Below, piece by piece: positions 1 through 64,000 of a DNA stretch of 64,000 nucleotides. The DNA is taken from assembly GCA_965263165.1 (NCBI GenBank), contig OZ253584.1, forward strand, positions 1,138,401 through 1,202,400, in the 5' to 3' direction. The stretch comes from Dehalococcoidia bacterium. GTDB taxonomy: Bacteria > Chloroflexota > Dehalococcoidia > Lucifugimonadales > SAR202-VII-2. Every line of letters starts with the position of its first letter. Position 1 is the stretch's first letter. Position numbers and translations under genes: made by a program. Under the pieces are notes generated by a model. The model was not told where the DNA came from. It saw only the letters and a program-made list of their open reading frames with translations, and did not search any database.

Positions 1-1
1 C

Positions 2-382
2 AGCTTTGACGCCGGGTTCGGAACCATCTTTCTGGCCCGGGTCGTTGGGGAGAAGAAAGCGCGGGAGATATGGTACCTCTGTCGTCGCTACTCCGCCGAA
101 GAGGCCCTGCAGATGGGTCTGGTGAACAAGGTGGTGCCGCCGGAGGAGCTGGAAGACGAGGTGATGGCCTGGTCGCAGGAGCTTCTGCAACGAGGGCCCA
201 CGGCCCTGCGCTTCCTCAAACACTCATTCAATGCGGACACCGACCACGTCTACGGCATCCAGAACCTGGCCCACGGCGCAACGTCTCTCTACTACACCAC
301 CGACGAGTCCAAGGAGGGTACGAACGCCTTTCGAGAGAAACGGGCTCCAGACTTCTCAAAGCACCGCTCTCACCCCTGGTAG
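2..382 (+). CDS. menB: 1,4-dihydroxy-2-naphthoyl-CoA synthase (5' partial, runs off window)
   Basis: Frame 2 reads SFDAGFG...[31 protein letters not shown]...[14 protein letters not shown], the typical MenB C-terminal half; adjacent to menA. Confidence 0.93.
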
Positions 383-388
383 GCAGCG

Positions 389-1324
389 ATGCGTCAGCCT
401 CTATCCGCGACGGCCGGCCCCTGGGAGCGCGCCCGCTGGTGCGCAGGCGTGTGGTACTGGGCAGCTAGGCCTTTCACCCTCACCGCCTCCGTGGTGCCGG
501 TGCTGGTTGGGTCGGCGCTGGCCTTTCAGGAGGGGCGGGCCTTCATCCATCTCTTCATCCTGGCCCTGGCCGCCTCGGTCCTCGTGCAGGTGGGGACCAA
601 CCTCACCGATGAGTTCTCGGACGACGCCAGCCCTGAAGCCCGCGGCCAGAAGCTCCTGGCGCCCTATAAGGTCATTGCCCTGGGTCTGCTATCGAATCGC
701 GCCGTAAGGTTGGGAGCGGTTGTCAGCTTTGCCGTTGCTACGGGAATCGGGCTGTACATCGTGACGGTGGCCGGTTGGCTCATCCTGGTCATCGCCGCGG
801 CCAGCCTGTTGGTGGCCTATCTCTATGCGGGCGGTCCCAAGCCCCTGGGAACCGTCGGGTTGGGCAACCCGCTGGTCTTCGTGTTCATGGGGCCGGTCAT
901 GGTGATTGGAGCGCATTACGTCCATGTGCGCGAGGTCACGATGGATGCCTTCTGGGTGTCGCTGCCGGTGGCCTGCCTGGTGACGGCCATCCTGGTGGCC
1001 AATGACCTGCGCGACCTGGAGGAGGACCGCATCGCCGGAAAGACGACGCCGGTGACGTTGTGGGGCCGGACCTTCGGCCGGTGGCTGTGGACAACCCTTG
1101 TTGCCGGAGCGTTCGCGGCTGCTGTAGCCTTGGCGGCCATCGGCGGGCATGGCCCGTGGCCGCTTCTGACCGGCGTGGCCCTCTATCCGGCCTACCGCGC
1201 CTTTAGGGGAATCTGGGGGGAGGAGACGCGTCCCTCGCTGGCCGTAGTCTTGCGCAACTCGGCGAGGCTGCACTGGTGGTTTGGCGTACTGTTCGCCGCG
1301 GGTCTTGCGCTGGGGAGGATATAG
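389..1324 (+). CDS. menA: 1,4-dihydroxy-2-naphthoate polyprenyltransferase (UbiA family)
   Basis: ARPFTLTASVVPV, NLTDEFSD, YAGGPKPL and ANDLRDLEEDRIAGKTT motifs; multi-TM; follows menB. Confidence 0.9.
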   Translation: MRQPLSATAGPWERARWCAGVWYWAARPFTLTASVVPVLVGSALAFQEGRAFIHLFILALAASVLVQVGTNLTDEFSDDASPEARGQKLLAPYKVIALGLLSNRAVRLGAVVSFAVATGIGLYIVTVAGWLILVIAAASLLVAYLYAGGPKPLGTVGLGNPLVFVFMGPVMVIGAHYVHVREVTMDAFWVSLPVACLVTAILVANDLRDLEEDRIAGKTTPVTLWGRTFGRWLWTTLVAGAFAAAVALAAIGGHGPWPLLTGVALYPAYRAFRGIWGEETRPSLAVVLRNSARLHWWFGVLFAAGLALGRI

Positions 1325-1325
1325 A

Positions 1326-2537
1326 CTAGCGCCGCTCGAAGATGGCGGCGACCCCTTGGCCGCCGCCAACGCACATCGTCTCCAGGCCATAGCGCACGTT
1401 CCGGCGCTCCATCTCGTGGAGCAGCGTCGCCAGGATACGGGCGCCGGTGGCCCCGATGGGGTGCCCCAACGAGATTCCCGACCCGTTGACATTGACGATG
1501 TCCTCGTCCGGCAGCTGCCACTCCCGCAACACCGCCAGCACCTGTGCCGCGAATGCCTCATTCAACTCAATAAGGCCGATGTCCTCGAACGACAGGCCCG
1601 TTCTCTCGAAGACGCGCTGCACGGCTGGGACCGGGCCGATGCCCATGTAAGCCGGATGCACTCCAGTTGCTGCCCATCCAACCAGGAAGGCCATGGGTTC
1701 TAGGCCGAGTTCCTCGAGTCTGTCCGCCGCGACAACCAGGCAGACAGAGGCGGCGTCGTTCTGTGCGCTGGCGTTGCCCGCGGTGACCGTGCCGCCTTCC
1801 GTGGCCGGCGCAAGCCTTCTCAGCGCCTCCAACGTGGTGTCCGCGCGGGGTCCCTCGTCCCGGTCGACGATGAGCGGCTCGCCCTTGCGTTGCGGCGCGG
1901 GCACAGGGGCGATTTCGTTTGCGAACCGACCGGCTTCGGCGGCGGCGACTGCCCGTTGGTGGCTGCGCAGGGCGTAGGCGTCCTGGTACTCGCGGGGGAT
2001 CTCGTATTGCTGGGCCAGGTTCTCCGCCGTCTCGATCATGCCTGAGATGTGCCCGAAGCGCTCCTCCGGCGATACCGTGGCCCTGGCGCGGGTGAGGCGG
2101 TCGTGGAGGGTAACCGAGCCCAGCCGGCTGCCCCAGCGGGCGTTGGTGGTGTAGTGCTCCACGTTACTCATGCTCTCCACCCCTCCGGCAACGACCACGT
2201 CGGCATTGCCGGTCTGCACGAGCATCGCTGCGTTGATGATGGACTGGAGCCCAGAGGCGCAGCGCCGGTCCAACTGGTGCCCCGGCACTTCGATGGGAAG
2301 GCCTGCCTTGAGGGCGGCTAGCCGCCCGATGGAGGGGTTCTCGCCGCTGGGATAGCCGTGGCCCAGGATGACCTCATCCACGCGGGCGGGGTCGAGGCCG
2401 GTGCGTTCCATGAGAGCGCGAATGGAGAGGGCGGCCAACGCATCAGCGGGGACATCGCGCAGGGCGCCGCCGAATTTGCCGACGGGCGTTCGCAGAGGAG
2501 AGACGATGGCGGCGTCGCGCCCAGCGTTCGACTGCAT
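1326..2537 (-). CDS. Acetyl-CoA C-acyltransferase (thiolase)
   Basis: CASGL nucleophile, NEAFA, GHPIGATG and CVGGGQG motifs. Confidence 0.95.
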   Translation of the reverse strand: MQSNAGRDAAIVSPLRTPVGKFGGALRDVPADALAALSIRALMERTGLDPARVDEVILGHGYPSGENPSIGRLAALKAGLPIEVPGHQLDRRCASGLQSIINAAMLVQTGNADVVVAGGVESMSNVEHYTTNARWGSRLGSVTLHDRLTRARATVSPEERFGHISGMIETAENLAQQYEIPREYQDAYALRSHQRAVAAAEAGRFANEIAPVPAPQRKGEPLIVDRDEGPRADTTLEALRRLAPATEGGTVTAGNASAQNDAASVCLVVAADRLEELGLEPMAFLVGWAATGVHPAYMGIGPVPAVQRVFERTGLSFEDIGLIELNEAFAAQVLAVLREWQLPDEDIVNVNGSGISLGHPIGATGARILATLLHEMERRNVRYGLETMCVGGGQGVAAIFERR

Positions 2538-2540
2538 GCT

Positions 2541-3554
2541 CTAGCCTTCGCCCAGGCCCAGCTTTCGGCGCAGGTTGTCCTCGATGCGATTGATCTCATT
2601 GTCCGAGCCGAGCATTTGGTCCAGGAACGGCTTGGAGGGATATCCAGTCTCTATTTCCGCCTGGAGCTCCTCAGCGAAGGCGCCGCTCTGAATGTCCTTC
2701 ACAGCCTCGCGCATGCTGTCCGCCATGACGTCCCTATCCACGGCCATGGTCCGGGTCATGCCGCCGAAGGCGGCGGCATACCCGTGGAGGTAGACGGAGC
2801 GAAAGAAGCCGGCGTCGGCCATGGCCTGGAACGTTTTGGACATCTCCCCCGAGAGATACATTTCCAGGAGCAGGCCCTCTGGAGGCAGGCCCGCCTCTAC
2901 GCCCACTTGGAAGGCCGCAAGGATGGCGGCGCCCAGCCAGGGTCCCAGGGCCTGCTCGCCGAACAGGTCGAGGTTGGCTTCCTGTTTGGCGCTGAGGTGG
3001 AGGGCGCCTCGTCTCAAAGAACCTGCCGCTTTGGCCACGGCCAGCAGTGTCGGCCAAGCGTTGCCTGTGGCGTCCTGCTCCACCGAGACGTAGCTCAGGA
3101 AGCCCTTTTCGGCCAGGAAAAGCTCGCGAATGACGTCGCCGACCATCCTGGGGGCGAACAACAGCACGTCGACGCCCGGCGGTGGTGCGATGAGGTTGTA
3201 GGCTAAGTTGTAGCCGGAGGCGAACAGCAGGGCCGACCCCGGCCGCAGATGGGGTCTGACCGAGGCCTCCATGACTTCAGGCTGGGTCTCGTCGGGCACG
3301 AGGAGGAGCGTCAGGTCAGCCTGGGCAACCGCGTCTGCTATCGGTGAGACCGGGAACCCCTCATTGCCGGCCAAGTCATGGGAGGCGTCATTCCGGCTCC
3401 CCACGATTACCCTGGCCTGTGTGGCGTCCCGAAGGTTGAGCGCCATTGACCTGCCTAGATGGCCGTACCCCACAATAGCGACGGTCTTGCCCGACAGCGC
3501 CGCGATATCTGCATCGGCCTCGCGGAAAACCGGGAGGCCGTCGTTAGACGTCAT
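2541..3554 (-). CDS. Divergent ketol-acid reductoisomerase-like oxidoreductase
   Basis: GYGHLG Rossmann motif and DLFGEQ metal motif; several substrate residues differ from the canonical IlvC at 8437. Confidence 0.85.
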   Translation of the reverse strand: MTSNDGLPVFREADADIAALSGKTVAIVGYGHLGRSMALNLRDATQARVIVGSRNDASHDLAGNEGFPVSPIADAVAQADLTLLLVPDETQPEVMEASVRPHLRPGSALLFASGYNLAYNLIAPPPGVDVLLFAPRMVGDVIRELFLAEKGFLSYVSVEQDATGNAWPTLLAVAKAAGSLRRGALHLSAKQEANLDLFGEQALGPWLGAAILAAFQVGVEAGLPPEGLLLEMYLSGEMSKTFQAMADAGFFRSVYLHGYAAAFGGMTRTMAVDRDVMADSMREAVKDIQSGAFAEELQAEIETGYPSKPFLDQMLGSDNEINRIEDNLRRKLGLGEG

Positions 3555-3960
3555 GGGCCTCCTCCCTGGCCTCGCGGTAGCTGGCTAAGAAGGGGTCGAG
3601 CATGCCGGCGAACTTGCTCAATTTCAGTGGATGCAGGCCTTTCACCTTCAACTTGCCGGTAATGAAGGCCGTGCCGAAGGAGGTGCGACCCCAGGCCGCA
3701 TCATTCAGCGTCGTGCTCGACATGCCAATCGTGATGGAGGGGTTGCCGTCGACGGAAGGGGCGAAGCGGAGCGCTGGGCCCGATTGGTCGGAAACCAGGT
3801 GCACTGCCATCGCCAGATCGTCGAACTCCCACCGCACGGTTTGAAACGCCGCAGCGATGCGCTCGAGCTGGGGAGCGTCCAGCTTTTCGTTGAGCAGCTC
3901 CACGGTGCGGCGAAGGGCGTTTTGAAGCTCTTCTCCGGAGGCGGGCGGGGACTGAGTCAC
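3544..3960 (-). CDS. SCP2 sterol/lipid-binding domain protein
   Basis: C-terminal AFITGKLKVKG motif; overlaps start of KARI-like gene. Confidence 0.75.
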   Translation of the reverse strand: MTQSPPASGEELQNALRRTVELLNEKLDAPQLERIAAAFQTVRWEFDDLAMAVHLVSDQSGPALRFAPSVDGNPSITIGMSSTTLNDAAWGRTSFGTAFITGKLKVKGLHPLKLSKFAGMLDPFLASYREAREEAHDV

Positions 3961-3990
3961 GAGGTGCTCCTGTTAGTTGGATCCTCGACG

Positions 3991-4285
3991 TCAATGAGGA
4001 TAACCCGAACCGGAACCGTGCGGAAATGCCTTTTTAGGCGTTGGATCTGTTGGGCCCCTGAGGTGTTTCTTCTGAGAGTATTTCTGCGGTGCTCTGCCCT
4101 CATCCAAATTGAAGACGTAGTTGTCCGCTTTGGTGAAACATGAGATGACCTCGTATGTTGTAGGGAGGTGAGGTAACGACTGGACCTACAAGGTCTTCAG
4201 GGAGAGACCTAAGAAGCTTCATGCAATCGTCGTGAAGAAGCGCCGCGTCGGCGGTTGGATCGAAAGCGGTCGTCAGATGGCGCAT
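3991..4285 (-). pseudogene. Internally deleted, frameshifted N4/N6 DNA methyltransferase relic
   Basis: DCMKLLRSLPEDLVGPVVTSPPYNI (motif IV), then in another frame YEVISCFTKADNYVFNLDEGRAPQKYSQKKHLRGP, normally much further downstream in beta-class MTases. Confidence 0.75.
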
Positions 4286-4309
4286 GGAGAACTCGGGGCT
4301 TGCTGATTG

Positions 4310-5266
4310 TTAGATGGGTGGCTTGCTGCCTGCCCCGTCCCGGTAGGCCTCCAGGGCCTCTCTGGAGCTCCTGAGGATGGCCAGTCCAAGGGCATTCTTG
4401 ATTCTGTCGTTCGAGGCTACCCACGGATACCGGATAAAGTCAATACCGGCGCCGGGGGCGTCGGCGACCTTGGACAGCCCCACACCCCATAGCAGGCTGG
4501 TCGCTGGGTAGAGCATCCAGCTTGGGATGGGCACAAGGCGCTTGCCCAAGATGTGCGCCACCTCCGACAGCGACACCGTTCCATCGCCTGTTAGGTTGTA
4601 CACTCCTGGGACCCGTTCCGTGATGCACCTGGCCATGATGTCAGCCAAGTCATCCTCATGGATGAACTGGAGAGGCGGGTCCGATCCGGGTATGCGAGGG
4701 AAGAACGGCTTGCTGAACCATCCTTGCACGGCGCTGCCCCCGCCGGGCCCGACCACGGGGCAACCCCTGAGCAGCGTGAGCGACACCGCCGGCGTCTCAT
4801 TGGCGAACCGGCGGGCCATGGAGTCCCCCTCCGCCTTATCGTGCGAGTAGGGGAACCGCGCGTTGGGCATCAGCGGGGAGTCCTCTGTGAACAGGGGGGG
4901 ATTCTCCGGGTGCGCCCCGTAGGCTGCTGTGCTGCTGAACCACACAACGTGCTTGACCGAAGAGTCCGAGCAGGCTTCCACCACCCGTTGCGCTCCCCCT
5001 ATGTTGACGCGCCGGGCGCGAGCCCGGCCCCAGCGGGTCGGCGCCAGGACGAAGGCTAGGTGGACAACGGTGTCGATGCCCCACCGGGAGAGGTCGTCGG
5101 CCAGCCTCTGAAGGATGTCGCTGGTGACGGCCTGAAGCTTGGGATGCTCAATGCGAGGAGGCTTCCGGTCCACGCCCACCACGAGCTCGACGTCAGGATG
5201 ATCGAGGAGCCGGGGCAAGAGCAGGTTGGCGATGTAGCCGGACGAGCCGGTGACCAGAATTCGCAT
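4310..5266 (-). CDS. NAD-dependent epimerase/dehydratase (extended SDR)
   Basis: ILVTGSSGYIA, SSTAAYG and YSHDK (YxxxK). Confidence 0.9.
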   Translation of the reverse strand: MRILVTGSSGYIANLLLPRLLDHPDVELVVGVDRKPPRIEHPKLQAVTSDILQRLADDLSRWGIDTVVHLAFVLAPTRWGRARARRVNIGGAQRVVEACSDSSVKHVVWFSSTAAYGAHPENPPLFTEDSPLMPNARFPYSHDKAEGDSMARRFANETPAVSLTLLRGCPVVGPGGGSAVQGWFSKPFFPRIPGSDPPLQFIHEDDLADIMARCITERVPGVYNLTGDGTVSLSEVAHILGKRLVPIPSWMLYPATSLLWGVGLSKVADAPGAGIDFIRYPWVASNDRIKNALGLAILRSSREALEAYRDGAGSKPPI

Positions 5267-5329
5267 GGCGGAAGTTGAGACCCTCGCCTAACCGGGGCCG
5301 GTTATCCGTCCCGCCGCTGCGGAGGTCCC

Positions 5330-5670
5330 GTTTGTGCGTAAAGGCGTGACTGCCAGTGAAGGAGCGGCGCCAGCGGCGTAGCTAATCCGGCACACCCGGG
5401 CGTCACAGTTGCCACGCCTCCGGCACGGTTCGCGACGCCTTTGTCCACTTTCCAGCCGGCCCCCGAAGCGAGGTGTCCCGTAGCCGTCGCGTAGCCGGGA
5501 CCTTGCGTCGCACAAGGAATGGGCCGCCAGGCCACTGCTTGACCATCTGCTTTTCCGCCTTCCATATGCCCTATACCCTGCAACTCGCTGCATCCCGGCT
5601 CCAAGAGAGAGTGGGCCGCTGGCCCACTGCTTGACGATACTCTAGCACAAATGTCCTTATTCTGCAAGAG
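5330..5670 (-). repeat. Solo divergent copy (U5) of the repeated promoter cassette
   Basis: Minus strand TTGCAG-17bp-TAGAGT followed by GTGGGCCAGCGGCCC...TTGGAGCC, matching the leaders at 18504-18585 and 53720-53802. Confidence 0.65.
5639..5667 (-). promoter_or_regulatory. Sigma70 promoter with LexA-like box (cassette U5)
   Basis: TTGCAG aataaGGACatttGTGC TAGAGT; 17 bp spacer and extended -10 TG. Confidence 0.55.
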
Positions 5671-5704
5671 GGAGGGGGCCGGCGGCGGCTTGTTCAGAGC
5701 ATCC

Positions 5705-5887
5705 CTAGGCCGGCGCGAACTTCGCGGGATCCTGCTCGAATTGGCGCTTGCAGCCCGGAGCGCAGAAGTAGTAGGTGCTGCCCTGGTGTTCCGAGGTTCC
5801 GCCCGGGGGCTTGGCGGTGTCGACCTCCATATGGCAAATAGGGTCGATGGCAATGGTCGTTTTCTTGGAGAAGAATGGGATGCGCAT
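5705..5887 (-). CDS. YHS domain protein
   Basis: IDPICHMEVD...YYFCAPGCKRQFEQDP. Confidence 0.9.
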   Translation of the reverse strand: MRIPFFSKKTTIAIDPICHMEVDTAKPPGGTSEHQGSTYYFCAPGCKRQFEQDPAKFAPA

Positions 5888-6057
5888 AATCCTCCTGAAC
5901 GGTAAGCCTTATCGGAATGAGTTTCGCCTAGCATAGCAGTAAACTCAAGCCCGGCGGCGCCCAGCGGCATTGCGCCTGCCGGCAAGATTGCTGAGTTTGC
6001 CTACGCCTGCCCCGTCAAGTAGCATGGCGCTCAGGGATGCTCTGGGAGGACAACGCT

Positions 6058-7134
6058 ATGAGCGCTATGCAGAAGGACGTTGGTGAGCAGTTGGAGGAGT
6101 TGTACCTGGACCTCGCCAGGGAGCACCTTCAGCCCCTATGGACCCAGGAGCGGGACCTGGTCCCCTGGAGCCCCAAACCCGCGGCCGTTCCCTGGCTGTG
6201 GCGTTGGAAATCTCTTCAGGCCTTGGCGACCCGCAGCGGTGAACTCGTAACGCTGGACCGCGGCGGCGACCGGCGAGTGATCATGATGTCCAACCCCGGA
6301 CTGGGAGGCAAGCCCTTCGCTACGCCGACGTTGATGGGGAACATCCAATTCCTGGGGCCGCATGAATCGGCTCCGGCCCACCGCCACTCGCCAGACGCCA
6401 TTCGCTTCGTGCTTCAGGGCGAGGGGGTCTGGACGACCGTGGAAGGCGACGCCTGCGACATGCACCCCGGCGACCTGGTGCTCACCCCCAATTGGACCTG
6501 GCACGACCACAGCAACGACACCGACGACCCCATGATCTGGTTCGATGGGCTTGACGTTCCAACGGCCCTCGCGCTGGACGCAACCTTCTTCGAGCTCTAC
6601 CCGTCCGACCTCCAGCCTCAGCCAACCGTGCATAACCGCTCGACCCGGACTTTCGGCGGGCGCGGCCTGTTGCCCCTGGACGCGGCCGATTCCTCCCGGA
6701 ACCACTCGCCGCTGTTCATCTATCGGTGGGCTGACACCGAGGCGGCCTTGGACGCCATGCTGGAGGAGCAGGGCGGCCCCATGGTCAGCCTTCAGTTCGT
6801 CGACCCCACCAGCGGGCGTCCCGTCCTGCCGACCATCGGGTGCGAAATGCATCGGATTGTGCCCGGCGGGAGAAGCAAGCCCGTTAGGAAGGTGGGCAAC
6901 TCGGTATTCGTCGTCTATCGGGGTTACGGGGCAAGCGTCATCAACGGCCAGCGCTTCGATTGGGGTCCCGGCGACTCGTTCGTGACGCCCTCTTGGGCGG
7001 TCGTCGACCACGAGGCCAAGGCCGCGGCTGACGTGTTTGCCATCACGGACCGGCCGGTGTTGGAGGCGTTGGGGCTCTACCGCGAGGAGTCGCTGGACGA
7101 GCCGCAGGAAATCGTCTCCCGGTTCGATCGTTAG
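6058..7134 (+). CDS. Gentisate 1,2-dioxygenase-family bicupin
   Basis: HRHSPDAIRF and PNWTWHDH Fe-binding motifs, vestigial C-terminal cupin; GGAGG RBS before ATG 6058 (ORF track start 6037). Confidence 0.85.
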   Translation: MSAMQKDVGEQLEELYLDLAREHLQPLWTQERDLVPWSPKPAAVPWLWRWKSLQALATRSGELVTLDRGGDRRVIMMSNPGLGGKPFATPTLMGNIQFLGPHESAPAHRHSPDAIRFVLQGEGVWTTVEGDACDMHPGDLVLTPNWTWHDHSNDTDDPMIWFDGLDVPTALALDATFFELYPSDLQPQPTVHNRSTRTFGGRGLLPLDAADSSRNHSPLFIYRWADTEAALDAMLEEQGGPMVSLQFVDPTSGRPVLPTIGCEMHRIVPGGRSKPVRKVGNSVFVVYRGYGASVINGQRFDWGPGDSFVTPSWAVVDHEAKAAADVFAITDRPVLEALGLYREESLDEPQEIVSRFDR

Positions 7135-7210
7135 CGCGCGTTCCACCTGCGCCCTGCCGGTCTGCGTCGCTCCGCCCGCAACGACAACCACCTGATCAAC
7201 AGGAGGCCCC

Positions 7211-8410
7211 ATGCTCCCCCTGGAGGGTATCACCGTCCTTGATCTGTCTCGCCTTGCCCCCGGCCCGTACTGCACGATGGTCCTGGGCGACCTGGGCGCG
7301 GACGTGCTGCGCGTAGAGCAGCCGGGAGGCGGCGCGCGGCAGCAACGGGAGCGTGAAGCCGAGGGCGGAGATGCCGAGGCCAAGGAGCGCAGGGAGGCGG
7401 CCTTCAACGCTCTGTTGCGCAACAAGCGGGCCATTGGCCTCAACCTCAAGGACGGCGCCGCCCGAGAGATCTTCTACGCTCTGGCTCGTACGGCCGACGT
7501 GGTGGTGGAGGGCTTCAGGCCCGGGGTGGTGAAGCGGCTGGGCGTTGACTACGAGACGGTGAAGGGCATCAACCCAGGCATCGTGTACTGCTCCATCAGC
7601 GGGTACGGCCAGGACGGCCCCTATCGTGACCTGGTGGGGCACGACATCAACTACATCTCATTTGCCGGCGTGCTTGGCGCCATAGGCCCCGACCCCGACC
7701 AGCCGCCAACGATCCCGCTGAACTTCTTGGCCGACTACGCCGGCGGCGGCATGCTGGCGGCAACTTCGATTCTGGCGGCGTTGCGAGTGAGGGACAAGAC
7801 GGGCAAGGGACAGTACGTGGATATTTCCATGACCGACGGCACGGTCTATCTGGCGGCGCGTCTCTTCTCGGAGTACCTGGCGTCCGGACGTCCTACGGAG
7901 CGGGGCCGCTACTGGCTGAGCGGGGCTTCGCCGTACTACAACGTCTACCGGTGCAGGGACGGAAAGTACATCAGCCTCGGCTGCAACGAGCCCTGGTTTT
8001 GGGAAAACCTCTGTAAGGTCTTCGGCCGAGAGGACCTGATACCTGTGCAGTGGGACCGCCCGCGTTGGCCTGAGATGGTCCGGGAGTTCAGGGAGATCAT
8101 GGCCACCCGGACGCAGGCCGAGTGGGTGGCGGAGTTTGAGAAGACGGACATTGCCTACGGCAAAGTCTACGCGCAAGATGAGGTCTTCGACGACCCGCAG
8201 CTTCAGCACCGGCAAATGGGCATTGACGCCGGAGAGGTCAACGGCGAGACGGTGCGCCAGGTTGGCATAGGCCCCAAGCTGTCGGAGACGCCGGGGGCCG
8301 TGCGGAGTCTCGGCGCGCCGGCTGGGGCCCACACGGACGCGGTCCTGAGCGGCCTTGGCTACCCGGAAGAGCGCATCGCAGAGCTGAGAGCGCAGGGAGC
8401 GGTGGGGTAA
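7211..8410 (+). CDS. CaiB/BaiF family III CoA-transferase / acyl-CoA racemase-like
   Basis: VLDLSRLAPGPY, RNKRAIGLNLK, EGFRPGV and GHDINY motifs. Confidence 0.92.
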   Translation: MLPLEGITVLDLSRLAPGPYCTMVLGDLGADVLRVEQPGGGARQQREREAEGGDAEAKERREAAFNALLRNKRAIGLNLKDGAAREIFYALARTADVVVEGFRPGVVKRLGVDYETVKGINPGIVYCSISGYGQDGPYRDLVGHDINYISFAGVLGAIGPDPDQPPTIPLNFLADYAGGGMLAATSILAALRVRDKTGKGQYVDISMTDGTVYLAARLFSEYLASGRPTERGRYWLSGASPYYNVYRCRDGKYISLGCNEPWFWENLCKVFGREDLIPVQWDRPRWPEMVREFREIMATRTQAEWVAEFEKTDIAYGKVYAQDEVFDDPQLQHRQMGIDAGEVNGETVRQVGIGPKLSETPGAVRSLGAPAGAHTDAVLSGLGYPEERIAELRAQGAVG

Positions 8411-8436
8411 GGGAACAGCCTCGCAGCAGGCGCCCC

Positions 8437-9438
8437 TTACTCCTCCCACTTCTTGAGGAAGCCCATCATGGCCCGCAGGTCCTTGCCGACGGCCTCGATG
8501 GGGTGCTCCGCCTCTTCCGCGCGCATCTGTAGGAACCGCTTGCGGCCCTCGTCGTTCTCGGCGATCCATTCGCGGGCGAAGGTCCCGTCTTGGATCTCCT
8601 TGAGCACCTGCCGCATTTCGTCCTTGACCCGCTCATCCACGATGCGGGGCCCCCGGGAATAGTCGCCGTACTCGGCGGTGTCGCTGACGGAGTAGCGCAT
8701 GTAGGCCAGGCCGCCCTCGTAGAAAAGGTCCACGATGAGCTTCATCTCATGGAGCACCTCGAAGTAGGCGGACTCCGGTTGGTAGCCGGCCTCCACCAGC
8801 ACTTCGAAGGCGTTCTTGATGAGCGACGTCACGCCGCCGCACAGGACCGTCTGCTCGCCGAAGAGGTCTGTCTCTGTCTCCTCTTTGAAGGTGGTCGCCA
8901 GCACGCCGGCCCTAGTGCATCCCACGCCCTTCCCGTAGGCCAGAGCGATGTCCCTGGCGTTGCCCGACGCGTCTTGGTGAATGGCCAGCAGGCCGGGAAC
9001 GCCGGAACCCTCGGTGAAGACCTCGCGCATGCGGTGTCCCGGCGCCTTTGGGGCAATCATGGTGACGTCCACCTCGGGCGGCGGCACGATTTGCTCGTAA
9101 TGGATGTTGAACCCGTGGGCGAACATGAGCGTCTTGCCAGCCTTCATGTGAGGCTCGATGGACTGGCGATAGATGTCCCGCTGCGCCGTGTCAGGCGCCA
9201 CGATCATCAGAATATCGGATGCTTCGGCAACCTCGGCGACGGTCTTGACGGTTAGTCCCGCCGCCTCCGCCTTCGGCCAACTCTTCGAGCCCTCGTACAG
9301 TCCGGCCAGAACGGAGAGGCCGGTGTCCTTCAGGTTCAGTGCGTGGGCGTGCCCCTGGCTTCCGTAGCCGATGACGCCGATGGTCTTGTCCTGGATGAGG
9401 GACAGGTCTGCATCCTGATCGTAGTAGACGGTTGCCAT
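8437..9438 (-). CDS. ilvC: Ketol-acid reductoisomerase
   Basis: GYGSQG, AHGFNI, APKAPG, DLFGEQ and SDTAEYG all canonical; follows ilvBN. Confidence 0.97.
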
Positions 9439-9587
9439 GCGTTGCTCTCCTTGGCGAAGTTGGTTGGCGAGGCGCTCCCACTTAGTGGCGACGCAATTAT
9501 ACCCCAGCCAGCGAGGGCCGGGATTGGCGCTGCACAGGCGTTCCTACAATCGTCGGCAGCCAACAGGGAGGACAGGGATCGTGTCTT

Positions 9588-10163
9588 TCACGCCCCCTCG
9601 TAGTCTGTGGGGGCTGTACCCTGAGCTCCATTGGAGCCGGCATGCGACTTGTCCCGCTGGGCCAGCGCGTCCTGCCCTCGCTGCATGGCCAGGCGGCCAC
9701 TGCGCATGACCTCGCGGATGCCGAAGGGTTTCAGAAGCGCCATCAGGGCGTCGATCTTGGCCTCGCCGCCGGTGGCTTCCACGATGATGGCTGACGCCGC
9801 CACGTCCACGATCTTGGCCCTGAAAACGCCGACGATCTCGATGACTTCGGAACGGGACGCGGGAGTGGTCTGCACCTTGATCAGGGCCATTTCGCGGGCC
9901 ACCACCTGGTCCTCCGCGAACTCGGAGATCTTCACAACGTCGATGAGTTTATAGAGCTGCTTGGTGGCCTGCTCCACCGAGTAGTCGTCGCCGTCGATGA
10001 CGAAGGTCAGGCGCGACAGGTGCGGCGTCTCCGAGCGCCCCACGGCCAGGCTGCTGATGTTGATGCCCCGTCGCCGCACCAGGCTCACGACCCGGTTGAG
10101 GACACCGGGCCGGTCCTGCACTAGGGCTGTCAGCGTGTGCTTCCTTTCGGTGTCTATCGCCAC
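9588..10163 (-). CDS. ilvN: Acetolactate synthase small subunit
   Basis: ACT domain QDRPGVLNRV and KQLYKLIDV; follows ilvB. Confidence 0.96.
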   Translation of the reverse strand: MAIDTERKHTLTALVQDRPGVLNRVVSLVRRRGINISSLAVGRSETPHLSRLTFVIDGDDYSVEQATKQLYKLIDVVKISEFAEDQVVAREMALIKVQTTPASRSEVIEIVGVFRAKIVDVAASAIIVEATGGEAKIDALMALLKPFGIREVMRSGRLAMQRGQDALAQRDKSHAGSNGAQGTAPTDYEGA

Positions 10164-11851
10164 AGCGCCGCCTCCACAATGGGGTCTTCCAGCATCTCCG
10201 CGGTGCTCTGGCCGGCGGGAATCATGGGGAAGACGTTCTCCTCCACCTCAACCTGAAAGTCGATCAGGAACGGCCCGTCGTGGGCCATTGCTTGCTCGAT
10301 GGCCGGGCGCACCTGGCTGCGCTCCGTAACCCGCGCCCCCGCCATACCGAAAGCATCGGCCAGTTTCACAAAGTCGGGATTGGTGGTGTACATCGTGGCA
10401 ACGTAGCTCTTGTCGTAGAAGAACTGCTGCCACTGGCGCACCATGCCGAGGCAGTTGTTGTTGATGACGGCGAATTTCACGGGGATGTTGTTCTCCATCA
10501 TCGTTGCCAGCTCGTACATGGTCATCTGGAACCCGCCGTCACCGGCCACAGACCACACCTGCAGGTCGGGCCTGCCGACTTGGGCGCCCATGGCCGCCGG
10601 GACCTCGAAGCCCATGGTGCCGAGGCCGCCGGACGTGTGGAACCTGTTGGGGTGGTTGAACTTGAAGAACTGGGCCGCCCACATCTGGTGTTGGCCCACG
10701 CCGGTGACCACCATGGCCTCGCCGCCGGTGGCCTCGCAGATCTCCTGGATGACGTGTTGGGGCAGTAGTTTGTCCGAGTCATCGGCGCGCGCCAGGGGAT
10801 GCTTCGCCTTCAGCTCGTCGATTTCCCTGAGCCACTGAGGATGCGTCTTGGTCGGCGCCTGCTTGTTGAGCTGGGTCAGCACCCGCTTCAGGTCCCCCAC
10901 GATGGGGACCGTCGGAGGCACGTTCTTGCCGATCTCCGCCGGGTCGATGTCGATATGGATGATCTTGGCCTTCTTGGCGAAGTCGCTGAGGCGTCCCGTG
11001 ACGCGGTCGTCGAAGCGCATGCCCAAGCCTAGGATCAGGTCCGCCTCGTCGATGGCCAGCGAAGCGTAGGCCATCCCGTGCATGCCGGGCATCCCCAGAT
11101 AGAGCACGTGACTGGTGGGGAACGAGCTCACGCCCAAAAGCGTCGTGATCACCGGTATCTGGGCCTTCTCCGCCAATTCCTGCAACTCTTCGTGAGCGTT
11201 GGAGATGGAGACGCCGTGACCTGCCAGGATGAGGGGCCGCTCGGCCTCCTCGATGAGCTTGACTGCCCGCTTGATCATCGTGGGATGGCCGTCCATGACG
11301 GGCTTGTAGCCGGGCAGGTCGATGTCGTCCGGGTACGCGAACTCGGCGACCTCCGCCTGCACGTCCTTGGGGATGTCCACCAGAACGGGCCCCGGCCTGC
11401 CGGTGCGGGCGATGTAGAACGCTTCCTTCATGGCGCGCGGTATCTCCGCCGCATTCATCACCAGGAAGTTGTATTTGGTGATGGGCAGCGTTATGCCGGT
11501 GATGTCGGTTTCCTGGAAGGCGTCCCGCCCAATGGCGGGGCGGCCCACCTGCCCGGTCACGCAGACCAGCGGCACGGAGTCCATCTGCGCGGTGGCGATG
11601 GCTGTCACAAGGTTGGTTGCGCCGGGTCCGGACGTGGCCCAGGCTACACCCACTTTGCCGGTGGCCCGGGAGTAGCCCTCCGCAGCGTGGCCCGCTCCCT
11701 GTTCGTGACGGGTCAGGATGTGGCGGAGCTGAGGGTACTCGGGCAACGTCTGGTACAGGGGAAGAATGGCCCCCCCCACAATCCCAAAGATGGTGTCCAC
11801 TCCCTCCCTGATGAGGCTTTCGCAAACCATCTGTGCTCCCGTGAGCCTCAT
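10154..11851 (-). CDS. ilvB: Acetolactate synthase large subunit, biosynthetic type
   Basis: MRLTGAQ start after AGGAGGAG RBS; RHEQGAGH, TSGPGATN, GQHQMW and GDGGFQM motifs. Confidence 0.97.
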   Translation of the reverse strand: MRLTGAQMVCESLIREGVDTIFGIVGGAILPLYQTLPEYPQLRHILTRHEQGAGHAAEGYSRATGKVGVAWATSGPGATNLVTAIATAQMDSVPLVCVTGQVGRPAIGRDAFQETDITGITLPITKYNFLVMNAAEIPRAMKEAFYIARTGRPGPVLVDIPKDVQAEVAEFAYPDDIDLPGYKPVMDGHPTMIKRAVKLIEEAERPLILAGHGVSISNAHEELQELAEKAQIPVITTLLGVSSFPTSHVLYLGMPGMHGMAYASLAIDEADLILGLGMRFDDRVTGRLSDFAKKAKIIHIDIDPAEIGKNVPPTVPIVGDLKRVLTQLNKQAPTKTHPQWLREIDELKAKHPLARADDSDKLLPQHVIQEICEATGGEAMVVTGVGQHQMWAAQFFKFNHPNRFHTSGGLGTMGFEVPAAMGAQVGRPDLQVWSVAGDGGFQMTMYELATMMENNIPVKFAVINNNCLGMVRQWQQFFYDKSYVATMYTTNPDFVKLADAFGMAGARVTERSQVRPAIEQAMAHDGPFLIDFQVEVEENVFPMIPAGQSTAEMLEDPIVEAALWR

Positions 11852-11954
11852 GACGACTCCTCCTTTCTGCTGCACGCCATGCGTTGCGTTGAGCGACGCC
11901 GGCGCCTTTGCCGATGCCCTTAACTGTAGCCGCTTCTCTTTACGAAATCCAACA

Positions 11955-12225
11955 TTAAAGAAAACCGCCTCATCCACTCAAGGGACGAGGCGTTAGCTCG
12001 CGGTGCCACCCTTGTTCCCCGGCGCCGCCGGGGCACTCGTGTTCAGCGCATCTGCAATGCGCCCGCCTCTGGTAACGGGTGGCGTACCCGGCTCAGGCTA
12101 CTCGGTCCTCTTGGGGCCGTTCACCCTGCGGCTCGGGAGGCACGTTCGACGAGTTCTGCGGCGTCCGCTCACACCGTACCGGACTCGCTGGGCCCAGAGC
12201 TCTCGTCTACTCCTCTCCGTCGTCG
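11955..12225 (-). promoter_or_regulatory. T-box riboswitch leader of ilvBN-ilvC, probable Leu (CUC) specifier
   Basis: Minus strand AAGGGTGGCACCGCG T-box at 11999-12013, antiterminator partner CTCGTCCCT, terminator CGCCTCGTCCC...GATGAGGCG followed by TTTTCTTT; GAA-CTC-G specifier at 12151-12153. Confidence 0.88.
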
Positions 12226-12279
12226 CCGTTCGTAAGGGAATTTTGAGTTGTTCAATGTACGAACTGGAACTTACCAGCG

Positions 12280-12308
12280 AAGCTAGCATAGGCGACAGTG
12301 GCTGTCAA
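12280..12308 (-). promoter_or_regulatory. Sigma70 promoter of the T-box leader
   Basis: TTGACA-17bp-TAGCTT with extended -10 TG. Confidence 0.7.
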
Positions 12309-12332
12309 GTCGGCGCTGGAGGATTCCCCCAT

Positions 12333-12398
12333 CCCCGCCCCCGGGTACGGGGGCAGCTTAGGTTCCTTCCCTTGTACTCAGGGGAAGGCTAGGAAGGG
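12333..12398 (+). repeat. Two REP-like hairpins; the second is interrupted by IS1182
   Basis: CCCCGCCCCC-GGGTAC-GGGGGCAG-CTTAGG and CCTTCCCT...AGGGGAAGG-CTAGGAAGGG match the family seen at 17759, 53330 and 61142. Confidence 0.7.
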
Positions 12399-14056
12399 GA
12401 GCCTGTCTCAAAAGTAGCCGGCGCCCCTAGTGAGGAGCGGGCGCTAGTGGATAGACTGTCCTCAACGCGTGCTGGTTGGAGGGGCCTATGACGTGGCGAC
12501 CGATGGACCGAGAGCAAGCTTGGCTCTTGCCCCCCTCTCTAGACGATCTGCTCCCCGACGATCACCCTGTGCGCTTTGTTGCGAGCTTCGTCGACGGACT
12601 GACGAAGGAGGAATGGGCCGGATTCGGCGTCAATATGGAGGGCGAGGCGCTGGGCGCCCCCGCCTATCACCCCCGCTCGCTGCTGAGCATTTGGCTGTAT
12701 GGGTTCATGACGGGAGTACGCTCGTCGCGCAAGCTGGAAGCGAGCTGCCGGGACCAGATTCCCTTCCTCTGGCTGACCGGCTGGCAGCGCCCGGACCACA
12801 ACACCCTCTGGCGATTCTACAAGGCCCATCGCGTCAAGCTCCGGGGACTGCTGCGGCTAACGGTGCGAGCCGCCGTCCGCCTCGACCTGATCGACTGGGC
12901 GGTACAGGCCGTGGATGGCACGAAGGTGCAGGCCAACGCGTCGCCGTCGCGGACCTACGACGCCCAGGAGCTGGAGCGGCTCTTGGAGCGCACGGCCCAG
13001 GCCATCGCCGACTTGGAAGCGCAGAACGAGCGCAGGGACGACTTGGCCCCGCCGCGCCTGCCGCCCGAACTGCGCAAAGCCGAGCAGCGGCGCAAGCGCG
13101 TGTTGGCCGCGAGACGGGAGATGGAGGAAGAGGGGCCCCGCCACGCCAACCTGACCGACCCGGAGGCGCGGCTCATGCGCAGCCGCGGCGCCTACGTCAC
13201 CGGGTACAACGCCCAAGCCATGGCCGTCCCAGTGAGCCATGGCGACGGCGCCGGCGGCGGGCTGTTGATCACCGCTGCGGAGGTGACCCAGGACCAAGCG
13301 GACAACGCGCAACTGCTGCCCCTCATCGCCGCTGCGGCCGAGTCCGCCGAACGGACTCCGGCGCTTACCTTGGCCGACGCCGGGTACTTCTCCGGGGCCA
13401 ACCTAGCGGCGTGCGCGTTACACGATACACCGGTGGCCATGCCCGAACCCCGTTCCCACACCGCCCATCCCTACCATTACCGCCACTTCACCTACGACCC
13501 CGCCGCCGACCGCTACCAGTGCCCCGAGGGCCGCTACCTCACCTTCCGCCGCAGCAAAACAAAGACGGGTCATGCACCCGTCCGCCTCTACCAGGCCAGC
13601 GGGGCCACATGCCGCGCCTGTCCCGCCTTCGGCCTCTGCACGACGATCAAGAAAGGTCGCCGGATCGAGGTATCGCTCCACGATGCTGCGCTCCAGTCCC
13701 ACCGCCACTGGATGGAGACGCCGGAGACCCGGGCCGCCTACCGCCTGCGCAAACAGCTCGTGGAGCCGGTGTTCGGCATCGTGAAGGAGCAACAGGGGGC
13801 GCGCCGCTTCCTGTTGCGCGGGATCGAGGCCGTCCGCAGCGAGTGGTCGCTGCTGGCGGTGGCGTTCAACCTTCGCACCCTGCAGAAGGCCTGGAGGCGG
13901 TCCTTCTTCGGCCTCACCCGTCGTGGCCGGGCACTCAGCCGGGCCCTCAGCCTGTGGCCCTCACCCTCGGATACCCTGCTCGCCTGTCCAACCCACACAC
14001 CAGTCCTGCACAGACCCGCGCACATCGAGACCTTCGCTCTCTTGTGAGACAGGCTC
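12399..14056 (+). mobile_element. IS1182-family insertion sequence
   Basis: IRs GAGCCTGTCTCA(A/C)AAG at 12399-12414 and 14041-14056; 4 bp target duplication AGGG at 12395-12398 and 14057-14060. Confidence 0.92.
12488..14047 (+). CDS. IS1182-family DDE transposase
   Basis: GAPAYHPRSLL, RPDHNTL, AVDGTKV, ADAGY and VEPVFG motifs; ATG 12488 (ORF track 12476). Confidence 0.95.
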   Translation: MTWRPMDREQAWLLPPSLDDLLPDDHPVRFVASFVDGLTKEEWAGFGVNMEGEALGAPAYHPRSLLSIWLYGFMTGVRSSRKLEASCRDQIPFLWLTGWQRPDHNTLWRFYKAHRVKLRGLLRLTVRAAVRLDLIDWAVQAVDGTKVQANASPSRTYDAQELERLLERTAQAIADLEAQNERRDDLAPPRLPPELRKAEQRRKRVLAARREMEEEGPRHANLTDPEARLMRSRGAYVTGYNAQAMAVPVSHGDGAGGGLLITAAEVTQDQADNAQLLPLIAAAAESAERTPALTLADAGYFSGANLAACALHDTPVAMPEPRSHTAHPYHYRHFTYDPAADRYQCPEGRYLTFRRSKTKTGHAPVRLYQASGATCRACPAFGLCTTIKKGRRIEVSLHDAALQSHRHWMETPETRAAYRLRKQLVEPVFGIVKEQQGARRFLLRGIEAVRSEWSLLAVAFNLRTLQKAWRRSFFGLTRRGRALSRALSLWPSPSDTLLACPTHTPVLHRPAHIETFALL

Positions 14057-14105
14057 AGGGGTTCCCCTCCCCCCTCTTAGCGTTCGCATGGTGTATATTT
14101 TCCCC

Positions 14106-14246
14106 ATGCCCAACACCCTGTACTACGGCGACAACCTCGACATCCTCCGCGAGCACGTGCCCGACGAGTCGGTGGACCTGGTCTACCTGGACCCGCCTCA
14201 ACTACACGCGCATCACGCTGGCCCTTATCACCCACGCCAGCAGTAG
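14106..14246 (+). pseudogene. 5' fragment of an N6/N4 DNA methyltransferase
   Basis: MPNTLYYGDNLDILREHVPDESVDLVYLDPP; similarity ends immediately after DPP. Confidence 0.8.
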
Positions 14247-14314
14247 CCTCACGCACAAGGACTTCAATCTGGCCAGGCAGATCTCGGCCCTCGGCGCAAA
14301 CTCCTCACGGGGTG

Positions 14315-14343
14315 TTGACACAAGTGTTCTATTGCTGTAGTCT
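14315..14343 (+). promoter_or_regulatory. Sigma70 promoter of the HD-YwgA-like pair
   Basis: TTGACA-17bp-TAGTCT; GGAGG RBS before ATG 14372. Confidence 0.7.
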
Positions 14344-14371
14344 TGACTCCTAGCGTGACCGCGGAGGGCTG

Positions 14372-15625
14372 ATGGCACCCACGCGGGAATACCGCGACCC
14401 GCTCTATGGGCTCATCGAAGTAGATGAGTTGGAGCAGCGTATCATCGAGACCCCTGCGTTCCAGAGACTCCGTGGCATCGTCCAGCTGGGTACAACACCT
14501 CTCGTCTATCCCTCAGGCAATCATACCAGATTCGAACACGCTCTTGGCACGATGGATACCTCCAGTGAGTTGTACGATCGACTCACCCGCAGACAAGATA
14601 CTCTTCGCGTTCTAGGCTGGAACAGTGATACTCGCGAACTCAATAGACGGCTGCTACGGTTGGCAGCTCTTTTACACGATATTGGGCACGCACCATTTTC
14701 CCACGCTACAGAAGAATTATTTCCTAACTCCAAGGAGCATGAAGATTATAGCTACGACCTTATAACCCAACTGGAGATAGGCGATGCCATAGATCAGACA
14801 TTGGGTGCCGGATCGAAGGACCGAGTAGCAGGCATTGCCATTAACAAAGCTCAGACGGCAGACGACAGCTTCCTATCAGAGCTACTGGCAGGCGACATAG
14901 GGACGGACCGTGTTGATTATCTCGCTAGAGACTCCCATCATCTAGGGGTTGCGTACGGAACATTCGATCGGCATCGCCTGTTCAACACGCTCCATGTACG
15001 ACGCAACGAGACAACACAGGGTCCCGAATTGGCAATCACCGAGGGGGGGCTGCACGCGGTGGAAGGCTTCCTCCTCGCCCGGTACTTCATGTTCGTTGAT
15101 GTCTACTTCCACCGTACGCGCCGCATTCTGGACATCCACCTTACCGAATTCATCTGCGATCTTCTCCCTAGCAACACCTACCCCGCCACGGTTGAGGAGT
15201 TTCTCAAGTGGGACGATACCGCCATTCTTCGGGCCCTCCAGGAGCGTCGCTCGGAGTCGCTCGCGCGGCGCGTCATAGCACGAGAGTTCTTTCGTGAATG
15301 CTACTCCACGGTTGATCATCCCGAAAGAGCCGCGTTGGTTGGATTTAAATTGCTGTCGGAAGCCATTCGCGATAAGTTCGGCGATGACAATCTCCGCTTC
15401 GACTCCGCCGAGAAGGCTCCGTATCGCTATAATACTCCGCCGATCCTTGTTTCAACGAGTGCGGGATTTAGCTCGCTAGTCAACTGTTCTCCTCTAATCC
15501 AGAATCTGAACCGCATTAGGAAAAACCGCATCTATGTAAAAAATGATCTCCGGCAAGAAGCACAGAAATTCTGCCAGAAATGGTGGAAGGCCAATGTTGA
15601 TGACATACTCTTGGGGGTGACGTGA
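14372..15625 (+). CDS. HD-domain dNTP triphosphohydrolase-like protein (SAMHD1/YwfO type)
   Basis: QRLRGIVQLG, HTRFEHALG, LLHDIGHAPFSH, DRVDYLARD and MFVDVYFH motifs. Confidence 0.88.
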   Translation: MAPTREYRDPLYGLIEVDELEQRIIETPAFQRLRGIVQLGTTPLVYPSGNHTRFEHALGTMDTSSELYDRLTRRQDTLRVLGWNSDTRELNRRLLRLAALLHDIGHAPFSHATEELFPNSKEHEDYSYDLITQLEIGDAIDQTLGAGSKDRVAGIAINKAQTADDSFLSELLAGDIGTDRVDYLARDSHHLGVAYGTFDRHRLFNTLHVRRNETTQGPELAITEGGLHAVEGFLLARYFMFVDVYFHRTRRILDIHLTEFICDLLPSNTYPATVEEFLKWDDTAILRALQERRSESLARRVIAREFFRECYSTVDHPERAALVGFKLLSEAIRDKFGDDNLRFDSAEKAPYRYNTPPILVSTSAGFSSLVNCSPLIQNLNRIRKNRIYVKNDLRQEAQKFCQKWWKANVDDILLGVT

Positions 15626-16170
15626 TGGAGTTCATTGAACGGCTGGGTACTCTCACCCTGATCGTTGACCTAGCAGAAAGACGCTCTGTGTCCGTCGGTC
15701 ACACGCTGATGCAGAAGCTGGTCTATCTTCTCCAAGAGGCGCTTAACCAGGAGTTGGGATACCGGTTTCGCCTATATCACTATGGTCCTTACTGTGAAGA
15801 CGTCTGGGCCGACCTGCAGACCTTGGACAATATGGGAGCTCTATCTGTCTCCACCTCGCTAGACGGGTATGGCTTTGTAATCAAAACCAAGGACCGCGCT
15901 CAGAGATTCCTCGAGGCGGCGGATGCTGTCGCCCCCAAGCAACAGATCCAAGAGCTCCTGGAAGAGCTTAGTGGCCAGCGTGTGACTCAACTCGAGCTCG
16001 TCGCCACCACTCACTTCGTGCACACAGAGTTGAGGCGGAGAGACCAATTGGCAAATGTTACGGATGTTTCTCGCCGTGTACGAGACCTAAAGCCCCACTT
16101 CAGCGATGAACAAGTCGTTGAGGCGTTCGATCTTCTAACCCAGAAGGAATGGCTGGGATTGGACACCTAG
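15622..16170 (+). CDS. YwgA/Panacea (DUF4065)-like winged-helix protein
   Basis: MQKLVYLLQ and YHYGPY motifs; 4 bp overlap with HD gene. Confidence 0.65.
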   Translation: MMEFIERLGTLTLIVDLAERRSVSVGHTLMQKLVYLLQEALNQELGYRFRLYHYGPYCEDVWADLQTLDNMGALSVSTSLDGYGFVIKTKDRAQRFLEAADAVAPKQQIQELLEELSGQRVTQLELVATTHFVHTELRRRDQLANVTDVSRRVRDLKPHFSDEQVVEAFDLLTQKEWLGLDT

Positions 16171-16567
16171 GCTGCCAAGGGGACATGAAGAGGGTGGAGC
16201 CGTGCTCGCTGCGCAGGACGCGCGGCGGAGATGTTGTGCTGTACGCCTGCGAAGCCTACACCTCCGAGTACCTTACCATTCCGACCAGTCGGCTTTCGGA
16301 GGATGAGGTCACGCAATAGACATTCCTCCCGAAGTACGCCAATGAGCTGCTGCCGCCTAGCAGCTAAGATGAACGTTCCAGCCAAGCAGCTAGAAGGGCT
16401 TGGGGAGTATGCCCTTCCAGCGTCTGCGGAGCGGAGTTGCAGGCTACAGACTCAGCCACATCCCGAAGATGGTACTGCCTACCGTCAACTTAGGCCCCCC
16501 GGGGGACTCTTCATGTGTCGGCGGGTGCGCCACAACGGTGGCAGCCTCTCTTCCTGCCCCCGACTAC

Positions 16568-17758
16568 GGAGACCTTTGCGTAACCAAGGCAGGTGGGGCG
16601 AGAATGTAGCCATCCGAGGAAGTCCGGAGAGTACAGATGCATCGTCAGATGGGTCAGACGTCACTAGCAGAATCGCTGTTGCCGCAGTCGCTTGGAAGAA
16701 ACGAGCGTCTGGAGCGAATCGGCGAGGAGGTGGACTGGGAACGATTCGCCTTTCTGGTGGGGGGAGTCTACTCGGCCGATGAAGGGAGACCCAGTTATCC
16801 TCCGTTGATGATGGTCAAGGTACTGCTGCTGGAGCAGTGGTACAACCTGTCTGACCCGCAGATGGAAGAGGCACTCGGAGACCGCATATCGTTCCGTCGC
16901 TTTGTGGGGCTTGGGCTTCAGGACGAGACCCCTGACTACTCGACGATCAGCCGCTTTCGGACCGAGCTGGTCAAGCATGGGCTGAGTGAGGAGCTTTTCA
17001 AGGAGCTGGAAGTCCAACTGGACAAGCGCGGACTGGTATTGAAGGAGGGGACGTTGATGGACGCCACGCTGGTAGAGGCCCAAGTGCGTCGTCCACCCCT
17101 CGCTGCGGGACGTGGCGCCAAGAGTGCTACCGACCCCGATGCTGACTGGACGCGCCACCGTGGGAGTCGGGCGCACTTCGGCTACAAGGTGCATCTGGGT
17201 GTGGATGCAGGGACGGGGCTGGTGCGCAAGGGGATGCTGACGCCGGCCAAGGTCTATGAGAGCGAGGTGGCCGATGCGCTGGTGAGCGGTGACGAGGTGG
17301 CGGTGTACGGTGACCGCGCCTATGAGTCCAACAGGCGGCGTCGGTGGCTCACGTCTCATGGGATCAACGATCGGATCATGCACCGTTCCCACAAGCATCA
17401 ACCGGAGTTACCGCATTGGCAGAAGCGACGCAACGCGTTGATACGTCCGCGGCGGGCGTTGGTGGAGAAGGTCTTCGGCACCCTCAAGCGCAGCTACGGC
17501 TATAGCCGTGTCCGCTACCGGGGTTTGGGACGCAACGCCGTGGAGATGTGGTTCAAGCTGATGGCCTACAACTTGCGGAGGATGACCAAGTTGGCTGATT
17601 GCGCTGCCTGAACCACTGTGTAGGAGCAGTCCCGGGGGAGCCGCCACACCGGGACGCGCAGTGGGTGGCCTGAACCGCCCTGGATGCGGTTCCGTGAACT
17701 TCTTTTCCGTGCTGGCGGACCAATCGAAGGCTACACCCAGAGTTGCTCAAAGGTCTCC
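16568..17758 (+). mobile_element. IS5-family (IS1106-like ends) insertion sequence inserted in a REP loop
   Basis: IRs GGAGACCTTTG(C/A)G(T/C)AAC; target duplication GACTAC at 16562-16567 and 17759-17764 (or 8 bp CGACTACG if the IR starts one base inward). Confidence 0.92.
16637..17611 (+). CDS. IS5-family DDE transposase
   Basis: GRPSYP, LEQWYNLSDPQMEE, PDYSTISRFR, MDATLV, GDRAY and VEKVFGTLK motifs. Confidence 0.96.
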   Translation: MHRQMGQTSLAESLLPQSLGRNERLERIGEEVDWERFAFLVGGVYSADEGRPSYPPLMMVKVLLLEQWYNLSDPQMEEALGDRISFRRFVGLGLQDETPDYSTISRFRTELVKHGLSEELFKELEVQLDKRGLVLKEGTLMDATLVEAQVRRPPLAAGRGAKSATDPDADWTRHRGSRAHFGYKVHLGVDAGTGLVRKGMLTPAKVYESEVADALVSGDEVAVYGDRAYESNRRRRWLTSHGINDRIMHRSHKHQPELPHWQKRRNALIRPRRALVEKVFGTLKRSYGYSRVRYRGLGRNAVEMWFKLMAYNLRRMTKLADCAA

Positions 17759-17921
17759 GACTACGGGGGCAGGTTAGGAAGGAGATCCCAATCCCTGTAC
17801 CCAAAAACGTCGGAGGGTGGATCGGGTGGGACAACGGCGCAGGCCAAGCCGGACCCTTCGCTGAAGGACGACGCAGGCCACAACAAGACCATCCGCCCAG
17901 GAAGAACCCCGCCAACCCCCC

Positions 17922-17950
17922 TTGCAAAATGCGAACGATTGTGCTAGAGT
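17922..17950 (+). promoter_or_regulatory. Sigma70 promoter with LexA-like box (U1)
   Basis: TTGCAA aatgcGAACgattGTGC TAGAGT. Confidence 0.65.
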
Positions 17951-18503
17951 GCCCCCATAAACCCTGCCGCATACAGGTGGACTGGGGGAATCCATAGCGA
18001 GACCCCCTGGGCAGGAGGGTCTGGGAACGTTCCCCAGGCCCGCATCCACCCGAGGAAGGTTGGGACCCGAGCGCATGCCGTTGTATGGCACAGGCTCCTT
18101 GGAGCCATCCGGCTCAGCGACGGATGCGCGACGGCTAACGACGGATCCGCGACGGATGCGCGACGGCTTAACGACGGGTAAACGACGGATAGACGACGGC
18201 TCCGTGCCTGAAACCCCGAAATTCGGCTGAAAAACTTAACAACATACAATCAAAGACTGTCCCCGTACCCGTACCCGGGGGCAGGCTGGGAAGCGTCCCG
18301 ATGCGCCAACGCAAGCTCGCGACCGACGCCGCGCAGGGTGCAGGGGGCGCAGCCCCCGCCGGGGGTACAGGGGGAGTCCCCCTGTACCCCAAAACGTTGG
18401 AGGGTGGGCAGGTGGGACAACGGCGTAGGCCAAAGCAGACCCTCCGCCGAAGGAGGGCGCAAGCCAAAACAAATCCATCCGCCCAGGTTATGCCCCACCC
18501 CCA

Positions 18504-18532
18504 TTGCGAAATCAGAACAAATGTGCTATAGT
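18504..18532 (+). promoter_or_regulatory. Sigma70 promoter with LexA-like box (U2)
   Basis: TTGCGA aatcaGAACaaatGTGC TATAGT. Confidence 0.65.
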
Positions 18533-19039
18533 ACCCATGAAATGGGCCACCGGCCCGCTTCTCTTCCTTGGAGCCTGCCGCATACATCTTGGACAGGGGG
18601 CTAACCATAGAGAAGCCTCCTGTGGCGGCGCATCTGGGAAACGTCCCTCAGACCCACGACCGTCCGAAGAAAGGCGAGACCAGTGCCAATGCCGTTTCCA
18701 GACAAGCCCCTTGCAGCCGCGCGGCTCCGCCGCGGTTCGCTGCGCTTCAGCGACAACTGCACGACGGTCCATCACAGCTCGCTGACGGCTCCTGACGCCT
18801 TGGTGACGCCATTGTGACGGCTCCGTGCCTGGAAACCCCCGAAATCCGGCAGAGAAATATTACACATACAATCAAAGGAACAACATTCAATCAAAGGCGG
18901 CGCCGCATCTGTCCCCAAAGGCCCTACCCCGGGAACTGCCGGCGGCGGGCGGCCCACTCCACCACGTCCCTTGCGCGGGACGGGTCGAAGCTTTCCTCCA
19001 CCCACGTGAAGATGGAGACCGTGGACGGACGCTTCCGCC

Positions 19040-19951
19040 CTACTCCTCTCCCCGCGCTCGCACCTCTATCCCCGCCGCCTCTTCCTGCAGCTTGAACAGC
19101 GATGCCGTGCTCTCCTTCCCCCAGCCGCGGTTGATGGCATGGATCATCGCCTGCTCCACCAGGGCGTGGATCGGCATGGGGACGTTGTATTGGCGGGCCA
19201 CCTCCGTGGCCAGCCCAACATCCTTCCTTGATAGGTTTATGTCGAACCCGGAGGGCGCCGCGAAGTCGCCTGGGAAAATGACCTTGTCGAAGGTGCGCTG
19301 AAGCTGGTGCAGCATCACGTCCAGACCGTAGCGCATGCACTCCCATAGCAGCTCAGGGTCTGCGCCTGCTTTCGTTCCGAGCACCATTCCCTCGCCGATG
19401 GCGAGGCCGAATCCTCTCCGCACCATGTTGTGGGCAAGCTTGATTACGGTGCCGGATCCCAGGGGGCCGCAAAAGACGACCCTGTCGGCGAAGGCGTCCA
19501 GCAGCGGCTTGGCGGACTCGAAAGTCTCGGGGTCTCCGGAAGGCATCAGTTGGAGGTTGTTGTTGGACACGCCCTCCGTCCCAACGATGATCGGCGCGTC
19601 CAACACCTGCGCGCCTCTGAGCCTGAACTCGCCCTCGATGCGGCGGATGAGGTCTGGATGGCTGCTGGACAGATCGACGTAGATGGTCCCGCTGTGTATC
19701 CCGTGCAGCAGGCCGTTTGGACCAAGCGCCACCTCTTCGACCTCCCGGTGGCTGGGGAGCGACGTGAGCACGAACTGGCTGTCCCGCGCCACCTCCGCGG
19801 CCGATCCCGCGGCCTTGGCGCCGCCGTCCACAAGGGGTTGCATCGCCTCAGGCGAGATGTCGTGGACCACCATGGGATAGCCCGCTTTCTGAAGGTTTAG
19901 GGCGATGGCCCCGCCTATGGTTCCGAGGCCGATGAATCCTATCGTTTCCAT
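19040..19951 (-). CDS. NAD(P)-dependent beta-hydroxyacid dehydrogenase (3-hydroxyisobutyrate dehydrogenase family)
   Basis: GFIGLGTIG, LDAP, KLAHN and RKDVGLA motifs. Confidence 0.9.
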   Translation of the reverse strand: METIGFIGLGTIGGAIALNLQKAGYPMVVHDISPEAMQPLVDGGAKAAGSAAEVARDSQFVLTSLPSHREVEEVALGPNGLLHGIHSGTIYVDLSSSHPDLIRRIEGEFRLRGAQVLDAPIIVGTEGVSNNNLQLMPSGDPETFESAKPLLDAFADRVVFCGPLGSGTVIKLAHNMVRRGFGLAIGEGMVLGTKAGADPELLWECMRYGLDVMLHQLQRTFDKVIFPGDFAAPSGFDINLSRKDVGLATEVARQYNVPMPIHALVEQAMIHAINRGWGKESTASLFKLQEEAAGIEVRARGEE

Positions 19952-20169
19952 GCTCGCGTCTCCTTGGGTGAAATGGGTTCGCCGGGAGATTGAAATGCCC
20001 CCATCCCGGCCCTCCCCCCGAAGGGAGAAAGGATTATTCCCGCCCCATCAGGGGATGGCCAAAGGTGAGGGCAAGGCGCTCGCCGTGGAGGAGCCTGTCC
20101 TGTTCTGGATAGCTTTGGAACGCAGCGGAAGGCGCCTTCGACGGCGGTTGTTGGCTCTTCAGGGGCCGC

Positions 20170-20496
20170 CTAGCCTGGCGACCGGTCTATGTAGACCCAG
20201 CGCTCCTTGAGCATCCCGTCCACGACGCGGAGGACCTCGGCGCCCTTGGGCATCTGGAGGACCACCTTGTCCCCCTCCGCTATGAGGTCGTCGATCTGGA
20301 TATGAAACCCGGCGTGCTCGCGCAGTTTGGTCACTAGGTTGCGCATACCGTCGCGGCCCCGCACCGGCCCGTGGATGCTTGAATTAAACACATCCCGGAA
20401 GTCGGGAGCGAGCAACTCGTCGATCAGGTCCAGGTTGCCCTGATTCTCTACTTCTTCGTAGAAGCGGCGGACGATAGCCTTGTTCTCTTCCAGCAC
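20170..20496 (-). CDS. SnoaL-like/ester cyclase (NTF2 fold) protein
   Basis: ENKAIVRRFYEE...DLIAEGDKVV...ERW pattern. Confidence 0.8.
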   Translation of the reverse strand: MLEENKAIVRRFYEEVENQGNLDLIDELLAPDFRDVFNSSIHGPVRGRDGMRNLVTKLREHAGFHIQIDDLIAEGDKVVLQMPKGAEVLRVVDGMLKERWVYIDRSPG

Positions 20497-20624
20497 GCGT
20501 TTCCTCCTTATCCTGCAATGACGCCGGCCCGCTCACAGTGGAAGGCGCAAGGCCCGCGGGAGAGGGCATCCTGAGCGCGCAGGGAACACAGCGACGTCCT
20601 CAGCGGCCTGCGCTGTCCATGGCC

Positions 20625-21974
20625 CTAGTCGATGAACCGGGACAGCTTTTGCGGCACGTACTCCTCAGGCGCCTCGGTCACGAAGAGCTGCTGCTCGATT
20701 CCGTAGAGGCGGCAGGCGTTCTGGCCCATGAGCTTCCGTTGGACGTCGCGGGGCACGCTATGGCTGCTCAGGCGGTCCATGGTCTCCCAGGCGTCCATCG
20801 TGTCGTGGTGAGGCATGTCCGAAGCCCAGATACCCACGTCCTCGTAGATGTCCCAGGTGCGAAGGACGGGGTCCTCATCCGCCTCGAAGGAGATGAAGCA
20901 CTGCCGGGCGAATGTCTCCTCGGGGTCGCTGATCTTGAAGCCGATTTCGTCCAGATAGTAGCGGCTCAACTTCAGGAAGCCCTCCGCCTTCTCAAGGACC
21001 AGCGGCAGCCAGCCCGCGTTGGACTCCAGGATGGCGACCCGCAGGTTGGGGAACTTGTCCAGCCAGCCGCTGAGTAGCACGATGGTCAGCCAACTGCTGG
21101 CTTCGGCGATGAAACTCAGGGCCTCCAGGCTGGGGCTGGGCGACCCCATGGCGCTCATGATGTTGGGCACGAACTGGCCCGGGGAGTAGACGGCGGGAGC
21201 CTGAGCAAAGGGATGGGTCTCGTTCTCGCCTTGCCCGTTTATGTCGCGAACGCGCTTGGCCAGCTTCTCGTCCAGGGCGCCCGGGGCGATGAACGTGTGC
21301 ATGCACAGGGCGATTCCCAGATCTTCAAACTCGCGCCAGAGCGGGTCGAACTCCGGGTAGGTGGGGTACTTGTCGTTGCAAATGACAGGCCGCACAGCCG
21401 CCGCCTTGAAGCCCTTCCTGGCGACCCGCTTCAGCTCCTCCATAGCCACGCCCACGTCCTGCATGGGCAAGATGGCGCAGGGGAACAGACGTCTGGGGTT
21501 GGCGGCGCAGTAGTCGGTGACCCAATCGTTGTAGGCCCGGACGCTGATGGCGGCGGCCTCTGCGTTCCTCACCAGGCCGGACATGATCATGGGGGCGGAA
21601 GGAAAAACCATCACCTGGTCGATGCCGGTGGCGTCCATCTCGCGGAGGCGGGCGTGGGGATCCCGCTGGATGGCATTGCGGCCCAGCTTCTCATCCCAGT
21701 CGGGGTGAGCGGGGGAGATAAGTCCGATCTCCTCCTTGTCTATCGTGGGGTTCCAAACTTCCGCAGGGTACTGCCAGCTCAACGGGTTCAGGAACTGCGT
21801 CTGGCCGTTCAGGACGCGGATGCCGCGGTCGTTGTCGCTGTAGAGGTGCGTCTTGGCGAACTCCCGCTGGCCCCTGGGGATGTACTCGTCCCAGACCGCC
21901 GCGGGCTCGAAGATATGGCTGTCGCAGTCGAAGACGGGAAAGTCCTTGGTGCGGCCCTGGTTTTTGTAAGGCAT
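20625..21974 (-). CDS. Amidohydrolase_2 family protein (decarboxylase/hydratase-like)
   Basis: DCDSHIFEP, AYNDWV, LESNAGWLP and WASDMPHHD motifs. Confidence 0.88.
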   Translation of the reverse strand: MPYKNQGRTKDFPVFDCDSHIFEPAAVWDEYIPRGQREFAKTHLYSDNDRGIRVLNGQTQFLNPLSWQYPAEVWNPTIDKEEIGLISPAHPDWDEKLGRNAIQRDPHARLREMDATGIDQVMVFPSAPMIMSGLVRNAEAAAISVRAYNDWVTDYCAANPRRLFPCAILPMQDVGVAMEELKRVARKGFKAAAVRPVICNDKYPTYPEFDPLWREFEDLGIALCMHTFIAPGALDEKLAKRVRDINGQGENETHPFAQAPAVYSPGQFVPNIMSAMGSPSPSLEALSFIAEASSWLTIVLLSGWLDKFPNLRVAILESNAGWLPLVLEKAEGFLKLSRYYLDEIGFKISDPEETFARQCFISFEADEDPVLRTWDIYEDVGIWASDMPHHDTMDAWETMDRLSSHSVPRDVQRKLMGQNACRLYGIEQQLFVTEAPEEYVPQKLSRFID

Positions 21975-22202
21975 AATGCTCCTCCTGATTCAACACTGGT
22001 GGGGGGCCCCGTTAGTCTGTGGGCCGGGGCGGCTCGTCTTTCTTCCAGGGTTGGATGACGGTGATTTGCCGTAGCTGAAGCCGCGCTCTCACCCGCTCCG
22101 CCGACAGAAGTTGCTCAAGAGGGGGTAGGGCTCCCACGGGGCCTCCGCGTATGCAGGTTTCCCCTTCCGTTGCGGACAGAGAATTGGCGGGTGAGGGTAT
22201 CC

Positions 22203-23345
22203 CTACGCCCCCACAGGCTGGACGACGCCGTACATGCTAGCGCAGTTGTTCCAGAGGATCTTCATCTTGTCCTCGTCATTGATGGGGAGCTCGAGGAAAC
22301 GCTCCACGGCGACGGGGTACTTGGAGTCACCGTGGGGGTAGTCGGTCGAGAAGACCAGGTTGTCGTTGCCCATCCAGTCGATGACGTACTTCACCGGCTC
22401 CTCGTCCCCCTCCACGGAGGCGTAGCCCTGCTTCTTGAAGTATTCGGAAGGCGCCGCCGTCAGGTCCGGCGCCCACACGTCGCCCTGCTGTTCGTAGTGC
22501 TCATCCAGACGCCACATGAGAAAGGGGAGCCAGCTACAGTTCCCCTCCAGGAAGGCGACCCGCAGCGTTGGGAACTTGTGGAAGATGCCACCGCCCGCAA
22601 AGCTGGCGGTGGCCAGCATCTGTTCCACGGGATGACAGAAGGTGTGCCGCAGCATGAAGTTGGCCCCGAATTGCCATCCAACCTGGGGGAGCCCGGAGAA
22701 GATGGCCTCGTGGAAGCCCAGGGGAACGTTCAGCTCTTCGATGGCTGCCCAAAGGGGGTCGTAGTAGGGGTCGTGCCAGGGCCGGTTGTTCACCATGTTG
22801 GGGCGTAGGAAGATGGCCCGGAATCCCAACTCCTTCACCGAGCGCTTGGCCTCCTCCACCGCGTCGTTGATGTCGAAGACCGAGACCATGCCTGCGCCCA
22901 GGAGGCGCTTGGGGTCGGCCTGGCAGAAGTCGTAGAGCCAGTCGTTGTAGCCGCGGGCGACAGCGGCGGCCAGCGGGGAGTCCATGCCGGGCTCGCCCAA
23001 AGCGTGAAGGCCTCGGCTGGGGTAGATGACCGCCACGTCGATGCCCTCCACGTCCATCGCCTCGAGCTGGACATCGTTGGAGTAGCCGCGGGCGGCGTGG
23101 TCGCGGAAGCGGTCCTCAACGCTCTGAGCCTGAACGCCCACCGGCTTTGGCGCGTCCGTTGGCCGGATAGGGTCGCGTCCCCAGAGTCTGCCGTCTGGGT
23201 GAATGAGGTTCAGGTCGCCGGCGCTCTTGGCTGTGCCCTGGGGCGCCCGGTCCCTGAAGGAGGAATCGATGTATCGGTCCCAGAGGTCTACGGGCTCGAT
23301 GATATGCATGTCGCTGTCGATGACTTTGAAGCCGTTTTTAGCCAC
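22203..23345 (-). CDS. Amidohydrolase_2 family protein
   Basis: DSDMHIIEP, GYNDWL, LEGNCSWLP and STDYPHGD motifs; GTG start after AGGAGGA RBS. Confidence 0.9.
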   Translation of the reverse strand: MAKNGFKVIDSDMHIIEPVDLWDRYIDSSFRDRAPQGTAKSAGDLNLIHPDGRLWGRDPIRPTDAPKPVGVQAQSVEDRFRDHAARGYSNDVQLEAMDVEGIDVAVIYPSRGLHALGEPGMDSPLAAAVARGYNDWLYDFCQADPKRLLGAGMVSVFDINDAVEEAKRSVKELGFRAIFLRPNMVNNRPWHDPYYDPLWAAIEELNVPLGFHEAIFSGLPQVGWQFGANFMLRHTFCHPVEQMLATASFAGGGIFHKFPTLRVAFLEGNCSWLPFLMWRLDEHYEQQGDVWAPDLTAAPSEYFKKQGYASVEGDEEPVKYVIDWMGNDNLVFSTDYPHGDSKYPVAVERFLELPINDEDKMKILWNNCASMYGVVQPVGA

Positions 23346-23549
23346 GCCAATCCTCCTGCTCCCGGTCCGTACTTGCCGCCGCATAGCCCGGCGAAGCTGG
23401 TCTCCCTGTGGTCTTGGTTCTCTGAGGTATCCCAAACGCAAAACGCCGATGGTTTCGCAGATGCCGCCGCGTCCACTCGGCGGGGTGCCCCCAAGTCAAG
23501 GCGATGCTAAGGTGTGCCCTGCTCCTTGTCAAGAATGCTTCCAGGCTTG

Positions 23550-23578
23550 TTGACGAGAAGGGGAAGCCTGGCTATTCT
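23550..23578 (+). promoter_or_regulatory. Candidate sigma70 promoter upstream of the TTT genes
   Basis: TTGACG-17bp-TATTCT. Confidence 0.5.
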
Positions 23579-23979
23579 GTGGCGAACCCAACGCGGCGCG
23601 AACGGGCGCAGTCCGCCGAAGTTCGTAGCAAGCACTATCGGTGATGGAGAGAAGCGACCGCTTAGCGCCTCATTCTACAACCCCGGGTGGCTCTTCCAAG
23701 AGCGGGCTGGGGCGCCGCTTCCTTGCGGGACATGGGGGATTGCCGAATTTCCCGCCTTCCTCTTTTGAGGTTGGCCAGGGCCGATGACTCAGACGCGAGT
23801 CGGCAGCGTGTTCGATGTTCGCGTGGCCCCCCGCTGCTCGCAGCGGCTTTGGCCGCAACCAGGGTGGCCCCCAACCACTCAGAAGGAAGTGGTTGAGCAA
23901 CTGGCGAGTGTAAGCGTTTGGAACGTGACGCCGGGCATTTGGAGCCGGAGCTACAGCATCCTTAGCCCAAGGGGGCACT

Positions 23980-25230
23980 ATGAGCAATGGAATCGTTTCT
24001 CGAAAGCGGACGTTTCTCGCCAAGGCGGCAGTGATTGGCTTGGTCCTAGCGGCCCTACTGGCGGCCGCCTGTGGCTCTGATCCAACCAATACTCCAAGGC
24101 CGACCGATACTCCGAGGCCCGCCGACACCCCGGCCCCGCCAGCGCCAACTCCGATCCCTACGGCAACCCTAGCGCCGGGCGAGACACCACAACCCACGGC
24201 AACGCCGCGCCCCACAAGTGCGCCACAGCCGACGGCTACGGCAACGCCTCGGCCAACGCCGGCGCCCGTGCCCTTCTACGAGGGCAAGACGCTACGCCTT
24301 GTTGTGCCCTTCAACCCCGGCGGGTCATTCGACTTCACCGGCCGCGTCGTGGCCCGGCACATTTCCAAACACCTGGCTGGGAATCCACAGGTCATCGTCC
24401 AGAACATGCCGGGCGCCGGTGGAATCCGAGGCACCAGCTACGTGGCGCAGGAAGCCTCAGCAGATGGGCTCACCATGGTCGTTCACGACCGGGCGGGCTA
24501 CCTTCAAGCGTTTCTGGGAAGGGAACTTCCCTACGATTTCTTCTAGTTCCGACCAATTGGGTCGACCTCGGCCCAGCCAAGCCTCGTAGTTGTCCGCTCG
24601 GACCTGGGGATCAATTCCATTGAAGACCTCGTGAGCTATGACCGGCAGGTGGTCTACGCTGCTCCCGGAAGGTCCAATACGGCCTACTGGATCGCGCGCC
24701 TGGTCGAAATACTGTTCGGGGCCGAGTGGCGCTTCGTCACGCAATTCAATGGCGTTCCCGTCATCAACCTGGCGATGGACGCCATGGAAGTGGAGGCCAT
24801 GCAGCATGGCACCATCTCCATCCTTTCCCAAAAGCCTGAGTGGATTTCGGAGGGGTTCGTGACGGCCATTGTCCAGACAGGACGGCCAGGCCCCGACGGG
24901 CTGGTCAGAGACCCGTCGTTTCCCGACACCCCCACCTTCCACGAACTGCTGGGGGACGATGAGGAGGGCAAGAGGCTCGTGGAGTTCGTGCACACCGGAG
25001 ACCTGGGCGCCTGGCCTATATCCGTAGCGCCGGGCACGCCCCAGGAGCGCGTGGACGAGTTGAGGCAGGCCTTCATCGACACCACGAATGACCCCGAATA
25101 CATTGCCGAATTCAGCCGTAGCTATGGACAACCTGCGCCACTCACCGGCGAGCAGCTGGAGGCCCTTTACCAGGGTCTGAGGGAACCGTCGCCCAGCCTG
25201 CTGGCGAGGATTCAAGAGGTTCTCGAATAG
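23980..25230 (+). pseudogene. tctC: TctC/Bug tripartite tricarboxylate transporter binding lipoprotein interrupted by one in-frame TAG at 24544-24546
   Basis: Lipobox LAAAC, Pro/Thr linker, VPFNPGGSFD and QNMPGAGG; reading continues in frame as PYDFF*FRPIGS...; the two ORF-track pieces share a frame. Confidence 0.85.
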
Positions 25231-25425
25231 GACCGGTTCCTGATGAACCCGGCGCTGCCGTCCTGGGCGGCCAACCGTGGAGCTATAACCTCGGCAGGGG
25301 CATGGAGACGCGCCCCTGCCGAGGATTCAGGGAATAGAATCGATTGCCTCCCCGCCCTACCTGAGCCCTACCGCCTTTCCACGGCGAGGTGAGCGTCGTG
25401 AGCCCCAGCGAAGCGAGCGGTTACC

Positions 25426-26910
25426 GTGCTTGAAGCCTTTTCCGATGGGCTTCTGGCCTCCGTAGCCTGGCCTGCCATAGGATTCTTAATCATCGGCGTC
25501 CTCGTGGGCGCTGCTGTCGGGGCCATCCCGGGCCTTGGGGCCACGGTGGGGCTGGCCCTCTTTCTTCCCTTCACCTTCGGCATGTCGCCAGTGCAGGCTT
25601 TTGCCTTTCTCCTGGGTCTGTACGCCTCGCTGGCTACATTCGACACCATTCCCGCGGTGCTGATAAGCACTCCTGGGACTCCCAACGCCCAGGCTACGAT
25701 TCTGGACGGCTACCCCCTGGCAAGAAAGGGACAGGCGGCGCGCGCCATGAGCGCCGCCTTCACCGCCTCGATGATAGGCGGAGTCTTCGGCGCGTTCGTG
25801 TTGGCCCTCGCCATCCCCATTCTCCGGCCCTTGGTGCTGACCTTCAGGTCCCCGGAGTTGTTTGCCATGGGCCTTTTTGGGCTTGCCACGGTGAGCCTAT
25901 TGTCGGAAGGCTCCATGGTCCGCGGGTTCATGGCGGCGGTCTTTGGGATACTGCTTGCCACCGTGGGGCTTGGGCCGGACGCGGTCATTAGCCGTTTCGG
26001 CGCTGGGCATCTGTATCTCTATGACGGCATTGGGCTTGTGCCCTTGGTGGTCGGCGTGTTCGCTATTCCGGAAGTCATTGACCTAGCGGTGCGCCGCACC
26101 TCCATCGCCGAAGCCACTGCCATCGGCTCCGGGCGGTGGGAGGGCGTCAAAGATACCCTCAGACATTGGCCCTTGGTCATCAGGTGCAGTGTGATGGGTG
26201 TGCTGGTGGGCATCATGCCTGCCCTTGGCGGGAATATGTCGGCGTGGCTGGCCTATGGCCACGCGATGCAGAGCTCCAAGCATCCGGAAGAATTCGGCAA
26301 GGGGGCCATAGAGGGGGTCATCGGTCCGGAAAGCGCCAACAACGCAACGACGGGCGGGGCCTTGATCCCGACCATTGCCTTCGGCGTGCCGGGGTCGGCC
26401 CCGCTGGCCATCCTCCTGGGAGCGTTCTTGATCGTTGGCCTAACGCCCGGCCCAGCCATGCTGAAGGAGAACCTAGATGTCACCTTTAGCATGGTTTGGG
26501 CCGTGGTCTTTGCCAACCTCATTGCGGGTTCCCTGTGCCTGCTGCTCGCCAACCATCTGGGCAAGCTGACGTTCCTTCGCCCCCACATTATCATCGTGAC
26601 CATTCTCCTGTTCGTGTTCATTGGCTCCTTCGCCGTCAATGCCGATTTCCGCGACATTTTGGCGATGCTGGGATTTGGCGCTTTCGGATACCTCATGCGC
26701 CGGTATGGGTGGTCCCGCCCGGCTCTCACTCTGGGCATTGTCCTGGGTCCCATCCTCGAGGACAACGCGCTCCTGTCGACGCAAATCTGGGGCACGGCCT
26801 GGCTGTACAGACCCATTGTGCTGGCATTGTTCGTCATCACCGTCGCCAGCCTGTTCTACTTCCCGCGCATCGTCGGCCGGGCTATGCGGAGAGACAGGGC
26901 CGACGCATAG
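25426..26910 (+). CDS. tctA: Tripartite tricarboxylate transporter permease TctA
   Basis: GAIPGLG, PGTPNAQATILDGYP, GPESANNA and AFGVPGS motifs. Confidence 0.93.
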   Translation: MLEAFSDGLLASVAWPAIGFLIIGVLVGAAVGAIPGLGATVGLALFLPFTFGMSPVQAFAFLLGLYASLATFDTIPAVLISTPGTPNAQATILDGYPLARKGQAARAMSAAFTASMIGGVFGAFVLALAIPILRPLVLTFRSPELFAMGLFGLATVSLLSEGSMVRGFMAAVFGILLATVGLGPDAVISRFGAGHLYLYDGIGLVPLVVGVFAIPEVIDLAVRRTSIAEATAIGSGRWEGVKDTLRHWPLVIRCSVMGVLVGIMPALGGNMSAWLAYGHAMQSSKHPEEFGKGAIEGVIGPESANNATTGGALIPTIAFGVPGSAPLAILLGAFLIVGLTPGPAMLKENLDVTFSMVWAVVFANLIAGSLCLLLANHLGKLTFLRPHIIIVTILLFVFIGSFAVNADFRDILAMLGFGAFGYLMRRYGWSRPALTLGIVLGPILEDNALLSTQIWGTAWLYRPIVLALFVITVASLFYFPRIVGRAMRRDRADA

Positions 26911-26940
26911 GCTTGCTTGCCCCGCTACTCGAGGACAAAG

Positions 26941-26976
26941 AAAAGGCGCCTACTATCCAGCAGGCGCCTTTTCTTT
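26941..26976. terminator. Bidirectional intrinsic terminator
   Basis: AAAAGGCGCCT-loop-AGGCGCCTTTT between convergent genes. Confidence 0.8.
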
Positions 26977-26993
26977 GTCTGTGCCGATGAACG

Positions 26994-28778
26994 CTAGCGG
27001 TTCTGGGCGACCACGTCCACAACGGCGCAACGGCCCTCTTCCGCCACGACGCGGGCCGCGCGGGCAAGGGCCGGCCCCAGGTCTTCCGGCCGCTCGATGG
27101 GGCCTTCGCCGTGGACGCCGAGAGCGTTGGCCAGCGAGGCGTGGTCGACGTTCGGGTCTTCCAGCCGTATGCCGATGTGCTTGTTCTCCTCGGGCCTGCC
27201 CCTGACCCTGGCTATCATTCCCTGGTGGTACTCGTCGTTGTAGTAGGAGCGATTGTTGTTGATGATGTACAGGGCCGGAATGCGGTGGTGGGCGGCGGTC
27301 CAAAAGGCGCCGGGCGCCATCATGAGGTCGCCGTCACCCTGAAATTGAACGCATATCTTGCCCTCACCCTTGGTGGCGAGGGCGATGCCAAGGGCGCGGC
27401 CGATGCTGCCCCCAACGCCGCCGCCGCCGGGCGAGACCATGTACTGCTCCGGCTTCGATATGTCCCACAGCCGAGAGACCCATCCCCCGCGCACGGAGTC
27501 GGTGACCGTCCAGTCGTAGGAACGGACGGCCTCCCACGCCTGCTGCACGATGAACGGGACTGAGATGGGGCTCTGGCCGGCGGTCCTGCCGACCGCTTCA
27601 CTGGCGGCGTTCCGAATCTGGGCGTGGCGCTCCTGAAGGCTTGCAGCCCGCTGTCGGCGAGCCTCCACGCGGTCAGGGAGGTCATCCATCTTCTTCAGGC
27701 ACAGTTCCGCGAGCGCCGGCACTGCCAGCGAGCAGTCGGCGGAGATGGGCGCGTCGACGGGGTGGATCCTCCCGTAGTCCTGGACCCAGCTTCTCACGGT
27801 GAATTGACGCAGGGAGACGTCGATGATCTGGGCCGACTCAGGGATACTGGACGTGGCCTGCCGCGTAGCGCGGTCCAGGGTGGACAGGGCTTGCTGAAGG
27901 TCGTGGAGATCCAGCGCCAACACGACATCCGCATCACCAAGGATTTCAACCTCTGCGCCGGTGAGGTTGAGGGTGTGTGTGCTGGGGAAATTGAACAGTG
28001 TTCCCATATCCACAACGGGGGCAGGCAGTCTTTCCGCCAGAGTGACAAGGGCCGCCAGCGCCTCAGGGGAGCCCCCCTGGTTGTTGGCGAGTATCACAGG
28101 GCGCCGGGCGCCCGACAGGAGTTCGGCGGCGCGCTCCAATGCCGCAGGGTCGCCTTGGACGCGGCTATGGGCCGCGTAGCGAGCGACGTCCGGGATCGGC
28201 AGAGGCTGGGCCAGGGGCATCTCCTGAAGCGCGGCATCGAAGTTGATATAGACCGGACCACGAGGCTCCGTGGTGAGCACCTGCTGCGCTCGGAGCAAGG
28301 AGTCGATGAAGCCCTGGACGCTCGAGGGCTGGTCATCCCATTTGACGAAATCCCGTACGGCGTTGCCCTGGACCAGCGCCGTATGGATCCAGTCGATCCA
28401 GGGACGGCGTTGCTCCGTGGCCATGGGCCCGGTCCCTCCGAGAACCAGCACGGGCATGCGGTCTTCCCAGGCGTTGAAGATGCCCATTGAGGCGTGCAGC
28501 AGCCCCACGATGTTGTGTACAGCGGCAGCCATGGGTCTGCCCGTAGCCACTGCATAGCCATGGGCTATGGCGATGGCAATCTCTTCGTGCGTACACAGGA
28601 TGGCTTCGGGCGCGGTATTCCCGCCATAGTTGACTAGAGAGTCGTGGAGGCCCCGGAATGTCGCGCCGGGGTTCAGGGCGATGTATTCGTACTCGAGGGC
28701 CCGCAGCATATCCACGATGACGTCGGACCCGTACTCTGCCTTGCCGATGACGCCGGGGCTGTGCTTGGTGACTACCAT
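26994..28778 (-). CDS. Thiamine-diphosphate-dependent enzyme (benzoylformate decarboxylase/ALS superfamily)
   Basis: NPGATFRGLHDS, catalytic CTHEE and GDGDLMM...NNRSY motifs; ATG 28778 after AGGAG. Confidence 0.88.
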   Translation of the reverse strand: MVVTKHSPGVIGKAEYGSDVIVDMLRALEYEYIALNPGATFRGLHDSLVNYGGNTAPEAILCTHEEIAIAIAHGYAVATGRPMAAAVHNIVGLLHASMGIFNAWEDRMPVLVLGGTGPMATEQRRPWIDWIHTALVQGNAVRDFVKWDDQPSSVQGFIDSLLRAQQVLTTEPRGPVYINFDAALQEMPLAQPLPIPDVARYAAHSRVQGDPAALERAAELLSGARRPVILANNQGGSPEALAALVTLAERLPAPVVDMGTLFNFPSTHTLNLTGAEVEILGDADVVLALDLHDLQQALSTLDRATRQATSSIPESAQIIDVSLRQFTVRSWVQDYGRIHPVDAPISADCSLAVPALAELCLKKMDDLPDRVEARRQRAASLQERHAQIRNAASEAVGRTAGQSPISVPFIVQQAWEAVRSYDWTVTDSVRGGWVSRLWDISKPEQYMVSPGGGGVGGSIGRALGIALATKGEGKICVQFQGDGDLMMAPGAFWTAAHHRIPALYIINNNRSYYNDEYHQGMIARVRGRPEENKHIGIRLEDPNVDHASLANALGVHGEGPIERPEDLGPALARAARVVAEEGRCAVVDVVAQNR

Positions 28779-28798
28779 TCCTGCTCCTTGGGGTCCTG

Positions 28799-29545
28799 CT
28801 ACTGGGCGCCGGCCGGGACACCGGCGCGCGGCAGGGTCAGCAACCGCCCGCAGCCGGTGATGGGGTCGTCTATGCCCGCGAGGGCCAGCGCCCGCCACAA
28901 CGTCGCTGAGTGGGAGGTGATGACCGGCTTGCCGATGGCCTCTTCCAGTGCCTGGGCGGCGGCCATGCCGTCGAAGTTCATGCAGCTAATGAACATACCG
29001 TCAGCTTGGTCATCCCAGGCTTCGAGGCTGAATCGATAGATCTCTTCAGGGGGCACCGCCGTGAACTCCTTGCCGGTGGTGAGCCCCATGCCCCGCATCG
29101 CCACGGCCTCAATACCAGCCTGGGCCATGTAGTCCCGTTCAGGGTCGTGGTGGCTGTCCACGTAGGGGCTTGTGACAACCACCCTGCGAATGCCCAGGTG
29201 TTGCATGGCCTCCACCACCGCCAGCATCGTTGACGTGGCCGGGATGCCCCAGTCTCGCTCGACTTCGCGGCAGAACTCCTGGTCCCCCTCGATACCGCGG
29301 ATTGCGCCGCTGACTGTACAGCAGTAGGCAAGGGCACTGACCCGCGCAGTGGACAACTCTTCGACGCCGCGCATGGCCTGCTTTTCCATCTCCAGCAGAT
29401 GCTCAATGCCGCCGCCCCGGTTCAACATTCGGGTGGCGTGGAACGTGACGCCGAGGGGCGCTGCCTGGCTGAAGCGAGGTTCCGTGATGAGTTGCCCGCT
29501 GTTGACAATCAGCCCGATCCTGGCTCGCCAGTTGAGCCCCTCCAT
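28799..29545 (-). CDS. Maleate isomerase/arylmalonate decarboxylase family (Asp/Glu racemase superfamily)
   Basis: RIGLIV, YCCTVSG, VTSPY, ISCMNF and PVITSHSA; both catalytic Cys positions present. Confidence 0.85.
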   Translation of the reverse strand: MEGLNWRARIGLIVNSGQLITEPRFSQAAPLGVTFHATRMLNRGGGIEHLLEMEKQAMRGVEELSTARVSALAYCCTVSGAIRGIEGDQEFCREVERDWGIPATSTMLAVVEAMQHLGIRRVVVTSPYVDSHHDPERDYMAQAGIEAVAMRGMGLTTGKEFTAVPPEEIYRFSLEAWDDQADGMFISCMNFDGMAAAQALEEAIGKPVITSHSATLWRALALAGIDDPITGCGRLLTLPRAGVPAGAQ

Positions 29546-29724
29546 AACGCACCCCCTGGCTGACCGGCTCAGCCTGCATGCAAGCGTGGACGAGAGGCCA
29601 TCATACTAGGTTCGACGCCTGGGGCTGTCAATCGCCCTGGCGCTCGCCAACGTCTGACACAGCCCGGCTCGCCCCCTCGTTGCCCGGCGGCGAGCCAGCG
29701 CCCTGGGAGACGAGCGGGACATGC

Positions 29725-30666
29725 TCACCCGATCCGCTGCAGGTCCTCGGCGAAACGCTGAATACCGCTCGCGCCAAGACGCGTAGGCTCGTAGCCCAGG
29801 ACCCTGCGGGCCCTGCTGATGTCCAGCGGCTGGGGCCGATGCGGCGTGAAGGCCACCTCCGGCCCCGGCGTCACATCCACCTCGGCGTTGGGGAAGACCT
29901 TGCGCAGCATGGACGCCAGGCCATCGCTATCGGTGACGACGCCAGTGCCGATGTTGAACACGCGAACCTCGCTCAGGGGCCTCTCCAAGGCCAGAGCGAC
30001 GCCCTGGGCGAGGTCTCCCGCGTAGATGAGCTCGTTGCTGCCAAAGACATTGGAGTGGACGCGGACCGGGCCGCCTGCCAGTCCAGCATCGACCAGTTCG
30101 TGGACCACCTGGCCTATGACATCGCCGCCGGCATAGTGCCCCCGCCCGTAGATCTGAGCAAACCGCACCACGGCTGTCTCGAACCCGTAGTGGTTGCCCA
30201 GAGCGTGCAGCAGGCTTTCGCAGGCTACTTTGCTTGCCCGGTAGAGGACGTTGGTGAGGACGGGATAGTCCTCGTCCACCGGTGCCGTGGGACCTAGGGG
30301 CCAGTTGTAGACGCCATAAGTGCTGGCGAAGACCATGCGCTGTGCCCCGCTAAGCCGGACGGCCTCGGCTATGGCCATGAGGCCGCCGACGTTCACGTTC
30401 AGGCCGTTGTGCGGTGATGCGGACAGGCGGTCGCCGATGAGGTATGCGGAGTGAAACACGGCGTCGATCTGCCGATCTTGGAAGGTTTCAACCAGGAAGG
30501 GCAGGTCGGTCACATTCCCCCGCACCACGGCCACATCACCGGCCACGGCGCGTATGTAGTCCGCCTTTGGCGCGATGTCGTACAGGGTGACCTGATGCCC
30601 CCTGGCCGTGGCCTCGCGAGCCGTGTAGCACCCGGCCAATCCCGCTCCGGTAATCAGGATGTTCAT
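29725..30666 (-). CDS. NAD-dependent epimerase/dehydratase (extended SDR)
   Basis: MNILITGAGLAG, ASTYGVY and YRASK motifs. Confidence 0.88.
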   Translation of the reverse strand: MNILITGAGLAGCYTAREATARGHQVTLYDIAPKADYIRAVAGDVAVVRGNVTDLPFLVETFQDRQIDAVFHSAYLIGDRLSASPHNGLNVNVGGLMAIAEAVRLSGAQRMVFASTYGVYNWPLGPTAPVDEDYPVLTNVLYRASKVACESLLHALGNHYGFETAVVRFAQIYGRGHYAGGDVIGQVVHELVDAGLAGGPVRVHSNVFGSNELIYAGDLAQGVALALERPLSEVRVFNIGTGVVTDSDGLASMLRKVFPNAEVDVTPGPEVAFTPHRPQPLDISRARRVLGYEPTRLGASGIQRFAEDLQRIG

Positions 30667-30751
30667 GGTTCCCCCTGAAGTTGACAGCCTTCCAAGGTTA
30701 GCATACCTTCCGCCTAGGGCACGGGAATCAGGCTGACGGGGGTGGGGTTTT

Positions 30752-32395
30752 ATGTACGACCTTCTCATTCGGAACGGGCGCATTGTCGACGGCACGGGTA
30801 AGGCGGGCTACCACGGCGCCATCGCCATTGAGGGCGGCGTGGTCGTGGGGGTGGGCGATGTCTCGGGACAGGCTCGCCGGACTATAGACGCGGAAGGAAG
30901 GGTCATCTCCCCAGGCTTCATCGACCCCCATACCCACATGGACCTCTTCCTAAAGTTCTATCCCGATGGCCTGCCGGTCCTCAACTACGGCGTCACCACG
31001 GTCGTCATCGGCGACTGTGGCGCTTCCTGCGCTCCCGTTCCAGCCAGGGGCGAGCCTCTCGACGCGCTCGTGAAATACCTCAAGCGCGTCCTCGACAACT
31101 ACATCGAGCCGGACACATTCGAATGGAGCACCTTCCCAGAGTATCTGGCCAACCTCGAAGGGAACGTGGGCGTCAACGTTGCCGCCTTGGCCCCTCACTC
31201 GCCGATACGGTTGACGGTTATGGGGACCGCCGCCATGGAGCGCGCCGCGGAAGCTGACGAGGTGCAGCTCATGGTCAACCTTGTGGCGGAGGCCTGGGAT
31301 GCCGGGGCTATTGGCTTCTCCTCCAGCCCGCCGGGAGGACCGGCTCTACATCGGGACACCCCCAGCACGTTGGCGGAGCTTTCGGAGACTGTCGCCCTGG
31401 CTGAGACGGTTGTGCGCAACGGCGGCCTTTACCAGAACAATGGCTCCACCCAACTCACCAACCCCGATTCGGACGTCTACGCCATGGCCCATGCCGTGAG
31501 AGGCGCTCACATCATCAACGAGTGGCGGCACTTCCCCGAAGGGTTGGAGGCCGCCAGGGCCCTTGGCGACGCCATGGAGCGCCTTACCCAGGAGGGCAGC
31601 AGATCCTACGGCGTCGTTATTCCCTACACGCACATCACCAGGTGTGGGGCCTTGGACTTCTTGCCCTTCAACCACCTGGAAGAATGGAAGGAGCTTTCGA
31701 AGGAGCCGGGCCCGTTCGCGGAAGCCCTGCGGAACCCCGACGTGCGCGCCAGGCTTCGCGCCGCAGGCGAGGGCCATTGGCAAACCAGGCGCTGGGACTC
31801 CATCGTCATTAGGGACGCGGGCGACCCCGGGGACAAGCGATGGATCAGGCATAGCATCGAGCAGGCCGCCGCTGCATCGGAGCAGGATCCAATCCAGTTC
31901 GCCCTGGACTTCCTGGCCCGGAACGTCGAGTCGGCGCGCTTCGTCTTCTGGGGATTCAGGGGTAACGACAATCTCGACGCTTTGGCCGAAGCCATCGCCA
32001 GCCCGCGATCTGTCATTGGCACCGACGCCGGGGCTCATCTGGGCAACTTCTTCTTCTATGGCGCTCCGGCCCGCCTCCTAGGCTACTGGAGCCGGGAGCG
32101 GGGGCTCATGTCAATGGAAGCGGCTGTCCATAAGCTCACGGGGTTTAACGCCGGCGTCCTGGGCACGAAGCGGGGAATTCTGGAACCCGGCCGGCCAGCC
32201 GATGTGGTCGTCTTCGATCCAGACACTATCCACGACGGCTTTGACGAGGTCCTGCCCCCGGACTGGATCGACGACGCCGAAGTGCACCGTCAGCCAACGG
32301 GCGTGGATGTCGTGGTGGTCAATGGCGAGGTGAAACTGGACCACGGTGAGGTTCAGGAACAGAGAACCGGCAAGGTCCGGCGCTGGGAGCTCTGA
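30752..32395 (+). CDS. N-acyl-D-amino-acid deacylase family amidohydrolase
   Basis: IRNGRIVDGTG, PGFIDPHTH, GVTTVVIGDCG, TDAGAH and GRPADVVVFDP motifs. Confidence 0.88.
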   Translation: MYDLLIRNGRIVDGTGKAGYHGAIAIEGGVVVGVGDVSGQARRTIDAEGRVISPGFIDPHTHMDLFLKFYPDGLPVLNYGVTTVVIGDCGASCAPVPARGEPLDALVKYLKRVLDNYIEPDTFEWSTFPEYLANLEGNVGVNVAALAPHSPIRLTVMGTAAMERAAEADEVQLMVNLVAEAWDAGAIGFSSSPPGGPALHRDTPSTLAELSETVALAETVVRNGGLYQNNGSTQLTNPDSDVYAMAHAVRGAHIINEWRHFPEGLEAARALGDAMERLTQEGSRSYGVVIPYTHITRCGALDFLPFNHLEEWKELSKEPGPFAEALRNPDVRARLRAAGEGHWQTRRWDSIVIRDAGDPGDKRWIRHSIEQAAAASEQDPIQFALDFLARNVESARFVFWGFRGNDNLDALAEAIASPRSVIGTDAGAHLGNFFFYGAPARLLGYWSRERGLMSMEAAVHKLTGFNAGVLGTKRGILEPGRPADVVVFDPDTIHDGFDEVLPPDWIDDAEVHRQPTGVDVVVVNGEVKLDHGEVQEQRTGKVRRWEL

Positions 32396-32551
32396 GCCTT
32401 TGATCCGTTCGGCGCGGCCTTGGCAACCGGCGCGATTAACATTGAATGACGGCGTGGGTCTGAGCCGCCAACCTGCCGTGGACGTTGCGGCCCCTCCAGC
32501 CCACACGGGGTGGGCGCGTCCGAAGTGGAAGCAAGCGGAGGGGGCGAGGCT

Positions 32552-32920
32552 TTAGGCCGCTACTTGTTCGCGGGCCTCTCTTGCTGAGGAGGCAATGGCG
32601 GCGAATCCGTCCGGGTCGCGTACGGCTATGTCTGCCAACACCTTTCGGTCGAGTCCAACGCCTGACTTGTTCAGCCCATCAATCAACTGGCTGTAGTTGA
32701 GGCCGTTCAGCCTGGCGGCGGCGTTGATGCGCAAGATCCACAGTCGCCGGAAGTCGCCCTTGCGTTGCCGGCGGTGCCGGTAGGCGTGGCTGAGGGCCTT
32801 GATGAGCGATTCGCGAGCCACCTTATAGCGAGTGTGCCTCGCGGCACGGTGGCCCTTCGTCATGGATAGGACCTTATGGCGCCGGTGGCGCTTGGTGACC
32901 CCTCGCTTTACTCGTGCCAT
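32552..32920 (-). CDS. rplT: 50S ribosomal protein L20
   Basis: MARVKRG...KGDFRRLWILRINAAAR. Confidence 0.98.
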   Translation of the reverse strand: MARVKRGVTKRHRRHKVLSMTKGHRAARHTRYKVARESLIKALSHAYRHRRQRKGDFRRLWILRINAAARLNGLNYSQLIDGLNKSGVGLDRKVLADIAVRDPDGFAAIASSAREAREQVAA

Positions 32921-32932
32921 CGGTCGATGCTC

Positions 32933-33139
32933 CTATTGTGCGTAGGGCATGAGGCGGTCCAGGTTGCGCGTGTGGGAACCATGGACCGGCAGCTTGCCGT
33001 CGTAGAGTCGCCGCACTCCGGCGGGCTTCTTCCTTCGCAGGTGGCTCAGGTGGCCCTTGCGGCGCGTGTACTTCCCTGAGCCGGTAACGCCAAAGCGCTT
33101 GTAGGCGCCCCGGTGGGTCTTGAGCTTTTGCTTTGCCAT
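32933..33139 (-). CDS. rpmI: 50S ribosomal protein L35
   Basis: KLKTHRGAYKRFGVTGSGK. Confidence 0.97.
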   Translation of the reverse strand: MAKQKLKTHRGAYKRFGVTGSGKYTRRKGHLSHLRRKKPAGVRRLYDGKLPVHGSHTRNLDRLMPYAQ

Positions 33140-33170
33140 CGTTGCTCTCCGCTAACGCGAGGAGGGGCCT

Positions 33171-33734
33171 TTAGGCCTCGTGTCCCTCGTTGTCTTCGCC
33201 GTCAGTCTTCAGAACGGCCTCTCTCAGCCCCACCGGGGCCAGGATAATGCTGAGGAATCGCCCTTCCAGGGACGGGGCTTTTTCCAGCTTGGACTCTTCC
33301 TTGAGGCTCTCCGCGATCCTTCTGAGCAGCGTAGTCCCGAGCTCAGGGTGCGTGATCTCTCTGCCCCGGAACATGACGGAAACCTTGACTTTGCTGCCCT
33401 CGGCCAAGAGCTTTCTGACCTGCCTGGCCTTGGCGCCGATGTCGTGGTCGCCTATGCGCGGGCGGAAGCGCACCTCCCGCATGAGGCCGGTGCGTTGCCC
33501 CTTGCGCGTTTCCCGCTGCTTCTTCGTCTGCATGAACCGGAACTTCCCATAGTCCAGCAGACGGCATACCGGGGGAACGGCCTGAGGAGCAACCTCCACC
33601 AAGTCGAGATCCGAACCCCGTGCCCGCTCCAAAGCCTCGGCCAGAGTCATAGTGCCAAGCTGGGTGCCAGTCTCGTCTATGACCAAGACCTGCCGAGCTC
33701 GGATGGCTTCATTGACGCGGTATTCCCTGGCTAT
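33171..33734 (-). CDS. infC: Translation initiation factor IF-3 with non-canonical ATA start
   Basis: GAGGGG SD then ATA GCC AGG GAA TAC CGC GTC AAT GAA (IAREYRVNEAIR); DLVEVAP and FRGRE motifs. Confidence 0.95.
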   Translation of the reverse strand: MAREYRVNEAIRARQVLVIDETGTQLGTMTLAEALERARGSDLDLVEVAPQAVPPVCRLLDYGKFRFMQTKKQRETRKGQRTGLMREVRFRPRIGDHDIGAKARQVRKLLAEGSKVKVSVMFRGREITHPELGTTLLRRIAESLKEESKLEKAPSLEGRFLSIILAPVGLREAVLKTDGEDNEGHEA

Positions 33735-33807
33735 GTTGTTTGCCCCTCGCTCACGTTTTGATTCCAGTCAGCGACCCATGAACTATAGCACAGCAACCAG
33801 GGGCAGT

Positions 33808-35559
33808 CTAGGCGCGATTGGCCACCGTCTGGAGGGCCAAGTCCGAGATGGCGGAGACGCTCATTGGCCCGAGGTCTTCCCCGCTGCGCAGGCGCACCGA
33901 CGCTTGGCCGTTGGATGCTTCCTTGTCCCCTACGACCAACATGTAGGGAATCTTCTGCAACTGCGCGTCCCTGATCTTGGCGTTCATGCGCTCGCTGCGT
34001 TCATTGATCTCGACCCGCAACCCTGCCGCCCGGAGTTGGGTGGCCACGGAGGAGGCATACTCGTTGTGGCGATCGGCAATGGGGATGACGATTGCCTGCA
34101 CCGGCGCCAGCCAAAGAGGAAACGCTCCGCCATAGTGCTCCACCAGCACCCCAATGAAGCGCTCCAGAGAGCCGAAGAGCGCCCGGTGCACCATGTACGG
34201 CTGCTGCTCGGCGCCATCGGCGCCGATGAACTTCAGGTCGAACCGCTGGGGCAGGTTGAAGTCGAACTGGACTGTCGTGCACTGCCAGGCCCGCCCGATG
34301 GCGTCGCGGATCATCACGTCGATCTTGGGTCCGTAGAAGGCGCCGCCTCCTTCATCGACGGTGTAGGGAAGGGAGCGTCCTTCGATGGCCTGTCTCAGGG
34401 CGTTTGTCGCCGCGTCCCACATCGAGTCGTCGCCCACGGCCTTCTCCGGCCTCGTGGACAGAGCGACATCGAATTCAGTGAAGCCGAAAGCGCCCAACAG
34501 GTCGAAGGTGAACGCCAGCACTCCGTCAACTTCCGCGTTGACCTGGTCGGGCCGGCAGAAGATATGGGCGTCGTCCTGAGTGAAGCCTCGCACCCGCAAC
34601 AGGCCGTGGAGGACACCGCCCCGCTCGTTTCGATAGACCGTGCCCAACTCACCAATCCGCATCGGTAGGTCCCGATAGCTCCGCAGGCCGGACTTGTAGA
34701 TCATGATGTGGAAGGGGCAGTTCATAGGCTTCAGGTAGTAGTCCTGGCCCGCGACGTCCATTGGCGCGTACATGTTCTCCGAGAAGAAGCTGAGGTGACC
34801 GCTGGTCGCCCACAGGGCCGACCTGCCGATGTGGGGCGTGTATACGAGGTCATAGCCCCGCCTGTAGTGCTCCTGACGCCAGTGGTCTTCGATGAGCGAG
34901 CGGACGCGCCCCCCCTTGGGATGCCACAAGATCAGCCCTGCCCCGGTCTCGTCGTGGACGCTGAACAGGTCCAACTCCCGCCCCAGGCGTCGATGGTCGC
35001 GGCGCAGGGCCTCCTCCCGGCGGTGGACGTAGTCTTCCAGGGCGTCGGCGGACTCCCAGGCCGTGCCGTAGATGCGCTGGAGCATGGGCCGGCGCTCGTC
35101 GCCCCGCCAATAGGCGCCGGCGACGTTCAGTAGCTTGAAGGCGGGAATACGCCCGGTTGATTCGACGTGAGGCCCTTCGCAGAGGTCCTCCCAATCGCCG
35201 TGCCGGTAGAAGCTGACCTCTTCATCGGGAGGTATGTCCTCGAGCACCTCCTGCTTGAAGGGCTGGCTGCCTATGCGGGCCCCGGCCGCCTCTCTGTCGG
35301 CGACCATACGCTGAAAGGGCTTGTCGGCGCCCATGATCTCCCGCATCCTGGCCTCGATGGCCTCCAGGTCCTCCGGAGCGAAGGGGTGGGCGACCTCAAA
35401 ATCGTAGTAGAAGCCGTCCTCGATGGGAGGCCCTATGCCCAGCTTGGCCTCGGGGAAGAGCTGCTGGACCGCATCGGCCATGATGTGGGCCGCCGAATGA
35501 CGAATGCGGTAGCGAAGAGCGTCGATGTCTAGGGCTTCTTCGGTCTTGGGTGCGGACAA
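33808..35559 (-). CDS. thrS: Threonyl-tRNA synthetase (no N-terminal TGS domain)
   Basis: RHSAAH, DLCEGPH, RDHRRLG, KPMNCP, RVRGFTQDDAH and FYGPKID motifs; TTG start. Confidence 0.98.
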   Translation of the reverse strand: MSAPKTEEALDIDALRYRIRHSAAHIMADAVQQLFPEAKLGIGPPIEDGFYYDFEVAHPFAPEDLEAIEARMREIMGADKPFQRMVADREAAGARIGSQPFKQEVLEDIPPDEEVSFYRHGDWEDLCEGPHVESTGRIPAFKLLNVAGAYWRGDERRPMLQRIYGTAWESADALEDYVHRREEALRRDHRRLGRELDLFSVHDETGAGLILWHPKGGRVRSLIEDHWRQEHYRRGYDLVYTPHIGRSALWATSGHLSFFSENMYAPMDVAGQDYYLKPMNCPFHIMIYKSGLRSYRDLPMRIGELGTVYRNERGGVLHGLLRVRGFTQDDAHIFCRPDQVNAEVDGVLAFTFDLLGAFGFTEFDVALSTRPEKAVGDDSMWDAATNALRQAIEGRSLPYTVDEGGGAFYGPKIDVMIRDAIGRAWQCTTVQFDFNLPQRFDLKFIGADGAEQQPYMVHRALFGSLERFIGVLVEHYGGAFPLWLAPVQAIVIPIADRHNEYASSVATQLRAAGLRVEINERSERMNAKIRDAQLQKIPYMLVVGDKEASNGQASVRLRSGEDLGPMSVSAISDLALQTVANRA

Positions 35560-35887
35560 AGCTGGCCATCCTCGTAGTGATGCGCTCGACGCGCCTACCT
35601 ATGGGACATGCTAGCAACGGGAATGAGGCCACGCAAGGGAAGGGGAGACCGGCGGGGTTCGCGGCTGGCAATGCAGGGGACGCTTGCGATTTCATCGAAA
35701 AGCAAACGGCGGAGTGCTACAGTGCGAGCGTTCTCTATGCAAACGCCGTTGAGCATCGGGGAACTATTGGAGCTGTCGAAGGCAACGATGACCAGAGCAG
35801 CGAGGCTCAGCGCGTGAGATTGGAGGTCGGACTGCGATGGCCCGGTCACCCCCGCCCTCGCTGGGAGAGGATTGAGGCAGAGCTTTA

Positions 35888-37402
35888 TCAGCCCGCCAGG
35901 TCGCGGGCGTTGACGATGGCTCTGAGCTTGGCCACTGCAGTCTGGGGGGATGCGACAGGAATGACTGCGAAGGTTGCAAATCCGCAGTCCGGAGTGAGCA
36001 GGACTCGGTCTGCTCCGAAGAGGTCGATGGCGCGGGTTATTCGCCGGCGAATGTCCGCAACGCCCTCCACGAGATCGAGTTTCTGGTTGACCACGCCAAC
36101 CCCGACGCGTTTGTCGCTGGGCAGACTGCGCAGCACCTCCAACTCCCCGGCGCGCGGGGTGCATAGTTCGAGGAGCAGAACGCCTACGTCGACTTGACGA
36201 AAGGTATCCAGAAGGGGCCGGTAATCGCCGGCAAGAGCGGCTGACTCGTTCCGGGTCCAGTTGCCCCGGCAGACGTGCAGTCCCAAGCGTTCCGCCGGGA
36301 GGCCTCGGACGACCTCGTTGAGCAACTCCACGGCAAAATCAAGCTCCGGCGCCGGTTCCAGCTTCTCGCTCAGGGCGCCGCACGTGAACGTGCGGTTTCC
36401 GCTGGCGCCACCGAACACCACCTCGGTGAGGACCGGCTCATCGAACTGCACCAAGGCAGCCCCCGACGCGAGGAGGAAGTGCAACTCCTCCCGCAGCACC
36501 CGCACAACATCTTGGGCCAGCGCTTCGCGGGTCGGGTACGGAAGGTCTGTGAGGCAGTCGAGCCACATCGTGCGCGTCAGTAGGTAGGGTCCGGGTAACG
36601 CCACCTTGACTGGCTTATCCGTACAGGCCCGGGAGAACTCGAACTCGTGGACCGCCAGGGGCTGGCTCCTCCCCAGGCTGCCGTGGACTACTGGGTGCCG
36701 CACTTCCCCTGCCGGGACATCCAGGGCGCGGAGTTCCCTCTCGAACTTCTCAGGGTCATCCACCATCGCCGTCAAATCGCTCAGTGGAATGAGTTGACAG
36801 TTGTCCAGCAAGCCGCCCACAAAGCTGGCGTAGCTGTCGCGGCGCTGTTCCCCGTCGGTGATCACGTCGACGCCGGCGCGGAGTTGAGCGGCGATGGAAA
36901 GCCTGGCGCCGTCGTCTGCCGTGGCTTGAAACTCCGTATCCCCGAGCCTGCCTTCCAGCCGGTCGTGCATTGCCTGGAGCAACCAACGCGGCCTTGGCCA
37001 ACTGCCGATGCCCATCACCGACAGCGGCTCGATCCTGGGCGCGGGCGCGGGCGGGGATAGGGTGGCGGGAATGGATACCGCGACGCTGCGCTGTTTGCCG
37101 ACGGAGCGCGCGGCTGCGACGCCCGGCGTCTGGCGGCGTTCGGCCAGTGAACCTTTACAAATGAGGTAGCTGCGCTGTATGCCGGACTTTGTCCAGGAGA
37201 CCAACTCGTTCTTGGTCAACCGGCACCAGGCGGGCAGTTCAACTTCGACCGTGGGGTCGGTGGACAGGATTTCCAGAAGTCCACCCCGTTCCAGAGGGTC
37301 GATGTGCCGGCGGATCAGGAGTAGCAGCCCACCCCCGCAATCCAAATCGCCGCCGTCGAAGCTAACGTCTGGCTGGTGCTGGCGCCGTTGGATGGGGTCC
37401 AT
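35888..37402 (-). CDS. TusA-like domain fused to a cobalamin-independent methionine synthase (MetE C-half)-like Zn enzyme
   Basis: N-terminal DGGDLDCGGGLL...LPAWCRLT; C-terminal GIGSWPRP, TDGEQRR, FDEP, HVCRGN and PDCGF (Zn ligands His-x-Cys, Cys). Confidence 0.85.
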   Translation of the reverse strand: MDPIQRRQHQPDVSFDGGDLDCGGGLLLLIRRHIDPLERGGLLEILSTDPTVEVELPAWCRLTKNELVSWTKSGIQRSYLICKGSLAERRQTPGVAAARSVGKQRSVAVSIPATLSPPAPAPRIEPLSVMGIGSWPRPRWLLQAMHDRLEGRLGDTEFQATADDGARLSIAAQLRAGVDVITDGEQRRDSYASFVGGLLDNCQLIPLSDLTAMVDDPEKFERELRALDVPAGEVRHPVVHGSLGRSQPLAVHEFEFSRACTDKPVKVALPGPYLLTRTMWLDCLTDLPYPTREALAQDVVRVLREELHFLLASGAALVQFDEPVLTEVVFGGASGNRTFTCGALSEKLEPAPELDFAVELLNEVVRGLPAERLGLHVCRGNWTRNESAALAGDYRPLLDTFRQVDVGVLLLELCTPRAGELEVLRSLPSDKRVGVGVVNQKLDLVEGVADIRRRITRAIDLFGADRVLLTPDCGFATFAVIPVASPQTAVAKLRAIVNARDLAG

Positions 37403-37442
37403 CAGGAGTCTCTCGGACCTACGGTGTGGGCGGGAGCACCAG

Positions 37443-37805
37443 TTAAAAGCTAATTGAAGGGCTGTTGTCCGACAGGAACTCCACCAGCACAGCGCCGCCG
37501 ACGATTCGGGCCCCATCCACCAAGTTGTCGGGGTCCAGACCGCGTTTCTTGAAGCAAGGGGCGCACACGTAGATGGTCCCGCCGACGGACGCAAAGTTGT
37601 CCATGAGTTCCTTGAGGGGGAGGAATCCCTCCTCGTGGATAGCATCGGCGTAACCCTTTTGGGCGAGCTGGACCCCCTCAGTGCTGAGGAAGACCATGGC
37701 GTCCTTCTCCGAGCCAAGCGCGGCGTTGGCTATAACGAAAGCGACCGTTGCTTTGTCGGTATTGTCCTTGGCGCAGGTGAGGTTAACACAGAATTTACCA
37801 GACAC
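37443..37805 (-). CDS. DsrE/DsrF-like protein
   Basis: VFLSTEGV...GGTIYVCAPCFKKRGL...GARIVG. Confidence 0.85.
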   Translation of the reverse strand: MSGKFCVNLTCAKDNTDKATVAFVIANAALGSEKDAMVFLSTEGVQLAQKGYADAIHEEGFLPLKELMDNFASVGGTIYVCAPCFKKRGLDPDNLVDGARIVGGAVLVEFLSDNSPSISF

Positions 37806-37835
37806 AATGCACTACTCCGTCTGAAGTGATGGGGA

Positions 37836-38051
37836 CTATTTCTGCTCGATCCAATAGTTCGGGTGTTCCGCCCGGAGTAACCGGCGGCCGGTCAAACGGC
37901 ACCACGCTGGCAGGTCGACGGGGGCCCCCATGTCCTGGGAAGTCAGCTTGAGGACCTGACCGGCTTCCAGTTTTTGCATCCGAATCCGAAGCAGGATGAT
38001 GACCTCGCCGCAACCCATATGACCCGCGTCCCACTGGTCAGCGACATGCAT
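37836..38051 (-). CDS. TusA/SirA-family sulfur carrier
   Basis: WDAGHMGCGE...LEAGQVLKLTSQDMGAPVDLPAWCRLTG; start uncertain (ORF track 38180). Confidence 0.8.
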   Translation of the reverse strand: MHVADQWDAGHMGCGEVIILLRIRMQKLEAGQVLKLTSQDMGAPVDLPAWCRLTGRRLLRAEHPNYWIEQK

Positions 38052-38854
38052 TTCCTCGCGTGGGTCTTCCGGGCCGGCGCCGTCTCCGAACCCCCGATCG
38101 TTCAATGCAGTGGTGCTCCGGGCTATTCGCTCCACAGGGAGCTTCCCGAGCGGCCTGTGGCGGATGTCAAAGTATAGCAAACAGGCGAACAGTCAATCAA
38201 CGACGCGTTTTCGTCGAGGCGTGTTCGTTCAGATACCTGTGAGACAGGCAGGGCGATGGGGGCCTGCCGCCAGCCAGGGACTTGACCCATGACGGCGGCG
38301 CCAAGACCACCTCGAGGGAGTAGTCAGACGCCCAGGCGAAACCGGCGAGGCCAATCCGCTGCGCCAAGTGCGGCAGGCTGGAGTTGTTGGCCTTGCAGCC
38401 AGTGAGCACCTGCCCCCGGCACATGTATTCGGACGGCGGCCGCTGTGTGCGCCGCTTCCAACGAAGAACTTCTTAGTGCGTCCCATGCGGTCCAGCAGCG
38501 TCACGACCTATGCGGCGCTTAGAAGTTGGGGAACCGGTCCAACACGCCTCGCCCCACCAGAGACGCCAGGGCAATCATAAGCGGGATGGTATGACCCCGC
38601 CCGGCGACCGCTGTGAAGAGGGGACGATCCGATACTGTGCGTTTACTATACGTTGCCTGGAGCATATCCTCTCTGGAGGGATGTCAGCCGGCCGCCGCAA
38701 GTCAGGCGATTTCGTTAGCGCGAAAACAACATTTCACAGTGGGGATGCCTTATTCGGAAACCTTCGCCCCGACCGCAGAGAAGCGATCCGCGTTTGACGC
38801 TGCCCACGAAAGCCAGTTGGAAGAGATTGTCAACTAGATTGTGGCGCATCCCAG

Positions 38855-39598
38855 GTGGAGAACTCAGCGGTGACCGAGCGGGATAGCGTTCGCTGCGGCG
38901 CCACCACCATCGAGTATGAGGTGCGCCGCAGCGGACGCCGTAAGAAAACGATCCAAATCACCGTGGACGGCGGTGGTGTCCACGTCGCCGCGCCCTTGGC
39001 CACGCCGGACGGCGAGCTCCGGGCCATCGTTCGCAAGCGCGCGTCCTGGATTCTCAGTCACTCATCCAAGCCGATGCAGGAGGAGGCGCCCAAGCGTTTC
39101 GTAAGCGGCGAGAGGCTGCCGTACCTGGGCCGGAACGTGCGTATGATCGTCCAGTCTGCAGAGGTGCGTTGGCCGGAGGTCCGCTTCGATCACTGGAGGT
39201 TCTGGATTTCGGCCCCAAAGGATCTCGCCGGCAACGAACGCCACGAACGAATCCGGCGGGCGGTCGTTGAGTGGTATCGGGCTCGCGCCGCTGAACGGCT
39301 GACCGCAGGCGTCGACCTTTGGGGCCCTCGGTTCGGTTTGGAGAAGAAGCCGCGAATACTCATTCGCGACCAACGCCAACGCTGGGGGAGCTGCGCACCC
39401 GACGGTACGCTGCGCTTCAACTGGCGCACGATGATGTTGAGGCCCGCCTTGGCCGAATATGTTGTGGTCCACGAGCTAGCGCATCTGACACACCCAAACC
39501 ACTCTGCGGACTTTTGGGCCCTCGTCTCAAGGATGGCCCCGGACATGAAACGAAGGCGTCAGCGGCTGCGGGAGGAAGGCCGGGCGCTTCCCCTGTGA
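38855..39598 (+). CDS. YgjP-like (DUF45, M48/SprT-type) metallohydrolase
   Basis: RKKTIQITV, GERLPYLG, QRQRWGSC, LRFNWR and YVVVHELAH motifs. Confidence 0.9.
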   Translation: MENSAVTERDSVRCGATTIEYEVRRSGRRKKTIQITVDGGGVHVAAPLATPDGELRAIVRKRASWILSHSSKPMQEEAPKRFVSGERLPYLGRNVRMIVQSAEVRWPEVRFDHWRFWISAPKDLAGNERHERIRRAVVEWYRARAAERLTAGVDLWGPRFGLEKKPRILIRDQRQRWGSCAPDGTLRFNWRTMMLRPALAEYVVVHELAHLTHPNHSADFWALVSRMAPDMKRRRQRLREEGRALPL

Positions 39599-39794
39599 CC
39601 TCACCCCTTTCATCCCGGCATCCCCGGACCAATTTGGCGGGTTCCTGCAACGGCCTGTAGGCATAATGTCCCGTCAGCGAGTGTTGTTGTCCCCGTCGGT
39701 TCATTCCGTCCGCTGCCGGGGTGAGGAAGGAGCGTTGGCAAGCGGGCGCTGCGGAGCAGTTGGTCCGGCGCTGGGAGACAGTCCAAGCTCGACT

Positions 39795-39900
39795 GCTGTC
39801 GCCTTGAGGCGCCGCTTCAGCTTGCGGTTCTCCTCCTCGATCGCCGCGCATCGCTCATGCCCATATCGCCGAATTGCGCCGTCCAGCCCTCAGTATCCAT
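39795..39900 (-). pseudogene. IS3-family OrfA remnant
   Basis: WTAQFGDMGMSDAR then frameshifted AIEEENRKLKRRL, resembling IS3 OrfA WK.KYGGM.VSDAK..K.LEEENR.LK. Confidence 0.6.
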
Positions 39901-40104
39901 AGACCGAAACGCGGCGCTCCCGCGTCTTCCTTGGCAAGTGGGGCGGGTTCGATGCACTGCGGCTCCCTGCCTGGCTGGGGTTGCCAATAGGACGAGCGTA
40001 GTATGATAATTGCTCTCGCGACCAATCAGATGGCACACGATTTCGTGTGGCAAACGATCTCGTGGGCGTGTGGCGTCTGGATGGAGAGAGGAGGAGTGCG
40101 GTAA

Positions 40105-40842
40105 GTGGATAACCCGAAAGAGTCGCAACCCGAAGAATCCAGCGTTCAGGAAGCGGAGCAGAAACGGCCTGGCATTGGGCGGCGGGTCGATCGCCACATC
40201 CAGGGCAAAATGCTGGCTGGACTCCTTGCCCTGTTCCCCTTGCTCGCAACAGTTGCTGTTCTTCTCTTTCTTGTCGATCACGCCGACAGCCTCATAAGGC
40301 CCCTCCCTTACATATCCGGCAGGCCCTGGGATGTTACTGGCATTGGGCTAGTTGTATTTGTTCTCCTCTTCTATTTTGTAGGGCTTTTGATTTCCTTCAC
40401 ATTGGGCCGGCGGCTGATGGTTTTGCTACGGGCAATCATAGGCTACATACCGGTTGTAAAGACCATCTTCGGAGTCACCCAGCAGGTATCAACCACCCTC
40501 ACCTCTCAATATAACTTCAGCCGGGTCGTATTCGTGGAGTGGCCGCGAGAGGGAATGGCTGCCATGGGCTTCGTGACCGGCCGCGTGTATACGCAGGACC
40601 AAACTTCGTCAATGGTGGTCGTGTACATTCCAACGGTCCCCAATCCAACATCAGGGAATATGGCTTTTGTTCAGGAAGACGACATCATTGAGACTGACCT
40701 CACCGTTGACGCGGCTATGAAGCTGGTCTTTTCGGGAGGCATAGTGCTTCCCGATGCATTCTCTTTGGCCCGAGTGCCCAGGCACTTGGTGGAAGACCAT
40801 GGTGGCGGTGGCCTAATCGGCCGATTCGAGACTGACCGCTAA
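40105..40842 (+). CDS. DUF502 family membrane protein
   Basis: IPVVKTIF, VFVEWPR, VYIPTVPNPTSG and KLVFSGG motifs. Confidence 0.92.
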   Translation: MDNPKESQPEESSVQEAEQKRPGIGRRVDRHIQGKMLAGLLALFPLLATVAVLLFLVDHADSLIRPLPYISGRPWDVTGIGLVVFVLLFYFVGLLISFTLGRRLMVLLRAIIGYIPVVKTIFGVTQQVSTTLTSQYNFSRVVFVEWPREGMAAMGFVTGRVYTQDQTSSMVVVYIPTVPNPTSGNMAFVQEDDIIETDLTVDAAMKLVFSGGIVLPDAFSLARVPRHLVEDHGGGGLIGRFETDR

Positions 40843-40907
40843 CGGGTCCGGCGCCAAACAGATCACCTGAGCCGATGGCCCAACTGGCCGCCCACTCGGC
40901 CATGAAT

Positions 40908-43130
40908 CTACTGACCGTCCTCCGCGGCGCTTTCGTCCTCTCGTTCCTCACTGCCTTCCTTGTCCTCTTCTTCATCCTCTTCCGGCGTCTCGGGTAGCGC
41001 TAGGGGCAGATCGATGGTCATCTCGGTGAACTGCCCTGGTTCCGATTGGACACTGATGGCGCCGCCGTGCTGCCGGACGATGTCGTTGGAAATGGCGAGT
41101 CCAAGCCCGGTCCCTTGGTCGGTGGGTTTGGTCGTGAAGAATGGATTGAATATCTTGTCAATGACATCGGCAGGGATCCCCGCCCCGTTGTCTCTCAGGC
41201 GGATCTCCACATTGTTCTCCCCACGCCGCGTGGAGAGCCATAGCGAAGGGGTATAGGCCTCTGCAGAACTCTCCGGCGCCTCGCCAGCAAGGCGTCTATC
41301 GTTGGTCGCGTGGCAGGCGTTGGCCACCATGTTCAGGAAGACGCGGCCCAGGTCATGGGGAATGGCCTCGATCTCGCCGACATTGGGGTCGAAGTCCCGA
41401 TGCAGTGCCAGTTGGAAATCTGGGTTGGTGGCTCGCGCGCTGTGGTAGGCGAGATTGGCGTATTCGTCAAGCAGGTTGTTTATGTCGGTGGGCTGGTGGC
41501 CGCCGCCGCCGCGACCCATCGTGAGCATGTCGTGAACGATTCTGTCGGCGCGCTTACCGTGGGTGCGAATGCGCTCCAGGTTACTGGTGAGGTCTTGGAA
41601 TATGTCCTGGATAAGGCCTTGCTGGTCCGCGTTCAGCTCCCCTCCAGCTTCCTGTAGGATTTCCTGCACTTCCGCAAGGAGTTCCTCCGAGACCTCTGAG
41701 AAGTTGTTCACGAAATTGAGCGGATTCCGGATCTCGTGGGCCACGCCTGCGGTGAGTTCACCCAGCGCCGCCAACTTCTCACGCATCACGATTTGGTCCT
41801 GCGCCCGGCGCAGGTCCGCCAAGACGGTTTCCAACTCCTCGTTTTTCCCCTGCAACTCCTCCGCCAGCCGCTCCACCAGGTTCAGACGCTGGACTTCCAG
41901 GGCGTGCCGGCGGAACACCTCAAGGGCTGCGGCCATATCTGCGACCTCGTCGCGGCCTCCGATGTCGACCTTGGCCTCCAGATCGCCCCTGGCCATTTGG
42001 CGCATCCAACTGGACAGGGCCTGGAGACGGCGCAACAGGCTCCGCCATATGTAGAGCCAGGATATGAGCAGCGCCCCGCCGATGCTGACTGCGCTGATCA
42101 CTAGTAGGAGCGTGCGCCCCGTCAATATCGCTTGGGTGGAAGCGCGGGTGGCCTCTTGAACGTTGGCATTGGCTGCGCTAACCAGGCCATCCACCTCATC
42201 CACAAGGTCGACCGCTATGGCGCGATTGTTGGCAAGCAGGTCCTGTTGACTATCGAGAAGGTTCAGCTCCTGAGCGCGCAGGTCGAACCCACTTCCCTCC
42301 CCCATCCCCAGGGCAAATAGCCAGGAGAAGATCGGCTCAAGTTCCGCGCGCACTTGGTCGTCTCGAAGGGTTGTCATCCTTCGCTGGATACGGCCGGCGA
42401 TGGCCTCGAACCGCTCGCGCAGCGGCTCTATCAGAGGGCCCTCCGAGAGGCTGAAGACGCTGACCAAGAGCTGCGTTGCAACGTTGACGTCGGCCTGTAT
42501 CTCGGCCAGGTTGCGATAGAGGGTTACCGCGCCTTCCGAGAAATGAACAGAGGTGTCCACCGGAGGTTCGTTCAGGCTCCGGTATCCCGTCATCGTGTAG
42601 AAGAACTGGTCATCCACCGCGGGGACCACAGTGGCATCCAGCCTCGTGTTGACAGTTGTTAGCTCACCCCGCCGGAACTCTCTCTGCTCGGCTACCGCAA
42701 AGAGTTCACCTCTTGAGATCTTGATCTGCTCGATGTTGCCCACCAGGGAGTTGGCGTGCTCCCGGATGCGCTGGACGCGCGCGTCTCCCGCTCCCTTCTC
42801 CTCTAGGGAGTTCACCTCTCCTTCCAGCGCCCTATGCGCATCGTCAATGAGGGAGGCAACCTGGGCAAGGTCCTGGGGCGTGGCCGCGGAGGTCAGCCGC
42901 GGGGCTGCGGTCACAAGGGTGTTGCTGTGCTGGGCAATTCCAAAGGCCGCCTCCATTTCGGGGACGCTGCCCTCATTCACGCGGCTCTGGACTTCACCCA
43001 CGCGATTAAAGGAAAACCAGCCGACCAAGCTAGCGGCTACCGTTAGGGCGACGGCGCCCGCAATCGCAAAGTAGAGTTGCGTGGAGACGCGTAAGCGGAG
43101 CTCGAGGATGCTCTTCAGCTTAGTGATCAC
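40908..43130 (-). CDS. Sensor histidine kinase with TorS-like periplasmic domain and HAMP
   Basis: Two TM segments, HAMP DEVADMAAALEVFR, H-box AHEIRNPL, DNGAGI and FFTTKPTDQGTGLGL. Confidence 0.92.
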   Translation of the reverse strand: MITKLKSILELRLRVSTQLYFAIAGAVALTVAASLVGWFSFNRVGEVQSRVNEGSVPEMEAAFGIAQHSNTLVTAAPRLTSAATPQDLAQVASLIDDAHRALEGEVNSLEEKGAGDARVQRIREHANSLVGNIEQIKISRGELFAVAEQREFRRGELTTVNTRLDATVVPAVDDQFFYTMTGYRSLNEPPVDTSVHFSEGAVTLYRNLAEIQADVNVATQLLVSVFSLSEGPLIEPLRERFEAIAGRIQRRMTTLRDDQVRAELEPIFSWLFALGMGEGSGFDLRAQELNLLDSQQDLLANNRAIAVDLVDEVDGLVSAANANVQEATRASTQAILTGRTLLLVISAVSIGGALLISWLYIWRSLLRRLQALSSWMRQMARGDLEAKVDIGGRDEVADMAAALEVFRRHALEVQRLNLVERLAEELQGKNEELETVLADLRRAQDQIVMREKLAALGELTAGVAHEIRNPLNFVNNFSEVSEELLAEVQEILQEAGGELNADQQGLIQDIFQDLTSNLERIRTHGKRADRIVHDMLTMGRGGGGHQPTDINNLLDEYANLAYHSARATNPDFQLALHRDFDPNVGEIEAIPHDLGRVFLNMVANACHATNDRRLAGEAPESSAEAYTPSLWLSTRRGENNVEIRLRDNGAGIPADVIDKIFNPFFTTKPTDQGTGLGLAISNDIVRQHGGAISVQSEPGQFTEMTIDLPLALPETPEEDEEEDKEGSEEREDESAAEDGQ

Positions 43131-44536
43131 GGGTTCGCGTCCCGCAAATTAGTGATTGGTTGAAAGCTGCCGTCGCTGCCAATCGCGGTCAGAAAGACCG
43201 CGTCCGAGCCTTGGTTGTCGCCGTCCCCATAGCGAAGCTCGAACCCATCGATGTCGACGACATCGACGCCGCGCAGGCTGGCCAAGAAGCTCTCCCTGTC
43301 TACTTCCCGGCCGCACCTTTCCAGGCCGGCGATGGCCAAACGGCCAGCGAGGTAACCCTCGAAGGAGACGAAACCTGGAACAGCGTCGGCCTCGTAAGCA
43401 GATAGCGCGCGCAGGTAGGTTTGGACAACGGGGAGGGAGTCGTCCTTGGGGGATGGCACCACCTGGGTAACGAAGACCCCCGCCCCATCGGGGCCCAACT
43501 CTTGGGCCAATGCGTTGCTTCCCACGAAAGAGACGGTCATAAAGATGGGGTCCATGCCGATCTGCAGTGACCAGGAGACCACACTTGCAACCGGCTCGTA
43601 TGCTCCGATCATTATGACCGCCTCCGGGTCCCCTTCTCTCAGATCTAACACAGCCGTCCTGACCGCCGTCGTGTTGCGCGGATACACCCCAATTGCCACG
43701 GGCTCCATACCGCGCCTGTCCAGGGCAAGCTGCACTCCAAGGAATCCGGCGCGTCCAAAGGAGTCGTCCTGGTACAGCACGGCAATCCTCGCGACGCCAA
43801 GGTCTCCTATCAAGCGCGCCACCATCTCCTCGGTCTCCTGGTAGTAGGAAGCTCGCAGGTTCACCACGTAGTCCATCTCTTCGCCCCGCAGAAACTCAGC
43901 GCCGGTGAAGGGGGCGATGTAGGGGACATTGGCGTCCTCGGTGATGGGGGTGGCGGACCGGGACGTTGGCGTGCCTACGGCGCCAATTAGGGCAAAGACC
44001 CTTTCCTCTTCGATGAGGCTGATGGTGTTGGCGATAGCGGACTCTGGCTCATAGGCATCATCGACGGACGAGAGTTCCAGCAGCCGGCCATGGACGCCGC
44101 CGCGTTGATTGGCTTCGTAGAAAGCTGCCTCAATCCCAAGCCGCATGCCCTTGCCTAGCTCCTGGGCAGGGCCGCTGAAGGCAGCGGACTGGCCGAAGAG
44201 GATGCGGTCGTTGGTGATGCCGTGCTGCGCCACCCCATTGCTGGTGGGCGTGCCGCTGGCCTGGGGCCCGTTGCCGTTGTCCACGCCACTGCTTTCCGTT
44301 GGGCTCTGAGGAGTGGAGGTGTTGCATGCCAGCAAACACACGGAGAACGCGAGGGCAAGGATTAGCCAGCCCCGTCTCGGGATCGGGGGGGTGGGTTTGA
44401 TTGTTTGTGGGTCGCGTGCGGTTTTTTGTTGGGGGGAGGGATTAGCTTCGGGCGGCGCGTGGAGGATGCTCCGTCGCGGGGATGGATGGGCTTTAACAGA
44501 TAGGGCCGGTGGGTTTTGATTGTTTGTGGGTTGCAT
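43127..44536 (-). CDS. Type 1 periplasmic binding lipoprotein (LivJ/Leu-binding family); true start probably downstream of 44536
   Basis: Lipobox LLAC, ILFGQSAAFSGP, DDAYEP, NLRASY, YQDDSFG and FEGYLAG motifs; overlaps kinase start. Confidence 0.85.
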   Translation of the reverse strand: MQPTNNQNPPALSVKAHPSPRRSILHAPPEANPSPQQKTARDPQTIKPTPPIPRRGWLILALAFSVCLLACNTSTPQSPTESSGVDNGNGPQASGTPTSNGVAQHGITNDRILFGQSAAFSGPAQELGKGMRLGIEAAFYEANQRGGVHGRLLELSSVDDAYEPESAIANTISLIEEERVFALIGAVGTPTSRSATPITEDANVPYIAPFTGAEFLRGEEMDYVVNLRASYYQETEEMVARLIGDLGVARIAVLYQDDSFGRAGFLGVQLALDRRGMEPVAIGVYPRNTTAVRTAVLDLREGDPEAVIMIGAYEPVASVVSWSLQIGMDPIFMTVSFVGSNALAQELGPDGAGVFVTQVVPSPKDDSLPVVQTYLRALSAYEADAVPGFVSFEGYLAGRLAIAGLERCGREVDRESFLASLRGVDVVDIDGFELRYGDGDNQGSDAVFLTAIGSDGSFQPITNLRDANP

Positions 44537-44560
44537 GCGTTTTTTGCTGGGGGGTTGGCA
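44395..44560 (-). repeat. Two imperfect direct repeats of about 45 bp ending in ACAAACAATCAAA
   Basis: CCCCCCAGCAAAAAACGCATGCAACCCACAAACAATCAAA and CCCCCCAACAAAAAACCGCACGCGACCCACAAACAATCAAA. Confidence 0.7.
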
Positions 44561-44980
44561 TCAGGAGGCCCTGTGGGTTACGAGGGTCAGGTGGTTCTTG
44601 CCGTGCTCGCGGCGGTAGCGGAGGTCGTCCATGAGGGTGCGGACGAGATAGACGCCGAGGCCGCCGATGCGTCTATCCTCGATGGAGGCGTCGAGGTCTG
44701 GGGTCGGGGCGTCATGGAGGGGATCGAAGGGGGGCCCGCCGTCGATGATTTCGATGGTGACGGCGTCATCGTCGGAGGTGAGGACGATATCGATGTCGCA
44801 GGGGCCGCCATCGTAGCCGTAGTCCATGATGTTGAGGCCGAGCTCTTCGAGGGCGAGGTTGACGCGGAAGAGGAGGGCGTCGGGCCAACGTTCGCGTCTG
44901 CCGAGGTCCTCCACGGCGTCGGTGATGGCGGCCAACTCGTCGCGGCCGGAGGTGAGTTTCAGGGCAACGGTTGCGGCCAT
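44561..44980 (-). CDS. RsbW-like anti-sigma factor/Ser kinase (HATPase_c_2)
   Basis: LALEELGLNIMDYGY, IIDGGPPFDP and RRIGGLGVYLVRTLMD motifs. Confidence 0.92.
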   Translation of the reverse strand: MAATVALKLTSGRDELAAITDAVEDLGRRERWPDALLFRVNLALEELGLNIMDYGYDGGPCDIDIVLTSDDDAVTIEIIDGGPPFDPLHDAPTPDLDASIEDRRIGGLGVYLVRTLMDDLRYRREHGKNHLTLVTHRAS

Positions 44981-44983
44981 GGG

Positions 44984-46144
44984 TCAGCTTCCCCGGAGGG
45001 CGAGGCAGGTGATGTCATCGAATTGGGGCATATCGCCGGCGAACGCGTTGACGGCGTCGAGGAGGTCCATCACGACGGACTCGGGGTCCTTGGGAGGCGC
45101 CGCAGCGAAGATTTCCTGCATACGGGACACCTCGAACTGGTCGCCCTCGGCGTTAATGGCCTCGGTGACGCCATCGGTGTAGAAGATGACGGTGTCGTCG
45201 GGGGCGAGGGTGACGGAATCCTGTTGGTAGAGGAGGTCGGGGACGAGGGCGAGGGCGACGCCGCCGGTGAGGGGGAGGAGCTCGGAGGCGCCGTCGGCGT
45301 GGACGAGGAGGGGAGGGTTGTGCCCGCCGTTGGCGTAGGTCAACACCCTGGACTGGGGGTCGTAGGTAGCGTAGAAGAGGGTGACGAACATGGAGGTCTC
45401 GTTGTCCTCGCTGAGGATGTTATTGACCTCGCGGAGGACCTCGCCGGGGCCGCCGGGGCCGCCGATGGCGGCGCCCTTGAGGAGGGTGCGGCAGGACATC
45501 ATGAAGAGGGCGGCGGAGACGCCCTTGTCGGAGACATCGGCGATGCCGAGGCCGAGGCAGTCGTTTTCGAGGCGGATGACGTCGAAGAAGTCGCCGCCGA
45601 CGTTGCGGGCAGGGGTCATGTGGCCGAAGACGCGGTAGCCGAGGCCCTGGGGGAAGTGGCTGGGGAGGATGGACTGCTGCATCTGGCTGGCGACGCCGAG
45701 CTCGTTCTGGAGGACGACGAGCTTATCGCGGGAGGCGAGGGCGTCGCGCCACTTGGCGACGTGTTGGAGGGTGCGATCGATAGTGATCTGGAGGTCTTCG
45801 AAATCGAGGGGCTTGGTGACGAAGTCGAAGGCGCCGCGGTTCATGGCGGTGCGGATATTCTGCATATCGCCGTAGGCGGAGATGATCACGGAGCGGAGGT
45901 TGGGGTCGCGAGCGGCTATCTGATCGAGGAGGGTGAGGCCGTCCATCTGGGGCATATTGATGTCGGACAGGACCATATCGATGGAGGGGTCGAGTTCGAG
46001 CTTCTGGAGGGCTTCGACGCCGTTGTGGGCAAAGACGAACTCGTAGCGGCCGTCGCGGATGGTGCGGCGCATGCGCTGGAGCATGAGGGGTTCGAGGTCG
46101 GTCTCGTCATCGACCACGAGGATTTTGGCGGGGTGCTCAGTCAC
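44984..46144 (-). CDS. Receiver-PP2C (SpoIIE) phosphatase, RsbU/RsbP-like
   Basis: ILVVDDE, LSDINMP, VGGDFFD, IADVSDKG, YTDGVTE and DDIT motifs. Confidence 0.94.
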   Translation of the reverse strand: MTEHPAKILVVDDETDLEPLMLQRMRRTIRDGRYEFVFAHNGVEALQKLELDPSIDMVLSDINMPQMDGLTLLDQIAARDPNLRSVIISAYGDMQNIRTAMNRGAFDFVTKPLDFEDLQITIDRTLQHVAKWRDALASRDKLVVLQNELGVASQMQQSILPSHFPQGLGYRVFGHMTPARNVGGDFFDVIRLENDCLGLGIADVSDKGVSAALFMMSCRTLLKGAAIGGPGGPGEVLREVNNILSEDNETSMFVTLFYATYDPQSRVLTYANGGHNPPLLVHADGASELLPLTGGVALALVPDLLYQQDSVTLAPDDTVIFYTDGVTEAINAEGDQFEVSRMQEIFAAAPPKDPESVVMDLLDAVNAFAGDMPQFDDITCLALRGS

Positions 46145-46289
46145 ATGGACCTCTGGGGATGGGCTGGGCGGGATGGGGGCGTCGGCGTTGCCGGGGGCCG
46201 TTGCCTACTGCTTTGCCGAGTCGCCGGGGACCGCTTCCGTCACCCCCACCCCAGCCTGCCCCTGAGTAGGGTGGCGGGGATGGTGAGGC

Positions 46290-46312
46290 GGGGGGGGGGG
46301 GGGGGGGGGGGG
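46290..46312. repeat. 23-nt G homopolymer
   Basis: G run 3 bp from the STAS-gene stop codon, next to a REP-like hairpin at about 46250-46280. Confidence 0.85.
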
Positions 46313-46315
46313 ACA

Positions 46316-46648
46316 TTAGTGAGCGGAGCGGGCGGCTTCGAGAGTGGGGTGAATAGCGATGATCTTGTCGAAGCCGCTGATCTCGAAGATCTCGCGGAGG
46401 GCATCGGAGAGGGAGCAGAGGGCGATGGCGCCCTCTCTGCGCTGGAGGGTCTTGGCGACCATCAAGATGACGCGGATGCCGGCGCTGCTGATGTAGGTGA
46501 GGTCTTCGAAGTTGAGGATGACGGTGTTGTCGGTGTCCTCAATGGCGGCCTGGAGGTCGTCCTGGAACTCGCGGGCGTTGGTGCCGTCGATGCGGGCATC
46601 GGTCTTGACAACGAGAGTTTGGCCGTCTCGTTCGGGGTAGATAGCCAT
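46316..46648 (-). CDS. STAS anti-sigma-factor antagonist (RsbV/SpoIIAA-like)
   Basis: RIDGTNA, LTYISSAGIRV (phospho-Ser) and IFEISGF motifs; AAGGAG RBS. Confidence 0.93.
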   Translation of the reverse strand: MAIYPERDGQTLVVKTDARIDGTNAREFQDDLQAAIEDTDNTVILNFEDLTYISSAGIRVILMVAKTLQRREGAIALCSLSDALREIFEISGFDKIIAIHPTLEAARSAH

Positions 46649-46685
46649 GGGTAAAGTCTCCTTAGGCGCTCTGAGGTGATGTAGC

Positions 46686-46715
46686 CTTGCCCCCAAGTAC
46701 GGGGGCAGGGCAGGC
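46686..46715 (+). repeat. REP-like hairpin
   Basis: TTGCCCCC-AAGTAC-GGGGGCAG. Confidence 0.7.
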
Positions 46716-46970
46716 GAGCCCTTCCCAAGTGTTCCTAGGAAGGACAGCGAGACACCCGCTGGCAGAATACACGATGAGGGATTGTGCTACAATGCCTTCC
46801 CTGGAGTCAATTTCTCGCCCCTGAAGCAATGGCTCAGATGCGCGTTTCCGAAGGGTTGCCTGCCTGGGCGATGGAACCAGAAGCGGAGACTTGTCAGAAT
46901 CCCCTTTCGGAACGCCGGCGCTGGGCGGTACTATGCCTAGCCTACGCTCCGCACGCCACAGGAGGACGAT

Positions 46971-47480
46971 ATGAGGCTCATCTATGGACTGCGCCAGGCC
47001 GCCCACGGATGGATTGCAGCGCTTGCTTCAGAGAGGGGTCTGAGGGCTCTGTCTATGCCCCAGGCGTCGCCCGAGCAGGCCCTGGAGAACCTGGGCAGGG
47101 AGGTCGAAAGGGCTGTCCAGGACGATGCCGCGTTCGAGGGTCTCTTCGTCCGCGTCGAGGCCTATTTGGCGGGGGAGCATATAACCTTTGACGAGGACGT
47201 TGTGGACCCTGAGCTTGGCACGGACTTTCAGCGGCGGGTGTGGAGCGCCCTGCGCACGATTCCATATGGGGAGACGCGCAGCTATGGCTGGGTGGCCGAG
47301 CAGGTGGGAGTGCCCCAGGCGCCCCGGGCGGCGGGGAGGGCAATTGGCAGCAACAAGGTGGTGCTGGTGGTGCCGTGCCAGCGGGTCATTGGCGCATCGG
47401 GCGACCTGCGGGGCTACGGTGCTGGGGGGCTGGGGGTTAAGAGGCGCCTGCTGGACCTGGAGGTGGCTGGGCGCCGGTAG
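46971..47480 (+). CDS. ogt: Methylated-DNA--protein-cysteine methyltransferase
   Basis: GTDFQRRVW, IPYGETRSY and RAAGRAIGSN; active site PCQR. Confidence 0.9.
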   Translation: MRLIYGLRQAAHGWIAALASERGLRALSMPQASPEQALENLGREVERAVQDDAAFEGLFVRVEAYLAGEHITFDEDVVDPELGTDFQRRVWSALRTIPYGETRSYGWVAEQVGVPQAPRAAGRAIGSNKVVLVVPCQRVIGASGDLRGYGAGGLGVKRRLLDLEVAGRR

Positions 47481-47504
47481 CAACGCGCTCCTGGGAATGT
47501 CCAG

Positions 47505-50500
47505 CTAGGCCGGCTCCTCCAACCATACCGACCCTGCGCCGAGCACCTGCTCTATGTTCTGGCACAACTCATCGGTATAGGCGGTGAAGACGTGCGCCAT
47601 CTCCACGAGGACGTTCCTGCCCGGCTCCGCTATTTCAAGGCGAACGGGGTCGGAGCCCTCTGAAAGGAGGATGGCCTGAAGGACAGTCTGGAAGACCTGG
47701 AGATCCTGTTCGGGGTCGGTCGATTCCTGCAGCCGCACGGTTACCCATCGGTTCGACGTCTTACCGCCATTGCCATTGGCGTGACCCCCGTTGCCATTGC
47801 CCTTTGAGGGGCTATCCGATGCCTGTCCGGGCGCGTCCGTAGACGCCACTGTCTTTGGCTGGGGACGTTCCGCGGGGGGCGCTGGCGCCGGCTGGCGTGG
47901 GGCTTCGGCCGGGTCGTCGTCCAGGGTGAACTCGCGGGCCTCGTGGCAAGAGATTGAGATCTCATCGTCACGAGTTTTAACCGTGCCGACGACGGAGACG
48001 CAGGCGCCCTCATGCCACAGTCCCTGGGTTCGCTCGTAGACATCGGCCCAGACCATGAGCACCAAGCCTCCGTCGAGGAACTCAAGCTGGACAGCCAGGA
48101 AGGGTCTTGCCTCCTTGGTCGTCAACCGGCGGACGGACGATACCTGTGCAACAAGGGTTACCTTTTCCCCCACCATGTCGGAATCTAAGTCGCCGCAGGC
48201 GAAAATGGCAGTGGATTTGCGGCTGGCGGCGATGAGGGGGTTTTCGGACAGATGGACACCAAGGAGTTCCTTCTCCCAGGCTAGTTTCTCCCTGGGCGGC
48301 ACAGCGGCTTCCTCCATCTCCAACGCTGCGAGGGGGGTCGGCGCCGACTCGCCGAAGAGGTCGAACATGGTGGTCTGTCCGGAATCCCGGAGCCGGGCGC
48401 CTTCCTGGGCCAGAGAGGCGATGCGGTTGACGTTGGCCGCCATTGTACCCCGGTCATGGCCGAGGGAGTCCAGGGCGCCAACCTTGATCAGGCTCTCCAG
48501 GGTGCGTTTGTTGATGCCCTGCAGGTCTGAACGCCGGCAGAAGTCTTCCAGATTATCGAAGGGGCCGCCCGCGGCTCTGGCCTCGAGCAGGGGGGCGACG
48601 GCGGATGCGCCGACGTTTTTTATGGCGGCCAGACCAAACCGGATGCCTCGTTCTCCTTCGCTGTTCTTCTGTACGGTGAAGTCGCTGCCGCTGAGATTGA
48701 TATCAGGCCCCATGATCGGGATCTTCAGGCGGAGACACTCGGCGATAGCTGCCGCGGCCTTGTCGGTGTTGCCCAAGTGGGCAGTGAGCATGGCCGTCAT
48801 GTACTCGACGTTGTAGGTGGCCTTGAAATAGGCGGTCCAGTAGGCAATCAGGGCGTAGCTCACCGCATGGGCCTTGTTGAAGGCGTACCCGGCGAAGGGT
48901 TCAATGAGGCCAAAGACGTCTACGGCATCCCGCTCGGAGTAGCCCTTTGCCAATGCGCCGTCCAGGAATTTCTGCCGCTCTTGGCGCATGAGGTCTGCGT
49001 TCTTCTTGCCCATGGCCTTGCGGACGATGTCCGCCCCACCAAGGGAGTAGCCGGCGAAAGTCTGGAGAATGAGGAGGACCTGGTCCTGGTAGACGATGAC
49101 GCCGTGGGTCTCTTCGAGGATCGCGGCGAGGTCGGGATGGGGATACTGGACGGCGTCGAGGCCCTTGCTGGCCCTGATGTAGGTCTCGATGTGCTCCATG
49201 GGGCCGGGCCGGTAGAGGGCTATCATGGCGGCGAGATCCCTCACCGAAGCCGGCTTGAGGTCCTTGATGTACCTGCGTATCCCCGACCCTTCCAGTTGGA
49301 AGACGCCGGTGGTCTCGGCGGCACCCAAAAGATCGAAGGTTGCCTTGTCGTCCAGGGGAATTTCGCGGAGGTCGATGCGGCGGCCCGTCGAGCTCTCGAT
49401 CAACTGGAGGGTTTTGGCGACGATGGTGAGGTTGGTCAACCCGAGGAAGTCCATCTTGAGCAGGCCAAGCTTGGCGATGGGCCCCATCGAGAACTGGGTC
49501 ATGGCAATGCCTTCATTCTCAGCGCGGACGGGCCTCTGCAAGGGGACGTAGGTTGTGAGCGGCGCTTCGGAGATGACGACCCCGGCGGCGTGTGTCGACA
49601 CGTGCCGGGTGATGCCCTCCATCTGCTGGGCCGTGTCGATCAGGTTGCGCAGGACGGTATCTTGCTCGTAAACGTCCTTGAACTCGGGGATGCGCGCCAG
49701 GGCCTCTTCGATGGACCAGGCCTTGATTTCGGCCTGCTCCGTCTTGAGGTAGGTGGTTGGAATGAGCCGGGCGACGCGGTCCACGTCTGCATAGGTCATG
49801 GCGAGGGCGCGTCCCACGTCCCGGAGGGCAGCCTTGGCGCCGAGGGTGCCGAATGTGATGATCTGGGCCACGTGGTCCTTGCCGTATTTTCCGACGACGT
49901 ACTCAATGACCTCATCCCGGCGGTCGTCCTGGAAGTCCATGTCGATGTCGGGCATTTCCCGGCGCTCTCTGTTGAGGAAACGCTCAAAAACCAACCGGTA
50001 TTCCAGCGGGTAGATGTCGGTGATTTCCAGGCAGTACAAGACCAATGAGGCGGCTGCCGAACCGCGCACCCCCATCAGGATGCCCGTGCGCCGAGCGAAC
50101 GCGGCGATGTCCCAGACCACGAGGAAGTAGTTGGCAAGGCCAATCTCGCCTATGACGTCGAGCTCGTAGCGGAGCCGGTCGTTGTCCTCCTCAGTGGGTT
50201 CCTTGCGCCGAGCCCGGAGGCCGTCCCAGCACAGTTTCTCCAGGTAATCGTGGGAGGTGAAGGATTCCGGGGCCGGGTACTGGGGCATGTGCAGGGTGGA
50301 GAAATCCATGTCCACGTAGCAGGAGTCGGCGATGCGCTGCGTGTTCTCGAGGGCCTCGGGGAGGTGGCGGAACAGCGCCTCCATTTCCTCGTGCGGCCGG
50401 AGGTAGTAGGAATCGTCCGACATTTTGAGGCGCTTGTCGTCCTCGATTGTCGTGTTGGTCTGAACGCAGATGAGGATGTCCTGGAGGTGGGCGTCAGCCT

Positions 50501-51125
50501 TGTCGACGTAGTGGCAGTCGTTGGTGGCGGCGAGCGGAATGTTGAGGTCCTTGGCGAGGTCGAGGAGGCGCCGGTTCAGGTTCTCGAGGAAGGGAAGGTC
50601 TTCGTGCTGTTGGATCTCGATGTAGAAGTCCGGGAAGGCGTCGCGGAACCACAGGGCGGCTTCCCACGCCTCTTCCAGGCGCTCCTCGATGATGAGCTTT
50701 GGGATCTCTGCGGATGGGCATCCGGACAGGACGACGAGGCCCTCGCCGTAGCGTTCCAGGAGCACGCGGTCTATGCGGGGCTTGTAGTAGAAGCCCTCGA
50801 GGTTGGCCTTGGTGATCAACTCGATCAGGTTGGAGTAGCCAACGTTGTTCTTGGCGAGGAGGGTGAGGTGGCGCGGGTTCTTTTCAGAGCTGTCGTGGAC
50901 GAGGCGGGACTTCTGGGCGACGTAGGCCTCGCAGCCGATGATGGGCTTGATGCCGGCGGCGAGGCACTCCTGGTAGAAATCAACGACGCCGTAGAGGCCG
51001 CCGTGGTCGGTGATGGCGAGGGAGTCCATGCCGAGGTCTTTGGCACGGGCGACCATGGCCTTGATGCGGCTGAGGCCGTCCAGCATGGAGTATTCGGTGT
51101 GGTTGTGAAGGTGGGTGAATGCCAT
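47505..51125 (-). CDS. dnaE: DNA polymerase III alpha subunit
   Basis: PHP HLHNHTEYS/TDH, RGSAA, PDIDMDF, KMDFLGL, YAFNKAH and OB-fold; no intein seen. Confidence 0.98.
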   Translation of the reverse strand: MAFTHLHNHTEYSMLDGLSRIKAMVARAKDLGMDSLAITDHGGLYGVVDFYQECLAAGIKPIIGCEAYVAQKSRLVHDSSEKNPRHLTLLAKNNVGYSNLIELITKANLEGFYYKPRIDRVLLERYGEGLVVLSGCPSAEIPKLIIEERLEEAWEAALWFRDAFPDFYIEIQQHEDLPFLENLNRRLLDLAKDLNIPLAATNDCHYVDKADAHLQDILICVQTNTTIEDDKRLKMSDDSYYLRPHEEMEALFRHLPEALENTQRIADSCYVDMDFSTLHMPQYPAPESFTSHDYLEKLCWDGLRARRKEPTEEDNDRLRYELDVIGEIGLANYFLVVWDIAAFARRTGILMGVRGSAAASLVLYCLEITDIYPLEYRLVFERFLNRERREMPDIDMDFQDDRRDEVIEYVVGKYGKDHVAQIITFGTLGAKAALRDVGRALAMTYADVDRVARLIPTTYLKTEQAEIKAWSIEEALARIPEFKDVYEQDTVLRNLIDTAQQMEGITRHVSTHAAGVVISEAPLTTYVPLQRPVRAENEGIAMTQFSMGPIAKLGLLKMDFLGLTNLTIVAKTLQLIESSTGRRIDLREIPLDDKATFDLLGAAETTGVFQLEGSGIRRYIKDLKPASVRDLAAMIALYRPGPMEHIETYIRASKGLDAVQYPHPDLAAILEETHGVIVYQDQVLLILQTFAGYSLGGADIVRKAMGKKNADLMRQERQKFLDGALAKGYSERDAVDVFGLIEPFAGYAFNKAHAVSYALIAYWTAYFKATYNVEYMTAMLTAHLGNTDKAAAAIAECLRLKIPIMGPDINLSGSDFTVQKNSEGERGIRFGLAAIKNVGASAVAPLLEARAAGGPFDNLEDFCRRSDLQGINKRTLESLIKVGALDSLGHDRGTMAANVNRIASLAQEGARLRDSGQTTMFDLFGESAPTPLAALEMEEAAVPPREKLAWEKELLGVHLSENPLIAASRKSTAIFACGDLDSDMVGEKVTLVAQVSSVRRLTTKEARPFLAVQLEFLDGGLVLMVWADVYERTQGLWHEGACVSVVGTVKTRDDEISISCHEAREFTLDDDPAEAPRQPAPAPPAERPQPKTVASTDAPGQASDSPSKGNGNGGHANGNGGKTSNRWVTVRLQESTDPEQDLQVFQTVLQAILLSEGSDPVRLEIAEPGRNVLVEMAHVFTAYTDELCQNIEQVLGAGSVWLEEPA

Positions 51126-51362
51126 CGTTCCTGGTGAGGGGGGCGCTTACGACTTACTACGATATGTAGATACTGCAGCGTTGCATTCCACAACATGCAG
51201 CCCAATGGAGAACAGCGCTACCCAGTATAGCAACCGCGAGGGGAGGGGAAACAAGTGGATTGGATGGATGTTTTCGCGCAGTTTGAGGGCCCGGCGGCCC
51301 GGTGGCCTCCGGCGCCAATCGGGGCCTTCCCAATCGACCCGCGCAGGTTGGCGCCCCGCAAA

Positions 51363-51391
51363 TTGACACCCCCGGCGTCCCCTGCTAGAGT
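51363..51391 (+). promoter_or_regulatory. Sigma70 promoter of etfBA
   Basis: TTGACA-17bp-TAGAGT with extended -10 TG. Confidence 0.75.
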
Positions 51392-51475
51392 ACGTGCGAC
51401 CCGGCGAAATCCGGCGCATCCCCTTCTATCAGCTACGCTAACCCCCTACCGGCCCTTGCGCTTCCAGGAGCCGCC

Positions 51476-52270
51476 ATGCCGTTGAATATCATTGTTGCCG
51501 CCAAGCAGGTGCTTGACCCGGAGATGCCAGCCTCGGCGTTCAGGGTCGACCGGGAAGCCAAGAGGGTAACACCGCCGCAAGGCATTCCGCCGGTGGTCAA
51601 TGGCTTCGACGAGAATGCCGTCGAGGCTGCCCTTCAGTTGCGGGAGAAAGAGGACGGCAGGGTTACGGTCGTGGCCATGGGGGCGGAGTTCGCCTTGGAC
51701 GTCATCAAGAAGCCGCTGTCCATGGGCGCAGACGAGCTGATCCTCCTGCAAGATCCAATGTTCGCCAATACCCCCGATAGCTTCTTCATCGCCACGGTGC
51801 TGGCGGCGGCTATTCAGAAGATCGGGGAGTACGACCTGATCATCTGCGGGCGTCAGGCTTCCGACTGGGACAGCGCCCAGGTCCCGCTTGGCATAGCTGA
51901 GATGCTGGGGCTGCCGGTGATCACCCTGGGCCGCAGGGTCGAGGTGGGCGACGGCAAGGTGTCGGTGCAGCGGGTGCTGACGGACGGGTACGAGGTCATG
52001 GAGGCTCCGCTGCCTGCCGTGGTGACGGTGTCCAACGAGCTTGGCGAGCCCCGCTACCCGACGCTGCGGGGCATCATGGCCGCCACTCGGAAGATGCCCA
52101 CGACCTGGACTGCCGCAGACCTGGGGGTGGCGCCCCCTGCGCCGCAGCTCGAGCTGTCGGACCTTTTCACGCCTGAGCGGGACCGCAGCTGCGAGTTCGT
52201 GGAGGGCGGCGACGAGGCGGCTGTCGGGCGCAACCTGGCCCTGAAGCTGCGAGAAGCCAAGCTCATTTAG
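51476..52270 (+). CDS. etfB: Electron transfer flavoprotein beta subunit
   Basis: KQVLDPE, NGFDENAVEAA, CGRQASDWD and PRYPTLRGIM motifs. Confidence 0.96.
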   Translation: MPLNIIVAAKQVLDPEMPASAFRVDREAKRVTPPQGIPPVVNGFDENAVEAALQLREKEDGRVTVVAMGAEFALDVIKKPLSMGADELILLQDPMFANTPDSFFIATVLAAAIQKIGEYDLIICGRQASDWDSAQVPLGIAEMLGLPVITLGRRVEVGDGKVSVQRVLTDGYEVMEAPLPAVVTVSNELGEPRYPTLRGIMAATRKMPTTWTAADLGVAPPAPQLELSDLFTPERDRSCEFVEGGDEAAVGRNLALKLREAKLI

Positions 52271-52297
52271 CCACCACATCCAACCGGGAGAACGTCG

Positions 52298-53290
52298 ATG
52301 CCACCGGTACTGATCATTGGAGAGGTTACCGCAGAAGGCGAATCAGCCTCGATTACGGGTGAGCTGATCGCCGCGGCCCGCCCCCTTGCCGACGCCCTTG
52401 GCGCCGAGGTTGTGGCGGCGCTGCCAGGCGCGAGCTCCCGGCAGGCGGCGGCAACGGCCATCGCCCTTGGGGCGGACAGGGCCTACGCCGTTGAGGACCC
52501 GCTGCTGGACGACGTCAGCGCCTTCGATGCGCACGTGGCGGCGGCGCAGAGGGTCGTCGAGGAGGTGAGGCCGGGGGTGGTGTTGATGGGCAGGACGCTG
52601 ACAGGCCGCGACGTTGCTCCCCGGCTGGCCTTCCGTTTTGGGACGTGCTCGGCCAACGACTGCGTCGAGGTGAGACTGGACGACGATCAGCGTCTGGCGG
52701 CGCTGCGGCCGGTGTTCGGGGGGAGCGCGATGGCGTGGGTGCGGTGCCTTGGCGAGGTTGCCGTGGCCACCGTCCGCGCCAAGGTCTACGAGCCCCTGGA
52801 GGAGGACGCCTCGCGCCAGGGAGAGGTTGTCGTTTTGCAGCCCAGCCTGGACAGCGGCGTCGTCAGGAGCCGGCTGGTGGAGCGGGTCAAGGAAGAGCAG
52901 ACGGAGGGCATCCGGCTGGAGGACGCCCGCATCGTGGTGAGCGGAGGCCGCGGGCTTGGAGGGCCGGAGCCGTTTGCCCATCTCGAGGAGATGGCGCGGC
53001 TGCTGGGCGCGGCGGTGGGGGCGTCCCGGGCCGCATGCGACGCCGGTTGGGTTCCAGCTACGCTACAGGTGGGGCTCACGGGTAAGACGGTTGCCCCGGA
53101 CCTGTACATTACCGTCGGCATATCGGGGGCGAGCCAGCACATGGCTGGGTGCTCGGCGTCCAAGAACATCGTTTCGATCAACAAGGACGGCGACGCCAAC
53201 ATCTTCAAGGAAGCCCGCTTCGGCGCCGTGGGGGACTGGAAGAACATCGTTCCGGCCTTCATTGAGCAGTTGCGGGAGCTGGTGAAGTAG
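52298..53290 (+). CDS. etfA: Electron transfer flavoprotein alpha subunit
   Basis: VVSGGRG, GASRAA, QVGLTGK and GISGASQH motifs. Confidence 0.96.
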   Translation: MPPVLIIGEVTAEGESASITGELIAAARPLADALGAEVVAALPGASSRQAAATAIALGADRAYAVEDPLLDDVSAFDAHVAAAQRVVEEVRPGVVLMGRTLTGRDVAPRLAFRFGTCSANDCVEVRLDDDQRLAALRPVFGGSAMAWVRCLGEVAVATVRAKVYEPLEEDASRQGEVVVLQPSLDSGVVRSRLVERVKEEQTEGIRLEDARIVVSGGRGLGGPEPFAHLEEMARLLGAAVGASRAACDAGWVPATLQVGLTGKTVAPDLYITVGISGASQHMAGCSASKNIVSINKDGDANIFKEARFGAVGDWKNIVPAFIEQLRELVK

Positions 53291-53327
53291 GCGGGGCTCC
53301 GGCGCGCCTCGGGCGCCAGGTCTGGGA

Positions 53328-53380
53328 GGGGACGCTTCCTAACCTTCCCCCGGGCACAGGGGCAGGGACAGAAGAGTTCC
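53328..53380 (-). repeat. REP-like hairpin with tail
   Basis: Minus strand GTCCCTGCCCC-TGTGCCC-GGGGGAAGG-TTAGGAAGCGTCCCC. Confidence 0.7.
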
Positions 53381-53773
53381 CCCGGCCTCAGCCTCGTTCT
53401 TTGATTGTTTGTGACTCTTTGATTGTTTGTGCGCCTGCTATTTCTTCTCCCGTAGGCGTGGAGCCGTTACAAAGGCGTTACAAGCCGTTACAAAGCTGTT
53501 ACGAGTCGTTACGGAGCCGTTACCAGTCGTTACTAGTCGTTACGGAGCCGTTACCAATCCTGCGAGCCGTTACGGAGTTGGGCGGCTCTAAAGAGCCTGT
53601 GCCTTACAGCGGCATTCTCTTCGGTCCCAGCCATCCTCGGAGGGTCTTGCCCCTTGGGGTGTTCCCTCAGCGCCCCTGCCACAGGGGGACTCTCCATGGT
53701 GAGCCCCCAATACCTACGTTATGCGGCAGGCTCCGAGAAAGAGAAGCGGGCCTGGGCCCACTTCATTGGGGGC

Positions 53774-53802
53774 ACTATAGCACACCCGTTCGTATTTTGC
53801 AA
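53774..53802 (-). promoter_or_regulatory. Sigma70 promoter with LexA-like box (U3)
   Basis: TTGCAA aatacGAACgggtGTGC TATAGT. Confidence 0.65.
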
Positions 53803-54322
53803 TGGGGTGATGGCATAACCTGGGCGGATGGATTTGTTTTGGCTTGCGCCCTCCTTCGGCGGAGGGTCTGCTTTGGCCTACGCCGTTGTCCCACCTGCCC
53901 ACCCTCCAACGTTTTGGGGTACAGGGGGACTCCCCCTGTACCCCCGGCGGGGGCTGCGCCCCCTGCACCCTGCGCGGCGTCGGTCGCGAGCTTGCGTTGG
54001 CGCATCGGGACGCTTCCCAGCCTGCCCCCGGGTACGGGTACGGGGACAGTCTTTGATTGTATGTTGTTAAGTTTTTCAGCCGAATTTCGGGGTTTCAGGC
54101 ACGGAGCCGTCGTTTACCCGTCGTTTACCCGTCGTTAGCCGTCGCGCATCCGTCGCTGAGCCGGATGGCTCCAGGGAGCCTGTGCCATACAACGGCAGTC
54201 GGTCGGGTCCCAACCTTCCTCGGGTGGATGCGGGCCTGGGGAACGTTCCCAGACCCTCCTGCCCAGGGGGTCTCGCTATGGATTCCCCCAGTCCACCTGT
54301 ATGCGGCAGGGTTTATAGGGAT

Positions 54323-54351
54323 ACTCTAGCACAATCGTTCGTATTTTGCAA
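54323..54351 (-). promoter_or_regulatory. Sigma70 promoter with LexA-like box (U4)
   Basis: TTGCAA aatacGAACgattGTGC TAGAGT. Confidence 0.65.
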
Positions 54352-55093
54352 TAGGGGGTGGCGCTTCCTGGACGGAGGGGCTTGTTGCGGCCAGCGCCCT
54401 GGTTCAACGGAGGGTCTGGCTTGGCCTGCGCCGCTATCCCGCCCGCTCCGCCCTCCGGCGTTTTTAGAAACAGGGGAACTCCCCCTGTACCCCCAGCGGG
54501 GGCTGCGCCCCCTGCACCCCGCTTGGGGAACGGAGGTGAGGCGTAGCCAGGGGAAGAGGGATAGGGACCGTTGCGAAGCGCGATCTAGCGCGGTCACAGC
54601 GCGGTGATAGCCCAGTCAAGCGCGGTCATAGCCCCGACAGAACGGAGGTGAGGCGTTACCGTTGCGAAGCCGAGGTGTGATGCGGTGATAGCCCAGTCAA
54701 GCGCGGTCATAGCCCCGACAGCCGTTAGGCCGAGGTGTGATGGATTGTTCCCCGCCCGCGCCGCCCTCCGACGTTTCTCAGAACAGGGGCAGCCCCTGTA
54801 ACCGGCCGCCAAACGCCCACGGTAAGTGTAGTACACTCAGGGGGCTGGTCAATCTGGCAACAGGGACAACCTGCAACGCTGACCTCGTGTTCAATGAAGC
54901 GCGTTCGGCTGACCCCGTGCACATCGAGCTGGCCGGACGAATCATGCAAGACCTGCTCGGCCTTCGTGAAGATGCCGTGTCCGCCGTGGGCAGGCTACGG
55001 ATACTGTGCTGGCCAGCGACCCGCCTGTTCATGGGTCCAAAGAGTCAGCGTAAGTGGCTTAAGATGCCAAGCAGATAGTTGAGGCGTGAGTGA

Positions 55094-55858
55094 ATGGCTG
55101 TGGGTAACACGCTTGCAGGAGGCATTGGAAGAACCCCCAGTACTGAGTACGCTCTGATGGAGAGCTTCGAGCTGACTCTTCATAGCAATATACGCTCCCG
55201 TCGGTCACCTAGCCAGATACGCCTGCACGAACTTGACGGTCTCCAAGGGCGGGCTGATTTGGTGGACGCTCACATCCATGCGTTGCCCAGTGCCGTGAGC
55301 CTTGACGTGCTGGCAGCTTCTCTGATGTCACCTGCGAAAGCTCGGTTACTCGCTCTTCTAAGGTACGGCGCCCCTCGGAGCAGGGGCTACCTTGCGAGAG
55401 GTACGGGCTTCTCGAGTCGTTCTCTGGGAGACCACATCCGACACCTGGAGAGAGTAGGGCTTGCCAATGTTCACAAGAGTACGGCCGTTTCGCTGGGTTG
55501 CCCGTTGCCATGGTCGATGGTTGATATCACAGCTTACGAGGGCAAGCTTTCAAATTGGCGCCGGGCGTTGCACCAGGCAGTAGGCTACCGCTCTTTCTCC
55601 CGGTCCGTGTGGGTAGTCATGCCAGCGTCTGGAGCCCAGCATGCCAAGAAGCTCGCAACGGTCTTCCACATCAATGGAATCGGATTAATAGCAATTGCCG
55701 GCGACGGCAGCGCGCACGTTGAAATCAGAAGTAGGAAACGCCGTCCAGCAAGCCGCAGGCTTTACTTGATGGCAGTTGGGGTTATCCTAACCAAATTTAT
55801 AGAGGAAAGGAGGCGTTTACACCGCCGCATTAGACCTGAAACGATTCAGCGCATCTAG
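55094..55858 (+). CDS. PD-(D/E)XK nuclease-fold protein with inserted winged helix
   Basis: HE...GRADLV...[HTH: RGYLARGTGFSSRSLGDHIRHLERVG]...EGK...QAVGY (QxxxY)...GIGLI. Confidence 0.7.
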   Translation: MAVGNTLAGGIGRTPSTEYALMESFELTLHSNIRSRRSPSQIRLHELDGLQGRADLVDAHIHALPSAVSLDVLAASLMSPAKARLLALLRYGAPRSRGYLARGTGFSSRSLGDHIRHLERVGLANVHKSTAVSLGCPLPWSMVDITAYEGKLSNWRRALHQAVGYRSFSRSVWVVMPASGAQHAKKLATVFHINGIGLIAIAGDGSAHVEIRSRKRRPASRRLYLMAVGVILTKFIEERRRLHRRIRPETIQRI

Positions 55859-56992
55859 CCATTGATCTAAGTGAGTTGGGCCTGTGTCAGTCGTGAACGG
55901 CACCAGGGTTCCCGCTTGTGCGTAGACCGCGAGTGCTTGGGCAATCAAGTTGTGGGCCGAATCTAAACGATGGCTAACCGTGCCACCTGAGAGCGACCGC
56001 AATATATCAGCCAGCACAAGCCAGTGTTGGAGCGCGGCATCCTCGGCTGGCCATAAGACGTTCTCTGGGTTGGTATTCCCATTGAATCGGGCGTCGAACG
56101 GCGTAGCAGAGAGCACATCGGCCACGCGACCCCCATTGTAAATTCCATCGAGCTCGGTCATGTAGATGCTGTTTAGCAGCGGCGAGGACGAATAGCGAGG
56201 TCGTGGCTGCCTACCCCCAGGCACTGGTTGGAATCGGCGCCAGTTGAACTGGCGCAAGCTGGCAAACCAACCGGCTCCAGTCGCAGTGACACCTACGGCA
56301 TGCAATAACAGCGTGACCACATCGGTGTATCCAACCAAGAGGCGGTATTGGTTCAACTCCGCAAGCGAATAGCAGACGCGTAGCAGCGAGGCAAGCACCT
56401 CCGGTTCGTAGTGCTGGCGGTAAGTTTCTGACGTGCGCCGGACAATCAAATAGAAGCCGGCGACATCCAACTGAGTGAGGCTATCTAACCAGTCGTCCAC
56501 TGGTACCCGCTGCAGTAGCGCATCCTCCCCGACCGCAAGGCTTATCAACAATGGCTTATTACCATTGTGCTGAGCAACGGTCTCCTGTGCGAGCATCATG
56601 GCGATCTGAGCCCACTGGCTACTGAGGTCATCAACCATCACAGTGGGGGACACGACTGCTGAAACGTCCAGTCCATTCTGCCAATTCAGAGCAGCACTCA
56701 CGAAAGTTCGTATTTCTGCCGGACTAAAGGTGCTCGGCGTTAAGTGCTGCCTGTAGTGATCGTAGTACAGAAGCTTGCCGTCGCGGACTGGCCAAATGGT
56801 TCCGGCGTAGAGTTGGGGGTCTACTAGCCGTTCAGAGTGTGGGAAGTTAGCTTGAGTCGCCGACAGGAATGAAGCAAGGTTATCTGGCAACTCGTCTCGA
56901 GGGCTCATGATTACGCCTTGAATGGAGTGGTTCGCAATTCCTTGCTCGATCTTATTCGTCTTACCCCAACCATGCTGTGCTAGAATCGTCAT
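55817..56992 (-). CDS. Uncharacterised protein, probable TIM barrel (beta-protein/TGT-like)
   Basis: Alternating beta/alpha pattern with QHG, SP, DPQLY, GFY, VGY, GAGWF..LRQF and GGRQPRPRY motifs; 4 bp overlap with the kinase. Confidence 0.55.
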   Translation of the reverse strand: MTILAQHGWGKTNKIEQGIANHSIQGVIMSPRDELPDNLASFLSATQANFPHSERLVDPQLYAGTIWPVRDGKLLYYDHYRQHLTPSTFSPAEIRTFVSAALNWQNGLDVSAVVSPTVMVDDLSSQWAQIAMMLAQETVAQHNGNKPLLISLAVGEDALLQRVPVDDWLDSLTQLDVAGFYLIVRRTSETYRQHYEPEVLASLLRVCYSLAELNQYRLLVGYTDVVTLLLHAVGVTATGAGWFASLRQFNWRRFQPVPGGRQPRPRYSSSPLLNSIYMTELDGIYNGGRVADVLSATPFDARFNGNTNPENVLWPAEDAALQHWLVLADILRSLSGGTVSHRLDSAHNLIAQALAVYAQAGTLVPFTTDTGPTHLDQWLDALNRFRSNAAV

Positions 56993-57897
56993 ATCTTGAC
57001 TCCTAACCTGACTGCCACTTCCTCAATAGCTGCCTTCGCATGGTCACACCTTCGATACCTGAGGTGCGGCGCCTTGCCGAGCAACCTTGCAATAAAGGCG
57101 CTCAGGTCGAGTGGGAAACCTTCGATCCTTTCGGCTACCGGCGGAGGCGTTATCGTGAGGATTCCGGCCAGTGTCTGAGATAGACTTGTGCCATCTGCCT
57201 TGAATGGGTGTTCAGATACAGCAGCTTCGTACAGCACAACCCCTATTGCGAATAGGTCAGACCTGAAATCTAAGGCTCGTTTTCGAGAGGGGTCCATCTG
57301 CTCTGGGGAAAGATAGGCCATGGTCCCAACCGGAACTGGCACCATGGTCAGCGAAGGTCCGTGCAAGTCAAATGCGACTCCAGTATCAAGTAGCACAAAC
57401 CTTGAACTATCAACGGCCCACATCACATTAGCGGGTTTTATATCGCGATGAACCAGCCCCCGACCAGACAGCCAACATGTAGCCTGTACAAGGTCAATAC
57501 CCAATTGAGCGACTTGGACTGGCGAAAGCCTAGCCTCGCGAATCATCTCTTGTAGGTTTTTGCCTTCGACCCATTCTTCAGTAAAACAAAGCCAACGCGC
57601 GGCGGCCACCTCGACCATGAAAAGGCCCAATGGACCACGCCTCGCGAGAACTGGCACATCAACCTGGTCCAAGATGGCTACCTCGCGCTGAGCCCTCCCG
57701 ACCACCGCACGTATATCGAGGTCATCTTCCTCCGAAGTTACTTTCTCAGGAGCTACGGCAATCAGCTTCAGTGCGATGGTTTGTCCTTTAAGCAAGGCCT
57801 TATAGACCGCCTTCTGCCCGCCTTTCTGGACAAGTTCAGCGGCATCAATATCAGCAATGCAGGCCGCAAGCATTTCTCCTGTCGGGTAATCCACCAT
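56989..57897 (-). CDS. Hanks-type Ser/Thr protein kinase (no TM or sensor domain)
   Basis: KGGQKAVY loop, IALK, HRDIKPAN, DTG (DFG variant), GTMAYLSPE and DLFAIG; ATG 57897 preferred over GTG 58014. Confidence 0.93.
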   Translation of the reverse strand: MVDYPTGEMLAACIADIDAAELVQKGGQKAVYKALLKGQTIALKLIAVAPEKVTSEEDDLDIRAVVGRAQREVAILDQVDVPVLARRGPLGLFMVEVAAARWLCFTEEWVEGKNLQEMIREARLSPVQVAQLGIDLVQATCWLSGRGLVHRDIKPANVMWAVDSSRFVLLDTGVAFDLHGPSLTMVPVPVGTMAYLSPEQMDPSRKRALDFRSDLFAIGVVLYEAAVSEHPFKADGTSLSQTLAGILTITPPPVAERIEGFPLDLSAFIARLLGKAPHLRYRRCDHAKAAIEEVAVRLGVKI

Positions 57898-58231
57898 TTC
57901 TGCCCTTTTATGAAGATTCCACGCCTTGTCTTTGAAGAACCACTTGCCCCAACCACCAATGGAAGCCGAAGCTCGGCTGCGGTTTAATGAGACATCGCGC
58001 ACCGTAACACTCACTAGTGTACATCAACCGCGGACGACTCTGCTGTCAGGCTGTTTACTATTGGCCGATGTGCGAATGCCCGCACCTGATATTATCGATC
58101 TGTCATTTCTGCGAAAACAAGTCCCGCCCCCATACCCTCGGTTGCCCTGGAGGTTGCGTGAGCAGCATTCGCAACGCCGTCGCCACGATCGACGGGCCAG
58201 CCCCCGCCCCCGGCGACGCCCAGCAGGGAAA

Positions 58232-58270
58232 CCCTCTACCCCAGCCTTCCCCAGGTACGGGGCAGGGACT
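58232..58270 (-). repeat. REP-like hairpin
   Basis: Minus strand GTCCCTGCCCC-GTACCT-GGGGAAGG-CTGGGG. Confidence 0.65.
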
Positions 58271-58336
58271 AGAGGAGTGCTTGCGCTTGCGCGCCGGGGG
58301 CGGGGGGGGTGACAATGGTTGCAGCCAAGTTGAGGA

Positions 58337-59545
58337 GTGGTTATGGCAACCTCCCACGGGACCCATTGGACCGAACCCACCGGCGACGCCAAGGCCGGGT
58401 TCGGCAGGTGGCAGCGGCCGGCAAGCCCCTACGACCGCTTCATGGAGGAAGAGGGGATACCCGTACACCGGGCCATCGGCGTGCACCGGGTGCAGGACCT
58501 TCCCCTGAAGCCCTGGAAGCGGACGGGAGGCAACGGGACCTACATCCAACTCTACGGAACGGAAGGCCTTTGGGGCATGTACGTCGTGGAGGTACCCGCC
58601 GCCGGCGCGCTGAACGTCGAGCGCCATCTCTACGAAGAGACCTTCCTCGTCGTCGAGGGACGCGGCTCCACCGAGGTGTGGCAGGACAAAGACCCATCCA
58701 AGAAGAGCGCCTTCGAGTGGAGCGCGGGGTCGTTGTTCTCGGTTCCCCTCAATTCATGGCATCGCATCATCAACGCGACGTCCAGCCCGGCCCTGCTGCT
58801 GGCGGGCACGACGGCCCCCAACGCCATGAACCTGTACATGAACAGGGACTTCGTCTTCAACACGCCCTACGACTTCACCGACCGCTACGACGCGGCGGCC
58901 GACTTCTACCGCCCCGCTGAGGACCTGGCGCCCGATCCGGTCCGCGGCCTCGCCATGCTTCGAACGAACATCATGCCGGACATCATCAACTGCGAGCTTC
59001 CGCTGGACAACCGCCGCTCCCCCGGGTATCGCCGGGTGGAGCCGCACATGGCGTCCAACAAGTTCTACCTGTGGATAGGCCAGCACGAAACGGGGCGCTA
59101 CTCGAAGGCCCACGCGCACGGCTCGGCGGCGGTGCTGATTTGCCTCAAGGGGAAGGGGTACACCTATACCTGGCCCGCGGAGTTGGGGACGCATCCGTGG
59201 GAGACAGGGAAGGCGGAAAGGGTGATGTGGCAGGACTACGAGCCGGTGGGCATGGTGAGCGCCGCGCCCATGAGCGGCGACTGGTTCCACCAGCACTTCG
59301 GCGTCAGCTCCCAACCCCTGCGGTTGACGGCCTGGTTCGGCCCGCACGCGCCCGGCCGCGAGGCCGGCCGTCCCGGAGAGGAAGCCATCGACAAGGGCGC
59401 CATTGACCTGCATGAAGGCGGGACCGCGATCCCCTACTGGGAAGAGGACCCCTATATCCGCACGGAGTTCGACGCCAAGCTGCAACAGGAGGGCGTCGGC
59501 TCTCGCATGGACGAATCGTTCTATCGCAGGCCGTCCGGAGCGTGA
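58337..59545 (+). CDS. Bicupin of unknown function paired with an EutA-like gene
   Basis: RHLYEETFLVVEGRG...NSWH and SKAHAHGSAAV...WFHQHF His motifs in both cupins. Confidence 0.8.
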   Translation: MVMATSHGTHWTEPTGDAKAGFGRWQRPASPYDRFMEEEGIPVHRAIGVHRVQDLPLKPWKRTGGNGTYIQLYGTEGLWGMYVVEVPAAGALNVERHLYEETFLVVEGRGSTEVWQDKDPSKKSAFEWSAGSLFSVPLNSWHRIINATSSPALLLAGTTAPNAMNLYMNRDFVFNTPYDFTDRYDAAADFYRPAEDLAPDPVRGLAMLRTNIMPDIINCELPLDNRRSPGYRRVEPHMASNKFYLWIGQHETGRYSKAHAHGSAAVLICLKGKGYTYTWPAELGTHPWETGKAERVMWQDYEPVGMVSAAPMSGDWFHQHFGVSSQPLRLTAWFGPHAPGREAGRPGEEAIDKGAIDLHEGGTAIPYWEEDPYIRTEFDAKLQQEGVGSRMDESFYRRPSGA

Positions 59546-59635
59546 GCGGGGCGGCGGACAACGGTTGTCCCTCCCGCGCCCATCCCAGCGTCTCTTCCCA
59601 TTAGTCTTTCCCAATTGGTCACCCCGGCCCGGCCC

Positions 59636-61102
59636 ATGATTTCCTCAGGCTTCTCCGGTTCCCAACGCCACCTGGTTGAAGAGGACAGCATTGTCCTGAC
59701 CAGCGTTGGCGTGGACATCGGCTCGTCCACGTCCCACCTAGCGTTCTCGCGCCTGGAACTGGAGCGCGCCGACGCCCGCTATGTTGTGGTGCGCCGCGAG
59801 ATTCTCCGGGAGTCGGAGATACTGCTGACGCCTTACGCGGCGGACTCCTCCATCGATGCCGAAGTGCTGGGACGTTTCGTTGATGCCCAATACGAGGCCG
59901 CCGGGCTGAGGCGGGAGGACATTGACACGGGCGCTCTGATCCTCACAGGCGTGGCGCTCGAAAGGCGCAACGCCAGGGCCATAGGGGATGTCTTCGCCCA
60001 GGAGGCGGGGCGGTTCGTGGCTGTAAGCGCCGGCGACGGGCTCGAGGCGACCCTGGCCGCATACGGTTCCGGAGCGGCGGCGGAGTCCCTGAAAGGCGGC
60101 GTGGGCCTCAACGTCGACATCGGCGGGGGGACGACCAAGGTGGCCGTCTGCATCGATGGACGGGTCGTGGAGGTGACCGCCCTTGACATCGGAGCGCGTC
60201 TCGTGGCGCTCGACGGCGAGGGCGTGGTTAAGAGGGTTGAGGATGCGGGGCGCCGTCTGGCGGAGGCCGCGGGCGTCATATTCGATGCCGGAGGTCGCCC
60301 TTCGGAGTCCGAGTTGCGAACAGTGACGTCGGTCATGGCGGACTGCGTGGCGGAGGTCGTCGCAGGGGGGGCGCTTTCGGAGAAGACGCTGGGGTGGCAC
60401 CGGCTGCCGCCCTTGACGCAGCAAGCGGCGCCGGACTGGGTGGTGTTCTCCGGGGGGGCGTCGGAGTACATCTACGGCCGGGAGCCGCGCGCTTTTGGGG
60501 ACCTTGGGCCAATGCTCGCCGAAGCGGTGTCACAACGAGTGAGGGCCTTGAATATCCCGGTGAAGACGCCGACGGCGGGCATCCGCGCCACGGTGATCGG
60601 AGCGTCTCAATACACAGTCCAAGTCAGCGGCAGCACCATTTTCGCGTCGCCGGAGGATGCGCTGCCGCTGCACAATATCCCGGTGGTCCGGCCTGAATTC
60701 GAGTGGGGCGACGACATCGGTCCGCACGGGGTGGCGCAGGCGGTGCGCAGAGCGCTGGCGGGGCTCGGCGGGGCGGGCGAGGCCGCGGCGGTGGCCGTTG
60801 GCGTTCGTTGGGAGGGTTCCGCAACCTACGCCAGATTGCAGGCGTTCTGCGCCGGCATCCTCGATGGGTTGGAACCGAGCTTGGCCGCCGGGAACCCCCT
60901 TATCCTCGTCGCCGTTGGCGACGTGGGTGGGCTGCTGGGCCTGCACCTGCGGGAGGAGATGGGGCTGACCAGCGCCGTCGTCTCCATTGACGGGGTGGAG
61001 CTGCGCGAGTTCGACTATATCGACATTGGGGAACTGATCCCGACTTCAGGCGCGGCGCCGGTGGTTATCAAGTCGCTGGTGTTCCCCACGCGCCAAGAAT
61101 AG
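59636..61102 (+). CDS. eutA: EutA-like reactivating factor (actin-like ATPase fold)
   Basis: SVGVDIGSSTSH, GALILTG, FVAVSAG, NVDIGGGTT, FSGGASEY, IRATVIGASQYTVQVSGSTI and PVVIKSLVF; ATG 59636 (ORF track 59615). Confidence 0.88.
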   Translation: MISSGFSGSQRHLVEEDSIVLTSVGVDIGSSTSHLAFSRLELERADARYVVVRREILRESEILLTPYAADSSIDAEVLGRFVDAQYEAAGLRREDIDTGALILTGVALERRNARAIGDVFAQEAGRFVAVSAGDGLEATLAAYGSGAAAESLKGGVGLNVDIGGGTTKVAVCIDGRVVEVTALDIGARLVALDGEGVVKRVEDAGRRLAEAAGVIFDAGGRPSESELRTVTSVMADCVAEVVAGGALSEKTLGWHRLPPLTQQAAPDWVVFSGGASEYIYGREPRAFGDLGPMLAEAVSQRVRALNIPVKTPTAGIRATVIGASQYTVQVSGSTIFASPEDALPLHNIPVVRPEFEWGDDIGPHGVAQAVRRALAGLGGAGEAAAVAVGVRWEGSATYARLQAFCAGILDGLEPSLAAGNPLILVAVGDVGGLLGLHLREEMGLTSAVVSIDGVELREFDYIDIGELIPTSGAAPVVIKSLVFPTRQE

Positions 61103-61141
61103 TGCCACCAGGGGTTGCTGGGCGGCCGCTATCGTAGGCTG

Positions 61142-61190
61142 GGGGAACCCCCTTCCTAACCTGCCCCCGACTACGGGGGGCAGGGACAAA
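61142..61190 (-). repeat. REP-like hairpin with tail
   Basis: CCTGCCCCC-GACTAC-GGGGGGCAGG at 61160-61184 with minus-strand tail TTAGGAAGGGGGTTCCCC. Confidence 0.8.
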
Positions 61191-61211
61191 GAGAGGGACG
61201 GTGGCGCCGGG

Positions 61212-63260
61212 CTACGCCTTGGCCGCCTCCCGTTCCTTCTTGGCTTCCTCCACGATGCGTTGCTGGGCCTGGGCGGGCACCGGCTCGTAGCTGCTGAACG
61301 CGACGGTGAAGTAGCCGCGTCCCTGGGTTAGGGCCCGGAGCTCTGCGGCGTAGCGTCGCATCTCCGATTGGGGCACGGTGGCCTCCACCTCAGTGAAGCC
61401 GTCGCTGGGAGTCATGCCGGCAATGTGGGCCCGCTTCGAGTTGAGGTCGCCCACGACTTCGCCGGTGAAGGCGTCCGGAACGGTGATGGTGGCCATGAGG
61501 ACAGGCTCGAGGAGGGTGGGTTGGGCCTTGGCCATTCCCTGCTTCAGAGCCATGCCGCCGGCGATCTCGAAGGACATGCCCGATGAGTCCACGGAGTGGT
61601 AGGAGCCGTCGTAGAGAGTGACCTTGAGGTCAACGATGGGGAAACCGGCTAGGACTCCTTCGTGAAGGGACTTGGAGACGCCCTTCTCCACGGCGGGGAT
61701 GTACTCCTTGGGGACGGTCCCGCCGGTGACCTTGTTGCTGAATTCGAACCCGGATCCGCTGGGCAGGGGCTCGAGGGTGATCATGACGTGGCCGTACTGG
61801 CCGTGGCCACCGCTTTGCTTCTTGTGCTTGTACTCGGTGTTCGTCTTGGCGGCGATGGTCTCCTTGTACGGCACCTTGGGCAGAGCGATTTCGGGGTCGA
61901 TGCCGAACTTGCGCTTCATCTTTTCCGTGGTTACGTCGATGTGGACATCGCCCATCCCCTCCAGGACGGTTTCGGCAGTGTCGGGGTCGCGATGGACCCG
62001 GAGGCTGGGGTCCTCTTCCACCAACCTGGCCAGCGACGATGACATCTTGTCGAGGTCGCCCTTTGACTTGGGATGCACGGCGACGGAGTGCGTGGGGCTG
62101 GGGAAAAGGATAGGGGCCATGGTGTAGGGCTTGTCCCTGTGCCCCAACGTGTCTCCCGTGGTTGTGGCTGTGAGCTTGGGGACGGCGCCAAGGTCGCCGG
62201 CGCCGATGGCGTCGACGGTTTCCTGGGTCTTGCCGCGGGGAACGAACACCTGGCCGATACGCTCGGACTGTTCCTTGTCTGCGTTCCAGACCTCGCCGTT
62301 GCTCTTGAACACGCCGCTGAAGACCTTGAAGTAGGACAGCTTACCCACGAAGGGGTCGGCGGTGGTTTTGAAGATCTGGGCCACCAATGGGCCGTCCTCA
62401 GAGACCTGAAGAGATTCGGCGCTGCCGTTTGTTTGGACGTCGCTGGGAGGCATGTCCGCAGGGGAGGGGAGGAGGTCGACGATGGCGTCCAGCAGTTCAT
62501 TGATGCCGATGTCCAAGGTGGCCGCTCCGGCAAGGACGGGAACAACGCTCCCGGAGAGGACCGCTTGCTTGAGGCCGCGCGTCAGGTCTTCCTGGCTGAG
62601 GACGCCCTCTTCGAGGTATTTGTCGGCGAGCTCATCGTCGGCCTCGGCGACGGCCTCCATCAGCTTGTCCAGGAGATCGCCGGCCTGGTCCTCCAGGCCG
62701 GCGGGGAAGCCGGCGGGGTCAAGCAGGCTGACGACGCCCTCGAAGCTGGTGTGGGCGCCGATGGGGAGCTGGATGGCGACGCATTGCCTGCCCAAACGCT
62801 CTTGGACCGACGCCAGGCATTGGTGGAAGTCGGCGTTTTCCCTGTCCATGCGGTTGATGTAGACGATGCGGGGCAGGTTGCGCTCGTTGATCAATTTCCA
62901 GATGAGTTCCGTTCCAACCTCGACGCCCACCGGAGCGGAGATTGGCAGGACGGCGGCGTCGGCGGCTCTGAGGGCTGAGTACACCTCGCCGATGAACTCG
63001 ATGTAGCCGGGGGTGTCGAAGATGTTGATCTTGTGCCCGCGGTGCTCGCAGGGCACGAGGACCGCCTGGGTGGAGCTCTGGCGCTTGACCTCTTCGGGTT
63101 CGAAGTCGGAGGCGGTGTTGCCTTCTTCGACCTTGCCGAGCCGGGTGGTGGCGCCGGTGTTGAACAGCATAGCCTCGGCCAGCGAGGTCTTGCCGGTCCC
63201 GCCATGAGAGACCAGGGCCACGTTCCTGAGCTTATCCACGGCAACCTTCTGCATGAGCAT
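61212..63260 (-). CDS. Elongation factor G paralogue (EF-G2 type)
   Basis: GGTGKT, DTPG, NRMD, KKQSGGHGQYG and DGSYHSVDSS motifs; divergent switch I RQSST in place of RGITI. Confidence 0.92.
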   Translation of the reverse strand: MLMQKVAVDKLRNVALVSHGGTGKTSLAEAMLFNTGATTRLGKVEEGNTASDFEPEEVKRQSSTQAVLVPCEHRGHKINIFDTPGYIEFIGEVYSALRAADAAVLPISAPVGVEVGTELIWKLINERNLPRIVYINRMDRENADFHQCLASVQERLGRQCVAIQLPIGAHTSFEGVVSLLDPAGFPAGLEDQAGDLLDKLMEAVAEADDELADKYLEEGVLSQEDLTRGLKQAVLSGSVVPVLAGAATLDIGINELLDAIVDLLPSPADMPPSDVQTNGSAESLQVSEDGPLVAQIFKTTADPFVGKLSYFKVFSGVFKSNGEVWNADKEQSERIGQVFVPRGKTQETVDAIGAGDLGAVPKLTATTTGDTLGHRDKPYTMAPILFPSPTHSVAVHPKSKGDLDKMSSSLARLVEEDPSLRVHRDPDTAETVLEGMGDVHIDVTTEKMKRKFGIDPEIALPKVPYKETIAAKTNTEYKHKKQSGGHGQYGHVMITLEPLPSGSGFEFSNKVTGGTVPKEYIPAVEKGVSKSLHEGVLAGFPIVDLKVTLYDGSYHSVDSSGMSFEIAGGMALKQGMAKAQPTLLEPVLMATITVPDAFTGEVVGDLNSKRAHIAGMTPSDGFTEVEATVPQSEMRRYAAELRALTQGRGYFTVAFSSYEPVPAQAQQRIVEEAKKEREAAKA

Positions 63261-63379
63261 CCCCCTAGAAGCCGGTGATCTGGACGGCGGGGCGCTGCTA
63301 TGGCGCCAGGAGCGCCCCTTTTCGGCGGACTGTGGGCGCGCCGCGGCCAGGATAAGCCATTCTACGCATGGGTTTCAGC

Positions 63380-64000
63380 CTATGCAAACGGGGCATTGGG
63401 GAGACGGTGACTGATATCCACCACCTGCGCCCCGGCGGCCTCTTGGAACAGATCGGCCGTGGCCGGGTGGCACGTGAACACCAGTACCTGGTTGGTCTCC
63501 GCAAGTTCTGCGAAGGACTCGGCCGCAAGCCGGGCCCGCTCCTGGTCGAAGTTGACCAGCGCCTCGTCGACGACGACCGGCAACCGCTCGGCGTGTTCGC
63601 CGAAATCCCGGATGAGGCCGAACCGCAGCGCCAGGTAGAGCTGCTCGCGGGCGCCCCGGCTGAGCTCGGAGGGTTGCTTTGTGCGGCCGGTAGTGTCTGT
63701 CACGGTTATCGTTTGCTCATCGATGGGCGCATAGAGCCGGTTGTACCGATGGCCGGTGACATTGGCAAAGAAGTCCTGGGCGTGCCGGATGACACCGGGC
63801 TGGCGTTCCAACTCGAATTTCTGCTGCGTCTTTTTCAGCAGCGACTCCGCGATAGTCAGCCGCGACCACTCGTGGGCCTGTTCCTGCAGCTGTTCTAGGA
63901 GGGTAGTCTGGCGGACTCGCAAGGCCGACGAATCCTCTTCGCTGGTCAGGCGCGCCAGATCAGTGTCTATGCCGCCCCGCTCCTCTCGCAGCGCGTTGCA
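63380..64000 (-). CDS. YhaN/Rad50-like AAA ATPase, C-terminal part (runs off window)
   Basis: LSRGAREQLYLALR signature and VVVDEALVNFD (Walker B/D-loop). Confidence 0.88.
   Translation of the reverse strand, partial: CNALREERGGIDTDLARLTSEEDSSALRVRQTTLLEQLQEQAHEWSRLTIAESLLKKTQQKFELERQPGVIRHAQDFFANVTGHRYNRLYAPIDEQTITVTDTTGRTKQPSELSRGAREQLYLALRFGLIRDFGEHAERLPVVVDEALVNFDQERARLAAESFAELAETNQVLVFTCHPATADLFQEAAGAQVVDISHRLPNAPFA

What the first reader, a model, noticed from the sequence alone, without database searches (positions are those of the whole stretch)
35888..38051. TusA - DsrE - TusA::MetE-like operon: candidate undescribed sulfur-relay thiol-alkylation pathway
Seen: three co-directional genes. 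Both TusA-like domains have D.G...CG in place of the usual CPxP and share LPAWCRLT, a second conserved Cys. The DsrE protein has CxxC (CAPC). The MetE-half domain keeps Zn ligands HVC...E...PDCGF. Established: TusA and DsrE carry persulfides; MetE-half enzymes use Zn to activate a thiol for alkyl transfer (homocysteine methylation, epoxyalkane:CoM transferase). Inference: the fused carrier may deliver sulfur or a protein-bound thiol to the Zn site, for organosulfur synthesis, demethylation or detoxification rather than methionine synthesis.
Basis: partly seen in the sequence, partly recalled or inferred. Interest (0 to 1): 0.65.

Follow-up and report, generated by a model that had tools for sequence, protein, structure and literature searches.

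The report
TusA–DsrE relay with cysteine-armed MetE-like enzyme
Three co-directional genes encode two small cysteine carrier proteins and a zinc enzyme of the methionine-synthase fold with its own fused carrier domain and an extra catalytic cysteine (selenocysteine in relatives). This widespread cassette has not been studied and probably moves sulfur or selenium onto or off a homocysteine-like amino acid rather than making methionine in the usual way.

Summary
On the minus strand lie TusA-like (38051-37836), DsrE-like with an invariant CxPC (37805-37443) and a TusA::single-barrel MetE-like fusion (37402-35888).

The trio is one conserved unit. It occurs in more than 576 species of at least 8 phyla, at 62-83% identity, but only patchily: 28 of 301 Dehalococcoidia and 8 of 301 Burkholderiales.

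The barrel keeps the four Zn ligands and the Ser/Glu/Asp triad that holds homocysteine or methionine in MetE and MesD. It has no folate-binding half and lies outside MesD and split MetE in a tree. This genome carries copies of both elsewhere.

The new point is an extra near-invariant cysteine. Cys341 (motif RxFxCGALS) sits in an inserted loop that defines a well-supported clade (100/98). In a low-GC branch of that clade the same position is a conserved in-frame TGA, a Sec/Cys pair typical of a redox or chalcogen-transfer nucleophile. Every branch is paired with small two-Cys or persulfide proteins: DsrE, TusA, OsmC or rhodanese.

There is a selenium link, but it is not universal. 67 of 70 genomes with the cassette have selD, against about 75% background. 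In Paracoccus the cassette lies in an island with selA, trxB, tRNA-Sec and SufS.

I found no paper on it, and its chemistry is inferred, not shown.

The parts
37836..38051 (-). Free-standing TusA-like carrier, 71 aa. Catalytic Cys14 is codon 38010-38012 (CG instead of CPxP). Cys51 is codon 37899-37901 in LPAWC.
   Evidence: PF01206, 32.2 bits; C14 aligns with E. coli TusA Cys19 and C51 with Cys56; GC and WC conserved in 76 loci
37443..37805 (-). DsrE-like protein, 120 aa, GTG start, with invariant V-C81-x-P-C84 (codons 37563-37565 and 37554-37556). No DsrF/H-type partner gene is present.
   Evidence: PF02635, 50.3 bits; TusD/TusC models 14-16 bits against cut-offs ~90; VCxPC invariant in 76 loci; C81 aligns with the Cys of 3MC3
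37148..37402 (-). N-terminal TusA-like domain of the fusion (aa 1-85). Cys22 (37337-37339) is invariant and Cys60 (37223-37225) is 96% conserved.
   Evidence: (E 6e-5 to TusA 1DCJ/3LVJ)
37028..37147 (-). Poorly conserved Pro/Ala-rich linker (aa 86-125), predicted to be disordered.
   Evidence: no conserved columns; pLDDT below 50 at residues 93-104
35888..37027 (-). Single-barrel MetE-like Zn domain (aa 126-504 plus stop). The amino-acid-binding triad is S134, E185, D321. Zn ligands are H376, C378, E412, C473. Cys202 and Cys283 are specific to the fused family.
   Evidence: PF01717, 93.8 bits; Foldseek top hit 3RPD MesD, TM 0.79
36380..36382 (-). Codon of Cys341 in the clade-defining insert R-x-F-x-C-G-A-L-S. 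The same column is a conserved TGA (Sec) in a low-GC sister branch.
   Evidence: TGA in 33 contigs; Cys in the nearest relatives; 99% conserved; clade support 100/98
38171..38200 (-). Sigma-70-like promoter match upstream of the first gene (TTGATT-18-TATACT). It is a consensus match only.
   Evidence: 1 found against 0.4 expected

Best explanation
The three genes form an operon for a cysteine-based chalcogen relay that ends in a Zn enzyme from an undescribed clade of single-barrel MetE-like proteins.

Shown:
- The barrel keeps the MetE/MesD zinc ligands and the Ser/Glu/Asp triad that binds the amino-acid end of homocysteine or methionine.
- It has gained a near-invariant extra Cys (Cys341) on an inserted loop between the strand carrying Asp321 and the strand carrying His376/Cys378. 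This residue is selenocysteine in a sister branch.
- Every branch of the clade is encoded next to small Cys proteins of persulfide-carrier or dithiol type.

Inferred:
- A homocysteine-type amino-acid thiol sits on the zinc.
- Cys341 makes or breaks an S-S (or S-Se) bond to that sulfur.
- The sulfane sulfur or selenium, and where needed the reducing equivalents, pass along Cys341, the tethered TusA Cys22, the DsrE CxPC and the free TusA Cys14.

On this reading the enzyme is a Zn-assisted sulfur/selenium-atom transferase acting on an amino-acid thiol. It is not a folate- or corrinoid-dependent methyltransferase. The direction (loading the amino acid or stripping it) and the element (S or Se) are open. 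In Paracoccus the divergent SufS gene suggests that the relay is fed from a desulfurase.
For: - The operon and its Cys motifs are conserved across phyla.
- The Zn ligands and the S134/E185/D321 triad are conserved and align with the 3RPD (MesD) residues that Price et al. report contacting selenomethionine.
- There is a Sec/Cys pair at the Cys341 column. TGA is kept in 33 contigs at 54-96% identity, all Trp codons are TGG, and the nearest relatives have TGT. A small conserved hairpin with one compensatory pair follows it.
- The Cys/Sec-bearing clade is well supported (100/98) and separate from MesD and split MetE.
- Partners by branch: TusA plus DsrE for the fused form; OsmC in 13 of 14 loci, plus rhodanese in some, for the unfused Dehalococcoidia form; a DsrE-like protein like the C-terminal half of YedF for the Sec form; OsmC-like protein for the low-GC Cys form.
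- The cassette is patchy within orders, and this genome has other methionine-synthase candidates.
- In Paracoccus, SufS lies divergent to the cassette and selA and trxB lie downstream.
- In the AF2 model the Cys22 loop, the Cys341 loop and the segment after Cys473 have the lowest confidence in the folded domains, as mobile active-site parts would.
Against: - No biochemical or genetic data exist for any member.
- The intact homocysteine-binding and Zn site is exactly what a methionine synthase needs, so methyl transfer is not excluded.
- The distance from Cys341 or Cys22 to the zinc could not be measured, because the tool gives no model coordinates.
- Placing Cys341 at the catalytic face rests on secondary-structure order only.
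- OsmC-type partners are better known as peroxide or disulfide reductases than as sulfur carriers.
- Neighbouring transporters differ between lineages (PhnCDE-like, MFS, a CxxC membrane protein), so no substrate can be named.
Confidence: 0.45

Rival explanations
1. It is a PLP-independent (seleno)homocysteine synthase, the strict form of the first reader's idea. A persulfide or perselenide delivered by the relay sits on the zinc and is alkylated by an activated homoserine held by the Ser/Glu/Asp triad. The resulting enzyme-homocysteine mixed disulfide is then resolved by the DsrE CxPC dithiol.
For: - All known PF01717 enzymes are Zn-thiolate alkyl transferases (MetE, MesA-D; established knowledge).
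- The product would sit exactly as homocysteine does in MetE and MesD.
- A relay plus a dithiol partner fits both sulfur delivery and disulfide resolution.
- The SufS gene next to the cassette in Paracoccus suggests that sulfur flows inward.
Against: - No gene for homoserine activation is linked in any of the loci examined.
- The cassette is sporadic within orders. Whether its carriers also hold the ordinary homocysteine routes was not tested.
- Nothing explains why OsmC replaces the carriers in sister branches.
- No conserved pocket for a leaving group was identified.
Confidence: 0.15
2. It is a further family of core (folate-independent) methionine synthase. The thiol proteins only protect or reactivate the oxidation-prone Zn-thiolate site, or help an unknown methyl donor, as MesX does for MesD.
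For: - It has a single barrel with complete Zn and homocysteine-binding residues.
- The closest solved structure is MesD 3RPD.
- The best NCBIfam hits are methionine-synthase models.
- Price et al. show that such core enzymes use varied partners.
Against: - All methionine-synthase models score far below their cut-offs (149 against 406 bits; 60.7 against 930).
- It lies outside MesD and MetE in the tree.
- A conserved Sec/Cys nucleophile has no role in a simple methyl transfer.
- It is patchy within orders, and this genome has a split MetE and a MesD-like copy.
- No corrinoid protein, MesX or methyl-donor gene is linked.
Confidence: 0.15
3. It is a reductase for an oxidised sulfur amino acid, such as free methionine sulfoxide, an S-sulfo or disulfide form of homocysteine or cysteine, or their selenium analogues. 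Cys341/Sec attacks the substrate, zinc holds the leaving thiolate or the oxygen, and DsrE CxPC, TusA or OsmC act as resolving thiols recycled by thioredoxin reductase.
For: - Sec/Cys pairs are typical of thiol oxidoreductases (review table).
- All partners are two-Cys proteins, and OsmC is a peroxidase-type fold.
- trxB lies directly downstream in Paracoccus.
Against: - TusA, DsrE and rhodanese are known as persulfide carriers, not general reductants (established knowledge).
- Known methionine sulfoxide reductases need no metal.
- No thioredoxin gene is linked in most loci.
Confidence: 0.15

Closest known systems
MesD, the core folate-independent methionine synthase of aerobic bacteria (PDB 3RPD; Price et al. 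2021, PMC7857596)
   Same: - Single MetE-type barrel of about 340-390 aa.
- Identical Zn ligands (His, Cys, Glu, Cys) and the same Ser/Glu/Asp contacts to the amino-acid substrate.
- Best sequence and fold match in the PDB (E 2e-22; TM 0.79).
- Works with an accessory protein rather than a folate domain.
   Different: - About 23% identity, and a separate clade in the tree. MesD groups with another paralog of this genome.
- It has the inserted RxFxC/UGALS loop that MesD lacks.
- It is fused to TusA and encoded with TusA and DsrE. No DUF1852 family turned up among the neighbours scanned; MesX itself was not searched for.
- Methionine synthesis is untested.
MetE, the cobalamin-independent methionine synthase (TIGR01371)
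   Same: It has the fold, zinc site and homocysteine-binding residues of MetE's C-terminal catalytic barrel.
   Different: - It has no N-terminal folate-binding barrel.
- It scores 60.7 bits against a cut-off of 930.
- It has the extra Cys341, and Cys202 and Cys283 are fixed in the fused family.
IscS-TusA-TusBCD and Rhd-TusA-DsrEFH persulfide relays
   Same: - TusA-fold and DsrE-fold proteins are encoded together.
- The catalytic Cys of TusA is in the canonical position.
- In Paracoccus a SufS-family desulfurase gene lies next to the cassette.
   Different: - TusA lacks the CPxP motif.
- There is a single DsrE with CxPC instead of a DsrEFH/TusBCD heterohexamer.
- The TusD and TusC models fail.
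- The end acceptor is a MetE-like Zn enzyme, not TusE/DsrC/MnmA.
Long YedF 'selenium metabolism protein' (TIGR03527; TusA-like plus DsrE-like domains)
   Same: - It pairs TusA-like and DsrE-like units.
- The partner of the Sec-containing sister enzyme matches the C-terminal half of this model at its cut-off (110.7 against 110 bits).
- It co-occurs with selD.
   Different: - This window's DsrE and TusA do not match that model.
- Here the units are separate genes.
- YedF's own function is only predicted.

Membership tests
TusA (PF01206) | Profile match over the curated cut-off | tested here: met
   The free protein scores 32.2 bits against 28.6. The fused domain scores only 24.5 bits, but E is 6e-5 to E. 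coli TusA chains.
TusA (PF01206) | Catalytic Cys at the position of E. coli Cys19 | tested here: met
   C14 aligns with Cys19. The Cys22 column of the fused domain is invariant.
TusA (PF01206) | CPxP motif after the catalytic Cys | tested here: not met
   The motifs are CGEV and CGGG. CG is conserved across the loci.
DsrEFH / TusBCD sulfur-relay complex | Equivalog-level match to TusD/DsrE or TusC/DsrF | tested here: not met
   The scores are 14.7 and 16 bits against cut-offs of 89 and 94. Only the general PF02635 model passes (50.3 bits).
DsrEFH / TusBCD sulfur-relay complex | Three paralogous subunit genes together | tested here: not met
   There is one DsrE-type gene per cassette in the window and in most of the 80 loci. 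A second DsrE is present only in some Burkholderiales.
MetE (TIGR01371) | Two barrels, with an N-terminal folate-binding half | tested here: not met
   Only one barrel is present. Meth_synt_1 scores 13.9 bits against 27, and TIGR01371 scores 60.7 against 930.
MetE / core methionine synthases | Zn ligands His-x-Cys, Glu, Cys and the Ser/Glu/Asp homocysteine contacts | tested here: met
   H376, C378, E412, C473, S134, E185 and D321 are invariant in the family and align with those of 3RPD.
MesD | Falls in the MesD clade | tested here: not met
   MesD 3RPD groups with own-genome paralog C1:572043-573014 (100/97). The fusion lies in a separate clade with 100/98 support.
MesD | MesX (DUF1852) partner | not tested
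   No search for DUF1852 was run. The Pfam and NCBIfam scans covered the cassette genes and selected neighbours in L076, L009, L058 and L159 and returned no such family.
Any methionine synthase | Catalyses methyl transfer to homocysteine | not testable with these tools
   This needs an enzyme assay or complementation.
Selenoprotein family (MetE-like, Sec form) | In-frame TGA at a Cys-aligned position, kept across diverged homologs | tested here: not met
   The window's protein has TGC (Cys341), so it is the Cys form. The TGA form is seen in 33 low-GC contigs of a sister branch.

The most novel reading that the evidence does not exclude
The cassette is a dedicated selenium-supply route. The MetE-like enzyme binds a seleno-amino acid or a seleno-trisulfide of homocysteine or cysteine at its zinc. 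Cys341 strips the selenium atom, and the TusA/DsrE relay hands it as a protein-bound perselenide to selenophosphate synthetase. This would be a protected path from environmental or organic selenium to SelD that does not release free selenide.
Probability: 0.2. Interest if true: 0.85.

Novelty: new variant of a known kind. Interest (0 to 1): 0.72.

Why it matters
MetE-fold enzymes are known only as Zn-thiolate alkyl transferases, and TusA/DsrE relays are known only to feed tRNA thiolation, molybdenum-cofactor synthesis and sulfur oxidation. A clade that joins the two would add a new reaction type to a textbook fold and a new end-point to sulfur relays. This clade has its own catalytic Cys/Sec and is present in thousands of environmental and some cultivable bacteria, such as Paracoccus versutus, Paraburkholderia and Polynucleobacter.

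If the selenium link is functional, it would bear on an old open question: how selenium is delivered safely to SelD. The Sec-containing branch also appears to be a selenoprotein family absent from the 2026 catalogue.

Tried and rejected
- **Riboswitch or other RNA leader.** There is no Rfam match in 33-41 kb at E ≤ 1, so no SAM or B12 control is evident.
- **Housekeeping methionine synthase.** Rejected for four reasons. Scores are far below the cut-offs. The cassette is patchy. This genome has a split MetE (376 bits to PRK04326, with an adjacent ligand-less N-half). It also has a MesD-like copy. No MetH activation domain is present.
- **selD co-occurrence as proof of a selenium role.** It is only suggestive. 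selD is in about 75% of both orders sampled. Burkholderiales show no enrichment (6 of 8, Fisher p 0.68). Dehalococcoidia show 28 of 28, but from about five families. selD and selA are not within 6 kb in any of the 80 closest loci.
- **PhnD-like binding protein as the 'putative selenate' transporter.** It scores 71.6 bits against a cut-off of 250, so it is not a member.
- **Conserved neighbours beyond the trio.** None is shared across phyla. Sulfatases, ABC, MFS or CxxC-membrane genes are lineage-specific.
- **Genetic code 4 or 25 as the reason for the TGA in L110.** Rejected, because all three Trp codons are TGG and the TGA column is Cys in relatives.
- **Cys-to-Zn distance.** It could not be measured, because structure prediction returns no coordinates.
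- **Literature.** Searches for TusA or DsrE with methionine synthase or MetE, for OsmC with rhodanese, and for Rv1679-1681 found nothing relevant.
Full report
**Observation**

- TusA-like: 38051-37836, 71 aa.
- DsrE-like: 37805-37443, 120 aa, GTG start.
- Fusion: 37402-35888, 504 aa.

The gaps between them are 30 and 40 nt, and one sigma-70-like site precedes the first gene. thrS-infC-rpmI-rplT follow about 330 nt downstream on the same strand.

Pfam gives TusA (32.2 bits), DsrE (50.3 bits) and, in the fusion, Meth_synt_2 (93.8 bits, residues 132-480). It also gives a sub-threshold TusA match (24.5 bits) that is nevertheless significant against E. coli TusA chains. The motifs D.G...CG, LPAWCRLT, CAPC and HVC...E...PDCGF are all present.

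The 'second Cys' is therefore ordinary for TusA.

**How common it is**

The fusion has more than 7,000 relatives in the protein collection, and the best 120 are 73-99% identical. More than 576 species in the genome collection encode it. They include Dehalococcoidia (the window's own group; L001 is 95% identical), Latescibacterota, Terriglobia, Rokubacteria/Methylomirabilota, Planctomycetota, Verrucomicrobiota, delta-proteobacteria and Burkholderiales (Paraburkholderia sp. J67, B. multivorans WS-FJ9, Polynucleobacter).

In nearly all of 80 loci the order TusA-DsrE-fusion is kept. Members only 47-61% identical keep a DsrE gene directly upstream (with TusA as well in the 61% case); a 46% member is instead preceded by two small genes without Pfam matches, one of them weakly ParE-like. 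Beyond the trio nothing is conserved across phyla.

Identity of 64-77% between phyla, together with patchy presence, argues for an accessory, horizontally spread module under strong constraint. The cassette is in 28 of 301 Dehalococcoidia and 8 of 301 Burkholderiales.

**Anatomy of the enzyme**

The closest solved structure by sequence and by fold is MesD (3RPD; E 2e-22; TM 0.79), followed by the C-terminal barrels of MetE.

The barrel keeps these residues:
- Zn ligands H376, C378, E412 and C473.
- S134, E185 and D321, which align with the 3RPD residues that Price et al. describe as contacting selenomethionine.

All are invariant in the family. There is no folate-binding half. Every curated methionine-synthase model scores far below its cut-off.

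The AF2 model has pLDDT 79.5 and pTM 0.76. It shows a TusA domain, a disordered linker (residues 93-104) and the barrel. Confidence dips at the Cys22 loop, at residues 331-350 and after Cys473.

**The new clue: an extra catalytic Cys/Sec**

Besides the Zn cysteines, the fused family has near-invariant C22, C60, C202, C283 and C341. Cys341 sits in an inserted loop about 20 residues after the FDEP strand, and MesD has a gap there.

A 34%-identical unfused homolog (P0176, locus L110) has a single in-frame TGA at exactly this column, while its three Trp codons are all TGG. A metagenome scan returned 47 relatives.
- In 33 contigs, 54-96% identical to P0176, the column reads SFY-TGA-GALS.
- In the next relatives (39-51% identical) it is TGT/TGC (SFMCAALS).
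- More distant homologs lack the motif.

A small hairpin (GAUCAAGGUUGAUC) with one compensatory pair follows the TGA.

A maximum-likelihood tree puts four groups in one clade with 100/98 support: the fused family (100/100), the unfused Dehalococcoidia form, the low-GC Cys form and the Sec form nested within it. MesD and this genome's split MetE and other paralogs fall outside. A Sec/Cys pair marks a nucleophilic or redox-active residue. A plain methyl transfer has no need for one.

**Partners**

Each branch of this clade is encoded with small Cys proteins.
- **Fused form:** TusA and a DsrE with invariant V-C-x-P-C.
- **Unfused Dehalococcoidia form:** an OsmC-like protein in 13 of 14 loci, and a tandem rhodanese in this genome and four others (C1:1015633-1018158).
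- **Sec form:** a 113-aa DsrE-like protein (SCGIC) that matches the C-terminal half of the 'selenium metabolism protein YedF' model at its cut-off.
- **Low-GC Cys form:** an OsmC-like protein, plus relatives of the Rv1679 acyl-CoA-dehydrogenase and Rv1680 SBP-like families.

Lineage-specific additions to the fused cassette all look like uptake systems:
- A PhnC/PhnE/PhnD-like ABC transporter and a second DsrE in some Burkholderiales.
- An MFS transporter in Oxalobacteraceae and Polynucleobacter.
- A CxxC membrane protein plus a periplasmic protein in Paracoccus and one Oxalobacteraceae MAG.

**Selenium**

This genome has a Sec-containing selD far from the cassette. Counts of selD among genomes that carry the cassette:

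| Sample | With selD |
|---|---|
| Dehalococcoidia | 28 of 28 |
| Burkholderiales | 6 of 8 |
| Other genomes from many phyla | 33 of 34 |
| Total | 67 of 70 |

The background in the two orders sampled is 75-77%. The naive binomial p is 9e-6. It is not corrected for phylogeny, and there is no enrichment inside Burkholderiales.

selD and selA are not within 6 kb in any of the 80 closest loci.

In Paracoccus ferrooxidans pFER4 (60% identity; P. versutus also carries the gene) the cassette lies in a selenium island. The island holds:
- A divergent SufS-family desulfurase.
- TusA, DsrE, two unknown membrane or periplasmic proteins, and the fusion.
- selA and trxB, then a tRNA-Sec gene.
- An unannotated UGSC-type selenoprotein gene.

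The link is real in some lineages. It could reflect either selenium handling or simply the redox character of the family.

**What it most likely does**

The data fit an enzyme that holds a homocysteine-type amino-acid thiol on zinc. It would use Cys341 (Sec in relatives) to make or break an S-S or S-Se bond to that sulfur. The tethered TusA, DsrE and free TusA would carry the sulfane sulfur or selenium and supply thiols. I put this general reading at 0.45.

Rivals, each at about 0.15:
- A fifth kind of core methionine synthase with protective thiol partners.
- A reductase of oxidised sulfur amino acids.

No experiment on any member was found. The 2026 selenoproteome review lists no MetE-like family.

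**Comparison and novelty**

The barrel works like MetE and MesD. It fails membership of MetE (no folate half) and of MesD (separate clade; its MesX partner was not searched for). The carriers are TusA- and DsrE-fold proteins but not members of the TusBCD or DsrEFH systems.

I rate it a new variant of known kinds with an unknown reaction. Earlier notes of this scan on the same cassette in other genomes agree on the anatomy and the MesD comparison. Here I tested the selenium lead and the Sec form independently.

**Limits**

- No coordinates were available from the structure tool.
- Gene calls in related loci were crude longest-ORF calls.
- Co-occurrence statistics ignore phylogeny and MAG incompleteness.

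Noticed in passing
Loci L110-L139, L143, L152, L153 (metagenome contigs, GC 25-33%): An unfused MetE-like gene has a conserved in-frame TGA (SFY-U-GALS) at the Cys341 column and is always preceded by a 113-aa DsrE-like gene like the C-terminal half of YedF. It is probably a selenoprotein family that gene callers split in two. No MetE-like family is listed in the 2026 selenoproteome review.
   Followed up: partly
Own genome C1:1015633-1018158 (outside the window): An unfused paralog (41% identical to the fusion's barrel, with the FMCAAL motif) is followed by an OsmC-like gene and a tandem-rhodanese gene. The OsmC pairing holds in 13 of 14 Dehalococcoidia loci.
   Followed up: partly
Own genome C1:59022-60930 and C1:572043-573014 (outside the window): There is an adjacent pair of half-size MetE genes: one without Zn ligands, the other scoring 376 bits to PRK04326. 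This looks like a split MetE. There is also a MesD-like copy that groups with 3RPD. About 10 PF01717 paralogs are present in a 3.1-Mb genome.
   Followed up: partly
Own genome C1:2569551-2570474 (outside the window): selD has one in-frame TGA, so SelD is itself a selenoprotein, as in most Dehalococcoidia sampled.
   Followed up: no
L159 (Paracoccus ferrooxidans pFER4) 2484-3053, minus strand: Two 'hypothetical' genes are one UGSC-type gene read through a TGA (…VVGLAN-U-GSCTSW…). It scores 87.6 bits to NF041046, below the cut-off of 125. A tRNA-Sec gene lies at 18575-18668, and selA and trxB lie beside the cassette.
   Followed up: partly
L053, L055, L059, L076, L080 (Burkholderiales): A PhnC/PhnE transporter (over the NCBIfam cut-offs) with a PhnD-like binding protein (subfamily level only) is inserted between DsrE and the fusion, and a second DsrE lies upstream. 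The substrate is unknown.
   Followed up: partly
L142 971-4636 and L144 786-4170 (low-GC metagenome contigs): The cluster is Rv1679-like acyl-CoA dehydrogenase, Rv1680-like cytoplasmic SBP-like protein and MetE-like (Cys form); L142 also has an OsmC-like gene after it. The TusA units of the window also weakly resemble the N-terminus of the Rv1681-family radical SAM model (E 0.016-0.07). This may be a parallel module in mycobacteria.
   Followed up: no
window 38181-38854: A gap of about 670 nt lies between the cassette and the divergent M48/DUF45-like gene (38855-39598). It has no convincing ORF and no Rfam match.
   Followed up: no
G628:C72, G629:C10, G625:C203 (Burkholiales genomes of L076, L080, L062): The selD matches lie in unusually long open frames (551-807 aa), which suggests SelD fusion proteins.
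   Followed up: no
L009, L012, L014 (Latescibacterota): The cassette is embedded among four or five sulfatase genes, a cupin and a PhyH-type dioxygenase. Because the same sulfatase cluster recurs in only part of the loci, this may be coincidental.
   Followed up: no

What the first reader, a model, noticed from the sequence alone, without database searches (positions are those of the whole stretch)
55094..57897. Ser/Thr kinase + TIM-barrel-like protein + wHTH-PD-(D/E)XK nuclease: candidate new anti-phage system
Seen: a visibly AT-richer three-gene module between a repeat block and a REP. Kinase and the 391 aa protein overlap by 4 bp; the nuclease gene converges and overlaps the second gene's 3' end by 42 bp. 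The kinase is a bare catalytic domain with a GGQK loop and DTG. The nuclease keeps E, D, ExK and QxxxY with a helix-turn-helix inserted between the catalytic elements. Established: stand-alone kinases (e.g. staphylococcal Stk2) and PD-(D/E)XK nucleases act in abortive infection and restriction; beta-protein/TGT-like barrels occur in conflict loci. I do not recognise this combination as a named system. Inference: phosphorylation-gated nuclease defence, with the barrel as sensor, antitoxin or base-modifying enzyme.
Basis: partly seen in the sequence, partly recalled or inferred. Interest (0 to 1): 0.8.

Follow-up and report, generated by a model that had tools for sequence, protein, structure and literature searches.

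The report
Conserved kinase, TGT-like barrel, nuclease module
A horizontally acquired three-gene cassette (protein kinase, TGT-like TIM-barrel protein, DNA-binding nuclease) stays together across bacteria and archaea, often beside known anti-phage genes, so it is probably an undescribed immune system built like the phage P4 gop-beta-cII system.

Summary
Three ORFs lie in a low-GC island (53-57% against 62-70%): a wHTH-interrupted PD-(D/E)XK-like protein (55094-55858, +), a 391-aa protein (55817-56992, -) and a bare Hanks kinase (56989-57897, -). The overlaps are 4 bp and 42 bp, as reported.

The 391-aa protein models confidently as a TIM barrel. Its best solved-structure matches are tRNA-guanine transglycosylases and CBASS Cap10.

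In 70 non-redundant loci, the kinase sits directly upstream of the barrel in 56 of 57 assessable cases. The nuclease is present in every locus with enough flank, in three different gene orders. The loci come from Chloroflexota, Latescibacterota, Bacillus and Polaromonas plasmids, a haloarchaeal plasmid and metagenomes. Catalytic residues of all three proteins are conserved, and neighbouring genes include many known defence genes.

A same-genus relative lacks the island. In a sister strain a MITE breaks the barrel gene, and that strain's kinase carries DTG>DTR.

PADLOC, Pfam and NCBIfam recognise only the kinase. The closest known system is P4 gop-beta-cII (the "TIM-B" class), which has the same architecture. 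Sequence homology of the barrel and the nuclease to beta and cII could not be shown.

Verdict: a real, probably new variant of a toxin/antitoxin-like defence system. Its function is untested.

The parts
56989..57897 (-). Bare Hanks-type Ser/Thr kinase, 302 aa. The frame stays open up to a GTG at 58014, but that extension is probably not coding.
   Evidence: Pkinase matches at 9.7e-24, and the closest solved kinase is PknB at 7e-24. K83, E111, H189-R190-D191, N196 and D210 (numbering of the 341-aa frame) are 98-100% conserved in 57 homologues. The start was inferred from homologue lengths and from non-conservation of residues 1-39 in the sister strain.
55817..56992 (-). 391-aa TGT-like TIM-barrel protein with no Pfam, NCBIfam, PADLOC or PHROG family. 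It is translationally coupled to the kinase gene.
   Evidence: The AF2 model has pLDDT 92.3 and pTM 0.92. Foldseek against the PDB gives QTRT1 6h42 (E 1.4e-4, TM 0.55), TGT 2ash and Cap10 9ntn. The family holds 1071 clusters at 50% identity, nearly all 385-405 aa. Q6, G8, G26, D58-P59-Q60, P116 and G241 are invariant.
55094..55858 (+). 254-aa PD-(D/E)XK-like protein with an ArsR-type winged helix inserted between the D and ExK motifs.
   Evidence: HTH_20 matches at 1.3e-6. The AF2 model has pLDDT 87.8 with topology a18-33, b41-45, b56-61, [wHTH 70-134], b143-150, a155-165, b171-177. E18, E46, D55, E149, K151 and Q161 are 98-100% conserved. Remote homologues lie next to the kinase in Bacillus and haloarchaeal plasmids (hhalign E 4e-7 and 1.5e-11).
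55292..55501 (+). The wHTH insertion (about residues 67-136) inside the nuclease core.
   Evidence: Pfam HTH_20 covers residues 77-126. PDB profile hits are to YgaV, ArsR and SmtB, and Foldseek hits cover this part only.
56989..56992 (-). ATGA stop/start overlap of the kinase and barrel genes.
   Evidence: A -4 or near-zero gap recurs in most homologous loci.
55817..55858 (.). 42-bp overlap between the 3' ends of the converging barrel and nuclease genes.
   Evidence: Convergent overlaps of 4-89 bp occur in 26 of 52 non-redundant complete loci.
56824..56828 (.). Site where a MITE of about 186 bp interrupts the barrel gene in the sister strain.
   Evidence: L001 6166-6351 has 19-nt terminal inverted repeats. 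Contigs from other samples break here with the same TIR letters.
58120..58200 (.).
   Evidence: There are at least 4 copies at 89-95% identity in the genome. Contig depth is about 5-fold higher here.

Best explanation
This is a self-contained, horizontally mobile three-gene conflict system. It is most likely anti-phage and of the abortive-infection or toxin-antitoxin type. Its layout matches phage P4 gop-beta-cII, with a Hanks-type Ser/Thr kinase in the place of the Gop toxin.

Proposed working:
1. The kinase and the TGT-like barrel are made together from one coupled transcript. The barrel, whose conserved pocket suggests an enzyme or ligand-binding protein, keeps the kinase harmless. It could do this by direct binding or through a nucleobase-transfer-type modification or product.
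2. Infection disturbs the barrel or its substrate. The kinase then phosphorylates host or phage proteins and arrests growth.
3. The wHTH-nuclease is the DNA-directed arm. It acts either as a second effector or as a DNA-bound regulator or sensor.

Shown here: the three genes are an obligate unit, the catalytic residues of all three are conserved, the cassette is mobile and patchy, and it lies near defence genes.

Inferred: defence function, the kinase as the toxic effector, the barrel as its restrainer, and the role of the nuclease.
For: Linkage. In 70 non-redundant loci, the kinase is directly upstream on the same strand in 56 of 57 with enough flank, and the nuclease is present in all loci with enough flank. 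The orders are 26 convergent, 21 co-directional downstream and 4 upstream. The trio persists at 20-26% identity on plasmids of Bacillus mycoides, Polaromonas and the archaeon Natribaculum, and in two distant Dehalococcoidia. No fourth gene recurs.

Active sites are conserved in all three proteins.

Mobility and patchiness. The island has low GC. It is absent from a syntenic same-genus genome. Close homologues occur in only 1 of 401 sampled genomes of the class. IS elements, integrases and resolvases flank many copies.

Defence context. Among 141 neighbouring ORFs from 30 loci there are strong PADLOC hits: HmaC (E=0, x3), DUF499 x3, MADS mad2/3/8, HEC-09 x2, type IIG and type III RM, a methyl-directed REase, AbiEi, DolB and PDC-M37B.

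Fold. The barrel's best solved-structure matches are the deazaguanine transglycosylases, including CBASS Cap10.

Precedent. P4 gop-beta-cII has the same layout. It protects against lambda and P1, and Gop is toxic without beta (PMC9122126). It is triggered by a phage gene (bioRxiv 10.1101/2023.04.06.535777). Beta is described as a TGT-like 'TIM-B' barrel paired with varied effectors and a converging REase (bioRxiv 10.64898/2026.10.19.760177).

Decay pattern. The kinase is split or lost with the barrel intact in L005, L090 and L007/8. The one barrel disruption (a MITE in L001) is accompanied by kinase G212R in the DTG motif, and by pN of 0.029 against 0.007-0.009 in the other two genes.
Against: There is no experimental data, and no expression data could be obtained.

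The barrel and nuclease match no PADLOC, Pfam, NCBIfam or PHROG model.

Profile-profile comparison does not link the barrel to PF14350 (probability 0.7%). It links the nuclease core to the cII family only weakly (P=0.019). The resemblance to gop-beta-cII may therefore be convergent.

No copies were found in phage genomes or IMG/VR contigs.

The defence-neighbour count has no matched background control.

The toxin/antitoxin reading rests on a handful of decayed loci. The G212R change could equally be an allele brought in by recombination, because pS is also raised in that segment.

The nuclease fold is inferred from motifs and predicted topology only.
Confidence: 0.55

Rival explanations
1. Phosphorylation-gated nuclease. 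The kinase is the sensor or switch and the wHTH-nuclease is the sole killing effector, activated by phosphorylation. The barrel is an adaptor or sensor.
For: The nuclease catalytic residues are as strictly conserved as those of the kinase, and the nuclease is never missing when the flanks are available. Kinase-regulated defence is known, for example BREX PglW and MADS mad6, whose models the kinase also hits.
Against: Translational coupling links the kinase to the barrel, not to the nuclease. The nuclease gene changes position and strand freely. The kinase is the component repeatedly lost while the barrel and nuclease stay intact, which is unexpected for a mere switch. In L007/8 the nuclease is truncated as well.
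Confidence: 0.2
2. Modification-restriction logic. The barrel is a DpdA-like base-exchange enzyme that marks host DNA or RNA, the wHTH-nuclease cuts unmarked nucleic acid, and the kinase regulates the pair.
For: The barrel's best structural matches are base-exchanging transglycosylases. It has conserved polar residues after most beta strands (Q6-H7, D58, E156, D224) and a conserved hairpin, RYSSxPLLNSI. A DNA-binding nuclease is the obligate partner.
Against: The TGT zinc site is absent, and the window protein has a single Cys. There is no TGT or DpdA HMM hit. No DpdB-like ATPase or deazapurine-synthesis gene recurs next to the trio. In the sister strain, barrel disruption with the nuclease left intact is tolerated in several samples. 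That would be hard for a restriction system that has lost its modifier.
Confidence: 0.13
3. The cassette is not immunity. It is an addiction or stabilisation module of mobile elements, or a regulatory kinase module with no role against phages.
For: It occurs on plasmids and next to integrases, resolvases and IS elements. No phage-resistance data exist.
Against: Most copies are chromosomal, sit beside bona fide defence genes rather than replication or transfer genes, and lack a recognisable mobile-element backbone. TA-like addiction and abortive infection are not mutually exclusive.
Confidence: 0.1

Closest known systems
Phage P4 gop-beta-cII (DefenseFinder 'Rst_gop_beta_cll') and the 'TIM-B systems' of bioRxiv 10.64898/2026.10.19.760177
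   Same: It is a three-gene unit. An effector gene is followed directly on the same strand by a protein of about 355-390 aa with a deazaguanine-transglycosylase-like TIM barrel. A REase-type gene of about 255 aa converges on it and overlaps its 3' end (P4; window). The nuclease shares the motif order E...RxD...ExK...Q. The system is mobile and patchy, with toxin/antitoxin-like behaviour reported for P4 and suggested here.
   Different: The effector here is a Hanks Ser/Thr kinase. That class is not among the effectors listed for TIM-B (Gop 2TM, PAACC, HigB, REase, Pol-beta, GNAT, sirtuin, RES, caspase, 2TM-B). The barrel does not match PF14350 by HMM or by profile-profile comparison. The nuclease carries an internal wHTH, where cII has terminal helical/HeH extensions, and it does not match PF26915 or NF033832. 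In about half of the loci the nuclease gene is co-directional, so convergent transcription is not essential.
PD-T4-6 (single-gene Ser/Thr kinase defence, E. coli) and staphylococcal Stk2
   Same: Both are kinase-based defences that use a Hanks-type catalytic domain. The PADLOC PD-T4-6 models match this kinase over its full length (1.7e-37).
   Different: Those are stand-alone genes, whereas this kinase is always accompanied by the barrel and the nuclease. The PD-T4-6 models are unspecific: they also label the housekeeping PASTA kinase found in every S. thermophilus genome (PMC11514479). This kinase scores similarly against PknB.
Deazaguanine transglycosylases in defence: DpdA (Dpd DNA modification) and Cap10 (type IV CBASS)
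   Same: They give the best structural matches for the barrel. They set a precedent for a TGT-like enzyme that modifies DNA or a partner protein to control immunity.
   Different: There is no sequence-level match and no zinc site. There are no QueC/DpdB/CD-NTase partners. The partner here is a protein kinase.
HipA/HipB-type kinase toxin-antitoxin modules (including DS-6 of DefensePredictor, PMC13092281)
   Same: The kinase is the candidate growth-arresting toxin, held in check by a co-transcribed partner. A DNA-binding HTH component is present.
   Different: HipA is a different kinase fold family. The antitoxin there is a small HTH protein rather than a 390-aa TIM barrel, and no nuclease is involved.

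Membership tests
P4 gop-beta-cII / TIM-B system | Central protein with a deazaguanine-transglycosylase-like TIM barrel | tested here: met
   The AF2 model has pLDDT 92. The top Foldseek PDB hits are QTRT1, TGT and Cap10, with E 1e-4 to 1e-3 and TM about 0.5.
P4 gop-beta-cII / TIM-B system | Central protein belongs to Pfam PF14350 (Beta_protein) | tested here: not met
   There is no Pfam hit at E<=1 for the window protein or for five distant relatives. hhalign of the broad family profile A4 against the PF14350 alignment A3 gives probability 0.7%. No P4 beta relative was recognisable among the named BFVD hits.
P4 gop-beta-cII / TIM-B system | Effector gene immediately upstream, co-directional and coupled | tested here: met
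   A 4-bp overlap is present here, and the kinase is upstream in 56 of 57 loci. However, the effector class (Ser/Thr kinase) is not one described for TIM-B.
P4 gop-beta-cII / TIM-B system | Converging, overlapping REase gene homologous to cII (PF26915 / NF033832) | tested here: inconclusive
   The convergent 42-bp overlap is met. Homology is not established. There is no HMM hit. hhalign of the nuclease core A5 against the cII family A6 aligns E, D, ExK and Q in register, but P is only 0.019 and probability 2.4%.
P4 gop-beta-cII / TIM-B system | Anti-phage activity, with the effector toxic in the absence of the barrel | not testable with these tools
   Only indirect evidence exists: the pattern of decayed loci.
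PD-T4-6 | Match to the PADLOC PD-T4-6 kinase models | tested here: met
   The match is 1.7e-37 over positions 14-273 of a 311-position model. The models are generic for Hanks kinases (PMC11514479).
PD-T4-6 | Single-gene, stand-alone system | tested here: not met
   The kinase is always in a trio with the barrel and the nuclease.
Hanks-type (eukaryote-like) Ser/Thr kinases | VAIK Lys, alphaC Glu, HRD..N catalytic loop, DFG Asp, and an APE-like motif | tested here: met
   K83, E111, H189-R190-D191, N196, D210 (DTG) and SPE are 98-100% conserved. Pkinase matches at 1e-23.
PD-(D/E)XK nuclease superfamily | Core alpha-beta-beta-beta-alpha-beta fold with D at beta2 and (D/E)xK in beta3 | tested here: met
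   The predicted topology and residue placement fit. E18, E46, D55, E149, K151 and Q161 are conserved.
PD-(D/E)XK nuclease superfamily | Significant sequence or structure match to an established member | tested here: inconclusive
   Foldseek sees only the wHTH insert. The core-only profile finds nothing in the PDB or Pfam.
tRNA-guanine transglycosylase / DpdA family | TGT Pfam/PADLOC DpdA HMM match and a Cys3-His zinc site | tested here: not met
   There is no HMM hit. The window protein has a single Cys, and no conserved Cys cluster exists.

The most novel reading that the evidence does not exclude
A widespread immune system (about 1000 clusters at 50% identity, in both bacteria and archaea) in which a eukaryote-like protein kinase is controlled by a nucleobase-transferase-like TIM barrel. 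This would be a new regulatory chemistry: base or nucleotide conjugation to a kinase, or a small-molecule brake on it. It would be coupled to a DNA-bound nuclease and would have evolved independently of, or very anciently diverged from, P4 gop-beta-cII.
Probability: 0.3. Interest if true: 0.85.

Novelty: new variant of a known kind. Interest (0 to 1): 0.7.

Why it matters
If confirmed, this adds a large protein family with no Pfam or defence-database entry to the map of prokaryotic immunity. The barrel has 1071 clusters at 50% identity, and its obligate nuclease partner is likewise unannotated.

It would extend the just-described TIM-B/gop-beta-cII design principle to protein kinases. It would also give a tractable case for asking what TGT-like barrels do in defence: whether they modify a partner, make a signal, or sense a phage product.

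There is a practical point too. PADLOC would label this locus as single-gene 'PD-T4-6', hiding the real three-gene unit.

Tried and rejected
- Sequence links to known families. Pfam, NCBIfam, PADLOC and PHROGs give nothing for the barrel and only HTH_20 for the nuclease. PDB profile searches give no hit for the barrel and only wHTH regulators for the nuclease.
- Nuclease core with the wHTH cut out (A5), searched against the PDB and Pfam: nothing significant.
- Foldseek with the whole nuclease model: dominated by the wHTH and uninformative for the core.
- Homology to P4 beta and cII. Comparisons of profile against single sequence and of profile against profile were negative or marginal. BFVD showed only generic TIM barrels and phage TGT.
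- Phage carriage: no tblastn hit in 50,697 phage records and none in IMG/VR.
- Promoter and terminator scans: not above shuffled expectation.
- A recurrent fourth gene: none found. Only a DUF499/HmaC-like ATPase recurs, in 3 loci.
- The broad alignment A4 was too diverse for collection scans, so A1 was used instead.
- Earlier scan notes searched by sequence: none.
- Identity of the insertion that splits the L005 kinase: no PDB match for its two ORFs.
- RNA evidence: the runs holding the locus are kept only as contigs of unknown type, so transcription could not be assessed.
Full report
**1. What is in the sequence**

The window comes from a Dehalococcoidia genome of 3.09 Mb assembled as one contig.

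Between 55094 and 58014 there are three long ORFs:
- a 254-aa protein on the + strand (55094-55858);
- a 391-aa protein on the - strand (55817-56992);
- a kinase on the - strand (56989-58014 as the longest frame).

The kinase stop overlaps the 391-aa start in ATGA. The 391-aa gene and the 254-aa gene converge and share 42 bp.

GC content falls to 0.53-0.58 across the three genes, against 0.62-0.71 on both sides.

Homologues are 296-312 aa long. In a 99%-identical sister strain the 39 upstream codons are not conserved and the GTG is lost.

**2. The three proteins**

*Kinase.* It is a bare Hanks-type catalytic domain. Pkinase matches at 1e-23, and PknB is the closest solved structure. Its unusual loop (GGQK) and DTG in place of DFG are as reported. 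K83, E111, HRD, N196 and D210 are 98-100% conserved in 57 non-redundant homologues.

PADLOC's PD-T4-6 models match it at 1.7e-37. Those models are generic: they label the housekeeping PASTA kinase in every Streptococcus thermophilus genome (PMC11514479).

*391-aa protein.* It has no Pfam, NCBIfam, PADLOC or PHROG family and no PDB sequence relative. It nevertheless belongs to a large, length-constant family of 1071 clusters at 50% identity.

Its AlphaFold model is confident (pLDDT 92.3, pTM 0.92). The model is a TIM barrel with a conserved beta-hairpin and a helical C-terminal part. The best solved-structure matches are the tRNA-guanine transglycosylases (6h42, 6h62, 2ash) and CBASS Cap10 (9ntn).

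Conserved polar residues follow most barrel strands: Q6-H7-G8, D58-P59-Q60, P116, E156, D224 and G241-W242. This pattern is typical of an active or ligand-binding pocket. The TGT zinc site is absent.

*254-aa protein.* It has an ArsR-type winged helix (HTH_20, residues 77-126) inserted between two halves. Together the halves have the alpha-beta-beta-beta-alpha-beta order of a PD-(D/E)XK core. E18, E46, D55, E149-x-K151 and Q161 are 98-100% conserved.

No significant match of the core to a known nuclease could be obtained. The nuclease assignment therefore rests on motifs and predicted topology.

**3. Are the three genes a unit?**

Yes, and this is the strongest result.
- All five species-representative genomes with a close barrel homologue carry all three genes in the same order. 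They are Dehalococcoidia, another Chloroflexota and a Latescibacterota.
- Eighty metagenome loci at 34-45% identity were added and scanned with HMMs built for each protein.
- After collapsing to 70 clusters at 95% identity, the kinase lies directly upstream on the same strand in 56 of 57 clusters that have at least 900 bp upstream.
- The nuclease is present in every cluster with enough flank.
- Three arrangements occur: 26 convergent (as here), 21 co-directional downstream, and 4 upstream of the kinase.
- At 20-26% identity the same trio occurs on plasmids of Bacillus mycoides and Polaromonas naphthalenivorans and of the haloarchaeon Natribaculum breve. There the order is nuclease, kinase, barrel. 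hhalign confirms the remote nuclease homologues (E 4e-7 and 1.5e-11).
- Two distant Dehalococcoidia relatives also have the kinase-barrel overlap.
- No fourth gene recurs.

Linkage that survives gene-order shuffling across two domains of life indicates functional interdependence.

**4. Mobility and context**

Close homologues were found in only 1 of 401 sampled genomes of the class, and in one copy in the window's own genome.

A same-genus genome is syntenic on both sides (78-81% DNA identity). In the slot between the ETF-alpha and bicupin genes it carries an epimerase, a metallo-beta-lactamase-fold protein, an MmyB-type regulator, an SRPBCC protein and an MFS fragment. It has no trio.

Other copies lie beside IS elements, a resolvase, integrases, a PLD-type nuclease and Fic.

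A PADLOC scan of 141 neighbouring ORFs from 30 loci gave strong hits to:
- HmaC (three ORFs, E=0) and DUF499 (three ORFs);
- MADS mad2/3/8 and HEC-09;
- type IIG and type III restriction enzymes and a methyl-directed restriction enzyme;
- AbiEi, DolB, PDC-M37B and DrmD/DpdE-type helicases.

I had no matched background for this count, so it is suggestive and is not a statistical result. No copy was found in phage genomes or IMG/VR contigs.

**5. Closest known system**

A preprint of October 2026 (bioRxiv 10.64898/2026.10.19.760177) defines 'TIM-B systems'. Their founder is the beta protein of satellite phage P4 (Pfam PF14350).
- Beta is described there as a deazaguanine-transglycosylase-like TIM barrel.
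- It is paired with an upstream effector: Gop, PAACC, HigB, Pol-beta, GNAT, sirtuin, RES, caspase or 2TM-B.
- In the P4 type, a converging, overlapping REase gene (cII) is also present.

P4 gop-beta-cII protects E. coli against lambda and P1, and Gop is toxic without beta (PMC9122126). A phage gene triggers cell death through the system (bioRxiv 10.1101/2023.04.06.535777).

The P4 locus (gop 133 aa, then beta 355 aa, with cII 264 aa converging) and four further loci have the same geometry as the window. cII shows E...RRAD...ExK...Q without an insert.

Membership could not be demonstrated:
- The broad barrel profile does not align with a PF14350 alignment (probability 0.7%).
- The nuclease core aligns with the cII family in the correct catalytic register, but only at P=0.019.
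- A Ser/Thr kinase is not among the effector classes listed for TIM-B.

I therefore treat the window's system as working like gop-beta-cII without filing it as a member.

**6. Clues to the internal logic**

The sister strain is 98.5% identical over the barrel 3' part and the nuclease gene. In it, a 186-bp MITE with 19-nt terminal inverted repeats interrupts the barrel at about codon 56. The same break is seen in contigs from other samples.

That strain's kinase gene is still open but carries G212R in the DTG motif. G212 is 96% conserved in the family. The kinase also has about 3-4 times the non-synonymous divergence of the other two genes (pN 0.029 against 0.007-0.009).

Elsewhere the kinase is the component that decays while the barrel stays intact:
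- in L005 it is split by an insertion;
- in L090 it is fragmented;
- in L007/L008 it is absent.

This is the pattern expected if the kinase is the costly or toxic effector and the barrel restrains it, as Gop and beta do. The sample is small, and raised pS in the same segment leaves recombination as an alternative explanation.

Half of the loci have the nuclease gene co-directional. Antisense interference between converging transcripts therefore cannot be an essential part of the mechanism.

**7. Verdict**

The interpretation 'candidate new anti-phage system' is supported as far as comparative genomics can go. The specific 'phosphorylation-gated nuclease' mechanism is one of several possibilities and is not the one best supported.

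The most likely reading is a kinase-effector variant of the gop-beta-cII/TIM-B design, or a convergent analogue of it. Confidence is about 0.55 for a defence or conflict system with this logic. The finding is a new variant of a known kind, and function remains to be tested experimentally.

Noticed in passing
L001 6166-6351 (sister strain); insertion site corresponds to window 56824-56828: A 186-bp MITE with 19-nt terminal inverted repeats (CTAGCAGGCTGCGGAAGAA / TTTTTCCGCAGCCTGCTAG) and about a 5-bp target duplication interrupts the barrel gene. The same allele appears in contigs from at least two other samples or studies.
   Followed up: partly
L005 3293-5596: In a Chloroflexota genome the kinase gene of the trio is split by an insertion of about 2.3 kb carrying two ORFs (286 and 292 aa) with no PDB sequence match. 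The barrel and nuclease remain intact.
   Followed up: partly
window 58120-58200: A dispersed repeat of about 78 bp has at least four copies in the genome at 89-95% identity and about 5-fold raised contig depth. It bounds the low-GC island on the kinase side.
   Followed up: partly
window 58337-59545 and own genome C1:2110381-2117652: The bicupin next to the island has about 10 paralogues in the genome, including a tandem array of six copies. Same-genus relatives have similar arrays.
   Followed up: no
L118 8885-13808 (same-genus genome G401): The ETF-alpha/bicupin slot is a variable region. This relative carries epimerase, MBL-fold, MmyB-type regulator, SRPBCC and MFS genes where the window has the repeat block plus the trio.
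   Followed up: partly
L014 6210-6899 (Natribaculum breve plasmid): The archaeal version of the trio is followed directly by a calcineurin-like metallophosphoesterase (Metallophos_2, 3.7e-27). This could be a phosphatase or nucleotide-hydrolase accessory. It is not seen in the bacterial loci.
   Followed up: no
L023, L030, L080 (e.g. L080 629-3961): A DUF499/HmaC-like ATPase of about 1110 aa recurs next to the trio in three unrelated metagenome loci.
   Followed up: no
L016 about 3300-4100 (Polaromonas pPNAP03): An unannotated 169-aa ORF upstream of the annotated kinase matches the nuclease HMM (2e-17). The public plasmid gene table misses the third gene of the trio.
   Followed up: partly

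What the first reader, a model, noticed from the sequence alone, without database searches (positions are those of the whole stretch)
58337..61102. EutA-like reactivase paired with a two-site bicupin, without ethanolamine ammonia-lyase
Seen: a full-length EutA-like ATPase directly follows a cupin with His motifs in both barrels; no eutB/eutC or B12 genes are in the window. Established: EutA uses ATP to release damaged cobalamin from EutBC. Inference: here it may reactivate or load metal into a non-B12 cupin enzyme, a chaperone-enzyme pairing with no function known to me.
Basis: partly seen in the sequence, partly recalled or inferred. Interest (0 to 1): 0.55.

Follow-up and report, generated by a model that had tools for sequence, protein, structure and literature searches.

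The report
Bicupin enzyme with EutA-like helper ATPase
A gene that databases label as the vitamin-B12 enzyme repair factor EutA has no B12 enzyme to repair in this genome; it is paired, here and across many bacterial phyla, with an uncharacterised two-barrel metal enzyme that it probably matures or reactivates using ATP.

Summary
Window 58343-59545 encodes a 400-aa bicupin with metal-ligand motifs in both barrels. Window 59636-61102 encodes a full-length EutA-family ASKHA ATPase.

The single-contig genome (3.09 Mb, 94.9% complete) gave no EutB, EutC, diol dehydratase, lysine aminomutase or glutamate mutase match. It has three EutA-like genes and 15 bicupin paralogs.

The pairing is not chance:
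- In 50 of 80 loci with the orthologous bicupin (Chloroflexota, Binatota, Alpha- and Betaproteobacteria), a full-length EutA-like gene lies 37-590 nt downstream on the same strand.
- In 301 Chloroflexota genomes, all 14 with EutA-like but no EutB carry the bicupin family. The only two EutA carriers without the bicupin have EutB.
- EutB-linked EutAs split off with full support, and the partners of this bicupin type form one clade.
- Sister clades often carry His-rich N-terminal tails. This protein does not.

The bicupin's nearest solved folds are gentisate and salicylate 1,2-dioxygenases (Z 20), but it matches no named family.

Best reading (about 0.5): an oxygenase-like metallo-bicupin with a dedicated ATP-driven maturation or reactivation chaperone. 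I found no paper describing it. This scan has reported the same pair in at least 12 other genomes.

The parts
58015..58342 (+). Upstream intergenic region between the divergent Ser/Thr kinase gene and the bicupin gene. It contains a GAGGAG ribosome-binding site 6 nt before ATG 58343.
   Evidence: Sequence read. No Rfam match at E<=1. No sigma-70-like promoter or terminator match.
58343..59545 (+). Bicupin gene: 400 aa from ATG 58343. The longest ORF starts at GTG 58337 and gives 402 aa (P0001, the numbering used in this report).
   Evidence: AF2 pLDDT 94.6. Best solved folds are gentisate and salicylate 1,2-dioxygenases, Z 19-20.
58601..58774 (+). N-terminal cupin barrel motifs: [E/Q]95-x-H97-x3-E101-x6-G108, then G131-x5-P137-x-N-x2-H142-x3-N146.
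   Evidence: In the family alignment, H97 is kept in 54/62, E101 in 51/62 and H142 in 47/62 sequences. These residues are lost in the two paralogs at L006.
59090..59302 (+). C-terminal cupin barrel motifs: H259-x-H261, then W-F-H318-Q-H320-F. This is the site conserved across the whole family.
   Evidence: H259 is kept in 54/62, H261 in 55/62, H318 in 60/62 and H320 in 58/62 sequences. All four are invariant in the 10-sequence alignment that includes the 31%-identical paralogs.
59546..59635 (+). 90-nt spacer between the two genes, with no terminator-like site. The two genes are probably one transcription unit.
   Evidence: The median spacer in 50 syntenic loci is 109 nt.
59636..61102 (+). EutA-family ASKHA ATPase gene: 488 aa from ATG 59636. 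The longest ORF starts at TTG 59615 and gives 495 aa (P0002, the numbering used in this report).
   Evidence: PF06277 at 368 bits; NCBIfam EutA equivalog at 288 bits against a cut-off of 598.
59714..59731 (+). ASKHA phosphate-1 motif, D34-I-G-S-S-T39.
   Evidence: D34 and G36 are invariant and T39 is at least 90% conserved in 43 EutA-family sequences, including the EutB-linked ones.
60116..60133 (+). ASKHA phosphate-2 motif, D168-I-G-G-G-T173.
   Evidence: D168, G170, G171 and G172 are invariant.
60449..60457 (+). ASKHA adenosine motif, S279-G-G281.
   Evidence: Invariant.

Best explanation
The two genes form one functional unit.

The first gene encodes a cytoplasmic bicupin metalloenzyme. It is most likely an O2-dependent, ring-cleaving-type dioxygenase acting on a carboxylated aromatic or heteroaromatic compound. 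Its family-wide metal site is a 3- or 4-His site in the C-terminal barrel. A second site, Glu/Gln-His-Glu-His, sits in the N-terminal barrel.

The second gene encodes an EutA-family ASKHA ATPase that has nothing to do with vitamin B12 here. By analogy with EutA, which uses ATP to open ethanolamine ammonia-lyase and release damaged cobalamin, it most likely binds its bicupin and uses ATP binding and hydrolysis to open the barrel. A wrong or oxidised metal ion could then leave and the correct one enter. That would make it a dedicated maturation or reactivation chaperone.

Shown here: the gene pair, its conservation, the matching phyletic pattern, the separate clade, the intact ATP-binding motifs and the two ligand sets.

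Inferred: the physical interaction, the identity of the metal, the substrate, and the open-and-exchange mechanism.
For: 1. No B12 client was found. EutB, EutC, PduC-type dehydratase, lysine 5,6-aminomutase and glutamate mutase E gave no match in the 94.9%-complete single-contig genome.
2. Synteny. 50 of 80 loci with the orthologous bicupin (62-74% identity) have a full-length EutA-like gene 37-590 nt downstream on the same strand. The loci come from Dehalococcoidia, Binatia, Alpha- and Betaproteobacteria. In 4 of 5 genomes where that locus lacked one, three to five full-length EutA-like genes lie elsewhere, several next to another bicupin copy.
3. The pairing recurs within this genome. A second EutA-like paralog follows a Rieske oxygenase gene and two bicupin genes.
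4. Phyletic pattern in 301 Chloroflexota genomes. 16 have the EutA family, 15 the bicupin family and 10 EutB. All 14 EutA-positive, EutB-negative genomes have bicupins. The two EutA-positive genomes without bicupins have EutB directly adjacent to EutA.
5. Tree. EutB-linked EutAs split off at SH-aLRT 100. The partners of this bicupin type form one clade of 29 cupin-adjacent rows plus 1 other, support 100.
6. The ATP-binding motifs are invariant across the family.
7. In 13 of 29 sister-clade EutA-like proteins (counted as motif hits; this genome's stand-alone paralog was hit in two overlapping loci) there is a conspicuous His/Asp-rich N-terminal tail of the kind seen in Ni/Co/Zn chaperones.
8. 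The bicupin's nearest solved folds are gentisate and salicylate 1,2-dioxygenases: Z 20.0, 19.9 and 19.2.
9. Neighbouring genes recurrently include LigXa-like Rieske oxygenases, Amidohydro_2 proteins, molybdenum hydroxylases, alpha/beta hydrolases and TctC/TctA transporters.
Against: - There is no biochemical evidence and no complex model; the tools fold single chains only.
- This protein and all 58 partners of this bicupin type that I checked lack a His-rich tail.
- No His or Cys is invariant in the ATPase core. A direct metal-carrying role is therefore unsupported for this clade.
- 12 of the 15 bicupin paralogs in this genome have no adjacent EutA-like gene. The fold does not in general need a helper encoded next door.
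- The fold match to gentisate dioxygenases is only about 2 Z units above other bicupins, and no dioxygenase HMM is matched.
- The ATPase model resembles generic ASKHA proteins (Ppx/GppA, Z 16.6) more than the diol dehydratase reactivase DdrA (Z 10.4).
Confidence: 0.5

Rival explanations
1. The two proteins are subunits of one ATP-consuming enzyme. The ASKHA protein phosphorylates or otherwise activates the substrate, or drives a difficult step as activators of 2-hydroxyacyl-CoA dehydratases and benzoyl-CoA reductases do. The bicupin carries out the chemistry.
For: - The operon pairing is strict one-to-one, with a matching phyletic pattern.
- The bicupin is unusually conserved, 62-74% identical across phyla.
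- The ASKHA superfamily includes kinases, and the model also matches dehydratase and reductase activators at Z 13.6.
Against: - The protein is collinear with EutA over its whole length, including the family-specific C-terminal part. From my own knowledge, no EutA-family member is known to be a kinase.
- Most bicupin paralogs in this genome lack an adjacent ATPase gene.
- There is no Cys cluster for an electron-transferring activator; no Cys is invariant.
Confidence: 0.22
2. It is a true cobalamin-enzyme reactivase whose client lies elsewhere in the genome, for example a mutase carrying one of the two B12-binding domains. Its position next to the cupin would then have no functional meaning.
For: - The genome has two B12-binding-domain ORFs.
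- It also has one cobalamin riboswitch upstream of a btuFCD-like importer, so the organism uses B12.
Against: - No eutBC, diol dehydratase, lysine aminomutase or glutamate mutase was found.
- Neither B12-domain ORF is next to any of the three EutA-like genes.
- Synteny and co-occurrence with bicupins hold across phyla.
- The protein sits in a clade separate from the EutB-linked EutAs.
- It scores 288 bits against an NCBIfam equivalog cut-off of 598.
Confidence: 0.05
3. The ATPase is a general folding or assembly chaperone for the oligomeric bicupin, acting on quaternary structure or folding without touching the metal centre.
For: - The genomic evidence is the same as for the best explanation.
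- This clade has no metal-binding residues of its own.
- Hsp70-type chaperones share the ASKHA fold (one search shows the general fold).
Against: - His-rich tails in sister clades point to metal handling.
- The known family mechanism is cofactor release from a folded client (EutA, from established knowledge).
Confidence: 0.15

Closest known systems
EutA, the ATP-dependent reactivating factor of adenosylcobalamin-dependent ethanolamine ammonia-lyase (E. coli b2451; Pfam PF06277)
   Same: - Same Pfam family: 368 bits, full-length match.
- 34% identical and collinear with E. coli EutA.
- Identical ASKHA nucleotide-binding motifs.
- The gene lies next to its presumed client enzyme.
   Different: - No EutB or EutC was found in the genome.
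- It scores below all four NCBIfam EutA equivalog cut-offs.
- It sits in a clade separate from the EutB-linked EutAs.
- The neighbouring client is a cupin metalloenzyme, not a B12-dependent TIM-barrel lyase.
Gentisate and salicylate 1,2-dioxygenases (class III ring-cleaving bicupin dioxygenases; PDB 3bu7, 2phd, 2d40)
   Same: - Bicupin architecture of similar length.
- They are the best structural matches: Z 20.0 with 282 residues aligned, Z 19.9 with 283, and Z 19.2 with 246.
- The genomic context is aromatic-acid catabolism, with Rieske oxygenases, LigW-like amidohydrolases and TctC transporters nearby.
   Different: - Only 12-14% identity.
- No sequence match to any solved structure at a useful E-value.
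- No gentisate dioxygenase HMM match; the only hit is 18 bits to the 5-aminosalicylate dioxygenase model against a cut-off of 650.
- The family-wide His site is in the C-terminal barrel. The N barrel has Glu/Gln in place of the first His.
- No helper ATPase is known for these dioxygenases (my own knowledge).
Diol and glycerol dehydratase reactivases DdrAB / GdrAB (PDB 2d0o)
   Same: The large subunit has an ASKHA-type ATPase core. In concept it is an ATP-driven chaperone that opens a client enzyme to exchange a damaged cofactor.
   Different: - Weak structural match (Z 10.4), below generic ASKHA proteins.
- No small-subunit partner gene is seen in the window.
- The client here is not a B12 enzyme.
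NTP-dependent metallochaperones of the G3E family (HypB, UreG, CooC, MeaB), often with His-rich tracts
   Same: Proposed role: a nucleotide-driven, client-specific metal-centre maturation factor encoded next to its client. Sister clades of this ATPase carry comparable His-rich tails.
   Different: - The fold is entirely different: ASKHA, not a P-loop GTPase.
- This protein has no His-rich tail.

Membership tests
EutA family (Pfam PF06277, sequence family) | Full-length match to the family HMM above the gathering score | tested here: met
   368.4 bits against a cut-off of 27; residues 28-490 match profile positions 3-474 of 475.
EutA, ethanolamine ammonia-lyase reactivase (functional equivalog) | Score above an NCBIfam EutA equivalog cut-off | tested here: not met
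   The best score is 288.3 bits against a cut-off of 598. The other three models give 250 against 769, 194 against 952 and 193 against 799.
EutA, ethanolamine ammonia-lyase reactivase (functional equivalog) | The client EutB/EutC is encoded in the same genome, normally in the same operon | tested here: not met
   No PF06751 or PF05985 match in the 3.09 Mb, 94.85%-complete single contig. The E. coli control rang for both families.
EutA, ethanolamine ammonia-lyase reactivase (functional equivalog) | Groups phylogenetically with EutB-linked EutAs | tested here: not met
   The two EutB-adjacent Chloroflexota EutAs separate from all 55 other rows with SH-aLRT 100 on a long branch (quick tree). They are 30-32% identical to this protein. 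One of them is 38% identical to E. coli EutA.
EutA, ethanolamine ammonia-lyase reactivase (functional equivalog) | ATP-dependent release of damaged cobalamin from the lyase | not testable with these tools
   Needs biochemistry.
ASKHA ATPase superfamily | Phosphate-1, phosphate-2 and adenosine motifs, and the two-lobed actin-like fold | tested here: met
   The DIGSST, DIGGGT and SGG motifs are invariant. The AF2 model (pLDDT 89.5) matches Ppx/GppA at Z 16.6, and also PilM, FtsA and pantothenate kinase III.
Gentisate / salicylate 1,2-dioxygenase family | Bicupin fold closest to solved members | tested here: met
   3bu7 Z 20.0 (rmsd 4.6, 282 residues aligned), 2phd Z 19.9, 2d40 Z 19.2. The next bicupins score Z 16-18, so the margin is small.
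Gentisate / salicylate 1,2-dioxygenase family | Sequence-profile membership | tested here: not met
   No gentisate dioxygenase model is matched in NCBIfam. The only hit is the 5-aminosalicylate dioxygenase model at 18.3 bits against a cut-off of 650. The PDB sequence search gave only auxin-binding protein at E 0.07.
Gentisate / salicylate 1,2-dioxygenase family | Three-His Fe(II) site in the N-terminal barrel (ligand placement recalled from the literature, not checked here) | tested here: not met
   The N barrel has E/Q95-x-H97...E101...H142. The His-only site (H259, H261, H318, H320) is in the C barrel.
Gentisate / salicylate 1,2-dioxygenase family | O2-dependent cleavage of a hydroxy-aromatic acid | not testable with these tools
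   Needs an enzyme assay.
Cupin superfamily (bicupin) | Two double-stranded beta-helix barrels with cupin motifs 1 and 2 | tested here: met
   Cupin_2 at 36.5 bits for the N barrel. The AF2 model shows two barrels. More than 100 bicupin and cupin chains match at Z >= 8.

The most novel reading that the evidence does not exclude
The cupin-linked branch of the EutA family is the first ASKHA-fold, ATP-driven maturase or reactivase for a mononuclear non-haem metal centre. It pries open a bicupin oxygenase to expel a wrong or oxidised metal ion and allow correct metallation. This would be a solution to the cupin mis-metallation problem that has not been described, with the B12 reactivase EutA being just one specialised offshoot of a broader family of enzyme-opening chaperones.
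Probability: 0.4. Interest if true: 0.8.

Novelty: new variant of a known kind. Interest (0 to 1): 0.65.

Why it matters
- Annotation. Thousands of proteins are auto-annotated as 'ethanolamine ammonia-lyase reactivating factor EutA' (one search listed 7,915 homologues; every source name among the 120 best that were shown calls the protein EutA). In genomes like this one that label is almost certainly wrong, and it feeds false predictions of ethanolamine and B12 metabolism.
- Biology. If the helper role is right, the client range of reactivase-type chaperones would extend from B12 enzymes to metal-cupin oxygenases. It would also give a handle on how cells control metallation or repair of cupin enzymes.
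- The bicupin family itself is large and unnamed: 1,705 clusters at 50% identity. It is expanded to 15 copies in this small genome, next to lignin-type Rieske oxygenases, so it is probably an overlooked enzyme class in the breakdown of aromatic matter.

Tried and rejected
- Riboswitch or other RNA upstream of the operon: none at E<=1 in 55000-64000, and none at gathering score anywhere in the window.
- Promoter and terminator consensus scan of 57800-61400: nothing found.
- Sequence search of the PDB: no useful hit for either protein.
- Foldseek against the PDB gave only generic bicupins (MncA, oxalate decarboxylase, quercetinase) at TM about 0.45. VIA-align resolved the ranking better.
- Natural fusion as 'Rosetta stone' evidence: one 735-aa protein (P0397) joins the C-terminal half of a bicupin to an EutA-like domain through an HHHHHH linker. 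It is a single metagenome sequence whose cupin end looks garbled. The other long forms are tandem bicupin fusions or extensions without EutA.
- Nickel link: a NicO-family transporter lies next to the pair only in two Phyllobacterium genomes, and there is none in this genome. That is too narrow to generalise.
- B12 link through the genome's only cobalamin riboswitch: it lies 177 nt after one bicupin paralog, but it heads a btuFCD-like importer operon, so the adjacency is incidental.
- A conserved third partner gene: none. The immediate neighbours of 50 pairs are heterogeneous, and the most frequent family occurs in 5 of 96.
- A conserved His in the N-terminal F-S/T-x-x-x-R-x...EED motif of this clade: the His is not conserved.
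- Tree: the careful search did not finish in the time allowed, so the quick IQ-TREE result is reported. E. coli EutA dropped out of the tree because its tblastn segment was shorter than my 400-aa filter; I compared it pairwise instead.
- Literature: no paper for 'EutA-like', 'PF06277', 'bicupin' plus 'metallochaperone', or EutA plus cupin in this sense.
Full report
**What is in the window**

Two same-strand ORFs fill 58337-61102.

The first (P0001, 402 aa from GTG 58337) most likely starts at ATG 58343. That codon sits 6 nt after a GAGGAG ribosome-binding site, and the 99%-identical database protein has 400 residues. Pfam sees one Cupin_2 domain in the N-terminal half at 36.5 bits. NCBIfam gives only a sub-threshold hit to 5-aminosalicylate 1,2-dioxygenase, 18 bits against a cut-off of 650.

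The second (P0002, 495 aa from TTG 59615) most likely starts at ATG 59636, as in its 97%-identical homologues. It matches Pfam EutA end to end at 368 bits. It is 34% identical to and collinear with E. coli EutA. It falls far below all four NCBIfam EutA equivalog cut-offs; the best score is 288 against 598.

The flanking genes look unrelated. A Ser/Thr kinase gene lies divergently upstream and an EF-G-like gene lies convergently downstream. No RNA family, promoter-like or terminator-like site was detected around the pair.

**The bicupin**

An AF2 model built on 62 family members is confident (pLDDT 94.6, pTM 0.92) and shows two beta-barrels.

Both barrels carry cupin motifs.
- The N barrel reads [E/Q]95-x-H97-x3-E101-x6-G, then G-x5-P-x-N-x2-H142-x3-N.
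- The C barrel reads H259-x-H261, then W-F-H318-Q-H320-F.
- Across the 62-sequence alignment these residues are kept in 47 to 60 sequences.
- The C-barrel histidines are the family-wide constant. They are invariant even in the 31%-identical paralogs, which have lost the N-barrel ligands.

By structure, the closest solved proteins are gentisate 1,2-dioxygenase 3bu7 (Z 20.0, 282 residues), salicylate 1,2-dioxygenase 2phd (Z 19.9) and E. coli O157 gentisate dioxygenase 2d40 (Z 19.2). Other bicupins follow at Z 16-18. Sequence searches of the PDB find nothing useful.

The family is sizeable and unnamed. There are 2,834 hits in the word-indexed search, all with generic 'cupin' names. There are 1,705 representative clusters at E<=0.001. 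The Atlas gives only generic cupin clusters.

**The ATPase**

The three ASKHA nucleotide motifs (DIGSST, DIGGGT, SGG) are invariant across 43 family members, including the EutB-linked ones. The AF2 model (pLDDT 89.5) is an actin-like ATPase. It is closest to Ppx/GppA (Z 16.6). The diol dehydratase reactivase DdrA scores only Z 10.4. No His or Cys is invariant in the core.

**No B12 client**

The window lies in a single 3.09 Mb contig rated 94.85% complete. Searches for EutB, EutC, the PduC-type dehydratase large subunit, lysine 5,6-aminomutase and glutamate mutase E found nothing. The control genomes rang for EutB and EutC but not for the dehydratase and aminomutase models, so those two negatives are weaker.

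The organism does use B12. It has two small B12-binding-domain ORFs. It also has one cobalamin riboswitch, which heads a btuFCD-like importer operon. None of these is near any EutA-like gene.

**The pairing is conserved**

- *Within this genome.* There are three EutA-family genes. One follows a Rieske oxygenase gene and two bicupin genes (locus L006). One stands behind gltX (L005). The third is the one in the window.
- *Across genomes.* A scan of one genome per species returned 589 relatives of the bicupin. The best 80 are 62-74% identical and come from Dehalococcoidia, Binatia, Alpha- and Betaproteobacteria. In 50 of these 80 loci a full-length EutA-like gene lies 37-590 nt (median 109) downstream on the same strand. 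Several more are cut by contig ends. In 4 of 5 genomes whose locus had room but no such gene, three to five full-length EutA-like genes lie elsewhere, some beside another copy of the same bicupin type.
- *Starting from the ATPase.* Among 30 EutA-family loci from 301 Chloroflexota genomes, each with only 1.5 kb of flank, 19 have a bicupin gene adjacent, in various orientations. Two have EutB adjacent, and those two are the most distant from P0002 at 30-32% identity.
- *Phyletic pattern in the same 301 genomes.* 16 carry the EutA family, 15 the bicupin family and 10 EutB. All 14 EutA-positive, EutB-negative genomes carry bicupins, and they span at least seven taxonomic families. The two EutA-positive genomes without bicupins are the two with EutB beside EutA. 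Only one bicupin-positive genome lacks EutA-like, and it is 88% complete with the weakest hit. Related genomes are not independent, so I give no p-value.
- *Tree.* A quick maximum-likelihood tree of 57 EutA-family proteins separates the EutB-linked pair with SH-aLRT 100. It also recovers all partners of this bicupin type as one clade of 29 adjacent rows plus one other, support 100. The ATPase has therefore diversified together with its bicupin type.

**Hints about mechanism**

In 13 of 29 EutA-like proteins from the other cupin-linked clades, counted as motif hits, there is a striking His/Asp-rich N-terminal tail with runs of H-x-H. Both other paralogs of this genome are among them, and the stand-alone paralog was hit in two overlapping loci. 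None of the 58 partners of this bicupin type has such a tail. They carry a conserved F-S/T-x-x-x-R...EED motif instead, without a conserved His.

His-rich tails are typical of Ni/Co/Zn chaperones (established knowledge). They argue that the wider branch handles metal. For the protein in this window that argument is indirect.

**Hints about substrate**

There is no conserved third gene. Recurrent neighbours are:
- TctC-like binding proteins, in 24 of 80 loci, and TctA;
- LigXa-like Rieske oxygenases, Amidohydro_2 proteins, molybdenum hydroxylases with their 2Fe-2S subunit, alpha/beta hydrolases and TPP enzymes.

In this genome the other bicupin paralogs also sit beside LigXa-like Rieske oxygenases, an MFS transporter and a zinc dehydrogenase. 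This is the company kept by ring-cleaving dioxygenases of aromatic-acid pathways.

**Conclusion**

The pair is a real, ancient and mobile two-gene unit. The 'EutA' label is a family name, not a function. Membership of the functional EutA equivalog fails on score, client and phylogeny.

The most likely function is an oxygenase-type metallo-bicupin with a dedicated ATP-driven chaperone that matures or reactivates its metal centre, working like EutA but on a different client. I put this at about 0.5. The main rival, at about 0.2, is that the two proteins form an ATP-consuming two-component enzyme.

I found no publication on the pairing. The scan's own index shows that other windows from at least 12 genomes led to the same reading. 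I reached mine, before reading those notes, and I treat them as agreement rather than evidence.

Noticed in passing
Own genome C1:2110393-2117715 (locus L118:6394-13716), outside the window: Six bicupin paralogs of the same family lie in one tandem array. The array is flanked by two LigXa-like Rieske oxygenase genes, an MFS transporter gene and a zinc alcohol dehydrogenase gene. The 3.09 Mb genome has 15 paralogs in all.
   Followed up: partly
Own genome C1:1236205-1236387 (locus L132:4206-4388), about 34 kb past the window end: The genome's only cobalamin riboswitch (128.5 bits) lies 177 nt after a bicupin paralog. It heads a btuFCD-like importer operon (Peripla_BP_2, FecCD, ABC_tran). The adjacency to the bicupin looks incidental.
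   Followed up: yes
L005:7476-9080 (-) and L006:6875-8419 (+); also L096, L099, L100, L104, L106, L107, L109, L111, L113, L115: Many cupin-linked EutA-like proteins of other clades carry long His/Asp-rich N-terminal tails with runs of H-x-H, up to 17 His in 70 residues. The clade of the window's protein has none.
   Followed up: partly
L005 (own genome C1:1835514-1836926, -): The third EutA-like paralog has no bicupin neighbour. It lies about 80 nt downstream of gltX (glutamyl-tRNA synthetase) and next to a shikimate dehydrogenase gene. It might serve non-adjacent bicupins in trans.
   Followed up: no
Protein P0397 (metagenome, 735 aa): This may be a bicupin-EutA-like fusion with an HHHHHH linker. 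It is a single sequence that starts in the middle of the cupin, so it may be an assembly or gene-calling artefact.
   Followed up: partly
L073:10751-11875 (-) and L074:10751-11848 (-): In two Phyllobacterium genomes a NicO-family nickel/cobalt transporter gene lies about 50 nt beyond the EutA-like gene, convergently. It was not seen in the other 78 loci or in this genome.
   Followed up: yes
window 55817-58014 (-): This stretch has lower G+C (0.54 against about 0.63-0.66). It holds a Ser/Thr protein kinase gene and a 391-aa ORF with no Pfam match, divergent from the bicupin operon. It may be a foreign insert.
   Followed up: no
Proteins P0393, P0394, P0395 (784-830 aa): These are double-length members of the bicupin family. 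For the two scanned (P0393, P0395), P0393 shows cupin matches in both halves (apparently two bicupin units fused in one chain), while P0395 matched in one region only.
   Followed up: no
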